DNA of 64,000 nucleotides from Pocillopora damicornis (Eukaryota). A program made the position numbers and the translations under genes. The stretch covers positions 372,001-436,000 of the forward strand of contig NW_020846122.1 in assembly GCF_003704095.1 (NCBI RefSeq), in the 5' to 3' direction. Each line of letters opens with the position of its first letter. Position 1 is the first letter of the stretch. The notes beneath the pieces were generated by a model. The model made no database searches and was not told where the DNA came from. It worked only from the letters and a program-made list of their open reading frames with translations. Below, in pieces: positions 1-64,000 of the stretch.

Positions 1-3000
1 GCTGCTGTACAAGGGGTTCGCCCGTTTGCGATGATAGAGATAAATCCAGCTTGCCGCCCTTATTGAGCCTGTCACACATCAGCGCAATGTGTTTCTTTAG
101 CTTGCTTGTATCTTTAGGAATCTTCATGGCTGAAACACCAACTGTAGGCAGAGTCAAAGAACACTGAGCGAGATTTGTACACACGGTTGGTGCAAGTTTT
201 TTCCAAAAAAATTCCAAACCTCTTTTTTTTTTTTTTCCAAAAAATTATTTCAACGTTCAGACTCATTAAATCAGAGACAATTTAAAATTAAACGGAGGTA
301 CTAACCAGCCTGATCCTTTGCACTTTTTGCCAAACAGGTCCGCAATAGGTGCGTAATTGCAGCATCTGTAATTTCCTCCCAGCCCTGAACACAAGGAAAG
401 ACACAGAATTACATAAGCGATGTATTTCAACAATCTGAAACAGCAAATTACAGATGTAACTTGTTTACCACCGTTACAAGAAAGAGTACTAGTGACACTG
501 TTTACGTTCACCGAAACGAATTGAAAATGAATTGGAGGGAGGAGGAGAGGTGAATCCCCGAAGCAAGGAAGACTCCTGGAAATTAGCTGATATTTCATGA
601 TAAGCTGACTTAAACACGCGTTTTGAGTGGTTCTTACCCATGATGCATTGGAGGGCAGACGCATAGATGACGTCACCATTAACAACCTTTTCTTTTTTAT
701 TATTGAAAACAAATTGATTCCATGTTGCGGTGGCTCGAGACTATAAAAGATCGCAAAAAAAGTCAAAATGTGGTAAGAACATCAGCGACACACACAGCTG
801 CGCCTAGTGTGCTAAATTTTCGGTCTTACCACATTTTAACGTCATTTGTGATCTATTACTAAACAGACGCACGGAAACATGGAATCTATTTGTTTAATGG
901 AAACCAGATACACGACTTGAAATTGGCAGTAGTCGCTTTTTACGTTCGTTTTATCCTCTTGCTTTTTGCTTTTAGTTTGTGTCTGCTTTGTTGTATCGTT
1001 TTGATTTGTTTTTAACAACTCCGTTAATCCCACATAATTATTAAAAAGTTTGCGAGAATTATGAATGCTATAAAATTATCAAAGCTTATCTTTTCAGTTC
1101 CCTTTTTCATTTTCTTGTTCTTTTTTTTAAAGGATGTCACCTGACATTTCAAACTACGGATGCGAAGAAGACGAGTGATTTAAAAATTGCCAGAGAGGGA
1201 AAACCACATAATGTTCGCGACAAAAATTTGTCTCCTGTTGTTGTTCCTTTATGTGTATGTGTCTTTTCTTTTTTAACCGAATATATTTTGTACTTAAATC
1301 ACGCCATGAAACTGATACCTCACTTTTGTAAAATATTAGGAGCCTGTAGCTCGCATAAGTCTCTTGGTTTCCCTACTGGTTTCCTCGCTCCATGCTAAAT
1401 CTTCAGGTATATCATATTAATGTAAATGTAATTCCTCTGTTATTTTCACCGATGTATCATAATTAAAAAATGACAAAATAAAGAACAAACAATAAGAAAA
1501 TAATAATAAAATAAAAAAATACGATTGTAAAATACCTGTTCCCGTGATTCAGATACTTCGGGAGAAAGCGCAGTCTGAAGAACCTCAAAATCTTTATCTG
1601 ACATGTTGGTCCAAAGCCTGTGGAGTAATTAAAAAAGATGAAAACAGATGACGTGAACAAATTCCTATATGGCGTGACATATGATGCCAGCATGGCGTAA
1701 CATGGCATAAAGTTGCGTTCGATCCTCATACGGAATGTCACGCAAAGAATACACAGACCTTGCCTAAAACACATCGTTCAGAGCCACATCCAAGTGCGAA
1801 AAATTCAACTCGCTAACGCGAAGTGGAGTGTTTCTTTTAAACCCGCTCGAGAAAAATTCTTTCACGTTTTCTTACATATTCTCTGGTGTCGTTAAGAGCA
1901 ACTTTCAAGCGAGCGTCAGAGGTAATAAGGGACTGCCTTGTTTTTTTCTTCGCGTCACTGTGCGTCCAGAAAACTTGCGCCACTTTTTAATCCAATCAGA
2001 TGCAAAAGTGCAACGCAAAACTTGGTCACTCGTGAACTCTTGCGCATAAGCAGTTTTCTAGTCTTTTGTCTGCGTTTTCACCGGCCTGTTGTAATATTCT
2101 TCTATCTTCTGATTGGCTGTCGTCATTACTTCAGTTTTTATTCTACGACACGCAATCGCAAGTGCTCTATTATTGACAAAAGGGCCCTCACTTACTTGAT
2201 AAGGAAATTAATAAGTCGTGTTCCGCATGATAGATTATATGAAGCTGCTTCGATGGCTCGTTCGCACTCCTCATCGGCCTCTCCAAGCGCGAGGAGCTGG
2301 GAAGATAATTTTATACTTTAAATGGCTTTCTACCAGAATGCATGCCAGCTGATCGACGTTTAGAGCAGAAATGTAACCTTACGTCCAATTCTAACTGATG
2401 GTAAGTTACACGGAACAAACAATTCTAGAAATCTCTTGAAATTTTCCTCGGTACAAAAAGAACCATCAAGAAAGTTGAAATGTCCCAGTTTCAACCATTA
2501 AAATCAGGAATACACCAATTGAACATAAGATCCTAGAGAAATACCGCACACATAAAGGCTTAATGTTTTTGTGTGAGAAAAACAAAGTTGACCTAATAAT
2601 CAAAGCTAGTTACGTCCTGTTCATTCGTTATTTTAATTGGGCAAACATTTCGATTAGCTTTTTCGTACAATACCAAAAGAAAAATGAGAAAATTTATGAA
2701 GGCTGTAAGATTTCCTCCTTAATATAACGCCTCCTATTCGATAAATTCGCACTCATACTCGTAACATACTAACTTATCAAGTAACATAAGAGCGACTTAT
2801 TATTTAATCAACACCTTCCATTGTCAATCTTTATTCTATCTACCTGTCTGTAAGTCCCGTCAAGAAGAGTGTCGAGGTTCGCAAGAGGTGCCGGGGTCTT
2901 GTCTTTGAACCTTGTTAACAATCTTCTTTGAATTGCTCGAAACTGTTGAGCCCGCTGTGATAGCAACTCGCGGTACTTCGTTTGGTTACAGCGTTGCTGT

Positions 3001-6000
3001 GAATCAGATGATGCAAGAGATTATAAACGGAATAATCTCTTGGATGATACAAACTTATATGACGTTACATTTACGTTGCTTTCTCGCTGTTGAGTAATAT
3101 CATGTAAATTGGCCATTGTAAATAGTTTCTAAAACTGAATTTTCGAGTGTTAGCCCTTCGTCAGGGTGGATGTCTTTTATTGCCACAGCTGACTCAAACC
3201 CACCTTCATAGAACGATTTGAAGAAGTATTGAGTGACAGAAATATATAACTAATTGTCAGAAACAAGAGATAACAAAGCGTTTATAATCTCTTGGTAAAA
3301 AGCACATTACACGATAAAGCCTGCGACAAATGAGAGTGCCACTTACCTCAAAATGAGCATCTATCAGTTCGTAATATTCCTGTAAAGGCAACGGGCCCAT
3401 GAATGATGCACGAAATTGAACGGCGTCCTACAAAGAGATCACATGATAGAAATTATAAACACAAACAAGTCTTTTATTGAAAATCTTTGCCTAACGTCGA
3501 GATCACTACACAAACCAAAAGTTGCAAAGCTGTGGCCAAAAAAGGATAGACAGAGGGAACGATAAATGTGCACCCCCCCCTCCTTAACCTCATGAGGTTA
3601 CCATCCGGCTATGAAAGCAGAAAATTAAGATGTGAAATCTTTTTGTAATGTCTTGTTGGTGTTACCTTATTCTTTTTGAAGTGCGCCTCTAACCGCTTGC
3701 AAACCTCATGTAGAACAAGCCACATTCCCTGAAACACGTCACACTGGATTCTGTATCTTTCTACAAAGAAAAGACATGGCTCTTTTCACTTCACGTAGTA
3801 AATCACAATACCGTGACGAGGGAAACAAGAGGTGAAATGATGAGTTGGAGGTAGAAATAATTCAAACCTGACTTGCACTCGATTGCAAAATCGTTGGCAA
3901 CTAAAGGCATGATCTATGAACGATGAGCAGAGACCCAACGGCTTTACGGGAAGTGTCTGCTCAGTACAAAGTCAGTGCTCTACTTTTTCTATCCTTCATG
4001 AGGAATTTTTGTCTATGATATTTTTTTCTTTTAGGAAAGTGAAAATGGCCTCTATCATTTGCCGCGTTCAACTAAAAGTAGTTATCACGTACATGTGTAC
4101 CCATAAAGCCGTTGGGTCTAATCGTTCATTTGTAACGGGATTTAGGTGTCAACAATTTTGCAATCTAGTGTATATCGCTATTGTACATACGTGATGTTTT
4201 TGAAGCGAGGATTGTAACAAGCGGTCCACCAAAGTACTTTATGCCAACTGCTGCCATCGGAATTACAGCATCATTTACCATATCTACAAAAAGAAAACGA
4301 TACGAACAGTCAAGGAGTTAAGTTGCAGTTCGTGGAACTCGAAACGAAAGTGGACCAAAAAATTTGGAATTTCTCCATTTGTAATCCGTTGTAATCGTCT
4401 CCATCCTTGTATGTTTGTTTGTTTGTTTTTATGCTTTGTTTGTTTCATTTTGGTGTTCTCCAATCATGTCAAATATAATATATTGTTGTTTATGTGACAT
4501 CTACCTCGCAAAAAGCAAGAAACGACCACGGCATCGTTGCGTAACGCCGACAAAAACATCGGTTAAGCAATTTGCCCGAGAAGTATCGCTTTTTTGGTTG
4601 GTTTTCCTATCATTATTTTGTTTTGTTTGTTCTTCAGTTGTTTGTCGACATTGTATGCCATACTATCAACAATATTTGTATTCTTTGCCAAGTAGCGTTT
4701 ATAATTTGGAACTCGATATTTTGGTTGTTCAGTGATGCACCATCTGCGTTAACTGCTTTTCAAATAACTGGCCTGATAGCTTTAAAAATCATCCCGAAAT
4801 ATCCCACAGAGCAACTGATAACACAGCAACCAATGACTTACCCGGAAATATTTCAGCAAGATTCACAGGAGGTTTGTTGGTATCTAAAGTAAGCTAAGGT
4901 ATAGAGAAAAAAAAAATTCAATTTTGACCTAAAACTTTGGTTCGTTTGTCTTGGTTGTTCCTTTGGCTGTTGTCAGTTTTGTTGATATTACTCACATTCC
5001 TGTGTTAACGTTTAAAATACCTGGTTATCTCTCCCTAACCATTAACCCTGTACACCCTAACATCAGTATGCATATTCTACTGTTCTCTATACATTTCCTG
5101 AAGCCCTGGCAAGGAGAATTTGTTGACAAATGAGGAGCTTTATAAGTTGGTGATCATTTCCTTAAATCTTGTGACTTTGTTCGATTCAGGGTTGATATTA
5201 TAAGGAGAAATTAGAAGCTGGTCACTCATACAGGTTAAAGGGTTAAAGAAATAACTTCCGTTCTTGAGAATTTAAGGTGGACACGAACAGCGTCGGACCT
5301 CATTTGTGGGGCACACATAGTTGTAAATCACGGAAATACACGACTTCACGTCCGTTCGAGGTTTTGAATTCAGAGTATAGAATTTCATATTTATCTTTCT
5401 TTCGCCCCCCATAGAGTTTGTCATAATTTCGTCCTTGATCCTTACCTTATGAGTTGCGTTTTTCACTGGGGGACATCCTTTACAGACAACAGCTAACGGA
5501 AAATGAATGTCTGTTTGGGCGACCCGTGGAGCCTCTATGAACACAAAAACTGAGGTGAGAAAAAGTTTACATGTGCTATGTAGATTTCTGTAAACCGAGC
5601 TCTTTTTGATTGCTCAGTATTTTTCTCGATCCTAAATTCAGTTACGGGTTCCACTCGTCTCTCGAAGTCCTCAAAGTAAGGAACATCTATCTCTAACACC
5701 AAAATGACTAGTAATCCCCCTGCTGTAACTAAATTTTGACAGAAACTACGATAAGCCGCAAAAAGGTTTAGGCACTCTTAGATTCTGATGAACATTGGGA
5801 AAATGCATCCCTTACTTATTCCATTGCACCTTTACCTCCCAAAACAATGTTGTTGTTGTTGTTGTTGTCGTTTAATCTCCCCGAATTCTTGTGTTTAAGT
5901 TCAATCTTATTAGAACAGGATACAAGTGAACTCACCAGAGTTTGTAACGTACGTTGCCGTGACCTGGGCTTTTAACGAACAAGGAATAGATCCTCCACGT

Positions 6001-9000
6001 GAATAGAAAGAGATCTCTGCAGATACGGGTTCACTTCTATCTCCTGAGAATAAACAACGACAGAAAGAAACAATACGATGATAATGGTACTCTTTACAGC
6101 AAGGCTGTATCTTCATAGAAATAATTAAGAAGTCAAACTCGACAAATATCTAAGGGTACTCAAGCGCTGGTAATGGTTGAAATGTAGGTTCAATCTCCCT
6201 ACGGTTTTCATATGAATGTAACTGCATGTGGAATTCGCAACCAGGAATACATGTTAGAAGCTTTTGAAAAGGGTGAGAAAAATGCCATCCCTTTTACACT
6301 GTGTTTCCACCTGCTTTTCAACTTGAAAACCTTGAGGCCTACATGGGAAAACATTTGCACTTACATAAGCGCTTTTAAGCCTCAAATTTGTAATTTGTGA
6401 ATGGAGACGAACAAACCCGAATTTAAGAATCAGGCCTCAAGAACGCCTGAGTTATGATACTACTGACTGTAACGTAGCATGATGATTTTGCGAAATTTCT
6501 ATACTGCGGTTGTCGATTTAATGTTTTAATGTTTTGCGGTGAAAAATTTAACAGTTCACACTTAGAGAAATTTCTGCTGAGAAATTATTGTCCAATATCA
6601 AAAGCTTATCTTTAATTCGTAGTTCATCAACAATGACACTTTTACTCACCGATAATAGGGAAGACAATGGATGATCTGTTACACATAATGGGGGGACTGG
6701 ATATGACACTAAGAACTACATTTTCTAGGGGACTTGGTGCTTGTGACTTGAGAGTGATCTAAGGAGGAGACAGGCTCTTGTTAACAATGACGAACGATAC
6801 ATCTCCTTTGGGAAAGCAGGATAATAATTGGATTACCCACTCGGGTTCCAGGTCGTTACACACTAGATGACAAATCGTTGTGCGGTCAAGTCGCTGCGAT
6901 AAGTCGCCTTGTGTGATGAAGGTGATTTTCATAAAAACAAACTTCAGAGACAATTCATGTTGAATTTATGTTTCCTATAATGCCGGCGTGATTTTAGCGA
7001 GCAAGTGCTTAGTATTTTCTCGGTGAAAATTATAGCTACGACGGTCAGAAAGGAAGGAGAGGGAAGGGGGTAAAGCAATAGAGTCTTTCTCCACCCCTCC
7101 CCCCATCGTCTACTCGTACTCTCAGTCAAACGTGGCCGGCAAGATATACGATCGCGAGCTCGTAACGCTACCTCGCCAAGACAAGACAAATATACTGCTG
7201 GAAAGAGAAACTGACCTGTTTATATTATCTTGACTGCAGGCTAGAATTTAACTCAGATTTTGTAGTGCCAGACTCTTGGCAAACCTATCTCCGACTCGTC
7301 TTAAACCAACCCGCGGGGGCCGAGAAACGCGTGTACTGTATGGCTAACAATTCTAGCCTACACGTGGCCGTACCCTCCCCTCCCCCCCAAAGGAGTAACA
7401 TTCCCCCATGGGGAAGGGGAGGGTACAGCTTCACGTATATATTGATATCTACTTTCTGTCAAAAACTTACCGTTACTGTAATCGATGGGAATGTCTCGTC
7501 ATCGCCCTCATCTATTGTACTTTGCTGTAAACACAGATTTAAAACACGTCCATTAAGGAATTGAGACGAGTTTATTGAACAGTAAGTATATCTTACTAAA
7601 CGTTTTGGTGTGTAGTATCGCTGAGTGTCCTTACAAGTTTGCTGTATTTTGACGAGCCCGTAGAGGCGAGTCAAAAATAAAAACAAAGAGTAGACCAAAG
7701 AGTAAAAATACTCAGTGATACTAGACATCCAAACGTCTACTAAGTTATTTAGCAAGCAACTGCTCTATTGTATGCGCATTTCTAATTAGGAGCGAAAAGC
7801 GAAGCTGTTAAAGAAGCGTAGCACACGCAGCCGAGCAGTTAAACAGGTTTTTGACAACACAAAATCACCAGCTGTTCGATATCTCTTGATATTCGTACTC
7901 GATTCGCGCGTTATTTCTACGCTACTTAGTTCAGTTGGATACACTGTTCCTGACCCTTATTCTTGGGGAAACACCGAGCGAAAAAGCGGGACAAGCCAGG
8001 GATAAACATGAGGGGGGGGAGGGGNNNNNNNNNNNNNNCCCCCCCCCCCCCCCACCCCTTTGTGTATATCATGTCCCCTCCACCGTCACTAACCGCGCTA
8101 TGCTTGATCTGATGCTTCTTACACAAAGCACATTCTCAAAATGCCAACTTACGCTGACTGAAAGGTAATTACGTATAAATTCATAGATTATGAAACTAAT
8201 ATCTTAGGGGCAACATTTGGAAAAGGACTCAGATTGAATTTGGTCACAGAAATTTGTAAAATCAATGTCATGTTTATAATGAAAATGCGCTGGTCTGCGC
8301 TTATTAAATTGAGCAATTGCAAATGTAGACATTTGCTGAAATTGCAGCACAGCTGCGAGGATCAAATGTTGCTGTTCTTGATTTTCATCAGCAGATCAAA
8401 TAAAATTTATTTGACTAAATTGTGATCAGATTCTTCCACGGAAGAGAAAAACCCTCTCATGTTTGCCTCGCTCCCAAAGTGAGGCTTCGTAGATCAGATG
8501 GTAGCAGCGCCCACCTAGTATCTAGGAGGCCTGGGTTCGACTCCCGTTGAAGCCTGAAGTTTCCTGGCTTCTTTTCTACTGTTGCTCAATTCTATTTCAT
8601 CAAAATTGTAAGCACATATAAACTTAAACTACAGATGAAAGATGAGCGACTCATGGTAAGTGTTTTACTTACCGATACTGCGTCTAAACTTGTTGGTACA
8701 TTTACAGAGATAACAAGGTCTTCTCTTTGCTGTGCTTTGGGTAGAATTTCTACAAAAAGAGTCATATGTATGCATTTAGGATAGCCTGGCAAATACTGTG
8801 TTCTTATTGGCTGAGTGGAGGCCAGACGGGAAATACAGTATTTGATTCGAAGTCACAACGTACACTAGAGCTCATATAAGCTGAAAATTTTCAAAATAAG
8901 TGCATTAAAGAAAAAAAANNNNNNNNNNNNNNNNNNNNNNNNNNNNNNNNNNNNNNNNNNNNNNNNNNNNNNNNNNNNNNNNNNNNNNNNNNNNNNNNNN

Positions 9001-12000
9001 NNNNNNNNNNNNNNNNNNNNNNNNNNNNNNNNNNNNNNNNNNNNNNNNNNNNNNNNNNNNNNNNNNTGCTCATCATAAAGTCAAAACATCCTCCACAGTC
9101 TTAAAGCAGACGTAATCATCCGTTAACTGTACAATAATTGGTCCTTTCCTCACCTGAACTAATTGTAGATTCTCTTATTTCTTTTTGCAACTCTTTCATT
9201 TCAACATCTGCCTCCTGAATTTCAAAATTAAGTGCAACTGCACCTCGTAAGAATCTAATACGTATATTTTAAAACCATATCATTGCAGATGTTTACAAGT
9301 ATGCGGGATTCATGAATTATGCGCTCTTTGATTGATTGTGGTTAAACCAAAACCAAAGTAATAGCAATGGCTAGTCGGTAAATTTTTTTGCCTTTAATAG
9401 CCAATGAGAGTCCAGGGTAAACACAACTAACTGCCTAGAGCGCGGGAAAGCGCTGGAAAACGCTAGCGACCAAGTCGTGATTGGTTTCAGTTTTGCATCT
9501 GATTGACTGAGAGATTGGTGCGAGGTTTCCTGGACCAATCACAGAACGAGGTAAAGCAAAGCCAGTGCAATCGCGGATTATTTTCGACACTCAATTGAAA
9601 ATTGTCCTATCTACATTGTATCTTCGATGACACTCGCAAAAAAAAAAAATAAAACCAAAAAAACAAAAACAAAAAAACACTCTTGTACTGACCTCATAGT
9701 TTATATCTCTTGCCTCAGGGGCTGGTGTCACCATCATAGAGGGATCAGTTCCCAGATAGGCACAATGAAGGTAACCTCCTTCGTCCAGTGTCACTATTAC
9801 ACCTTGTAATTCTCTGTGGTAAAAGTTCGCAAAAAAGAAGAAGATCATTCATAAGCGTGTTTCGTGACTGACTGATCGCTACGGCTACAACACACTAGGG
9901 AAAAAATCACAGTGGTATGCCACAGCAACACGTCCCAACAACAATTTACTTTTGGTGAAACGCAGAATGATTGAGAAAATCTGTCACTGTAACAGAATTT
10001 TCTCACCGTAAAATTGGATCACAGAAATTTCCATTTGTATTTGTCTCAACCGAAAGCTCATTTGGTATCCAAGATCAGGAAAATTCTTCCGCTGACACAA
10101 AATCTCTCTGCCTTAATATCCATGGGGTAAAACTTTCTTTTTATTCACTGCGGAGAACAGTTTCGTAACTTATTAGGTATCCAGTCGTTTCGTACCCACG
10201 GACGTTTCGCACCCACGGAAGTTTCGCACCCATCCCACTGATTGATTCTTACCCGTCCCGACATTAAGTGACTATCAAAACCTGGAGATCTCACGGAATA
10301 CTTCACAAGCGGGCGCGTGAACAGATGTCGATTGTTGCGTACGTTACGAGTCAAGTGAGTACGATACAAGAAGAGTTCTGCTCTGTGTACTTGTGACCTT
10401 CTTAACAAGAACCAGACCAGACCCCTGTGACATTTTTAAATAGGAACTCTCTGTTGACAAAAGGAGCTTCTCAAAATACTAATAGATTCGTTGTTTGTGG
10501 TATATTTTTTTCTATGGTATTTCTTTAAGACTTTACACAAACCTATGAAAAGCAATGTCTTTTATGATACAGTTAGTTTCAGCAAAACACCAACATGAAG
10601 TAGCCTCAGTTGTTTTTTTCACCTTAATCTTTCCATCAACTTACTGAAATGAAGCTACTTTAAGAGCAACAGGAATGTGGGGTAGTTGCGCCGCCCATGC
10701 AAGTGTAACGTCTTGGTATATCATCAGCGTCTTGTTGTAAGTGGCTACCAGAGCATTAACTGTCTCTTCCACCACTGAAAAGCAGGTTAGAGAAGGAATG
10801 ATTGATGGTCAAAATAATATATTCCATTAAGAACTGGACCATTGGATAATGCAATTCGAGAGTTTTCATTGGCTTGGCGTTCGTGGATTACGAGCCGTTA
10901 TAGCATGTGTACGCATGAATAACAGTTAAAACGGAAACGTTTTAGTAAATTGTAACATTCCATTTGTTCTTACAAAATGGAGTTGGGAAGATTCATCTAT
11001 ATTTTGGCGCGTTTTCAATAAAACAATTATTCCACTCACGCCCGTTTGATACGAGATGATTATAGCTATCTATTATCTTATATCCAACGCGAGCTTGTGG
11101 AAGAATTCTTTATAAAACCATGGTCATTCTTTTATTCTTAGGCAAGACACGCACGTGTAAACTCTCACAGTGCCTGTGTCCATTTTGGAGAATAAATGAG
11201 TCCCGGTGAACTTTCAGGCCTAACAAGAAGTTTAACTCTTTCTCATAAATTAACTAATTATCCTTACGTTCTTCCATACTATTCTTAAGATCTCAGTTTG
11301 GAGAACTTAATATTGGATCAACCAACAATCCCCCAATTTACATTTTCCTTGATTCTCAATACCTGTCTGCATGATATTGTAGTGGTATTGTAAGGAGAAA
11401 TTCTGTTTTGGTCACCCAAGTTAGTTAAAGGATTAAGGGTAACCTGTACTGGACTAGCTGCATAGCAACAATCCTCATTGCATCTCTTTATGGAGACTGA
11501 GATAAGCTGCAGTACCTTTCAGAAAATTGGTAAAAAGAGCGGACTACTCTAGTTTATCTTAATCTTGGAATTAGAACTACTGTACTAAAAAACAAAAATC
11601 AAGGAAGTAACCAGTGCAAGGACAACGCATCAATCATTAAGAATTGTTGTAAAACAATTATTCAATGAAAAATTGTCAAATGCTTGTGAGAAAATACTTT
11701 GTGGCTGGTATGATGCTGGGTTTAGTCTTGGCTAAAACTATCTTTAATAGGAAATTTAACAATATTTTCTTACCTGAATTGTACGGAATGAAACAACTTG
11801 GATTATATTCAAATTTTTTCATGAATCTAACTGATCCATTCTCATTAAGACAAAACAATGAGCGTTCACCTAGAGACAAAACAAAATAAATTTAAGTTTT
11901 CATGTACACTGTACCATGTAAGTTGTGTTTAGAATTTGCTTTGGTTTAACAATTTTCAATCCTGAATTTAATTTTGATTTTCGTTTATCTTAGATCCGTT

Positions 12001-15000
12001 AATCAATTATCAAAACCTCAAGGAACCTTGGGAAAAAATAATCATGGTTTTGAATTTTTAAACCGATAAAAAATAATATTTTGAACCACAACATATCCAA
12101 CCTTTCATCTTGTAGTTTCAAAATTTTGACAATAATAAATCAAATTAATTCAAGACAGGTGACAGTTTTAATGTACCAGTTGTTAGAAGTTCCAACATCC
12201 CTTCCCACAACCAACGGGAATTTGACCATTGTCTGTGCCTAGGGGGTAGAGAATTTGAACCTTACACAGCTGGGGTAAGGAATTTGAACAGGAAATGTCA
12301 AGTCTTTCCAGCCAAACACAAGTGTCAAATATTTAAATATGGAGGTGTTTGAGGTAAACAGTTCACTTTTGTGCGCAAGTACCGCAGAAGAAAAGATTCG
12401 TGCAAGGTCTAGATATTGAAGCTTGGTCTCTTTGAAGAAAGTCTTTGCCTTCTAGAAGAAAATTGGGTAGGTCATTTGAACACAATTTTTGCTACATGGG
12501 GTGGGAATTTAAATAAACCCATCTTCAAAAGTTCAAATGCCTTTGGGGAGATTACCTGGTGGAATTGCCCAGGGGAGGGTGGGGGGAGGGGGAGGGAAGT
12601 TGAAGCTTCAAATTGATTGGTGCATAAAATCAATATAATGCTAATAATATTAACAATAATGGTAATAATAAATTAATAAAAATCATATCTGATATCATTA
12701 TTATTACCATTACAACTTTATATCTCTTACCTAAAACATAAATTGATAGTGGTGCATTTGCACTGGTGAAAACAACTATGTCTATTGCACTTTCACCAAT
12801 ATTTGATGACCAGTCGATCTGCAAAATAAACCTCATTGGAACTCAGGCAACCTGAAGTACTTGTTTAAAAGCTATCCTAACTATTCTGTGGCATCTCATT
12901 CAACATGTAGAAACATGCAACTGAGCAAATGGCTGGTAATGCAAAAATTGTGATTTAAAATGTCAAAAAATATCATAATTTGTGTCAATAAATGCTACAT
13001 GATGGCAAATTGACATGGTAAAAATTGAAAAGAAAGTATGAAATTGTATGAGGAGGTTTGCTGCATATCTTAATTTCTGACTTACATTGCACAAATTTGT
13101 TAGGAATGATACAGATGGCAGCACTACACAAAATACCTGGCACTATTTAGAAGTTATAATGTACAAGTATATATGCAGCTTTCGCATCTCACGGAGACTT
13201 ACAGTTAACTTCTTTCCTGAAACTTTTTTATTTCCAATATCTTCTTTTGTGTTCGCATCTGTTGCCACAGCAAGAGTCTGGTATCTGTGAAATAAACAGC
13301 AAAAATTTTCAGTACATATGTGGTATTGACCAAGCAGTATGGGCTGGATATTGGCAGAGTTCTTTTGTCAATCCTGAGTTGGCAAGATGGACCCATCTTC
13401 TTGCCTTGGGCTAGCAAATCAGAATGAAAGATTTACTTTATATCACCCATGGGTCCTGCCAGCTATAATGTTTGTAATAAATGAAGCTGCAGTGGTGCTT
13501 TTTCCAGACACTTTTCTTGAATCAATTCAGACAGCTGATGGTTCACAATCAGACACCACTCTAATTTTTGAAATAAACTAATCAAAATAAAAAGCATTCT
13601 AGGCTCCACACAACACATTCATGAATATGAAAGCCATCTTCGTAGTAATGAACACTGCTTAAGCAGTGGGGAAAATAAGGCCTGCACAGGATTAAAAATC
13701 TATCACCTCTATGATACTGGTGCAGTACTCTACTGAGCTAACAAGCCACTGGGAGCTGGTTATTATGTTGGTTCTTACTAAACTTAATAGAGCACTGCAC
13801 TGCAGAGATCGCTTTCATATTCATTTCATAAAACCACAATTCACAAATATGATTTTCATATATCCACAGTCATCAACAAATTTGTTTTAAGCTGTGTATT
13901 TTAATATCTACATCTCAAGAGAGCTGTGGACCTTCTAAGCTTATGAACTAAATTCCACAGGAAAAGAAGTTCAACTTTACAACACAAGAGAACAGAAAAA
14001 TAAGAAAAAAAATTAACATTGGGTTTCAATAAACAGCAAGTTTGTGTACATATGGGTAAGTTCTCAAGAAATCATTGCCAGCTCTTAACCTTTTCACTCC
14101 CAGAAGTGATTGACATGTTACTTCTCCTCAAAATATCCATAAACCATCCAGCATACATGTAATGAGAATACTCGAACTTATCAGGTAGAAATTGTCATCT
14201 TGATTTAACACCAATTTCTTGTAACTAATTTACAAGGAAATGTGGAGAAGCTGAAGGGGAGAATTGACAATAACATTTTGGGAGTTACAGTAAAGGTCAA
14301 ACCAAGGCAACAATCTAGTCTAAATAAGAACTGCTTCAGGAAAAAGTCTTACTTGTAAGATTCAATCAGCCTTGATGAGCTACAGGTTACAAATGAATCT
14401 GTCTTTGGCACATAACTCAGAGGACCAGGTAAAAGAAAACCTGGGAGAAATCTCCCAAAGGCAAAACTCTCTTGTTCAAAGAATGACAACATTCCATCCA
14501 TGGACTGGATACATATGAAGTCCTTGTCTGAAAAAAGACCAACCAAAGAAATCAACACATAGAAATAGTATAGACTGAGAGAGACAACCTACATGTAACC
14601 ACATTATTCTGTCTCAATTATTATGCAAATTACCTTCAGATATTTTTTAAATGCTACCTACTGCCCAAAAGTAAATTGACAGTCTCGACTCAAAAATCCA
14701 TCCTCAATACTCAAAACTATTGAGAATTGAGAATTGAGGAGGAAAGATTGGGGATCAAGGATCAAGGATTGTGGATTGAGGGACTGTCAACTTACTTTTG
14801 CGTGGTACTATATATTTATCAAATTTCAAAGCACTGCCTTCTTGTTACAGAAAAAATTTATACCTAATAACATGGTTTTGATACAGTCAAAGGAAATATA
14901 CTTTATTATATCCTTTACTTTTGCAATTTTCAGACTGAAAGACAACAAACTCCTCCTACTTGGAAGACATGTTTTTGCATGACCAACATCTGTGTTAGTT

Positions 15001-18000
15001 ATAGAGAGTGCTTGGAAAAAACAACAGTGGAAAATGCAACAACCTAACTTCACAGTATGCGATGATAATTTTTGAAATAAAATGAAATTGGCATACTTTT
15101 GACACTTCCGAAAGGGCCATATGTCATATTATATGCTGTTCTTTCCAAAATATGTTCATACATCATCTTAAGTGTGTAGTGATTTCCATGTTCTACAGCT
15201 CCTGAAACAACTAAAAAGGGAAGATGTTGTAAGTTATAAACTGAAACAACAAATACCCACCTTTCCACAGTATACAAAATCATTTACATGTTTCAGTTGT
15301 GGTTTAATGTTATCCTCTGTTCAAATTCAATTCTAATTTCTCTGTTTTGGGTAACTATGATTATAAATTAATGACAAGGTACTTTGGTGTTATCATCGGA
15401 ATTAAAAACATAAATTAGCCACCCTTAAGAGTTTCAAAGCTGACATTTCGAGCATTAGCCCTTTGTCATTGCTCTGATGAGGGGCTAATGCTCATGGCAT
15501 CAGCCTTGAAAGTCTCAATGGTGGCCAATTTATGTTATCAACTCAGATGATAATACCAATGAAAGCTTGTTATACTCTCCCACTAATGCAGCACCACAGT
15601 TTCTTTTGAAACTTACACCATTTATTCATTTATGGTAATTAATGAATCATGTGCATATAGATTGATTAAGATTTAAACCAGCTAATAAATGAAATCGAAC
15701 CAGTGTGTCAACCATCTCATTCGAAGGTTATGTTGGTTTTATACGGCAACTTAGTGGCAGAGAAGGTGTATTTAATGACAAAACAAAGCAGTGGCTACAA
15801 CTGAGCATAAATCATTCAGCTGGTAAACAAACTTCAAAAGAATAAACAATCATAATTAGGAAAATAAATATGATACCACTGGCTTACCTGACACGCTATA
15901 AACAGCAAGTTTTCTTGGATGAAGAACAGCTAAGTGTAACTGATCAACCCCTCTGAATAGAAATCAATGAAACATTGCTATTTTTAATACACATAGCTTA
16001 CACAGTATTTAGTGGGATTTGCTAGCATGAAAGTTGTAAAACATTTGCAATTATTATTCCATTGACTTACGAAACAAATTTGCCAGCTTCCACTTGCAAA
16101 ATTGGCTGTTGTAGCTGTACTTCCAACATAAGATCTTCTGGTTTAAAATGAGGTGGCTTGGGACAATAAATTCTAAGGATTCCATGAAAACTACCAACTA
16201 TAATTTTATCTGAAAAATACACATGTGATCAATTAATCATTTGCTTTTAATTGGTTCTTCTACAACAACTGTCTTTGAATTTGTATTGGTAATAGGACTA
16301 AGTGGAGTCCAGTTCAGTCTGCAATCATAAGAGCAACTAACAAACTAATGGACAACTGCGAAGCAGAAATCCAATCTGTTAATAATGAGTATGATTGCAG
16401 ACAGAACTGGATGACATGAAGACCTTTTACAATCAATCATAACCGTTACAATTTCTGGAAAAAAATACATCTAGAACAAATATCCCCAAAGGAGACAATG
16501 TGTAAAGTTAAAACTTCCTCTATTTAGGAGATTTCCCAGTTTTTTTTCTTTTTAAGGATAATAATGATTAATAACAAACTTTAAGAAAAAATTTTAATTG
16601 ACTTGTTTTTTCCCTTGGTTTCAGGTACATAACCACAAACCTTAAACAAATTAAGTTATAATATAGCTAGAAAATTTGTCTAATCAAATTCAATTGTGTG
16701 AGCATGCTTCATATTCCTATTGTGCATGCTCGTGATGTTAGCAAACAAATCCCTGGAGAAAAAAAAATTGGAAAATGTTATAAAACAATTGGTTCATATG
16801 TCAGCTGTGCATTCATCGAGATATGAAGCACTTGGGAAGTTTGGAGAGCACTCATGAAGCCAGAGTTGCTCTCAGCTACGCCTCAAGCAACTCTTACACA
16901 TCTTTCAAAGGGTCAACGATACAACAGCCAAGTACATGTTTACTTTCTTATAGAAACATAACAGACAAAAAAAAACAGAGATGGGATTGCAATTATTATA
17001 CTACTTCCACAACATGAACACTGGAACAACAGCTGAACCAACTCTTCCAACAGCTTCTTTCTCTTTTCACATAAAAAAGAGTGATGACCAGTCAATAACA
17101 CTGTCTCATTGTCAAGGTTTTCTATCACATAATATTTTTTCTCCCTACTATGGAGTTCTCTCCAGAGAGTTTTTAAACAGTAGCTTGCTAGAAACAAGTG
17201 AGTGTCAAAATAGCTATTCCACTTACAATCACCTATTGTTTTCTTTTCAGTCTTTCCATCAATCTTTTTGTTTATGTACAACAATTTAAAAAAAAAGGTT
17301 TCATTTACTTCAGATCAAGACAGGGTTGCTTGCTTTGTCTCATCAAAGTCACACATCGGAAACAAGTAGCTAGTGAAAACCCAGCTGCTGGAGAATATTG
17401 ATGTTCAGCTGAAGAAACACATCTATTTATAACTGTTAAATGAGTGAATGCCTCTGTTAAGCTCTTTCCACTTAACATGGGTATTGTCTTGAGGCACAAA
17501 ATGTAAACTGATTTTCTGCCACAGTCTATCCACAGTTCTCCAACAAATTTTTGTTAAAAAATTTCCCACCAAAACAGAGTCAGGTACAAGATATTTAAGC
17601 TCAAAATATGCACATGATCTCTTTAACAATTCTATATAAATTAAGCTTGGGCACTAAAAGTGTGTATAAAAGACGACAACAGAAATATGAGAATTCAACG
17701 ATGCACCTCTAAGAGCATAATCAGATTTCTTCCATATAGAATTTTGGTTTGTTAAGAAATAACGTATTTTCGTTTTTAACGATCCACAATCTACACCGAT
17801 ACTTACATAAACATAGCGATTGGTGCCGTTAGCAACGAGCCTAAAAAAACATGGCTTGAGTTGATAGGTAACCTAAGTGATAATCACATATAGGTCATCT
17901 TCAACTGTTCCGCAAAGAACACGTACTTTGAAAATCGTTGATTTAAGAGAGGTCTAAAACAAAAATATAGCAACCCTAAAACTGATTATTTTGTAGCCTT

Positions 18001-18240
18001 GGGATGGCAATAAAGCTTCCACAGACTAATTTACCTTCTTTCATAATGACAACCACATTAAACATCACACGAATACCTGGCCGATGTGTTACAGATTTTA
18101 GAGAAAGCAAAACATCTCGAAGACTTACCCAACTGCAAGCCGTTATTGTCGATATTTGCCACACACAAGCATCCAAGATCGAATTCTTCGTCGCTTCCTG
18201 CATAGGTGGCCCACCAATCTCTCGCTTTGAACAGCGACAT
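1..18240 (-). CDS. BBS9: Bardet-Biedl syndrome 9 / PTHB1 (BBSome scaffold subunit); 25 exons, 3' end runs off the window
   Basis: Starts MSLFKARDWW. Contains BBS9 motifs DFICIQSMDGMLSFFEQESFAFGRFLPGFLLPGPL, CAYLGTDPS, FRAIQRRLLTRFKDKTPAPL, GWEEITDAAITHLLRTCL and IPKDTSKLKKHIALMCDRL. Phase-consistent GT-AG exons: 18129-18240, 16071-16209, 15888-15952, 15097-15210, 14353-14527, 13203-13284, 12731-12818, 11774-11869, 10645-10774, 9693-9813, 9154-9214, 8673-8749, 7471-7524, 6650-6758, 5936-6043, 5446-5534, 4842-4893, 4191-4283, 3666-3760, 3347-3427, 2844-2996, 2196-2296, 1536-1617, 306-384, <1-141. Confidence 0.97.
3105..3168 (-). mobile_element. Fragment of palindromic Penelope-like-derived repeat with a minimal hammerhead ribozyme core
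   Basis: Minus strand 3164-3135 reads CTGACGA-A-GGGC-TAAC-ACTC-GAAA-AT-TC-AG. Confidence 0.6.
5042..5246. mobile_element. ~205-bp TTAA-flanked MITE (piggyBac-like ends), family A
   Basis: TTAA-CCCT...AGGG-TTAA ends. Same internal sequence at ~20138-20344, ~33688-33901, 51708-51918 and 54012-54565. Confidence 0.8.
8483..8555 (+). mobile_element. tRNA-derived (SINE-like) element head, not a functional tRNA
   Basis: Acceptor-like stem GGCTTCG/TGAAGCC, A-box-like TAGATCAGATGG and B-box GGTTCGACTCC, with irregular D and anticodon arms. Degraded tRNA-derived elements also at ~13620-13875, ~23740-24040 and ~47600-47890. Confidence 0.6.
8919..9066. other. Assembly gap (N run); further gaps at 8025-8038 and 56681-56780
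   Basis: Runs of N. Confidence 1.
9322..9610. mobile_element. Non-autonomous DNA-transposon-like repeat (related copy at ~60795-61240)
   Basis: Degenerate inverted ends (ttgattgattgtgg / cgacactcaattgaaaa) and internal ccaatca/tgattgg motifs shared between copies. Confidence 0.5.
12170..12626. mobile_element. ~455-bp MITE-like element
   Basis: Imperfect inverted ends atgtaccagttgttagaagttccaacatccc / gggaagttgaagcttcaaattgattggtgcat. Confidence 0.5.
14659..14808. repeat. Fold-back element with internal 7-bp subrepeats
   Basis: caaaagtaaattgacagtc...gactgtcaacttacttttg inverted ends; internal gagaatt and ggatcaa repeats. Confidence 0.55.
15383..15630 (+). mobile_element. Palindromic Penelope-like-derived repeat (hammerhead family), CpG-decayed copy
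   Basis: Inverted arms gctgacatttcgagcattagccc / gggctaatgctc...tcagc and the family tail ttatactctcccac...gcagcaccacagtttc. Confidence 0.7.
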
Positions 18241-19296
18241 CTTTGGATGCGAGAAGATTTAGTGTACCGCGGTTACTCAAACAAAGTCACGTGACTTATG
18301 CACAGCCGACGTCGCGCGACTCGGACAACGATTGCTGCCGGACAATCTCCGACTTTCTACGAAATTCAATCAAATCTAAAACCTTCAACTGAGATATTCT
18401 CCCTTCTGGCTAACATGCATTTCACCGCCAATTTGTTGAGAGAATTTGTCGTTATATCGACAGTGAGGATATATCGCAGCGGTGCCAAGATAATAAATTT
18501 TTCGGGAGATGAACACGGATTAAACATACTTGAAAGCTTGTTCTTGGTCTGGGTGGTGATTTGTGTGGTTCCGCCTTAATTAAGTGATCGTTTGTTACAC
18601 GTGGAAGACATTATAAACAGGCCGTTGGAACTTAGTAAAGGGTGACCGCGACCGCTTAATAAAGGTGAAAATTATGGTGTTAAATGGGAAAGAATTCGGG
18701 ACTTTGACAAATGACCGCTTAATACAGGATGGCCGCTTAATACAGGTTCGACTGTAAGACACTCGCCTTCCTCGAGTTTACCAGTGGTATGCTGTCATTT
18801 CCTTACAATGAAAAACAATCTAATGACTGTTCTCACCAACTGCTTCGTGAAAAATGTGTGGATGGGTTGAAAAAATTCAGGGCGAACCTGTTGAGGTGGA
18901 ATAGTAACTTTAGATATGCTCAAAACATCGATGTTTTATCGATAGAACACTTAAAATAATTTTATTATTAAATCATTTAATAGTAAAAAATAAAAAACCT
19001 TGTTAGAGCGAGGATGAATGAATGAAGTAACTGTGGATTTTTTTGATAACCGAGTTTCGATACGTCATTAAAATAACTTAAAGTAGCGTCTGAAAATAAA
19101 TTTTTTTGGAAGCTTGAAAACAACTTTTTTAAATATCAAATGCAGCATGCCGTTTTATCCTATTAAATCTGAGTCACAATCATAGATAAAAAAATTTTTA
19201 TACATATTCATGAATATCTTCCATATGTCTACTTTTGAATCAATCTGCAACTTAAATAAATAACCCAGTCAACTAGTTTCCGAAACCCGTGACCAT

Positions 19297-19309
19297 GTTA
19301 CCATGAAAC
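19297..19309. promoter_or_regulatory. RFX X-box-like motif ~1 kb upstream of BBS9
   Basis: GTTACCATGAAAC. BBS genes are established RFX targets in animals. Confidence 0.35.
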
Positions 19310-19897
19310 TGTCACGCGGGCAAGGAAATGGACGAAAAAGTAACAATGCCCAACATGGAACGCTCGGAACAAAGTTCGATGACTTCATCCGAACATGTTT
19401 CTAAAAGGGATTATCTGGAGTTGAGAAACTAAACTAGAATGAGCTTAAGTCATCCTTGTTTGTATTTTTTTGGGGTTGGAAGTTTTGAAGGAGCGGATCG
19501 TGGTAACGACTCTCCATCACAGCCGTCGGTTAGTCTTGTCACGCAAGACACTATGGAAAAGAGAGCGCGTTGCGTGACGGCTGCAAAAACCAGGTCCTGA
19601 TCCAGCTTTCAAACAACAGTCATTTCTTTTATAAATTGTTTTTTTACTGCTCTAGTCTTTCTTTTCATCGTTATCAGTGGCTTCCCCTATCATCTGCTTC
19701 ACCTGCTTGCGTCCTCGCCGATGTATAAGCTCCATGTAGGCTCGTCCACCAATTATACTGAGTAAGAGTCCTACACCCATTGAAATGGCTATCCACGCAG
19801 CAAAGCTTAAATAGGGGTCTGGAAATAAGTAATTGGCACAAATGAAATTTACATGCCAAGCTTAAAGTTCACCAGGTGTGTTAGTAAAGAAGAAAGA

Positions 19898-22569
19898 TCA
19901 AGACGGCCCTGCAAATAAATGATTATAGGGATTGTAAACGCCGCCCGAAATTTAGTTGATACGGCTGAACCAAGCTGTGCGTCACTTGGATAGAGGTCCT
20001 CCCACCCCGACCGAAAAAAAAAAAAAAAAAAGAAAAGAGAGAGAGGTTGTTTTGTAATACGTCGAAGAAAAGCCAGTTTGACCTAAGAAATTTCCATCAA
20101 ATATTTTGACTCACGGGGGTAGGTGGTATAAAGAAATTTTACCCTCACCCTAACATCAGTATTCATATTCTCCATACTGTTCTCTGTACACGTACTAAGG
20201 TGTTGACAAGGAGAATTTGTCTAACAATCAAGAAATTCTTTAGTTGAAGATCATTCCCTTTCTTCTCGTGACATTAATGTGATTCAGAGGTAATATTGTA
20301 AAGAGAAATTAGATGCTGATTACTCTCAGGGATTTAAGGGTTAAAAGAGATATGTCCTCACCTCGGCTCTTTTCACAGACAAATGGCAGCGCGATCTCGC
20401 AGTTTAAGTCAAACCAAGTCACTTCACCATTCCTAATATGGATATTAACACAATCCTCGCCATCGCACCTCGTTGGTGCACCGCTGTCATAATGTTTGTC
20501 ATTTGGTTCGTCTCTGTCCCAGTTGAAATATGAAGATCGGTTGTTGAATTCTCCTTGGCCTATGTCGTTCCATACATATATCCCTGCATATACAAAAATC
20601 AAGTACCAGTCTCTGCTCTAATCATTATGGTGAAGAGGAGATGAGCTTGCGCATTTTGTATCTAAATCTGGTACGTCTAACTGAAAGCCCTGGAGACCAA
20701 TGTAGAACATGTCTAGACGGATTTCCTCTTATTTTTTTTCTAACAAATCTCTAAAGAAAAGTTTTTCAGGTATTTTAAGGAAGCAAGCGAAAACAGACGA
20801 GCCCGTTGATTCAAAATACTCCACTTTAGAAGGACTGCAGTAAGCCTCGATTTTGTGTTCTAGACCCAGTCCTCCTGACTTGTGTCCAAATATATCTTAC
20901 AACAGTTTAATTGTCAAATTTTGCGAAAAACACTGAATTACGCACAGGTTACCAACTTATGCTGTTAGATTCCAAACTAAAACGCAAAAGAAAAAAAAAC
21001 GTTTTCAAGCCTATGACAACAAAAGGACATATCACATAAGATCAATTCAATCTGGTACGAGAATTCGTCCGGCAGTTACTGAACAAATTTCAGATGCACT
21101 CTACTGTGCTTTATTAGACCTGTCCAAGCAAGAGCTAGTTTGTTCAAAAACACGAGCCTTTCCCCATTTAAAGAAACTACCTTCCCTATATTTCACGTTC
21201 GACCTGTGTCCCATCGTATGCTTACCAGCTTCCACTCGGTCGTTAAGTCCAATCCATATGTTTGTTTTTATCATATCTCCGATCAACCTGTTTTTTGAGC
21301 TACTGGTTATCTTTACGAGCCTAGCATTGTTGTCTCTGCACTTCTGTCGCGCCCGGTCCCACGTGACAGTCTCGCGCGCGTACCAGTAACACATACCATT
21401 ACCTGGACATTCCCAGCCAGAGAGACCTGAGGGGAAAACACGAAGAGGAAGTTTGTTTGTGTCTGCCACATTCAGAGTGGAGTTGCACTGCTAGACTGGT
21501 TTCCTGGAAAATTTCTTGATGACTTCACTGAAGCACTTCTGGGGAAATATGACCCCATGAATATTGTTCTTAACACATTTTGACGTCATCTCGGCAGTAT
21601 GGAATTTATTTTTTAAGTGTAAATGCATACATTTTTGTCGGGAGGAAAAATTTGGTGAGAACATCAGTGACACACGTGACTGCTTCTTGTTCGTTTTTAC
21701 CACATTTTGACGTTATCTGTGATAAATTACATGCCAGTACTCACCTTTTATGGACTCCCTCTCACATACAAAATTCCTGTGGGCTATACAAACCGCGTCG
21801 TTCCACTTCTTATTGGTGGTTTTCATCTCTACACAACTCTCTACGTTGCACTGTCCGTTAAAGTTGTTCGGTTCAGTGTTGGAGGGATTGGTTTCGTCCC
21901 ATGCAAAATATCTTGGCGTATCAAACTTGTTGTAGTTCCACAAGTACCGTGATTCTTTACTTCTGTCGTTCAATCCAATCCAAGCACCGTCGCCTGACTC
22001 AAGAAGCCCTCCTACAAATCTGCAGATAAACACGAGAAAAACATGACACAGTAAACATGACGCACTTGGTAGTTTATCACAGCAAGAGCTAATCTCGGTT
22101 TTTCAAAGCGAACAGTAGAGTTGCAACTCTCCTTGGATGTTACATCAGTTCTCAGTGCATTGGAAGTTCCTAAACCCAGACTGCAATTGGTTATTTCATG
22201 TTGTAAAGAGCCGAACTGCCGTGCGGTAGGTCGAGGGTTCAAGACTCATATCATGTAAGGTACATCATAATATCCTCAAATCTTGTAATAGTAGGAAAAT
22301 AACGAGAGCAGTTAAGATAAAAGGAATATCAAAACCAGCTGGATAATTGTAGACAATATTACAGGTTATAAAGAACTACTAAAAGATAGGGTAATTTAGT
22401 TTATCAACTGAGTTAATAACGTAAATTGGCCACCTTTTCGAGCGTTAGCCCTTCATCAGAGTGAATGACGAAGGGCTAACGCTCGAAAAATCAGCTTTTA
22501 AACTCTTTACGGTGGCCAATTTACATTATCATCTCAGCTGATAATCCTAAATTACCATGTTATACTCTT

Positions 22570-22603
<34 letters not shown>

Positions 22604-25600
22604 TTCCCCCTTTACTAAAAGATCGATTACAGACAAATGCTTACAGTCTAGGTTAAACAAACGTTTTCATTTTTTAAGCTTTCCTTCTCTTGCCGGCGCC
22701 GTTGCTTGTAAGCTATTTACTGGAATAATACAGAAAAAATAGAGATATGCTATCTTTTAATTATTCCTAATTTAACAATCTGCCAACGTAGCGTTTATTA
22801 ATTAAAGGTAGTTTGTATATTAGTGTTTGATGACGTGCCATTTTAAATTACTACTTCCGTGTGTTGCAATGGAGACGTGCGGAATGAAGTTCCACGTTTT
22901 TGGCATAATTTTAGCTGTGATGTCAATGCTACATTATGGAATGCAAAAGCATATTGTTACAAACACTGAGTGCTACAAAGGTAATTACAAATAATCCATT
23001 TTTCCCTAAGTTTAACTGAGAGGGAGATTTTTTTCAGTTTCGCAAATTACAGCAACGTGGCAAGAAAGGAACTATTTGATAAAATTTTCCGTCCTCACCA
23101 AGAGAGTATCAAACTCTAAAAAGTGATAAGAATGCTGTAATAGCACGCGTTAAGCAATCGGAAAAGGATTTTGCAAAGTCATCGAAAGAAAATTACATTT
23201 CTGTTCGTGGCCAAAGAGGTTGTGTCTTAGTTTTCCTTTTCTCGTACACCAATCGTTTAAGACTTTTTTACGACTATCATAAATTTCATTTTAACTTTCC
23301 AATGAATCTGACGCAAGCTTGAGAATATTAGCATTCGAACTGGCCTTCGAATGCGCGAAGAACTGTTGTTTTCAAAGAACTCCTTCTAAAGCGCGCGCAC
23401 AGTACGTCAGTTTCAGTAAAACAAAAAACGTCCTTTATTAGAGAGCTTACGCATCACGTTAACGGAAATAATAATAGGTAACAATCCAGTTTCCCGAAGT
23501 CTGTTTCTAATATATTGCTGTGAACGCTGTAAAGGCAAAAGGTGTTTTATGTTTAAAATTTAAAACCAAATGCTGCACATTCGATGGAAGAGACGAGAAG
23601 TATTTAACAGCATACAAATGCAGCAAGATAAAATCCGAATTCTGAGTGAGAGATTTTGGCGGTTTCTAAAGCAACCTTCTTACAGTATGTAAGTGAGTTT
23701 AATCATTCTCAATCGGCGCGTAAGTTTGCGACCAATCAAAAGTACAATTGTGGGAAAACAGAGTAGGAAAGATGGTAAATTAAGAGTTCGGTCTTGGACG
23801 AGCTCCCACGAAGAGTTTGACTATCAGATTTTGCGGTCCGATGTCCTACCACAGAGCCGCAGAGAACTCGCTATTGAGCTATAACGTAAAATAAGAGTTC
23901 GATTAAAACAAGCTTCCTTCATAATGCCAGGATCAGCAACGTCAAAACATTTGAACTAAATATCTGACAAATGAATAACATCAGGCTTTCTCTATTTTCT
24001 TAACTTGACGATCTGGCTCAAAAATTGCCACCGTTCTTCATTTTCTTTATGCAAATCCTTTGTTTCCTTTTCAGCACTCTACTGGATGATCATTACCATG
24101 GAGTTTTTCGCCGCAGTAGTGGCGGCAATCAAATTTTTCTGGTTTGATCGAGGTAAAAAGACCAGGTAATTACAGCAGTTTTACACTTTTAAATACATGT
24201 CAAATAACAGTAATGCCGTACAAGAGAGTACAACAAGACTTCACACGCAGAATGTAGCAACAAATTGCCTTTATCTGAATGTTTTCAGAGAATGTCTTCG
24301 TTCACAAACTTTAAAGTTAATAGCTGTTCGCAGGGTGACAGATAGTACAGCTCGACAGTTATGCTCACGTGTTTAATCTGCATTGTCTCCAGTCGCCCAC
24401 AAATGATTCAGGAGAGTTCAATCAATCATCAAGGAAAATTGCATTAAGTATCGTTCCTTGAATTCTACTACACCATTGTTTCTTTCACTTACAGACGTTT
24501 AAGTTGTAATACACAAAAAGTTTACCTTACAACGTCCTACATAATTCGTTATCATTACTTTTCCAGACGGTCCAAAGCAGAGGAAGAACCAGTTATTCCA
24601 CGGGGTGCTCAAGACTCACGAAAAGCGAGACAAAGAAACCTTAAATGCATGGCTCGCAATGCTCGATTGGCCAAAGAAACACTGTTATCTGGTGTACGTA
24701 TTTGTGTGTTAGACTGGTTTCAAGGACTGAATTCTAACAGAGGCTTTGATGAACGTGTCGTATTGCTTTGTTTCATTCAGACTGCAGACTGTTTGGGCCC
24801 ACGCGCCATTCTCCGCGTAACATCAAACAGACATTTGAGAACGTCCAATCAAGCGTCGCATTCTGTCGCGTACAGCGAAGAAAGCCGTTCTACTTCAGAG
24901 AAGGATGCATCTGTCCTTTTAACACCAAAGAGATATTACATGCCTCTCACTTTCCTTCAAGGCGTATTTAAAAGAGCCCGAGAATTTGGGAATATTACTG
25001 AAAAGAACTCAGAGAGAATATATAAACTCAGCATAGCTCGAGTATTGAGTATACACCGGGAGACATTCGCTTTCGTCGACGAGCGGGAATGCCGAGTCAT
25101 ATCTAGGCAAGATGTGACTTCGATCATGTTATTCAATGCAGAATTCGACTGTTTTGGATTTCTTAATATACCTCGATACATTAAAGACAGAGGTTCAAGA
25201 GCACTAGTCCTGCCACTTAAACAGGAAGAACGCACCTCTCCGATGCCTCCAAAGTGCGACGTCACTCGCTACTATTGTTGCGTAAGCTTGTCTTTAAACG
25301 ATAGTGGTGTTAGACAACAGCACGTTGGGTGCAAAGTAAGCAAATACTCTTTTCTTAGAAATTTGTCCCTGTCAACTGACATGGGTGATGCAGGAAACTT
25401 TGTGAAACGCATACCCCAAGCCAGTCAGCAATCTAAGAAAACAGAAAGTCCTACGGAAAGGCTAGCTTGTGGTTTTGCCCTCTTTGATGGGGAACATCCA
25501 AGAATCTTTGCCAATTCAAAAATATCATCAATCTCACATGATACGATATCGGATGACGAAAAGTCACGCAGTCAAGCACCAATCGTTTCCTTACTTTCCA

Positions 25601-28600
25601 CTGTTCCTGGGCAAATGTGCCAACAGGATTTGTCACGTTTTGAACAAAGGGAAGACACCAACAATTTCGTGGAGTTAGGAAATGAATATGAAGTTCTTCT
25701 CGGTGGAAACAGTAGTGGACTCTGCATAAACCAGAAAAACGTCAACAGTGGTATTGTAGGCCAAGTACTACATGATTCAAATGCTCACGTGAGTCACAAG
25801 CGTTTTAAACTGAAAGATTTTGAGAGAGGCTTTGATAATGTTGACAGTAAGTTCCAAATAAACTGCAACTCAAACGATAAAGACAAAGACCACGTTTCAG
25901 TGGACGACATCCACTCAGAAAATGTATCAATGTATGACAACGAGTCGAGTGACGTTTCCATGTATGAAAGCGAGTCTGATTATGGGTCGGATTACGAAAG
26001 TGAATCAGAACGTGAACGGGAGCAAGTCGGGAACAATGACCCTGAGCAAGTGCAACAATACGAGCAACATAATTTTCCCAACGGAAACGACGACATGGCA
26101 GAATACCCCGCCCTAATGGTTCCCTTAGTACATGCCATTCCTCAGCTAGTACAGGCGCACGCCTGGCCAAATGCGCCAGTCAATGCACAGGGAAACCAAC
26201 CAGGACCTCAAAACGATGCTATTACCGGGCAACTCGTAGATGAGGCACTAAATGTCGAATACAACCCACAGGCACTCCAACTCAATCCTGTACCACAGGA
26301 CGAAGCTGCAGAGCAAGGGGTTGGCCAGCAACTTCCTAATGCTCCAGGCCATAATCTGGCTCTATTTGGCCCCCATGATGACCTTGCAAACGAAGAACCA
26401 CAGGATGAAGCTCCCATGGGAGCCAATCTTTTATATCATCCACTTCCTCCCGTAGAAGATGAGATAGAAGCAGCGAATGGAGATGGTGAGGTTCCAGGTG
26501 CTGTAGTAGGCAATGAGGTTGCCTTGCTGGCAAATAATGATGTAGGTATCGATGAAGCACCACCCTTCGGGGAGGTAGTACCAGCACCACAGGCGCCTCC
26601 ACAACAGCCACAAGGGCAAAATCTTCCCAATGGTCAAAATCCTCAACAAGGCTATCATCCTCAGCATGGCAACCAGCCTCAACAGCAACCTAATACCTCT
26701 GGGCCGCTCAGAAGATTAGCTGCTGCAGTAAGGTATGTAAAGCGCAAACTAAGGAGGAGTCATAATGCACTTCCAATGTATGTCCTTGGGGCCCCAAGAG
26801 AAGAGCGACTGCCCGCTGGTTTAGAAGAGGCTCCTCCTCTTATTGGCGTGCCCCACCCTGAAATTGATGAAGAGACACAACCGACAAGCTTCTGTGCTTG
26901 TTTCGCCTTCCTTTTCCGACACCATGAGCATCCTGCACAAGGTTATCCATCACAGAATGAGCAAAGGGAAGAATTTGAGGAGCAGATAGCGTTGATTGGG
27001 CTGGATAATCAGGGCATGGAACAGGAGAATGACGAGCATGACATTGCGGCCGTCGAGCAGCTGATGGCAGTTCCTGACGAACAAATAGAGGCGATTGCGC
27101 CTCTAGTAGAAGTAATCTAGAATCTTCTTCTGGTTACCGTAAAAAAGCTGTATAACAATTAAGGAAAGCGAACAAAAGCAGATGGACTCAAAGGTACAAA
27201 AGAGAAACTTGTTCTCTGTAAATATGTTTTTTTTTTTTCATTTTCGTAGTATTTGTATGCGATGCGTGCAATGATAAATAAAATAATAAATAAAGATAAA
27301 TTATGAGTACAAAACCATTTTTTCTTTCATGCAGAAATTTGGGAAAAGGGGAGGGGAGGGTTACCACCAACATCATTAATTTAACCCATTAACTCCCAAG
27401 ATCTCATGAGTAATTCTCCTTACTGTCTGCCAAATGATTCTTAATATGTTAGTTTGGAGAATTTGGTATCAGATCAATTACGAATCCCATAATTGATATT
27501 TTTCTTTATTCTCATCACTTGTCTGCATGATATTGTACAGATATAGTAAGGAGAAATTCTGTCTTGATCACTCACGGGAGTTCAAGGGTAAATCAGAGCA
27601 CTCTTGTTCCAAACCTAATGTCCAGTCCGTTTACTTCCTTATTTCCACCTTCCCGTTAACAAGACGAAGCTTCCTGAACCGGAAGATGGCAATATTTAAC
27701 AGTAGGTTTGTATTGGACTGACCAAATCGCTATTTCAAACAATTTTCGAAGCAAATATTCACATGTTTTATCAATATGAAGTCGCAAAAGATGATACCAA
27801 AGGTAATCGTGAACTTAATCAAAACACTTCTTACTTATTTTCCACGCTATTGTCGATGGTAGCAAGTTTGGCTCCAAATTGTCCCTGGCAGTAAAAATAT
27901 GCGTTCAGCCAAGTCTTCGGTTTAGAGAAATATCGGTAGCACTTGCCATTAGAATAATGCCAATCTTTCAGACACATGGCTGGAAAGAAACCAGAAAATT
28001 GTCTTAGATGAGGAAAAATGCGAAAACGGTGATATCTCAAAAAAAACAAACAAACAAAATGAACCCAAAAACAAGACATGACAGGATAACGAATGCTACA
28101 TGAGTGAGCTGGAAAGGATGCTTAGCGTAATTATAATTTTCAATAAAGAAGGGAGGGAAAGGAAGAGAAGTGAGCAAAATCACACGGAATTGTATGTATG
28201 TATGTATGTATGTATGTATTGGCGATACCAGACCACAACATCGGAAACTTCGTTCACAACTCTTTGCGAATCAACCTTTCCCTTTTTCCCTTTCCCCTTC
28301 TCATTTCTCCGTGTCCATTCTCTTCACTCCCATTCTCCTCCTTATTCTATCCACTTCTTTAAACTGACTACCGAATTTTTCCTTCAAATACATATCACCT
28401 GACTCGGACGTGAGAGGGGCCTGGAACGGTAGAAAGGAAAAACAGGAACCGGAAGATATACTAAGGGGTGTCGGTGGCAATGATGCAGCCCCTTTAGAAA
28501 TAATTAAATAAACTTTACAGCAACTTAGAAAAGAATGACAAATATCGGATGGAAAAGGTGAGGAAATCTAAATTCTTATTCCGCGTTTTTTTTTCGTGAG

Positions 28601-29801
28601 AATCAAGGGAGCAGAATTTGCACTTACGTTTACAAGATTTTTCACAGCCGTTGAGTTCAGTCTTTTTCTCATTTACATCGCAACCTGTAGTAATAAGAAA
28701 TCGAAAAACGGCAATTAAAGTACTTCATGGGGAGGATAGACGGAATTATTTACAATGCATCTAAAATGCAACGCAAGTTTGAGAAAGAGCTCTCATGGCA
28801 TTTTAGCGAAAAGAGAAGTTGACGCCTATTGGCGACCAAAGAGTTCGAGTAGATTTAAATGTTTCTTTACCTTTTACTACAATCCAGTGCCGAGTTATTT
28901 CTGATCCACCCTCAGTTTGTATCGTGGATGAATAAAGGGCCGTATCTGATTCCTCCAGTTGATTAATTTTAAGTGTTTTGCCCCCATCTGAGATAACAAA
29001 GCGGTCGCTACTTGGCAAGGGTTTTGACTCGCGCGTCCATGTAAGTGTACCGTTCACTCTGAAGTAGTGTTCACCTTTGAATGTGACACATTCTCCTCTC
29101 TTCCTTACTTCAAGCTTTTTTTCGATCAATATCACTTTCTCAGCTGCGAAGAGAGACACGAAGTTTTCGTTTAATGTGCATATTAAATTTCTGTAGTATT
29201 CATGGACTTAAGTGTCTAAAGCTTGTGGAACAGAACCACGGTCTCTCTTATCTCTACCGCCATATTTGACCCAAAGCAAACTTCTAGAACTTCATGACGT
29301 AAGATGTAAGCAAAGTAAGTAATTTTTCAATCCGGTCAACGATAGCTTGCAGAGGTAAGGTAGACAACTTTAGACGCTGAGAAGTCGTAGAAATATCACC
29401 GATGCTCTTACGAAACACCATGGATATCATTTAGTCAAATTGATATTTGTGATCTTAGATAATATCATCGTCGGTGGAGAAATTTATTTCACATACTTAT
29501 AGCAATATAATTTCTAGAATGACAATTTGATGTTGGGTCACGATTTCTCCTTAAAGTAATTCAAACATCATATGATGTTCTAGTGATTGTGTAAATGCAC
29601 AAGGAACCTTATCGAAGACAATCGTACGAGCTAATGGCATTAGTCTTTATTTCTGTAGACAATTAAAATTCTGTAGACAATTAAATATAGGCCGATAAAG
29701 TTCTTAATTTCGCCATAAGGCTTCGATACGAAAAATATCACGCTCTTACCTTGAATAATAGCCGCAACGTCTAACAGTGCCAGCAACAGGAAAAACTTCA
29801 T
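19898..29801 (-). CDS. Secreted Ig-like plus tandem C-type lectin domain protein (411 aa, 8 exons)
   Basis: Exons: 29750-29801 (signal peptide MKFFLLLALLDVAAIIQ); 28871-29143 (Ig-like, TW...RFVISDGGKTLKINQLEESDTALY); 28628-28684 (Cys linker); 27835-27979 plus 21745-22019 (CTLD1: GKCY, WIGLND, EPN, WND, FVCE); 21226-21426 plus 20362-20583 (CTLD2: WIGLND, EPN, WFD, FVCE); 19898-19908 (GPS-stop). All introns are GT-AG, phases match, total 1236 nt. Confidence 0.88.
20138..20344. mobile_element. TTAA-flanked MITE, family A copy
   Basis: caccctaacatcagtat...ggatttaagggttaa, similar to 5042-5246. Confidence 0.75.
22389..22615 (+). mobile_element. Palindromic Penelope-like-derived repeat (hammerhead family)
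   Basis: ggtaatttag...ttcgagcgttagcccttcatcagagtgaatgacgaagggctaacgctcgaaa...ctaaattacc plus the family tail. Confidence 0.75.
22869..27120 (+). CDS. Uncharacterised ~918-aa protein with two N-terminal hydrophobic segments and a long acidic/Pro-Gln-rich tail; nested antisense in lectin intron 4
   Basis: The 823-aa ORF (24649-27120) is open upstream to the acceptor ttttccag|24567. Exons 22869-22980 (METCGMKFHVFGIILAVMSMLHYG...; donor AAAG|gtaatt) and 24075-24165 (ALYWMIITMEFFAAVVAAIKFFWFDRGKKT; donor CCAG|gtaatt) join it in frame, total 2757 nt. AATAAA cluster at ~27277. No homolog recognised. Confidence 0.78.
27381..27592. mobile_element. TTAA-flanked MITE, family B (copies also at 11232-11436 and 34743-34953; related element at ~14086-14290)
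   Basis: ttaaccc.ttaactccca...gatatttttctttattctca...ggagtt.aagggt.aa shared between copies. Confidence 0.72.
28190..28219. repeat. (TGTA)n microsatellite
   Basis: About seven tgta units. Confidence 0.9.
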
Positions 29802-30539
29802 CTCATAGGCCGGGCCGCCAAACTTCCAACTCACTACGACTGATATGATTTCGAGTTGAAAATGCCTCTCTTTTGAATAGAACACAACAACGTTGAGTTT
29901 AGCTGCTTCCGTTCCTTTGGCTCTTATGGCAAAAGTATTGTTCGAAAGTTGTTCATGTTGTTATTGACACCGTGAAAGTGCTCAAAAGCGAGAGTTTCGA
30001 AGCGCTTTTCACATTTCTTTTCATGATGGAGAGGCTAGCAACTTGGGAATGTCAAAGACAACTGCGTTATTTTTACGTCAGCAACATGAGAATATTTGCT
30101 CTTACAGCAATGGATTACTCCTTATCAATTAATAACTTAATCAATTACATATTAATTACGGCTGCTTTACATTGCTGTTCTTAGTCACGAAAAGAAGTAT
30201 TGTCACGTTCGACCGTCAGAGTGCGTTTAATCAAATCATGTCGATCCCTTGAACTCACAACCCATTAAGAAGTGGTATTGGGAGACATTTTCTTGTTCAA
30301 TAATTTTACTAATGTTAGTTAATCGACCCAAATACCATTTTTGGCTGTGAAATAAATATTAATTATCTGGCTCTGTGTTCTGTCTTTCTCCGCTCAGATT
30401 CCGGGCCAGCGAGGCAAATCCCGAAAAAATACTTTCCTGGAAACAATGTCCCATTTCAAACATGAAAATTAAAAATAAAGTAAATTAAAGAAACGAGAAA
30501 AAAAAGTGATTCGCTAAGCATCGTTCGTAAAATCCGACA

Positions 30540-30742
30540 ACATATCACTTCGCGTGGTGACGAAGACGAACCGAAGAATTGCCGACAGGCAGTGGACGAA
30601 TGAAGCGAGGTTACAAAGCTTATGCCGAGTATTCAATGTTTTCAGCTGGTTGTTTGCTTCAGTTTCAACAACAATACGTGAAATTATTCTGGAGATTTAC
30701 GGAAGACGGGAAATACATAGAGTGGGATGAATACCATTTAAG
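30540..30742 (+). other. Probable non-coding first exon of BTBD7 (5' end approximate)
   Basis: CpG-rich segment ending in donor AAG|gtatgt at 30742. A strong acceptor tcttttcttttacag|31521 lies upstream of the BTBD7 ATG. Confidence 0.5.
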
Positions 30743-31728
30743 GTATGTTCTCAGGACAAAATATTTTGTTTATGACACATTCCGCGATCTAATTGATCGG
30801 TTATGGTCGATCGCATTGTTAGCCGACATACTTTGGGGATTGCAAAATACTATTTCTTGTTTCCTAGTACGTTTTCCTCGCCGTTGGCGCGAAGGACCTT
30901 CGATATATTTATTTCAAGTTGAATTTGTAACTATGTTACAATCAAGGAGTCTTGAAAGTGTCATTGATTTTCGTAAAAGCGCTCTAGAAGCTCTGAGAGA
31001 TGTTCAGTTCTTTTCAGAGATGTTCAATTCATTTCAGATATCAAAAATTTCGTTTTCTCGCCCAAAATCGTTCTTAGTGAATTTCATTTAATAATCTATA
31101 ATGAACATTTATTCAACGTTTACTCCACATATTTATAGAAATTGCGATTCATGATTCAAAAATAGCTTATTCTTGTGGTGAAATACAACCCGAACTATGG
31201 CTCTAATCGATCAATAACAAAACAATTATTAACGCAATTATACACCAGTATTCAGCGGAAGAGACGTTTTGTTGTTTGAGAACAGGGATATCAAATTAAG
31301 TTTGCAGTCAATGAAGAACGTTTGGGCCTAATTTTGCACAAGATCACCTTTATGTACTTGGGAGTGTGAGGTCCTACAACCTCGTGATACGGAAGTACAG
31401 CTCTTGCAATTTATAGTTTGTTTTTGGGAAGGAGCTTTCGTCTTTTGACAGAGTCTTGTGAAAGTTTGTGAAGGGGATTTACATATTTACTGTATTCATT
31501 ACTCATCTTTTCTTTTACAGACTTGTACATTGGTCAGCTGATACCTTACATCATGAAATACTATAGACATATCTAGTTGTGAAAGGAGAGACTTCCTGAT
31601 AATTTGAAGTATGGAAGGAGTGATAGAGTATTTTGACTTGCCCTTAAGACACCATAATATCTGTTTACGGTGGATCTGATCAAGGATGAAACAAAAATTG
31701 ATGCAAAAACCTTGATTTATTGATTGCA

Positions 31729-34700
31729 ATGGGGGGAAGCACTTCCACTTTAGAGCAGAGTTCATCTGAACCAACCCTTGTGCGTGTGCCTCGATATACC
31801 TTGGAGGAGAAGAGGAAAAAACAATCAAAATTCAACACCCTTAAGAAAAAGCTCTCAAGGAGTAAAAGTGGTTTCAAGAGCCATGATCATGGAAAAATGC
31901 TACGAGAGTTGACACAAACATGGACAGTTCAGGAGATCAATGCTTTAGTTGAAGAATATGAAGCAATGATGAATGTAAAAGAACTAAAGAATCAGACCAA
32001 TCTTGTAAGGCAATCTGCGCCAAGTTTGAAGAAAGACCTTTTACGGCTTCTGGAAGAAGGGATTTGTGCTGACACAACACTTATATTTGAGAACACTCAA
32101 TTCCATGTCCACAAGGCTATTCTTACGTGTAGATGTCCTTATTTCAAGGATCTTTTATCGCAGCATACAGAGCAGCATCCTGTTATTCAAATGGAGTTTA
32201 AAACGGAAGGAATGACTACAGAAATTTTTTCGGCTCTGCTATGTTACTTGTACACAGGAGATTTTATGACAAAAAAATCAGGCTTAGAATACATTGATGT
32301 TCTAATGAATTTGGGTGAAGAGTTTGGCACACCCAATGTTTTGGAACAGGATTTAAACTTGCTTTTCAAATGTGGTGAATATGCTGATGTCGCCTTTGTT
32401 TTTCCTGCTCAAGACTCTTCAGACACATACGTGGCTGCAGATGGCAATGCAATTTCTGATCAGACATATGAGATTTTGTGCCATAAAGCTGTTCTCTGTG
32501 CAAGATCACACTACTTTAGATCACTTTTACTCAAATCTGACTTGGGCTCTAATGATTGTCTAAAGACAGGTTCTGGAGTGAAAAGACTTGTTTTAGATGA
32601 ATCAGTGATAACTAGGCAGTACACTCGCATAGCTTTACAATGCATGTATACGGACTCTGTGGATCTGTCGTCTGTAGTTAAGTGGAGCTCTGAGGACAGG
32701 AAATATTGTTCACCCAGAACTCATAAACTTTTGACATCAGCAGAAATTGCCATGGAAGTATTTGAAGTGGCAAGCTTTATCGACTTACCAGTACTGATCC
32801 AAGGTAAATAAATTTATTTATTCATTATAAAGCCAAGATCACACAGATGACTTAACAGCACAACAGGATATTGTTATGTCTGTTTTGTTGTGTTACTTAA
32901 ATAGGATTTCACTGCTAACATGATGATGTGATGATCTTCCTTATTTTTACTTGGTTATGCCCTTATGTCACTTGTATGACCTATGCTTATGTTGTATTGT
33001 GTTACTATTACATAAATATATATTGGGTGTTTAAAATTACATAAGGTTAAAATGGTGTCAGTTTTGTTTAATTTTAGTTTCCTTTGTTCTTTAAAAGACC
33101 TCACTAATGTACCTGGAATGAAGGATATAGCAAATCAATCTAGTTTGAAATCATTTGACCTGAGAAAAATTGCTTTAAATACAAGATGTACAAGTTCACA
33201 CCATGAACCTGACAATATTGTGATGTTCTTATGTTGATATGCTGAAAAAAAATTTGTATTTCACTTGCCTTCAGCTTGTTAGTTACAATCTTTTTTGTGT
33301 TCTTCTTGCAACTCATGGGGCTTATAACACACATATGAAGACCAACCTAAGGATGAGAACCATAAATCATTCTTTTTTTACTAGCTTATCAGTTTATTCA
33401 AAATACCTCTCTTGGTTTTTTTGCAATGTCTGTTTTATCAGGCTGCGAAGACATCATCTTGGAGGAATTATCTCCGTCCACTCTTCTGCCAACGCTGGAA
33501 TGGAGTTCCCTCCCTCATGGATCTGACTGGGTCTACAGGCAAGCCATGCACTTCCTACAGGAAGAATTTGTCAACATCGCTCAGTCTGACATGTTTACTC
33601 TGATGCCAAGGAAGTATTTGATAGAGGCACTGAAATCTGATTTCTTGCAGGTGTGTGTATGTAATCTTTTGCCAGTGAATTCTGGTCTTAGCCCTTTTAC
33701 ACCTCAGCAACTGTGTAATACAAACACTTCAGACTGCTCTCCTCATATTTTCTTTGGTACCGACTAGGAGAACGTTTTTGACAATCCACAGCTTCTTTAG
33801 GTGCTACTGTTTTTTCATTCTCACCACCTTTAAGTTCAATTTAGCAGTGAAACTGTGAGGAGAAATTGAACATTTCCTACTGTTAGGAGTTAAAGGGTTT
33901 ATAATATGCAAAAAAAAATTGCGTGCATCTGACTGACTGAAAATATGCATTTTCATGTAACATGAGTGCAAAGCTGTAACACATACTGTGAAAAGTCAGG
34001 CTAGGTTAGTTTCTCCTGAACCTTTTTTTGGGCTACAGGGAGCTGTTGAATTTTAATTTTAAAAATCTGTTAATAGTATTTTATTGTAATAAATTATTTA
34101 TATAACTTGTTCATAGGTCACATTACTTACCATAGTCAATGTAATAAGTGTCCTCTTTCATTCTTTCTTAGTTGTTACACAGTATTGATCAATTTTTCCT
34201 CCTTTAGGCATGTGAACACAATGTTCTACTGTCTGTCATTAAATGGGGTGAGGCACAGGTCATTCGTCAAATGAATGAACAAGGTACTGACATGAATATT
34301 ATTTCTGAAATTAAAACTGTCATTGAATTATGTTCTCCTTTTCTCAAATCAATAATCAATCCATGAATCAAGGTCTATCATTCAACTGTAATGTAATGGA
34401 TGGAGGTTAGTGATAACATGTCCTTACTAAGGCCCATCGTGGAGCAGTCCATATGAATTTTTAAGGTGCTTTTTTCTTCATTGTTGTTATTTTTGTGGAG
34501 AATAAGAGAAGAGGTAAAAACTAGTGAAAAATCTCTACTGGAAGGTAAAGAGGTAGCAACTCAACACTGGTTGCATTATGAACACAAAGTAAATAAGTAA
34601 GTAACAAAGGAAATAACTATATTTCAACTTGGGTTGATGTGGCCAATTAGGCCCCAAGCAGTACATGCTAATACGCTGAGAAAAGTATAAGAAAATAAGG

Positions 34701-37700
34701 GGAAAAATAGATCAGGATATCAAAAATGATCAGTTAACTTCTTTAACCCTTAAACTCCCAGATAAAATTTGTAATTCTCCTTACTGTCAACCATACAATT
34801 CTTATAATGTTAGTTCAGTGAATTTAGTATTGGATCAACTACTCATCCCCAAATTGATATTTTTCTTTATTCTCACGACTTACTTGGTCGATATTTTATT
34901 GATATGGTAAAGAGAAATTCTTTCTTGGTCACTCATGGGAGTTATTGGCTTAATTAAGTAAACAATCCTAACTCTTAAAATTATTACGGTGGAAAAATCT
35001 TAGAAGACTGTACAATACAAATGTACATTACAAACACTCTCAATATAATTGCTATTGTACTGTTGATTGTACTTTGCACTGGTATTCAGATGATTCTCTT
35101 TAATTTTCTTTCTCAGAATATCAAAAAATAATATGGTGACCGTTTTAAAAAGAAATGTATTAGTACCGATAATTAACACCTCGCGTTGGGGTATAATTGG
35201 AAGTAATAACTATCTCATTATTCACTTAAGCATATACATAATTATATTTAAGGAAATGGAAGTTATAAAATCTGTCAAGAGATCTCATCGCCTGCAGAAA
35301 ACTAGCAGTATGCAGTCGAAACGTCATGATTTGCATCCGAAGTGACCACATCGTGAGACAAACAGTTATACTTCTCTTCTGGAAGTGATAGTTACCTCGA
35401 TGACAAACCGCAACCTATTTTATGTCTGAAATCTTTTACATTAGTTTCAGAAGTATTCTTTTCTGTTCTTTAAGATCCAGTCCAGGACAACAAAAAGAAT
35501 GCTAAGCGACGTGACATCGATAACAAACAGTTGAAGAGGGTTCTAGCAGGCGTTATCGAACATGTGCGAATTGGTCACGTGCTTCCCCCGCACAGCGAGC
35601 TCCTGGACGGGGTGTTCCGCAGGGGTCTTGTTGACCGGGGCATGCCCCTGGATATAGGTGAAGGAAATTTTTATCCCAATCTGCCTTGGATGAGAAGAAG
35701 AGAAGAGAAGGACTTTGTCAGACCGAGGCTCTTCTTGCCTTACTTTGAAGAAGCAAAGGTAAAAATTCTCTGAAGATAATTTGTTGTAATCAGGTACGTT
35801 GGTAAAGTGGATTGGCCACTCAAAGAGTTTCTAAAGCTGACGTATCGATCGAGCGTTCGCCCTTCGTCAGAGGGAAGCGCTCTTATTTTATACAATACCA
35901 AAATTTCGTTTGAAACTTATCCCCTTCATTCATTTGCAATATATCTTACTTTTAGTACATCCTCTGTTGGTCTGAGGTGATCAGAAATCGAAAAATAAGA
36001 ATGTTGGCTTTTTAATTGACATCTTGTTTTGGCAAAAGTGTTAAAAATTTGAATTTGGGGTGGCATTGACTTGGAAAAGATTATCTCTAGTCAGAGCTGT
36101 CAGTAAAAGCTGCTAGCTGGCAAACTAGTCTTCCATCCTGAGCCAGTTACTGAGATTACTTTCACCTCATTTTACCATTAGTGCTTGTGGAAAATAGTAC
36201 ATTTATTCAAATACCACAGATACCAGCAACCATTTCCCAGTTATGACTTGAACTGAATGCATTATTTACTGGTGACAGGTATAGATGAAGGAATAGATTC
36301 TTCGTTCAGACTTTACTTGGAATTGGGTCAGGCGAACTTTTTGAAACGCTAAGGACATTAAATGAAAAGCCCCCATTCTTGCGTATAATCTAACGAAACA
36401 ACATGGTGTCCAAGATAACTAAGCCGCCTTTTTTTCTTATTTGCCATCTGCTTTCAAACTTATTAACAATCCTGACTAGTCAGCTTAAAAGATCGTCCAG
36501 GCCGATGCTGCACTTTTGGAAATTTTCAGCTAAGGTGGTTGTCGCATAAAGACCTCATTGCGCTCGAATTAAATTTTGCCCTCCTTCCGTTTTGTACGCC
36601 GGCTAGAAATTTCAGCTAAGGTGGTTGTTGCTCAAGATCCCATAGCGCTCGAATTAATTAACTTTCCCTTCCTTCCGTTTTGTACGCCGGCTAGAAATTT
36701 CAGCCAAGGTGGTTGTTGCCCAAAGATCCCATTGCACTCGAGTTAATTAACTTTCCCCTCCCTCCGTTTTGTAAGCCAGCTAGAATTTTTCAGCCAAGGT
36801 GGTTGTGGCACAAAGATCTCATTGCGTTTTGTAAGCCGGCTAAACATTCTAAGACATTCTCACTGTTGCAGGCCATCCTTGAGGAACACAAAGAAGCGGA
36901 AAAAGAACTGATCAGAAATCGTATGTCACGTGTACCACACAACATGCCTGACACATTGTATATGGTGGAATCGCACAAACGAACCTACACTGCGCCAGCG
37001 ATCTTCTTCGCCTCTTCGGCAGCGGGTAGATTGGAACGAGACGAACGACGTCCATCAGTGGGTTTGGGCTCTAATAGGGATGGAAATGAGTTGGAGAGAT
37101 ACATGAGATGTGGAGGAATGAACGAAGGGTCTCCCGGTATGTTGGCTATTTCTGTCATCCTTTGCACCAATCAAATTTCATTCAAAGCTTGGTTTAAGCT
37201 CTTACCCACTTACTCGTCCTATTTTTCGGTATTCTGACCTCTAAGCTGAAATCGTGATGACAACAAAGGTTTTGTCTTCGGCTGATAGGTCAAGTCCAGA
37301 AGTCCATAACTGAAATTTTTGCACTTCTCTCGAACAACCGAGCCAAATATTTCTTGAGAATTTTTGGAAATATTTCGTAGTTTTTACATCCCAGAACTAT
37401 ATTCCAGGAGAAAGGGGAAGCTTTTTTTTTTTGTCTACGTAATTGTGTATCCTTATGTTTATCTCACTTGGTATCGTTTTTCTTTTCCATTTTAGATGAA
37501 AGAGAACCTGCCGTTAGTAGCACGCCAGTTACAGGGAGAGAGTTTGCTCTCCCGGATGTAGCCATGGAGGCGCCTTCATTTATTCCGGATGATTACCTGC
37601 ACAGAGGAGCGGGCTCTTCTGCTGAGGTGAACAAACAAATCACATCAGGACGTGACAATAATGAGCTTGGATTGACTGGTTATCCATAAAGTATTCTTTC

Positions 37701-37877
37701 GTTTTCAAACACATCTTGTCATTCTCTTCACAGATATACCCAGTACCAGATGTTGCCCTACCTTCATCTCCTACGTCCAGTGTGTCTTCGTCCTCTGGTG
37801 GAGTTCCCCCGGAATATTTCCATATGGACCATTTGTTGGAATCTTTAGATGATGACGGAACAAGTGAAAGTAGCTGA
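31729..37877 (+). CDS. BTBD7: BTB/POZ domain-containing protein 7 (two BTB domains plus BACK; 727 aa, 7 coding exons)
   Basis: BTBD7-typical motifs: TLKKKL..., DHGKMLRELTQTWTVQEINALVEEYE, FHVHKAILTCRCPYF, LGEEFGTPNVLEQDL, CHKAVLCARSHYFRSLL, HGSDWVYRQAMHFLQEEF, SDFLQA, FVRPRLFLPYFEEAK, MPDTLYMV. Exons 31729-32803, 33442-33650, 34208-34283, 35475-35758, 36872-37136, 37496-37626, 37734-37877, all phase-consistent. Confidence 0.94.
36519..36842. repeat. Minisatellite, ~88-bp unit, ~3.7 copies, in a BTBD7 intron
   Basis: Unit gaaatttcagctaaggtggttgt...aagatcccattgcgctcgaattaa...ccttccgttttgtacgccggcta starting at ~36519, 36606, 36694 and 36783. Confidence 0.9.
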
Positions 37878-38803
37878 CACTATGTGGTTAAAACTCAAAT
37901 TGCCGTCATTTTTAACCAGCAACCAAATTAATATTGTCTCTTACTTTTCAACAAGTATTCCCAATCCTTGTCAAGATAAATTTAACCAAAGGTGTTATCT
38001 TGTGACACTCGAGTGAATCCTGCTGGACTCCGATTGTTCGTCGAGCTCGGTTCTTAAACTTTGAAAGCCCTTGAAAACAGAATAATATCCTTTATTCAAC
38101 AATATTGAACAAAGATTGCGGATATTGTATGCAGCGACAATCGGGAAAAAAAAACCGTGATTCCATACATCTACTGATTGACGAGATTTGACTCGATTGT
38201 CTTGCCCAACAACTGACGCAAATTTAGGGGAAGTGATAACCTTTTGGTTTTAAAATTAATAATTTCATTTCCAGGTCTAAAAATTTGCATGCCATAGGCA
38301 CTGACTGGAATGGATTTTTGTAAGAAGAACAAACCAGAAATATTTCGATGTAAGATTAAAAAAGTGAGTCTTTAGAGAGGCCGCGGAAGTCGTAGAATCC
38401 TGAGAGATATGTGATTCATATGTACCTTCTTATCAAAAAAATGTACCTTCTTATCAAACAAACAGGTAACAAGCAAACTTATCTGGTAGAAGTTGTTATC
38501 CTGATCTGACACCAAATCCTCGTAACTTATTTACTAGAAAATGTGTACCAGCTAGTGAGGAGAATTAACCATCAGATCTTGGGTATCAAAATGGTAAGGC
38601 TCTGCAGTCCCACAGAAACTTTGATTTCCGTTTAATAAGTCAGGCAGTAGTTAGCTTGCCCGTGAAACCAGGCCACTTTGAGAGGTCTCATTCGCGAGCT
38701 GGCAGGACAAGACATCAATGTGTCTGAGAATGTACTTGATCTTTTTAACTTAAAAACAAAGTTATTATCATGTCAATATTTCAGTTTCGTATGAAAACTT
38801 TGT

Positions 38804-38936
38804 ATCAATGTTAGTATCTGAGCAACTGTCCACCTACCCCTCCCCTAACCCAGCATCGACCCTAAATTGTTAGCAAGTGACTGTCGTTGGGTTAGGGGAG
38901 GGGTAGGTGCGAAGTTGCTCAGATACTGACATTGAT
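38804..38936. mobile_element. Fold-back (hairpin) MITE
   Basis: atcaatgttagtatctgagcaact...cctacccctcccctaaccc pairs with gggttaggggaggggtagg...agttgctcagatactgacattgat. Confidence 0.8.
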
Positions 38937-41900
38937 TCAAAGTTTGACAATGTGGTAAAGAGAGTAAACACAGGTTGAATTGGTAAATTGAACGTGGTCG
39001 GGGCTTCTTCGCTTAGCTATTTACACTTCACTTATTTTTATAGTTTTGTATTGTTATTTTTCATATTTGTCGTTGATTACTTTCTGAAGACATTTTAATA
39101 TTGCTACTAAATCCTACAATATCTTAAAAATTTAGAGGGTATGCATGGATTTAAAAAAAATTGAACGTCATGAAAATCAATAAAAATATGCATATCGAAG
39201 AATTTTTTTCTTTTGCTTTTTAGCATTTTAGCGTTGTTTTCTCACGGAATATCTTGTTAGTGTTCCTAATGCATTGTTTTGGTACAGAAGACGAACCCAG
39301 TAGATTTCAGTCATTTCAGTTGCCTTCTAGATATTCGTATGCTTCTCAATATCTCGTAATATGTCGGTTGAAACCATAACTGTCCATCGTGGTTACTGAC
39401 ACTTAGAAATGTTTTCTTTGAGTTTGACGCTAACACGTTTGGGAATTGCAGGGGTCTCGACAATGGTGACTTTTTCCATAATGAGCGCTGCTGTTGGTGA
39501 GGGAGCGGCTGTGCCGTAAGTCGAAATTCAAACACGAGAGTTTGTTCACACGCAGGATTGTACTCTGAAAGATCAATCCAGTAAATCTGATCGAGATTTG
39601 TAAATGAATGCACAGGCTCTCACCAACTTTCAAGAACAAAATTATATCGCGTTCCGAGTAAAAGTAAAGAGGAAAGAAAATAGAAAAAGGGATTGAGACT
39701 GAATTCCTAATGCAATTAGAATAGTTTTGACTATTTTACTTCAACCGAAAGCAGTATTTTTGATAATATGGAGTCGTTATAATTTACTCTTGGACGTAAT
39801 CATTATTGTTTCACTCGGCTATTTTTTCCTGAGCATAGTTTGCATTTTCGCCGTCGTTTATGCTTACAGTTTATCGATCCAGAAGAGTTGGCGGTTTCCC
39901 CATATTGATGTCGACCACAAATTTGATTTCTTCAGGGGCGCAACAACCCCAGCATGACGCCATGTTTGTAGAGTTCAGAGGGCATTGCGCGTTTTTATCG
40001 ATTTGATATTTTAACTACAGCTACACACCAAGTTAGGGAATTAAGACGTTGAATTCAGTTTAAGCAATGGAGACCAAACCAATAAAGTAATTAGCCGTAG
40101 AAGTAAACGCGTTAGTAGTCAGTTCAAATGTCATCAGCATATATAGCTTTGTCTTTTTTGCCTGCCGCACACAATTGGCGTCCCTTTTTTTTAGAGAAAA
40201 ATACTACCTAAAAAGGCCGGTAAGGCGGCGGAAAAAAGATTTCATAAAACTCAACATAGAAAAGAGAATGAAAAAGACTGACATGGACCGCAAAAGACAA
40301 ACATGAGCATTTTACATCACTGATTTATTTCAGTCACGGACGCAAACAATCGTGGAGAGTAACCCCTTCGCACGAACGCTATTTTTTTAGACTTTTAATA
40401 CAAAAAATGGCATGGAAAGAAAAAAAATATACATCTTCGTTCTCTTTTGTTGTAATTCTTATCCTGCGTTTCCAACAAAGTTTTGTATGAGGGTTGTAGA
40501 TTAATTGACTGGCTTCGGAATGGAAAATTGTTTTTTTTTTTAATTACCATTAGTTTTTTCTTGAACTAAAAATGGAAAACCTAAAGCAAAACGTATTGGG
40601 AAATTAGACGTAACAAGGTATGAAGAAAGGAAAAGACGTGATTCGTAGGAGGAAGTTATTCGTGAAAGGATGTGATTCGTGATCGTGAAGGTTACGTTAT
40701 GCGAAAAATACAAGACAAACGTGAGATGAATTACACAATTTAGGACACGGTTGATCAAGATTGTCACGTCTCAGTAATAACCGTAATCAAACGACACAGA
40801 GGCAATATTCGAGTTTTCTTAAATTACCAACTCTACAGGAGTAACAATATTACAATAGGAAAGTTTCAACAACATCTTAGTTCCACAAGTTTTTACAACC
40901 TGGCATAACTCAAATGAAACTTGCTAACAAATATTTCCCTTAGTTTGCGCGAGAGTAAATTCTAACTTTAAAGTTACGTTTACATAGTAACGAATGTTAA
41001 TGGTAAACATCCAACTACAAACTTTATATTTCCAATATCCAAATATTGTGTTTGGAATGAACTAGAACCAAAATTTGATTATTCGATATGGCACATCTTT
41101 GGAGAACTACTTAGCAATATTTTTCAACTTTAAGTGACCTCTGATTTAGTTTCCGTGCCATACATAGGGAGGTTCTTATTTAGTAATTACCGCGCTGAGT
41201 GCACCGTGAGTGAGAATGATCTTCTCACGATCGTGTATCGACAAAGGATTATAAATAAAAAGTATCTTTTGTACATAGGAAGAAATTTAAATAATGGAGA
41301 CCTCAATCTACCTTGGGAAAAATAGTCACAATAATATTCACGGCCATAAAACAATAAGGAATAATTTAAAGATAATGGCTAATGCCAAACAGTCATTTCC
41401 GTTGTCCATTACGAAGATTCTAACCGAATCATAATCATGCGATGCTATCGGAAAAAGTCAGTTGATTTTTATCTGTTCCGGGAAATGATTTTTAACTCAA
41501 TTATAATAAAACTTTACATTACGAAACATAGTGATTTAGGTTAAATTTGCAGTTAAATTTTCGATGATTCCACGACAGCTTTCGCGAAAACACAGCAGAC
41601 GTTTTCCTTTAAGATCACGGCAGATAATTCGCTAATGATAGAGTTGTTTAACAACGGATTTCCATTATTGACGATGGCAGTAAGACAAGTTTTAAGTACT
41701 GAAAGCGTAAAACTGATATATGTTTGAACAAATATTAAAATTAAGAAATTCGGACCACGCGATTATTTTTTTCCTAACGCAGCGAGAACCGCTTTGTTTT
41801 CACGCAGAAAGGAAACACTTTCAAACATAGCAGCTGGACAAATAATGACATTTATCAAAATCAGCGAGATAAGCCTTTCGTAATCTGCTTTTTCTATTCT

Positions 41901-42229
41901 CCGAACCCTCGCTGGACATCAAAAGAAAAGCAAAGATCTTATCTCTAACGATCTTAGGCCAAAAAAGTCTTGAAATATTTGTTTCCATGCCCTTGCAATC
42001 TACAGACGGTAAATATCGAGAAAAAACATCGAGCAACTTGAACCTGCTATACTATAAACCATTCTATCCTGCTTCACAGCTATAACGGATATTGGGAATA
42101 AATCGCATTCATCTTCTTGTTACGCTAATTTGTCCTCGATTAGTTCATATTCATCGCTCGTTTCTAATCGACGAAGGAGGTCTTCATTTCCAAAGAATAA
42201 TCTTTACAGCAGTCCTTGGCCAAAACAAG

Positions 42230-43819
42230 TTAATGAAATGCAGCAGGCATACTGAAAATTCTTTGCTCTGGGAGACCTCGCTTGGTTTTCTTATAATCAT
42301 AGCCTTCGCTCTTTGTTCTTGCTCTTTTTTCCGCAATAAGGGAAGCAGGATCCTCCGTCAGGATGTTATATCCGTCTTTTGATTTCTCAACCTTCCGATT
42401 CCCTGAGGCATCAGAGTCACCGTTGGTCATGATGGGTGAATATCCCTCATTTGCAAATCTAACAAGGTTATCGCCGTTCTTTGCTCGGTTTTTTTTCGGT
42501 GAAGATTGCGAAAAGTCAGTGAAGACTTCGTCAGGATCCATGGTCTTTTTATAGCGTACTAACTCAATGACTTCTGTCGAGCCACTGCCTTTATAACAGT
42601 CAACATCAGTGAGTGATCTAAAACGCCGCCCAATAATATTATTTACTGACAAGGAGCTACTTTGCGTTGACTCTTTCGTCGACTCCTCTTCCTTCTTGGA
42701 TGAATTTTTCGGTTTTTTATTTTCATCTCCCTTAGTACCATGAAAACCGCCCCGTCTGGTAAACACGTTCTGCGCCTCTCGTATTCGCCTGGCCCCGTTC
42801 GCCGCCACGTTTTCTCCGTGCGGGCTTTTCTTTCCGCGTTGCGCAGCGTTCACGCTCCACGTGAACATGTCTTTGCAGCCGGCTCGAAACTTCCCGTTAA
42901 AAAGCGCGTAAATAAAAGGATTGCAGATGCTGTTACACAATCCCAACGAATACGTAATAAGTCGCACATAATCCACATGACTCGTGGTACTTTTCACGGT
43001 CCATTCAATCGCACTAATATAAATCAACAACGGCAGCCAGGTGACAAGAAAAACTAGAATAACCGTTAGGAACATTTTCAGTACCTTCTTACGGCTGCGG
43101 ATGAAAGCCTCCACCGGACGCGAGTCTCCTAGCTGGCCACTCTTCCTTCTCCAAACTGTCCGGTAGATTTTTCCGTATAGGACGATTAAGGTAGCCAAAG
43201 GGAACAAATACCCAAACAACCCGAGGAACATCACGTAAATGAGACCAGGTAAAGTAGTAGCAGGAATGGTTGCACAATAGGTGAAGGTCTCGTTTGTGTT
43301 GGGATCCAGAGGAGCGTCCTTTAACACAGTCAAATACAAGCTTGGCGACACGACGAGAAGCGCGTAGACCCAAGCGCCGAGAATCAGCTTATTCGCTGTG
43401 CCATATGACATGATATTTAATGGATGCACAACAGCTTGGTGGCGATTCCATCCGATTGTGATGAGCAAAGTCATGGACGCTTCAGGCGACAGGTACTGGA
43501 AAAACCTGGCGACCTTACAAATGGGCAAACTGTAGCTTTTCATTCCGATGCCTTCTTTAAAGTTGACCACCAAAAACAACGGGATAGCGACAGTGCTCAC
43601 AATCAAATCGCTGATTGCTAGATGAAGTATGAAGCGGTTCATCACAGAACGCATCTTTTTCGCTCGTAAAATAACTGCGACTACAAGTCCATTACCCAAA
43701 AGTCCCACCACAGCAGCGACACCGAGACACGTTAAGATTGCGATCTTGAATCCTTCATCGTGCTTTTGGATACCGGCATGTTCGTGACTTATGTTTGTCT
43801 CACTTCTCAAATCAGCCAT
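42230..43819 (-). CDS. Class A (rhodopsin-like) GPCR, neuropeptide-receptor-like; uninterrupted CDS, 529 aa
   Basis: Seven hydrophobic segments with GN (TM1), LAISD (TM2), TM3 Cys (ICK), NRH at the DRY position, TM4 W, YLFP (TM5), TWLP (TM6), CNPFIY (TM7), helix 8 FNGKFRAGC and a long Ser/Lys-rich C-tail. Confidence 0.95.
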   Translation of the reverse strand: MADLRSETNISHEHAGIQKHDEGFKIAILTCLGVAAVVGLLGNGLVVAVILRAKKMRSVMNRFILHLAISDLIVSTVAIPLFLVVNFKEGIGMKSYSLPICKVARFFQYLSPEASMTLLITIGWNRHQAVVHPLNIMSYGTANKLILGAWVYALLVVSPSLYLTVLKDAPLDPNTNETFTYCATIPATTLPGLIYVMFLGLFGYLFPLATLIVLYGKIYRTVWRRKSGQLGDSRPVEAFIRSRKKVLKMFLTVILVFLVTWLPLLIYISAIEWTVKSTTSHVDYVRLITYSLGLCNSICNPFIYALFNGKFRAGCKDMFTWSVNAAQRGKKSPHGENVAANGARRIREAQNVFTRRGGFHGTKGDENKKPKNSSKKEEESTKESTQSSSLSVNNIIGRRFRSLTDVDCYKGSGSTEVIELVRYKKTMDPDEVFTDFSQSSPKKNRAKNGDNLVRFANEGYSPIMTNGDSDASGNRKVEKSKDGYNILTEDPASLIAEKRARTKSEGYDYKKTKRGLPEQRIFSMPAAFH

Positions 43820-45080
43820 CTCTAGGGAACCTTGTCCTTCTTGATACTACGATGGCGCCAGCGTTTTTGGTTTGTTTTGTCTCCCAGGGGTGCACGTGTA
43901 GTTATTTAGGGTCTACCTTGCGCGTGATGTGACCGGAGCGAAATGTTTGACCAACCTATGGACTTTGGATGAGTTCACGTAGAGCTTAAAACGTTACCAG
44001 ATGTAACCTGTACTAATCTTCACAACATAAACACGTCGTAAATCGATCTCAAGTTACAGTCTGCTAATTTAGAACTGTTCCATTTCGTCTACTTTTACGT
44101 GACTCGAGAGATAGTCGGCGATTAGAAAAGTAAATCGATTGGTTGACCCACTAAGGTCTTTGTTGACCCACGTTTTCCACGATAATCTGGGAAAACGATA
44201 ATGACCTCAGCGCTTCTTGCGGCATTTACATTCAAATATCAAATATGTTACGACTTCAAATATGCCAGATTCGATTCACTTCACTGCATAAACCGCACAA
44301 AAGATTCAATGAGGTGTTACATGAACAGCGTAGGAGCACGCTTTCAAAGTTTCCTAAAGCTCAACTTTCTAGGTGCTAATATCGAACAAAAAGTGCAATT
44401 TTTTCAGCGATGTTGTCTTTTTGTTAAGACGGAGTTTGTTGCACTGACCAAAATAGCTTGCAATTTATTGTTTTACGGCTCGCCTTTAATCGCTCTCTCC
44501 CTGATTGGGTAATGTTCCTTTAATGACGTTTTATTGTAAATTTTAAAAAAATTTGCAACTCAAATAATCGACAAAAGACAGAGTTTGGTTTTAGTTATTG
44601 TTCATTTATTTTCACAAGATACTTCTTCAAGGGTTTTGACCGAAAAATGATAAAGTTATCCGCATTTACCAGTAGACAGGAGAAGGTAAGATCAAGTAGG
44701 GTTCTTTTAAGTATGTAAAATGCTTGGAAAAAACCCAAAAGCGAAATTAATTACCAAAAATATATAATCGCCAAATCAGCAGGTGTTGTACGTAGAACCA
44801 TTAATTACGCAAACACTATAACGGTTGTCAAAAAGCTTAACTTGATTCGTTTAGCAATACTGACAAAAAAATATTTTTACGAACGTGGCGTTTTTCCTTT
44901 TTTTGAGTCCCGCGATCTTTTCAAACATGCAAGACCCCTTCGTCACGAAACAAAGCTTTTCGAGAAAAAAATAAACCTCAAACAAAATCTTTCAAGAGTT
45001 GTTTGCAATAAAACGACTAATTTCGCGAAAGGCGTTAAGTTTCCAGTGTTAATATCGAGTTTGGCTCTCACCAACCGACA

Positions 45081-45344
45081 AAACAATTGAATGATGATTG
45101 GGGGAGTTCTCGATGTGCTATCATATTGTGATTCCACACAAACAGGATCCTATAAATGAGCTCCTGACAGAACTTATTGTTAGCTATATTCCTTGATTGC
45201 TCTTCTACGAAGAGTTAAACAATTGAATAATGATTGGGGGAGTTGTCGAGGAGGTATCATATCGTGATTCCACACAAACAGGAGCCCATAAATGAGCTCC
45301 TGACAGAACTTATTGTTCACCGCGTGATGTTCCTTGATTGTTCT
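45081..45344. repeat. Tandem duplication, 136-bp period, 2 copies
   Basis: aaacaattgaat.atgattgggggagtt...gattccacacaaacagga...ataaatgagctcctgacagaacttattgtt at 45081 and 45217. Confidence 0.9.
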
Positions 45345-45828
45345 CAGATGGATAAATTAAATTGTGGACGGATGTTGTGTAAAGGAAGGGTTTTAACATG
45401 ATGCGTCACGATTATGGACCATAATGACTCATCAGTGAAACGTTAAGTTTCTAGTGCCACATAACATTTTTCTCCGCTTCTCAAGGAGCAACGAGTTATG
45501 TTAACCATCAGAACCAGGATCCCCGTTTAGGTCTTTAGATTGAGATGGATATTCCATTGAAAAGGGTGACAAAATCAAAAAAAAAAAACTAAACTGAGTA
45601 AATAACTAAAATTGTACAGAAACAGTTTCTTTAAGAAGTATTTTTGTAATAAAAATTTATCTTAAACGATGGCATTACAAAACAATTGCAGTTCCCGATT
45701 CTGACCGTGTTTTACATTGAACCTCGGCAGGCGCGTTTGCAAGTTGGCTTGTATTCTCTTTAAAATCTCCCGAGACTGAATTATCGTGAGTATAGCGCTA
45801 TTAAGCACAAATATAACAAAATAAACAT

Positions 45829-46082
45829 GGTAATTTGTCGTTAACAACTGAGTTGATTACTCAAATTAGCTACTGTAAAGAGTTTCTAAAGCTGACGTTT
45901 CGTGTTAGCCTAGCCCTTCGCTATTACGAAGGCGTCAGTAACGCTCGAAACGTCAAATTTAGAAACTCTTTACAGTGGCCAATTTACACTATCAGCTCAG
46001 TGGAGAGAAGTTAGCCAAATTATCTTGTAATATACTCTACCAAAGCAGCACCACAGTTTCTCTAGAAACTTACCCCCTTTAT
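45829..46082 (+). mobile_element. Palindromic Penelope-like-derived repeat (hammerhead family)
   Basis: Inverted arms gtaaagagtttctaaagctgacgtttcg / cgaaacgtcaaatttagaaactctttac plus the family tail. Confidence 0.7.
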
Positions 46083-47014
46083 TAAAATAATACAGAAGTG
46101 TATATGAGTGTGGTTTACTTCGTTTTGAAACCTATTATAACAAAATCGGCGACTGCGATGGCAGGCCTGATTTCCAAAATTATTTCGGAATTATAAAAAA
46201 CTAAACTGTTATATGATGTGGGAAAAGGAATAATTTCCAAGAAACATTTAATTTCTGAGAGCAGGCTCTGTTGTGACACGACAAACATGCAACACCAAGA
46301 ATTATCAGCATAAATTAAACGAAAACGAGAAGAGAAGATTATTAAAGAGTAAAACCAAAGATGATAGCTTTAGAAAACAAGGTTTCTTTTTACTCGGATT
46401 CTCAGCTTTTGATGATAAGTAGAAATGTTTGGACAATACTTACAAGTCATATGTTACAGGCCTGGAGCGAATGAGTCCTGAAGAAAATAAAATGAGCCTT
46501 CAGCAATTGGATGCTAAGCTAGGTCGTTCTATGGTGAAAGATGTTTATTCATTTGTAAATATAATTTTTGATAAATCTTATTCGCTCTTAGGCTCCTCCT
46601 TTGAAGCTAGACCTGCGGGTAAATATAAAATTTTGGACTTCAAGCAGGACAGGAAACTGTCTTATTTAGCTTATGATTTGTTCCAATAGCATTACTGTTT
46701 TCAAAAAGTAATCTCAAAAACGTGGAGAAAAATCTGATTTCCTCGTTACATTCAAGCCTCAGACCTTTGATTAGCAATCAGGGCCACGACCACTGAGCGT
46801 CACGGCAATAAGTAAGAACTCAATTACTCTGATAGTCGTATCCCGAGAAAAACGAACTCCTACGCAGCCCTAACTAATGAGATAAAATCATTGATTGCAG
46901 CATCACCAATGGTGTCATAAAGGACAGGAAAAAAGCTCTCAGCGGAAAATGATATGCCCAAATGGTGTATTCATACTGATTACAGCACCCAATTAAAAGG
47001 TTAAAAGTTTTTAC

Positions 47015-47055
47015 CTTAGAAAAGTAAAATTGATATATCCACGATTGCTGCTTCG
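47015..47055 (-). other. Putative 5'-UTR exon of the GPCR gene
   Basis: Minus strand has a long polypyrimidine tract ttttttcctcttgctttatcctttacag, a 41-nt exon and donor AAG|gtaaaa. There is an upstream donor CAG|gtgggc at 47156 and a downstream acceptor cgttttcccag at 44186 ahead of the GPCR ATG. Confidence 0.4.
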
Positions 47056-48649
47056 CTGTAAAGGATAAAGCAAGAGGAAAAAAACTTTGAGTAGGCCGGT
47101 AAAAGAGGAAATACATTAATATAAAATTTCCGTTTCGTGATTTCGACTCGCCCACCTGCTCTAGCTGATTTGTTCTACAGCTCAATTATATTGTGACATG
47201 GAAACAGGTCACGTGCCAATAACTCTTCACGGTTAGAAGTGTTTATTATGAAAAAGGAAGTGTTGTCATAGAAGGTCATCGTGCGTCAGCATTGTTTCTT
47301 TAACATTATAATTTTGTGTTTTTAGTGGCGGATCGCAGTAAAGGGTATTCTAGATAAAAAAAGAGAGATTTTCATTCACGGCCAAGGCATTGAATTCAAG
47401 TGAACAAATCCTATTTCATTTGCGATCAAATATCTGTTGCTTCATGAAGTTCGCCGTTGAATCTACAAAGACGAAATCATCTGCTACTTCATCATGTATT
47501 CAATCCTCCCACCAAAATTCCAAACGCATTAGAGCAATTAGTACCTTTTGTGATTTTATTTTGACTCAATATCTTGACCATGGGAAAGAAATGTACATTT
47601 GAAAGATGATGTTATTTAGTGAATCACTCAAGCATACTTGGATAAAAAGAACTCAGAGTGCTCCCAAAGAGAGTTGAAAGCTACTATGACCTTCCGACAA
47701 GATGTTATGAACAGTTTATAGTCTCTACCTTCTGATAAGTCCTTCAGATGCTCTAGTAATCCGAAGGTCGCAGGTTTGAGTCCAATCGAGAGCATTCGTT
47801 GATCTTTTTCTCCGAGTATGCCTGTCATTCACTGAATAACATTATCATCTTTCACTTATCAGCACGCTCAAAATTTACCATCTTGAAAATTACATTTATC
47901 CACACAAGTGCGATGAACCTGCTTATAAATGCGGCGAAAGAGACGCAGTTTACAGAGGTTCACAAGATTTGTAACTTCTACACTGGTGTTCTACCTGTAT
48001 AAGCTAACACTCCAGATCACAGTTTAGCGCTTTAATTACGCGCAGTAATTACTATTTTCTAAGGCGTAGAGGACAATTCACATTGAATGATGTGACCAAA
48101 AAGTGATAAGTAGAGGAAATACTAAATGCTCTTACACTCGAAAAAAACATAAACAAAACAGAACCGAAACAGCGCAAACGAACACAAAATATCAGTAAAA
48201 CCTTCGTTGCGACAAACAATGCTTGAGTTCAGTAATGTAGATAAACCACATCTGTACAAGTTTGTTTTCAAGTCACTGCCAAATCATACACCTTAAATAT
48301 CTGACATTCCTCTTCTTGAACTCGAATCAATTTGCGCGTCGTTTGAGAGGTGAGAAAAAAGAAAAATCAGAGTAAGTTCTGGATAGGCCCTATTCGGATA
48401 ATGAACAATCCGCAGAAGCCATTTACTTAGGTTCCAGCCATCCGAGTATTAAAATCCATATTCAATAGTCCTAAACGTGTAGTACAAAACTGAAAAGTAT
48501 AGACACATTTTACGATGACTCACCCACTCACCCTGACCAGACAGACTACTCGAGTAAGAGGAATCAGCCACCGTAAAGAGTTTAAAAGCTACACCAATTT
48601 AAGTTATTAACTCAGTTGATAATACTAAATTACCCTGTTATCTGTTATA

Positions 48650-48681
<32 letters not shown>

Positions 48682-50113
48682 TTACTCGGGTAAAGGGGTA
48701 AGGAGGGGGAGGGGGAAGAGACGAATAGAACATGGTCAGCGATTAAATTTTTATAGATTAACTTTGCCAGTGATCCCGCCGCAGTGTCTAGATAAAGCCT
48801 TAATTTTAATAAGCTATGGTTAAATGCCAGAATTTTAACACGGGATTATAAACTATCTCTGGTTAATTATTTTAAAAGCCGGTCACCGGCGGCCAAACGC
48901 CGCCCGTAAGACCTCTTATCGGAGTCTATTAACCCCTTGACTCCTAAAGGGTAAGAGGCTTTACGGTCCCTTTTCTGGACGCAACCGCCTATTACATCGT
49001 TAGCTGCAACCGTTTATGGAAAAATTTATTGAAATCGCTGCAGTTATGTGGCATTTAGTCAGTTTTCGCAACCAGTCTTTATTAAAGGTTGATGACGAAT
49101 ATTTTACGATTTAAGTTGTATTACATTTAATCCACCGCATGCGTCATTGACCGAAGGGAATGTCACGTACATAGTCATCGCGCGAAACACAAGGTCACCT
49201 TTGATCTTTAGACGAAGTTGGTTCAGCCATGTGTGACGTCGCAATACTGAGACGAATTCAAAATGACAACAATTAACAGGATACAGGTCACGATACTAAG
49301 ACACGTAGGAACATGAGGACAAAAAAAACATTTCCTTAGAGAAAAAAACATCAAAAAATGGGGACAATGACTCAGCAGTAGCGTAGGAATGTGCCTCGTC
49401 AACCGTAACGTTTCCTTGCAAACCCCTCTGTCAATCCAACATGCTCTTCACGTCACGTAACACGCGCATGGGTTGAACAAAATCACGCATAACGTTTCAC
49501 GCGTACGCTTTATTTCACTTGCTCTATGCAAAACTACGAAAGGCTCTCTAGTTTCTCCTAATAACAAATGAACTTAGCGGTAAGTAAAATTTACTGAAAC
49601 TTTTACTCTTTATAACGCACACATATCGTGACAAGTACCCCCTTGCCAGCGCACCTTTTCATTTTGTATTACTTAAGTCACACACAATCACTTGCGGTTG
49701 GCCGTCGGGAGACATCCCGAAGAACACCTGTTGGGCTGAAGATTAATTAATTTCCTATTGTTGTATTTTTGTTAAATTTCTTTGAACTCAGTGTGAACTG
49801 CAAAAACAACTTACGGAAATTTGACTCCAGGTTATAATAAACTATTCACGACGGGGAATGACCGAAAACGAATTTCTCCTCACAATATGAACTAGTTGTC
49901 AAGCGAAGAAGGTGACGAGGAGAGATCAATTTATTGTTTCAAATATTTTTTTTATTTAACATTAAGTTCTTAAAACTAAGAAGTAAGAAATGTGTGCAGA
50001 CAGTGACGGAGAATTGATATCTAGATGACTAACGTGGTGAATGAAGATTGATGAATGAGGGAAATCAACTCAAGCGATTAATTATTCCAAGCGCTAAAAC
50101 AATAAAGCTTCTA

Positions 50114-50127
50114 GTCGCCCTGACAAC
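50114..50127 (+). promoter_or_regulatory. RFX X-box-like motif upstream of the RGS22-like gene
   Basis: GTCGCCCTGACAAC, a 14-bp imperfect palindrome of X-box type, ~170 bp upstream of the predicted ATG. Confidence 0.5.
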
Positions 50128-50294
50128 AGATCCCACAAAAGCATAGCGGCAGACTCGCGGGGCAATGATGGTCTGAAAGTTAACTAGGAAAATTACAATT
50201 ATGAATTTGTTGAGGGAAAGCGACTCAGGCTGAGGAAATATGAGCGAATCCTTCAACAGAAGTTTCGCGACGAGCAGAGGAAAGATCACTTATC

Positions 50295-53200
50295 ATGAAA
50301 GGTACGTTTGTTCCGAAGCGGGTTATTGAAGGATCGCTTCAACTTTTAGTGTCCTTGTGGCTTTTTGATTTTGAAGATCTATCGCGATTTCACCGGTACA
50401 ATCCGCTTGCATTAATATTCAAACGATTACACATATAATATGGATAGAAACAACAATTTATACGATATGAAACCATATTCCCTCATACACTAAATAACCC
50501 TCAGGATGAATAACAATACTCATACTATTTGTCTGTGTATTTACATAAACAGACACTCTTTTCGAAATTCAATAACAGATTATTGCGATATAATTTTTAC
50601 ACCTCTTTTAGTTCATAATGATTTCAAAAAGGTAAGGGCAGCTGTTCTTTTAGCCCTCACACGATATAGAAGTTAATTCTAGCATGTGGCTGAATAAAAC
50701 TTCGATAATTAGTCTTGTTCCACTATCTTCAGCACGCTAGCGCATTATAGAGTTCGAAAGAATATGTTAATACTTTCTTATTTACATAGTTGTGTGGCGT
50801 TGATCGACGCAGAAAGAATGGAAATTATTGATTATTTTTAAACGGGTATCTTAGGCAAGACGAGTAGTGAAAGATAGAGTTGTTCTTTGGAAAATTCCTC
50901 CGGTTTTGAAAATGTTGCTTTTGTGCTTTCGTGCTTCTGTTCATTTCCGGTCACCGATTTGCGTATTTTCGGAAAGCAGCAAAGTCATAAGGGAACGTTT
51001 TCCAAAATGTCTTTAATGTAGGGTGAGGAACTCTTTACACATTCAGTTAAACTGTCAGAAAAATTTTCCCAGCTGTCCAACATACGTCAGACAGGTCGAC
51101 AGAAACAAACAGTGTATAGCACACCTAGCAAACTCAGCATGTCACATTCTGTAGATCAAGCAGATGCAGTGCACCTTCAGGCAAATTGCTTCATGACAAA
51201 TGTATTGCTAAAGGTTTGGAGGTGAACCCAACTTGCATCCATGTTAAGATGAGTCATTTGGAATTGCTAAATTCAGTAAGCTTAAGATTGATATTATGAA
51301 TCAGGCTGGCATTATGGCAAACAAATAAAGGGGGTATGTTTCGAAAGAAACTGTGCTGCGTTGGTGGTAGAGGATAACAAGGAGCGTTGGCCCTTTGTCA
51401 GAGTGATAACAAAGTGCAAACAATTGAAATGTCAGCTTTTAACTCTTTATGGTGGCCAAATTTGATTATGGCAGCAGCACTACTGAATGCTGAAAAATTA
51501 GCAGCTAAAAACTATGAAGACTGAGAAAGCTTAATTGAAATGTTTCATCTGTTCCAGGGAAACTGGAGACATAATTTAAGGAAGGATAATTTAATTTTAT
51601 AAGGAAGGGAATGAGGAAGGGGGATCTAAGTACCTTACCTTCCTCCCACTCCAATTAGGGATGTCACAAGCACAAATTATACATCTCACTGCATCAGGTT
51701 CTTATAGTTAACCCTTTACACCCTCACATCAGTATGCATATTCTCCATTCTGTTCTTTGTACATTTCCTAAGGTGCTGACAGGGAGAATTTGTTCACCAT
51801 CAAATGTTTCTCTCATTGGTGATCATTTCCTTTATTCTCATATCCTTAATGTGTGATTCAGGGGTGATATTATAGGGAAAAATTAGATGCTAGTCAATCA
51901 TAGGGTTTAAAGGGTGAATCACTGTACCATTACTGGATCAGGGCAAATTTTGAGGGTAAAACATGACATGGTTGATCAGCGACGAATCCTAACCTATTAA
52001 AGGAGGAGAAGGAGTATTGGTTGAGGAAGTCACATTCCTCAACTACATGTACTCTATGCTAACCAAACATGGATAATGACATTTGTTATTACAAGATATT
52101 AACCAAAAAACTGCCTAATTGTCCTTCTTTTCTTGTTACAACATGGTATTGATCTGCCAGTGGGTTGAAAGGGGATGATTTGTCTTTATTCTAAATAGAA
52201 GGTTAAACAAGGGGCATGATAGGATTCAACCATGAGGTGTCTAACAAAATTTTGTTGGCAACTCCCTTCTTCCCCCCACACCACAACCCTCAATCTGGGT
52301 TTTCTGTATTGACTAATGTAACTTTAGTACACAATCATTCATGGCCAGCACTTCCTCAAAAATATACTGGGTTTAAATTTTTGGGATATACTGTTATATC
52401 AACCATAAAAACTTGAAACAATCGCAGTAATTTTTGTTTCCTGACTTATCATACGTGGAGATCAGGACCATGAATAAACCACAAAGTCACAAACTTAAAA
52501 TATTTGTTGTCTATAGTGATTCTGTCTAAAGCTAACACAACAATAACAGGGAAATAATTCCTATGTCTGAAGTTTTTCTTAAAACCTATTTCTTATCAGA
52601 CTCACAAGCTAGAGAATTAGGGTTGTTTAAAAGTTGATAAATTCTTTTTTACCAAATGTTTCTAGGGCTTAAAATTACTGATGAAACACTAGAAGATAGA
52701 TTGGCATTTGATGAGATTTTTGTGGAATACTTCAATGCTTTCTTAGCATTGCCGGTAAGTACGCAGGTTATGTTATATTTAATTTATCATGCCACATACT
52801 TTTATTCACAAGGAAGCTTAATAATCCAACAAATATCCTTAGATATACCTACATTTCTTTTTTGGGCTGTCTTAATTTAGTTTAGCTTCAACAATTAAAT
52901 TCATCTTTTACTGGGAGTACTCCTGTTTAACAGAGCCTGACTCTGACTCAGGAGTATAGATGAGTATAGAAAAACTGTCTGAGTAACTTGGCTAACTCTT
53001 AGCAATTACCCTGCAATGGAGTCTAAGCATTCTATCCAGGGCCCAGAGTTAAGCAACACTGACTTACTCAGGGGTCTCAAATGGTTTTGAAGTGGGTGTC
53101 AGACTCAACAAAAGTAAGTGACTGTAAAGGGTTCATTATGGGCCAAAAGGTAATGATTTTGAACAGAGTACCCAGCAACATGTTATCAAGTAGCTGTTGG

Positions 53201-56200
53201 AACTTCAGCAGTGACACCAGCTTGTTTTGATAACCCTGTTACTCCCCTGTAATTGCTTCATGCTTCTGAAAGGGGGATTAAGTTGCAGGAGGATGATAGT
53301 CTCCTGAGCTGACTTTACCATTACCTATGTAGTACTCTTTCATACCACAGATGCCTAACATGCACCCAGGGACTCCCTTTCAGCAATTCACATAGTAAAA
53401 TAAGTCTGGTTTGTTCTTCCCTTTCTAATCCCCTATGGGGCCTTAGATTATTAAGTATACGTAAATTTGCATGTACATTGTATATTGTGTTGTTGAAAAG
53501 TTTACGCAAGTCTTTCTTGAACTACCAGTAATCTTAAGAGTAACCTGTCTCAAGGTATGCATAAGTTATTAAAAGCACAGTTCCAACAAATAAATTTTAG
53601 ACCTCTTTCTGCAACATTGTATAAGCCAGTTGCATAATATAAAAGTTGTGCATTCTTTTTAAAGCCCCTAAATCAAAGAAATCTATACTGAAGATACTTC
53701 ATAATTATGCAATTAATAAAGAACTATATGAACATTATTTTTTAAGAGATATATCCAAAACTCTACAATAAAGTTTTTTCTCTAAATAACTTTAAGGTAC
53801 CTTGCACTTTCTTTGTATCAGGCTTTCACCAAGCAACTGCAGTATGATCCACTATCTGGGACTTTTAGGGATTTCACTGGAAAGACTGACAGCGATTTCA
53901 AAGATTTAAAACCAAGTCAGGACCCAGAAGCTGACACAAAACAGAGAGAGAAGTCCTTTACATGGGTGAAAACAGAGAGACTGCCATTGTTTGTGAGGTA
54001 AGGACTGCATTTTTAACACTTTACGACCTAGCAGCAGACAGAATGTATTTTCTCCGTATTGTTGAACTCTATACATTTACTAAGGACTGGTGACCAGGAG
54101 AAACTGTTTAACAATCAAGATCTTCTTTAGATGGTGATCATTTTTTTATGATGGAGATCATATTTTTTGACCTTAACATGTGATTTAGATGTAATATTAT
54201 CAGAAAAAAAGATGCTAGTCAGTCCTTAGCCTGCAGTGCTGGCATCTTAATGGGGTGACCTAACCTTACAAGATCGCAATCAATTTTTGGACCAGCCATA
54301 TGTTTAATTTGGAGTTAGAGTGGACGGTAGGGGTAGGGGGTGGTGGAAGGGCAAGAAGACAATTTTCACCACCCTACCCCTACCCTTCTCCTTATTTTTG
54401 ATCACCAAACGCCCCCTGGGTGCAAATTTCTTTCTCTCCCCAGCCTTATGCTGCCATTAAAATGAAGATGGCAGCCATAATTTTCGTTATGAAAATACTG
54501 AGCTCTCTCTTGCCAAAATTATTCCTGCTCTGCAGGCTATTCACCCATTGGGGTCAAAGGGTCAATGAACAAAGAACAGGTGAATACTTTAATTAAATAT
54601 ATAAAGCATGTAATAAATCACTTCAACTAAACCTCCTTTTGAAAATTACAAATGGAGTTCTTGCTTGACCCAGTGAATTAAATAACCCTGTGTGAGAATC
54701 AAAATTTACTGTGAAACTGTTATAAAAATCTTTCATCTGTCAGTTGTGTTTTGGTGGCCCAGGTGACCAATACACACGTACATGATGCCAAATGCACCAT
54801 AAAGAAATCTCAGTGTTTCTATGAGGCTCTGATCTGAAATAACTTATGGAAACTTTGAATTAAAAAAAAAACTGGCAAATTATTAACCTAAGCTAAAAGA
54901 AAAAATATTTTAAACCCAGGAAAAAGTTTGGGGGTACTTCAAAGAGTAGATTTCGTAGGGTGAAGTGTTGAAATCTACCATCTGTGGACAGATAAGAGTG
55001 TGGAAACTCGAAAACACTGCCGAGATATTATTGTGTCGCTAGAAAATGTGTTATCGAAAACCTTAAAAAAGCTAGTAGGTGAAGTTTGTAGTAATGCTTT
55101 TTCTTAAATTTGAGGCGGTCCAAAGTTATGCGACATTTTCCAAGTCACTGCTTGCATTTATCAGCTACAATGGCTCCTTTACAAATGCGGCGAATGTTTA
55201 TTTCACTACCTAGTTTCGTCCCTGAAGAACAGCGATATATCAAAATTTCACGGGACTGTGAGACGTATAATAATACTAAACAGTGTGTCTTTAACTTAAC
55301 AGGACTGAGTGCTTATACTCGAAGCAATCGAAAATTTACGTATTATTTGCCGTTTATAAGTTTCTTTCTCGGTGCTCAGTGCTGAAGTAATAACATGGTG
55401 GTGGTATTGGAATGATTTTCTCACCTGTAGAAAATAGGTTAAACCAGAAAGTTTATGCAGAAAACTCTCTCGCACTTCGTCGTGTTGTAATTCAAGAAAC
55501 AGTTTGAGGGACAACTGATCGGATTCACGGTGTCTTTATGGCGGGAAATGCGCCAGGTTCTCACATAAATCCGCTACTTTTTCAATTATTTTACGCTAGT
55601 TTATTGGTAGTAGGGATGTTCAATGAATGAAGCTCAACCTTTTTTTCAAGTGAAATTGTTAACTGACGATATTTTTTTAACTGGGAAATGAAGACAAAGA
55701 AGCGAATGTCCAATCGGCGTGGGGGTGGGGTGGGGGTGCTACTGGCAACTATTTTGGCGGGAAAATAAAAAAAAATGGCAGAGTTCTCTGTCGGACAAGA
55801 CTATTACTCTTTTTCATGCTTGCAAATAAACTTTATTGGCCTCGAATTTGAGTGCAGATTCGATTGTTTTTAAACAAGCAATTTAAGACCAGAAAAGCTA
55901 GAGAACATGGATGGAAAGGAACAGCAGCCTAGCCCGCCATTTATGAAAGAAGTCTATATGATTTGTTTTTTTCCAGTAGACTGAAATCGAAAGGGATCAT
56001 TTCAGTGTAAATTTGACCACTATTCTTTCTCTCAACATTTTCCCGTTCACATTATCTCTTACAAAACTTCTGCTCAATATTAATTCTGCCATTCACAATA
56101 TTCGCCGTCTTTTTGAGTGGAAATAAGCCAGGACTAAAACGTGCCAATTCTTTGTCTCTGTAATGTTTTATTTCTAATCTTTTCTTTTGCATCAGCTATT

Positions 56201-59200
56201 TAGTTTTCTAACTACTTCACCTAACATTTATTTTTTTAGAACCCGTCTCTATCTCGAGTACAAACTCTGCCGTCTCCTTCTGCGCACGCTCGAAAATCGA
56301 ACAGCGCGTGTCAGTAGTCGTGGCCTGGGTGGGTACAGTCGTGCCACAAGTTATACCGTCTTTAGCCCAGTTGGGAATGTAGTCCGTCCATCAAGTCGTG
56401 CCTCTAACCAATCATGGCCAGGTATTTTGATTCGTCATTATGGAAGGAGGCCGCTGGGCAGCGCGACAAGTTTGCCTGCGATGATGAATTTGGGAATGGC
56501 ACCTAACGGCCAAACGATCCAGAAGAAAGAAAATGGAAAAGAAAGCAATAAAGATGTGGAAGAAAAAATGGACGGTGAGCAACGCATCGCAAAGAAAGTT
56601 ATTAGGATGTACCGTAGTGATTCGATTTAGCACCCGGGGTGCTTATTTACTTTTGGTACGTAAAGGGAGGGCGGTTATTANNNNNNNNNNNNNNNNNNNN
56701 NNNNNNNNNNNNNNNNNNNNNNNNNNNNNNNNNNNNNNNNNNNNNNNNNNNNNNNNNNNNNNNNNNNNNNNNNNNNNNNNAAAAGCGCAAGGCAAGAGCA
56801 AAAAGTGTCACGCTTAAAGATGAGGCCAAGACTCACGGTAAGTCAGGCGTCCTTGTGCCAAAGCACTTTTATACGCAGGGTGTGGTGATCACAACGAACA
56901 CAACAGCCAATCAAATCAATGGTGAATATCACAAGCAACCTATGAGAACCTATTCTATTTTGAAAAAGCATCCAGCGCCCACTATGAGTGATCGATCTTA
57001 ATTTTGAATTTTTTGGTCGGAAAGGTTAAGCGATTTTTTTAAAAATGCTTTAATTCCTTCCTTTTTAAGTTCTTAGAACATTTCATGGTACTGCAGGGGA
57101 AGATTCTATTCTTAACTCGAAAATAAAATTTATGATGAACAAAGATAACTTAGTTATGCAATAAATTAAAATCTTCTCTCAATGAAAAAAAAGTACCTTA
57201 TTCATAATTTTCTTTCTGTTGTTTTTCGCAGATCCCCCAAATGACGAGGATTTGGAAATCAAACCGGAAGAAACGGAGGAACCTGAGGCGGAAGACGACT
57301 TCTCAGATTTCCCGGATAATGAGCTTGGTGCTGTTGTGGCGTTTGACGAAGATGATTTGGATGAAGCACAAACAGAAGCTGATGTTAAAAACATTACTAG
57401 CAAACATCAAATGACAATCGAAGAACTAAAGAGAGAAGTTTTGGGATCGGTAAGAAACATTTTCCTAAACTACGAGCAGTCAATCCTTGCGAGTAAAAAA
57501 AAACCGTGAAAAAAAACAAATTGATATTAGTGCACCGCGCGGAACTGTGGGAGTGAGGCACATGTCGTCGTGCTCCTTCTACAAAGGATCCTGTGATTGA
57601 CAGTGAGTAAGAGAGAGGCCAAGCCTGATTTTGTAAACAGGAAAAAATAGGTCAATGAGCTTTTCCTGATGTAAAGTTTTGAATTAATAAATGAGTTAGA
57701 CTAAACCAGTTAGATTATTCTCTCTCAATTTCTATGCGTGACTTTTGATTTGGGCTTCGCCCTCATCAACTATTACGCAACTGAAGTCTTACGCTCATAA
57801 TCTAATTGTTACTTTGTTTTGTATTAGTCTGTAATTATATCTGTTATGATGCCTTTTTTTCTCCTTGGTGACATTTTCACAGCTGCAAGGCATGGAACTT
57901 TTCAAGACATTTTTAGAAGACAAGTCGGGAAAACATTTGTTTCATTTTTGGCTGGACGCCGAGAGATACAAAGACAGTTTAGAGTCTGAACCGGAGGATA
58001 CACTACGAGAACAGATGACAAGATTGTTCCGGTAAGATGACACTTTTTTGAAGTTTTCATCTTCCTTTCATTATTGGTAAAGGCCACGACGATCAATGTC
58101 AATATCTGAGCAATTGCGCGCCTACCCCTCGCCTAACCCAACATTAACCCTAATTTGTTATCAGTCGACTGTTGTTGGTTTAAGGGAGGGGTAGGTGCGC
58201 TCTTGCTGAGATACTAACATTGATCAGGCTACGGAATGTAACAGATGTCACCGTTGAATAAAGGGGGTAAGTTTCTAAAGAAAATGATGCTGTGTCGGTG
58301 GGAGAGTATAAGAGGTAATTTCCTGTTAACAACTGAGTTGAAAACGTAAATTGGCCACCGTAAAGAGTGAAAAGGCTGACGTTGCGAGCGTTAGCCCTTC
58401 ATCCGAGCGATTGAAGGAATTGTGGGTTGTGTGTGGGTTTACATGCACCGTTAAACTTCGGTCGGGATGTCACACAACGTTTTTCCCACTGATAGTGGTT
58501 TGCATGACTTTTCAAGATATGGTTTTTAATGTAAGAAGAGATGTGGTTGCCAGTTCAGTTTGATAATTTGACGCTCAGTCATAATTTATTTAAATTTATT
58601 TCCTCCTCAGAGAAATTCAGGACAAGTATAAAAACTTTTTGACAGTAGACGCAAAGGTAGAATGATTTCTGTCCGTTTGAAAGTTATTTCATGTTTCTCT
58701 GTCAAGTTATAAGGTATTCATAATGCATATTGTATCTATCCATAGGAACAAATAGAGAGAGCACTCTATGAAGGTGGACTCACACAGGATCTGTTTGCGA
58801 GGACACAATATGACATGCTGAGGAGATTACGTTCCTACTGGATCCCAAGGTTCTTGGTTCATGTGGAAAGGAACAGTGACTTTGGGTAAGGGAGTTTAAA
58901 ATAATTGCATTCGTTGATTAAGTTATCGAAAGATGTGACGTTAGCCCAGTTTTTCATTTTTAATTTTAACAGTTTTTGGTCGTCCTTTTACATCTTTCCA
59001 CTACCCACGGGGAAACCTCTTACTAAAATTCTAGCAGGAGAGATTTGTGTAACCAGACTGCAGGAATTGTTACACTGAAATTGAATCTTTAAATCCCCAA
59101 ACTTGAATTTCGTAGCAATGTGCCTGGTTGTGTATTTCGTTGAGCGAAAGATTCGTTCGTTTGTTGTTTCGTTTGTTTTGGTTCTTTGTGCAAGGTTGTC

Positions 59201-62200
59201 TGTCTATCTTTCCGTCGGTCTGTCCGTCCGCCCCTAGCCCCCAACGTAAGGGGCAGGTCATTATTTATCTCCCTGGAGGGGTAGGAGCTACTGGCTGTGT
59301 CAGTGTCACAATAAAATTTACCTGATCCCTTCTAAGGCTCTGTGATATTCTAATGTTCGCTCCTCGTTGGCATTCAATGTTCCATAGTCCTCCCCCCCTT
59401 ATACTTTGTCGATTTCGACCGATTCCTTCCGACCCCCCTGAAAACCGTATAATCCCCTCGAAATCCCTCGGACCCCCCTTCCCGGTAATAAATAATGAGT
59501 CGTCCTTAAGTACGTCTCTATACCTCTCTCTTCATTTGTTAGTCTGCCCGTAGGTCGACTTGATTGGCTTTTTGTCTGTCTGTCGGTCTCTCTGTCTGTG
59601 AGTCTGTCTGCCTGTCGGTATGTCGTGTAGTTCGGTTCTGTCATTCCGTGCGACGATTGTCTGATTTTCGTTGTTTGAATCTGATATTTCAAGCCACGTT
59701 GATTCTTAAATGAAAGGGCGTTTATCTCTAGATCCTGGACATATCCCTTTCCTTCTTTTTTTCCGCAGAGACCAGTACATGGGATATAATGATCTCAACC
59801 GCCCACCATCAGGCTTGAGTTTCTTTCCCACTGTTTCGTTCGCTCACTCCTTACCACCGCTAGGGGAATGGTGTCGAGAGGTTGTTCGGTCACGCCAATG
59901 GGACCGTGACATCATGGTGAAGGAGAATAGGAACAAATCAGCGCGGAGAAGACTGAGCCGAATACCTGAAAGGTAGGTTTGCGCCGTGACCAAATGACAA
60001 CGTCTTACTATTATAGGATAGCACGTTCAATGTCCTAATTGCACAAGCCGCACGTGCAGGTTGATCAATAGACCTCTCGGTAAAATAATGACCAAAAAAC
60101 AATTTTAACAAGGAAAAATTATTTTCCTCCTTCATGACAGGAAAAAGCTTGACAACTCTTACATTATGTATGACGAGCCTAAACCAATGAGAGCAGATAA
60201 ACCAGTCAAAGTTATCAACACTTAAGCTGTCTCCATCATAAACTCTTAACCCTAACCCTAACCCTAACCCTAACTAATCCCTCCATGCTGTTTCTCGGGT
60301 TTTTTTCTTTAAAGGAACGAAGAAGAATTCACTGCAGCTCTTCGCGGAGAGAAGGAGGCTGGATGTCCTTTTAAACGCTACTTGGAAAAGTAAGTTTTTT
60401 CTTAAAATCCTAGCTGTTCGAACAAACTGTTTGTAAGAAGCTTGGCGGTACTTAAGAAATTTCCTAATCAACTTGAGTGCAAAAACAATAATTTCTATCC
60501 CTATGTTGTGATTTATGCAACAGCGTTGCGTGTCAAAGAGAGCGTGACCCATTTGACACGTAGGTGTTATCGTTAGCGCTTATTAGGTTATGTCACAAAG
60601 AATTAAAGTATACAATTTTGAGAGTAAGCGTGCGAGATAATCTTCAGCCTGAGAAATTCTACCAAGAAAGTAGCTTTTTTTTCTAATCGATCCAGTCAGG
60701 TTTCAACACAGAGGCCTATCTGGTCCACTCTTTGACATATGAGCGAATATTTGGTAAATATTGAGGAAAAAACCCACAGGATAGAATATTCAGGGTGGCG
60801 CTTTTCGGTTGAGTGTCGTTAAACCAACAGGAAAGTTATAACAACAGCCAATTCAGTCTTAACAAAGTAAAAACACCAGGAGGTGATGAGGACTCCTTCG
60901 GTCGTTTCACGCCTTACCGGCTCCTGACACTTCCTTAAAAGAAAAGTCGCTTAAATTATATTTTTATTGCAAACTGCAGTTATTAAGTTTTCTTCTGATG
61001 TATAGTTTGCAAGGATTTAAGTGAAACTAGCGCGCGTACGAATTTTTTCCCGAAGGACGCTTGCGAAGGTGGGAAGTAACCCTAAACGGGTTTAAACGCG
61101 GGAAAAAGTGAGCGACCGAGTTTTTTAATTTGTTTCTGATTGATTGAGGGAATTGCACGAGTGTTTTTGAAAAGTCACACTACGCAGTAAAGTAATACTA
61201 AAACGAACCCCAAATACTTCCGACACTTTTGAGAATTTCCTTTGTAGTTCTAATTTCTCCACTTTGTCTTTTTCCAAATCTACAGTAACACCAGTGTTGA
61301 CAAGTCTTTATTATGTAACCTCCTATTTTGGTTGGATGTAACTGATTTCAATGCAGCCGAGAAGAGATCTGGTGACCGTTACCTCAAACTGGTCAATGCT
61401 TGGGCGATATTCAACAAATATATTGCGAAAGGTAAACTTTATCCTTTTCCATGTGGTACATCTATTTACTTACTTATTTATCTGTGTATCGATCTCCATG
61501 TTCAACCGTTTATTAATTTTTTTTTTATCACGTTTGTGTTCTATTTTTATTTAATGTTTGATTTACAATATTATGTTAGTTCACCGTTGACTCTATAGTC
61601 TCCTTGCTCATTAAACGAAGTTGCCTTTTCGCGGCATTTAGATGCTGAAATGAACATTGGATTGCACAACAGTGAAAGTCAAAAACTAGAAAGCAATCTC
61701 CTCTCATCCGAAGATCTGCCGCTGGCCTTTTTCAAGCCGGCTCAGGTAACATGTTCAATTTTAACCTTGCCATATTTAGCTATATTTGTTGGCATTCCCA
61801 CCTTACACGATTTTTGTTTAGGAGTAGTTTTTATACAAAGGAGATTTTTGCGAAAAACCATTTTAAACGGAAAAGCAGGATATGTGCCTTAGAGTACGAT
61901 TTAGTCGATCGACCCCACCTAATTTTGAACGGGGGCATACGTGAAAAAGGAAAACGAGGGAATCATTATTTTTTTAAAGTTGTTTTCTCTATTCCGCCCT
62001 TCTTTTTCCTTTAACGTATGTTCCAATGCCCTTCAATTCGTCGTTGCTCACTTAACACTCGTGGGTTGAGTGAGGCACTGAAAGAATAAGTATTCTAAGC
62101 CAATAACATGAAACAGTTTCATCCGTTGGGCTTGGACCACAGCGCGACATGCCGTTTGAAGCCAGGTGCACTCACCATTTAAAGGCCCCCGTTTCTCCCA

Positions 62201-64000
62201 TGCACCAACTGATGAACGTTTTACTTTGTTCTTGACAGGAGCATGCTGTGAAAAGACTTGAACCAAGCTGGGAAGCCTTCAAACACTTTGAAGAGGAAAC
62301 ATTTTTGAGGTAAGTTAATGGTGAGGTAATTTTGCAACTCTTACCTAGATCTCCTTCGTTGTCACTGTAAACTATTCTGATGCTCTGATCACAGCTGTCG
62401 GTGAGAGAGGTTGTCGCATCATTGCGGCCAGGCCCTCTCCGTCGGAACTCGAACCGCAATGGCATGGATCTATAGCGCATTGAACGAACTAAGAGAGGCG
62501 CACAAAATACTAGAATCCCAATGTGCATTAATTGTTTTATTGATCGATTAACCGTTTGGAATTTCCAGGCCTGTCAAGGGACCTTTTGATCGTATGTCCA
62601 ACATCTCCAGCGAGAAGGTTGAAGAGAAGAGTCGATATTTCTCGCCGACATCAGGACGCTGGGTGAAAAGGTAAGAATGAATTAGATTTATTGAGTGTGG
62701 AAGATTAGGGGAATGCTGCACAGTTTTGTGCACGTGCATGCTCATTCGGTTCTGTTTTGCGGATGCAAAACTGACAAACTATCTTCTGCGTGAGGGAAAC
62801 AGGAAATCGTTATTTTTTAATCCCAAGGTTTCTCGATCGCTTTTTTTTTAAGATGGCAAACGCTCTTAGGTAGCCCCTAGTTTTTAAAAGTGACTAAGAA
62901 ACCTCCTAAGGACAACCCTTAAGATGAGATTGAAATACTAATAGTTCCTTTAGTTAAGAAAAGAATGAAATAATATATAAAAAAAAGGAAAACACAAGCC
63001 ACTAAGGATGGCAATGGTCAGTTGAAGATGCGATCACAGAACTTTTGAAAGGCTTTTACATGTGTATTTATGTATTAATTTATTTTATCATCACCATCGT
63101 CATCATTACCTTCATCCTTATCGTTGTTTTCTTAATCTTATTTTGATCTTGTGCTTTCAAGACACCCGGGATCCACGCCCTCCCAGAGACAGAGACGATT
63201 GTATACGTCATTAGCAATGGCTGAGGAAATCGACGCTGATCGTTCGTCTCCTCGGACCCAGTCACCAACACGGCCATCAATCCCACAGCCCTCCAAGGTA
63301 TGCTGCGCTCCAAAGCGGAGGCTCCATAGGAGGAGAGTGTGGGAGGAGGGGATTAGAAATACGCTATAGAAAGAGATGCTAAATTGGAAGAAATAAGATT
63401 ACAGGGGTTGTTTAGGTTATATAGCAATGCCCAATATGAAAAAGAGGGAAAAGCGTGAAAAAAAAAACAATTAACACCAGGAAGACTCCTCAAGAGCCGG
63501 GGAACTCTTTATGGTGGTAAAGTTATGCAAGGAAATACAGTAAAGTCAAAAAAAGGAAATGAATGGAGAAATCCCATGCGAGATCTCTTTCTAAGGTCGT
63601 AAGCAATATTCTTTTGTTATGAAGCACTTTTCGCATAGCTCTGAGGCCTTTTATAGGATTCAGTGATTGAACAGGGAGCGACTGCGGCGTAGATCCAAAA
63701 GAGTGAAACGTTGGATGGATTGAGACCAGACCCAGGCCTCCTCTTTTCCTCGCTGAGTCCTGAAATCGCGTCCTGTTAAGCAAGTGAATGCCACGAACAG
63801 ATGAACAGCTCTGTCAATGGACTGTTTTCAGTCTCTGTTTCGAGTCTCTAGGCAGAATTCTGCTTAAGCAGTTATTTGCTTATCCATTATCCTTTTAAAC
63901 TATTTATCTTACAGTTTTTTTTTGTTACAGGCCAAGAAGGCGAAACCCAAAGCCAAAAAGAAGACTAAAGCATCAAAGAATGTTTCTTTCGACTCCAAGA
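50295..64000 (+). CDS. RGS22: Regulator of G-protein signalling 22-like (multi-RGS-domain protein), 3'-truncated by the window edge
   Basis: N-terminus ITDETLEDRLAFDEIFVEYFNAFLALP and WVKTERLPLF...YLEYKL match RGS22. RGS-box motifs GMELFKTFLEDKSGKHLFHFWLDAERYK, LRSYWIPRFLVH, AGCPFKRYL and NLLFWLDV. Exons: 50295-50301 (ATGAAAG|gtacgt, less certain), 52666-52754, 53822-53997, 56240-56574, ~56781-56837 (acceptor in N gap), 57232-57449, 57883-58031, 58611-58656, 58746-58885, 59769-59972, 60315-60389, 61286-61431, 61642-61745, 62239-62309, 62569-62670, 63162-63297, 63931->64000. Confidence 0.85.
51708..51918. mobile_element. TTAA-flanked MITE, family A copy
   Basis: ttaaccctttacaccctcacatcagtatgcatattctcc...tttaaagggtgaa. 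Confidence 0.78.
54227..54539. mobile_element. MITE with TAGCCTGCAG terminal inverted repeats, inserted into a family-A MITE
   Basis: Begins tagcctgcag and ends ctgcaggcta. Host MITE sequence lies on both sides (54012-54226 and 54540-54565). Confidence 0.7.
58091..58225. mobile_element. Second copy of the fold-back MITE
   Basis: gatcaatgtcaatatctgagcaa...ttgctgagatactaacattgatc, colinear with 38804-38936. Confidence 0.8.
58255..58440 (-). mobile_element. Penelope-like-derived repeat (hammerhead family); further partial copies at ~35800-35935, ~48565-48680 and ~51325-51465
   Basis: Reverse-orientation tail and arm ggccaccgtaaagag...gctgacgttgcgagcgttagcccttcatc. Confidence 0.65.
59250..59506. 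mobile_element. Tourist/PIF-Harbinger-like MITE
   Basis: Imperfect TIRs GGGGCAGGTCATTATTTAT / ATAAATAATGAGTCGTCCT, flanked by TAA on both sides. Confidence 0.6.
60247..60274. repeat. Short interstitial telomeric-type (TAACCC)n tract
   Basis: taaccctaaccctaaccctaaccctaac. Confidence 0.85.

Follow-up and report, generated by a model that had tools for sequence, protein, structure and literature searches.

Within the 64,000-nucleotide stretch of Pocillopora damicornis DNA analysed here (the window), an Ig/C-type-lectin gene on the minus strand contains an intron (22020..27834) that encloses an entire second gene (22869-27294) on the plus strand. A Lectin_C domain is interrupted by this intron: the minus-strand exon at 21713..22019 encodes the C-terminal two thirds of the domain (Pfam Lectin_C positions 37-107, E=5.9e-9), and the minus-strand exon at 27835..27990 (5' limit approximate) encodes its start (Pfam Lectin_C positions 2-29), a match that is weak alone. 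The first of these halves (21713-22033(-)) scores 37.1 bits against a curated cut-off of 22.6; the other (27831-28079(-)) scores 14.9 bits by itself. The host junction is also seen in RNA. Contigs from runs X1 and X12 join 22019 directly to 27835 with CT..AC ends, equivalent to GT..AG on the minus strand, and a contig from run X11 joins 22019 to 27838, with three extra letters.

Read directly from the sequence, the nested gene has three plus-strand exons at 22869-22980, 24075-24165 and 24567-27120. Exon 1 (112 nt) carries the ATG and a first hydrophobic segment, either a signal peptide or a first membrane helix, and ends in phase 1; intron 1 (22981..24074) opens with GT at 22981 and closes with AG at 24073-4. 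Exon 2 (91 nt), which ends in phase 2, would encode a membrane helix with basic juxtamembrane residues after it; intron 2 (24166..24566) runs from GT at 24166 to AG at 24565-6, and its retention would bring in a stop codon immediately past the donor (AGG TAA). Exon 3 contributes 2551 coding nt up to a TAG stop at 27118-20, and the spliced frame, with protein junctions ...RGKKT-R-RSK..., comes to 918 codons. An 823-aa ORF at 24649-27120 (+) is present within it. Directly 5' of the ATG lies a putative promoter block (22780..22868) with TGACGT at 22831-36 and CTTCCG at 22854-59, and the 3' UTR (27121..27294) ends in three overlapping or adjacent AATAAA hexamers (27277-27294). The initial annotation had proposed a three-exon, opposite-strand gene of ~918 aa inside the lectin-splitting intron, extended by two small upstream exons and bounded by these promoter motifs and an AATAAA cluster; the ORF, splice sites, phases and both sets of motifs were all found, and both small exons are conserved in relatives. 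Searches with the window's protein and with a distant family member each give a copy number of one in the 234-Mb genome.

To characterize the conservation of this gene model, we compared the window with four close relatives (L002-L005), which differ from it by 1-3% substitutions across coding and flanking sequence, with locally higher values in the introns of L002 and L003, and with a set of distant loci. The ATG, the open frame and all four splice sites are intact in each of the four close relatives. Indels between the window and L002 number 14 in 2075 non-coding bases as against a single event, 27 nt long and in frame, in 2756 coding bases, a split with a chance of ~7e-5 by a binomial estimate. 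The promoter motifs recur in the distant loci L006 and L007, and so do exon 1, exon 2 and the exon-3 acceptor, with phases unchanged; in alignment A1 of the promoter block, ATGACGT, TTCCG and GCAATGGAG show no difference between the window and either locus. The exon-1 ATG and donor (AG/GTAAT) are shared by L002-L005 and by L006 and L007, which carry a 9-nt in-frame deletion in this exon, and exon-1-like peptides with an ATG occur in L008, L009 and L012. The exon-2 acceptor AG and donor AG/GT are kept in L006, L008, L009, L010 and L012. No orthologue contains a stop or frameshift, the truncated P0006 being explained by a scaffold gap.

Across the host intron, only parts of the nested gene (promoter, exons and 3' UTR, plus 24166-24319 of intron 2) align with L006 and L007. 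This alignment shows 67% DNA identity in the middle of exon 3, passes the stop codon and ends at 27290-27294, at the AATAAA cluster. Intron 1 has indels in the close relatives and does not align with L006 or L007. The conservation of the first ~150 nt of intron 2 (24166-24319) with these two loci was unexpected.

Substitution patterns vary along the gene. Among distant pairs silent sites are saturated, with pS of 0.74-0.93 against pN of 0.25-0.37, and over the C-terminal module pN is 0.19-0.37 against pS of 0.39-0.93. Exon 2 differs from that of L006 by 8 silent and 9 replacement changes (dN/dS about 0.18). Within the genus, dN/dS is 0.2-0.3 over the C-terminal 240 codons, where 10 of the 17 changes between the window and L002 are silent; it is 0.4-1.8 in the first third of exon 3 and 0.6-1.5 in the middle, so that the first two thirds of the tail evolve near-neutrally at this range (dN/dS about 1). 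Depletion of indels in the coding parts, pN well below pS in distant pairs, and conserved splice sites and phases show that the coding frame is under purifying selection and so is not a chance ORF.

The RNA data comprise four libraries from four studies and consist of assembled contigs rather than reads, with no strand or level. Contigs begin before the predicted promoter and cross both predicted introns collinearly, that is unspliced. No splice junction of the nested gene appears among the 15 of 82 joints listed for these unstranded contigs, which include only the host junction and joints at flanking repeats.

The predicted protein appears to consist of a short anchor and a very long tail. 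The two hydrophobic segments claimed earlier for the small exons are borne out, with Kyte-Doolittle means (19-residue window, threshold 1.6) of 1.64 in exon 1 and 1.89 in exon 2; the basic stretch after the second is an Arg/Lys cluster without Cys. Exons 1 and 2 would form an N-terminal membrane anchor, be it a two-helix hairpin or a signal peptide with a single helix, that leaves at most about 15 residues exposed outside, and by the positive-inside rule the basic stretch would put the remaining ~850 residues in the cytoplasm. This tail is predicted to be largely disordered, passing from variable, degenerate ~45-residue repeats to an acidic stretch rich in Ser and Tyr, then a spacer rich in Pro and Gln, and to end in a strongly conserved module of ~145 residues made of short motifs and one basic helix. 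The protein would most likely act as a scaffold or adaptor tethered to the membrane, with its C-terminal motifs recruiting partners from the cytosol; topology, disorder and scaffold role are all deduced from the sequence.

The first third of exon 3 (24567..25602) corresponds to degenerate tandem repeats of ~41-47 residues. They reach significance in the orthologues P0007, P0009 and P0011; in the window's own protein, which aligns as a contracted version of those three, they are not detected. AlphaFold2 gives this N-terminal part of exon 3 a mean pLDDT of 30. The ~250-aa Cys/aromatic region that the initial annotation took as probably folded is thus better described as a degenerate repeat array of low pLDDT and near-neutral dN/dS. 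The middle of exon 3 (25603..26682) encodes a Ser/Asp/Glu/Tyr-rich acidic stretch followed by Pro/Gln/Ala-rich low complexity. Composition in 50-residue blocks agrees with the earlier description of the tail as acidic/Pro/Gln low complexity; however, that description passed over the best-conserved part, the ~145-residue C-terminal module that lies within it. This family-defining module occupies the last ~145 codons and the stop (26683..27120), and AlphaFold2 models the C-terminal part at pLDDT 49, with one helix and otherwise low confidence.

The C-terminal module comprises a basic helix (RYVKRKL), the motifs PMY..GAPREER..GLEEAP and CF.FLF/YR, an acidic EFEE tail and a hydrophobic end; in its alignment (A3) of 13 proteins, 16 columns are invariant. 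All distant HMMER matches are confined to this module, at their own C-termini, and homologues with 34-53% identity over it occur in several other assemblies, distant corals among them, so the gene is not an orphan. The conserved functional part of the protein appears to be this far C-terminus and not the N-terminal region. The view that the product has no recognisable domain holds, inasmuch as no Pfam, PDB or named homologue was found. Neither the window's protein nor 8 of its 9 relatives has a Pfam match; the ninth, P0011, matches only LolA_like, once, at 16 bits against a curated cut-off of 30. Among 5.8 billion proteins and 1.8 billion cluster representatives there was no match to named proteins, named coral skeletal proteins included, and no family member in the searched collections has a name or an NCBI/UniProt source. 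The family is seen so far only in sequences resembling stony-coral genomes or coral metagenomes and may be absent from, or unnamed in, current gene sets. Judged by eye, A3 contains no known tyrosine-motif class, nor could the product be assigned a partner, a domain or a known class of motif.

The same features could describe an extracellular or secreted acidic protein, such as a component of the mucus or skeletal matrix, with its acidic Ser-rich tail on the outside, and no cytosolic scaffold. Dense acidic clusters of Ser, Asp, Glu and Tyr, as in this tail, resemble those of acid-rich biomineralisation proteins; the family's apparent restriction to corals fits as well, and exon 1 could be a cleaved signal peptide. 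On the other hand, a signal peptide followed by a second helix and an Arg/Lys cluster would leave the tail cytoplasmic by the positive-inside rule, the basic helix and unpaired cysteines of the conserved module suit the cytosol better, and the coral skeletal proteins are among the named proteins that gave no match. We consider a secreted product unlikely.

In five other loci (L006-L010), from four assemblies, the gene lies between the same two lectin exons. The counterpart of the host exon at 21713..22019 is found on the opposite strand upstream of the nested ORF in L003 and L006-L010, and tblastn places the counterpart of the exon at 27835..27990 downstream of it in L006-L010, at 65-83% identity. 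A BTB gene follows the nested gene in L006-L010 and at the locus of P0016, and in L003, L004 and L006-L010 the nested gene sits at the syntenic site, enclosed by the lectin exons and followed by the BTB gene. The conserved nesting suggested for follow-up in the initial annotation is therefore seen in L006-L010 but not in L012, a 15.2-kb contig on which the gene has no lectin exons within 9.4 kb upstream or 3.2 kb downstream; either nesting is not universal or the host intron is much larger there.

Persistence of the arrangement could mean that host and nested gene form a functional unit in which interference or shared regulation lets a cell make either the secreted lectin or the membrane scaffold within one pathway. 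Its favourable evidence is that the same lectin-domain intron hosts the gene in five loci of four assemblies, with silent sites there partly or wholly saturated against the window, and that two reports describe transcriptional interplay in mammalian host/nested pairs (PMC11694760, PMC13309782). Nested genes are common, however, and their nesting is expected to be conserved without function because separating two genes needs a precise rearrangement; moreover, the downstream BTB gene is equally syntenic, and therefore the whole block is simply stable, and the L012 contig carries the gene with no lectin exons. We regard a functional unit as quite unlikely, and the co-regulated or mutually exclusive lectin-membrane module proposed earlier is unsupported. 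A specific mechanism, in which antisense transcription through the lectin-domain intron makes expression mutually exclusive and switches a coral cell, say on immune challenge or when symbionts are taken up, between secreted glycan sensor and membrane scaffold, is decidedly improbable; if true, such coupling would account for the persistence of the pair in several coral lineages. The nesting most plausibly reflects a historical accident, difficult to reverse, and no functional coupling to the lectin.

It is very improbable that the gene is only the 823-aa single-exon ORF starting at ATG 24649 and that the upstream hydrophobic exons are chance open frames. Prokaryote-style gene callers give just this ORF, and the 15 joints listed include none to the small exons; yet L002 has TTG and L006 has ATT in place of the ATG at 24649, and therefore an upstream start is needed. 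The splice sites, phases and hydrophobicity of exons 1 and 2 are, furthermore, conserved far beyond the surrounding intron, and silent changes in exon 2 follow a codon-wise pattern. That the ORF is a relic in decay, whether left by a transposon, virus or retrogene or simply an open frame without function, is hardly credible and largely refuted, since the near-neutral first two thirds, ORF substitution levels similar to those of introns among the closest relatives, the missing domain match and two flanking copies of a dispersed repeat are set against a single-copy gene at a syntenic position in distant genomes, with intact orthologues, strong indel depletion, pN far below pS, flanking repeats that are not at these positions in L006, and introns whose conserved splice sites rule out a retrocopy. 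Nor is it a transposon or viral ORF, given the one genomic copy, the lack of Pfam family matches other than the sub-threshold one of P0011, and the presence at the syntenic site in relatives.

We thus think it likely that the locus holds a genuine single-copy protein-coding gene of stony corals, placed by accident in opposite orientation inside a C-type lectin intron, with a product read as a membrane-tethered scaffold or adaptor. Its gene model is a candidate addition to coral annotations, and a coral-restricted family with so sharply conserved a C-terminal module is a concrete target for interaction screens.

The nested arrangement itself is ordinary. Conserved opposite-strand nesting is known for the LRRTM genes inside alpha-catenin introns of vertebrates (PMC3933685) and for 2mit inside timeless2 of Drosophila (PMC3786989). 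As in those pairs, a membrane-protein gene sits wholly in one intron of an unrelated host on the other strand, and the arrangement has been kept over long evolutionary time and, perhaps here too, lost in some lineages. In contrast to both, the coral host intron splits a lectin domain, and the nested protein has no homology to LRRTM or 2mit, is predicted to be almost without an ectodomain and has no recognisable domain. As a clean, anciently conserved cnidarian pair, it could be used to test nested-gene transcriptional interference beyond mammals and flies. For the product, the LAT, PAG and NTAL type of transmembrane adaptors of vertebrate immune cells offers a resemblance that serves as a lead only: an anchor in the membrane, very little outside the cell and a long, disordered tail in the cytoplasm (predicted here from hydropathy and low pLDDT), with conserved short tail motifs, several containing tyrosine, that could dock partners. 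Unlike those adaptors, it has no sequence similarity to them, two hydrophobic segments instead of one, a tail 4-5 times longer, no juxtamembrane Cys-x-x-Cys past the helix as in the LAT/PAG type, and no known SH2-type tyrosine motifs recognised by eye. Coral acid-rich and skeletal organic matrix proteins also resemble the product in being coral-restricted, as far as seen, and in their dense acidic Ser/Asp/Glu stretches; but the nested product is without homology to any named protein, its acidic tail is cytoplasmic in the predicted topology, and its conserved part is a basic, motif-bearing module rather than an acidic stretch. Set beside these systems, the product may be read as a previously unnamed, lineage-restricted membrane-tethered scaffold.

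Direct reading of the DNA extends a plus-strand ORF of 823 codons (24649-27120) into a three-exon gene, as the initial annotation had proposed. Exon 1 (22869-22980, plus strand, 112 nt) opens with the ATG start and is followed immediately by GTAAT; exon 2 (24075-24165, plus strand, 91 nt) is preceded by a pyrimidine tract and AG and followed by GTAAT; and exon 3 (plus strand, 2551 coding nt), also preceded by a pyrimidine tract and AG, runs from 24567 to a TAG at 27118-27120. The exon lengths give a product of 918 codons and intron phases of 1 and 2. The promoter-like motifs and AATAAA cluster described in that annotation are likewise present: TGACGT and CTTCCG both occur in the 40 nt before the ATG, and AATAAA occurs three times at 27277-27294. 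The gene lies within intron 22020-27834 of a minus-strand C-type lectin gene, and the proposal that this intron splits a lectin domain holds, since each flanking host exon carries one half of the same Pfam Lectin_C domain, and RNA contigs from two independent studies span the host junction 22019-27835, with GT..AG on the minus strand. Whether the query was the window's own protein or a distant member of the family, the 234-Mb genome (4393 contigs) yielded one copy of the nested gene. Rfam at the gathering threshold gave no match across 21500-28500, hammerheads included, and a repeat search of 22200-27800 gave no long repeat pair.

Tara coral metagenomes and Logan assemblies supplied four near-relative loci (L002-L005). 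Their coding and flanking DNA departs from that of the window by 1-3% substitutions, with locally higher values in the L002 and L003 introns. In all four the ATG, the two donors, and the two acceptors are intact, and the frame stays open over the three exons. In the closest pair, exon 3 shows about the same substitution level as the introns. Indels are distributed differently: between the window and L002, 14 events fall in 2075 non-coding bases versus a single in-frame event of 27 nt in 2756 coding bases, and L003 has 8 non-coding indels versus 1 coding indel, likewise of 27 nt; a binomial estimate puts the chance of such a split at ~7 in 100,000. Within-genus dN/dS is 0.4-0.8 for exon 3 overall, ~1 for its first 345 codons, and 0.2-0.3 for its last 240. 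An ORF disrupted in relatives had been named as evidence against the gene; none is disrupted, and P0006, a 501-aa protein considered as a disrupted orthologue, was rejected as such because its truncation stems from a scaffold gap of 100 N and from no mutation.

The gene had been called an orphan, a description that did not survive the search for distant relatives. With the C-terminal part as query, the relatives' proteins P0007 (1157 residues) and P0008 (1174 residues) show 52-53% identity, and HMMER against 1.8 billion representatives matched 16 proteins, the distant matches being confined to query residues ~570-850 and to the matched proteins' own C-termini. The distant loci L006-L010 share one order, in which a C-terminal lectin exon on the opposite strand is followed by the long ORF, an N-terminal lectin exon (opposite strand) just 3' of it, and a BTB-domain gene a few kb beyond; the nesting between lectin exons is found outside the near relatives. 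Alignment of the 5.8-kb host intron with L006 and L007 (A1 and A2) reveals that the alignable parts all belong to the nested gene: the promoter block, exon 1 (with a 9-nt in-frame deletion in L006 and L007), exon 2 with ~150 nt past it, exon 3, and the 3' UTR as far as the AATAAA cluster. The exon-3 acceptor of L006 has the same position and phase as in the window, and the exon-2 equivalents of L008, L009, L010, and L012 (a 15.2-kb Tara contig) are bordered AG...AG/GT. The internal ATG at 24649 reads TTG in L002 and ATT in L006, which means that translation has to begin further 5'. In distant pairs silent sites are saturated (pS 0.74-0.93), versus replacement differences of 0.25-0.37 in the C-terminal module; dN/dS is ~0.18 for exon 2 against L006 and 0.14 for the host lectin exon in the distant comparison. 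Near and distant relatives together show, at the level of sequence comparison, a conserved, spliced, protein-coding gene, and we consider it very probable that the nested gene is a real, conserved three-exon gene; copy number, synteny, conserved splice sites, and the indel and selection patterns rule out that it is a transposon, viral remnant, retrocopy, or chance ORF.

Downstream of the lectin gene, the BTB-domain gene (31543-32805, plus strand in the window) keeps ~81% DNA identity and the same relative position in the examined distant loci except L012, which makes the whole block a stable syntenic unit. Just 3' of the nested ORF, L006 alone has a further ORF (13986-14579) that weakly matches a GIY-YIG nuclease; a mobile element probably inserted into the host intron in that lineage only. 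In L010, three exon-1-like and four exon-2-like hydrophobic exons alternate in tandem 5' of the long ORF (6100-9830), and the exon copy closest to the ORF lacks an ATG; this lineage may encode extra membrane helices. The first ~150 nt of intron 2 (24166-24319) retain ~73% identity with L006 and L007, the rest of both introns being unalignable, and L006 carries a tandem duplication of part of this block (9780-9930). The block may control splicing or transcription, or may be an alternative exon. In a message that retained the intron, translation would end directly after exon 2 (AGG TAA), giving a predicted two-helix peptide of 68 residues.

Ten runs are on record as RNA covering much of the stretch, and four were examined, all as assembled contigs, which carry no strand, level, or rare junctions. 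The contigs are collinear with the genome across both predicted introns (X1, 22585-24486; X11, 23408-25930; X5, 23802-25930). RNA contigs start at the border of a dispersed repeat, 5' of the predicted promoter, and contig depth over the nested gene is low and, in three of the four runs, similar to that of the host intron outside it. The collinear contigs are most simply read as host pre-mRNA that had not been spliced, or as carried-over DNA. The 15 joints listed, of 82, are the host junction and those of flanking repeats, and none is a nested-gene splice junction. The contigs thus show neither transcription nor splicing of the nested gene itself; since such contigs lose rare forms and have no strand, the missing junctions are not evidence of absence. 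Within the host intron, the nested gene is flanked on both sides by a dispersed repeat of very high copy number (22389-22615 and 27380-27593); RNA-contig depth over it reaches thousands to tens of thousands, joints connect the two copies on opposite strands, and L006 has no copies at the corresponding positions.

Homology and sequence analyses of the protein were run exon by exon. Pfam gave no meaningful match for the window's protein and nine relatives, the family profile drew only chance matches (E at least 0.4) from PDB sequences, the ESM Atlas gave no usable neighbor, and no family member in the searched collections is named or has an NCBI or UniProt source. Exons 1 and 2 each encode a hydrophobic stretch (Kyte-Doolittle 19-residue means of 1.64 and 1.89), the second followed directly by an Arg/Lys run, in agreement with the two membrane segments and basic juxtamembrane stretch first proposed. 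The region next to them, initially annotated as Cys/aromatic and probably folded, is instead a degenerate repeat array: a diagonal-score scan reveals that the first third of exon 3 in distant orthologues consists of degenerate 41-47-residue tandem repeats, ~8 in P0007, most of which the window's lineage has lost by deletion (alignment A4). AlphaFold2 gives the N-terminal 345 residues of exon 3 a mean pLDDT of 30, versus 49 for the C-terminal 250. The acidic and Pro/Gln low complexity noted earlier is seen in the middle of exon 3, which is acidic and Ser/Tyr-rich, then Pro/Gln-rich. The family signature is the last ~145 residues (alignment A3), comprising in order a basic helix around RYVKRKL, for which alone the prediction reaches moderate confidence; PMY..GAPREER..GLEEAP; an acidic loop; CF.FLF/YR; VQEYPLQ..EFEE; and an acidic tail whose final one or two residues are hydrophobic.

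The two hydrophobic segments would anchor the protein in the membrane with almost nothing outside, the basic stretch past the second would place a tail of ~850 residues in the cytoplasm, and such a long tail, disordered and finishing in short conserved motifs, would suit a tethered scaffold or adaptor. From this predicted architecture we tentatively propose a membrane-tethered cytosolic scaffold, a possibility we hold at somewhat less than even confidence. Its main competitor is an acidic protein facing outward; a tail freed to the nucleus, which the resemblance of the basic helix to a nuclear-localization signal would favor, is less likely than that.

The initial annotation also suggested that the lectin and the nested gene form a co-regulated or mutually exclusive module. 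This is not supported: the downstream BTB gene is linked just as stably, and the L012 contig has the gene and its hydrophobic exons with no lectin exons. The L012 member has a single match in the window's genome, the nested-gene locus, and is probably its orthologue in another genomic setting; a sodium:dicarboxylate-symporter-like ORF lies 2 kb 3' of it. By sequence the protein family appears to be new, unnamed, and coral-restricted. Nested genes are common, and the genomic arrangement here is of an ordinary kind. Long-conserved opposite-strand nested pairs are also known, as with the LRRTM genes in alpha-catenin genes (PMC3933685). On both counts, the conservation of the lectin and nested-gene pair is what would be expected without functional coupling.
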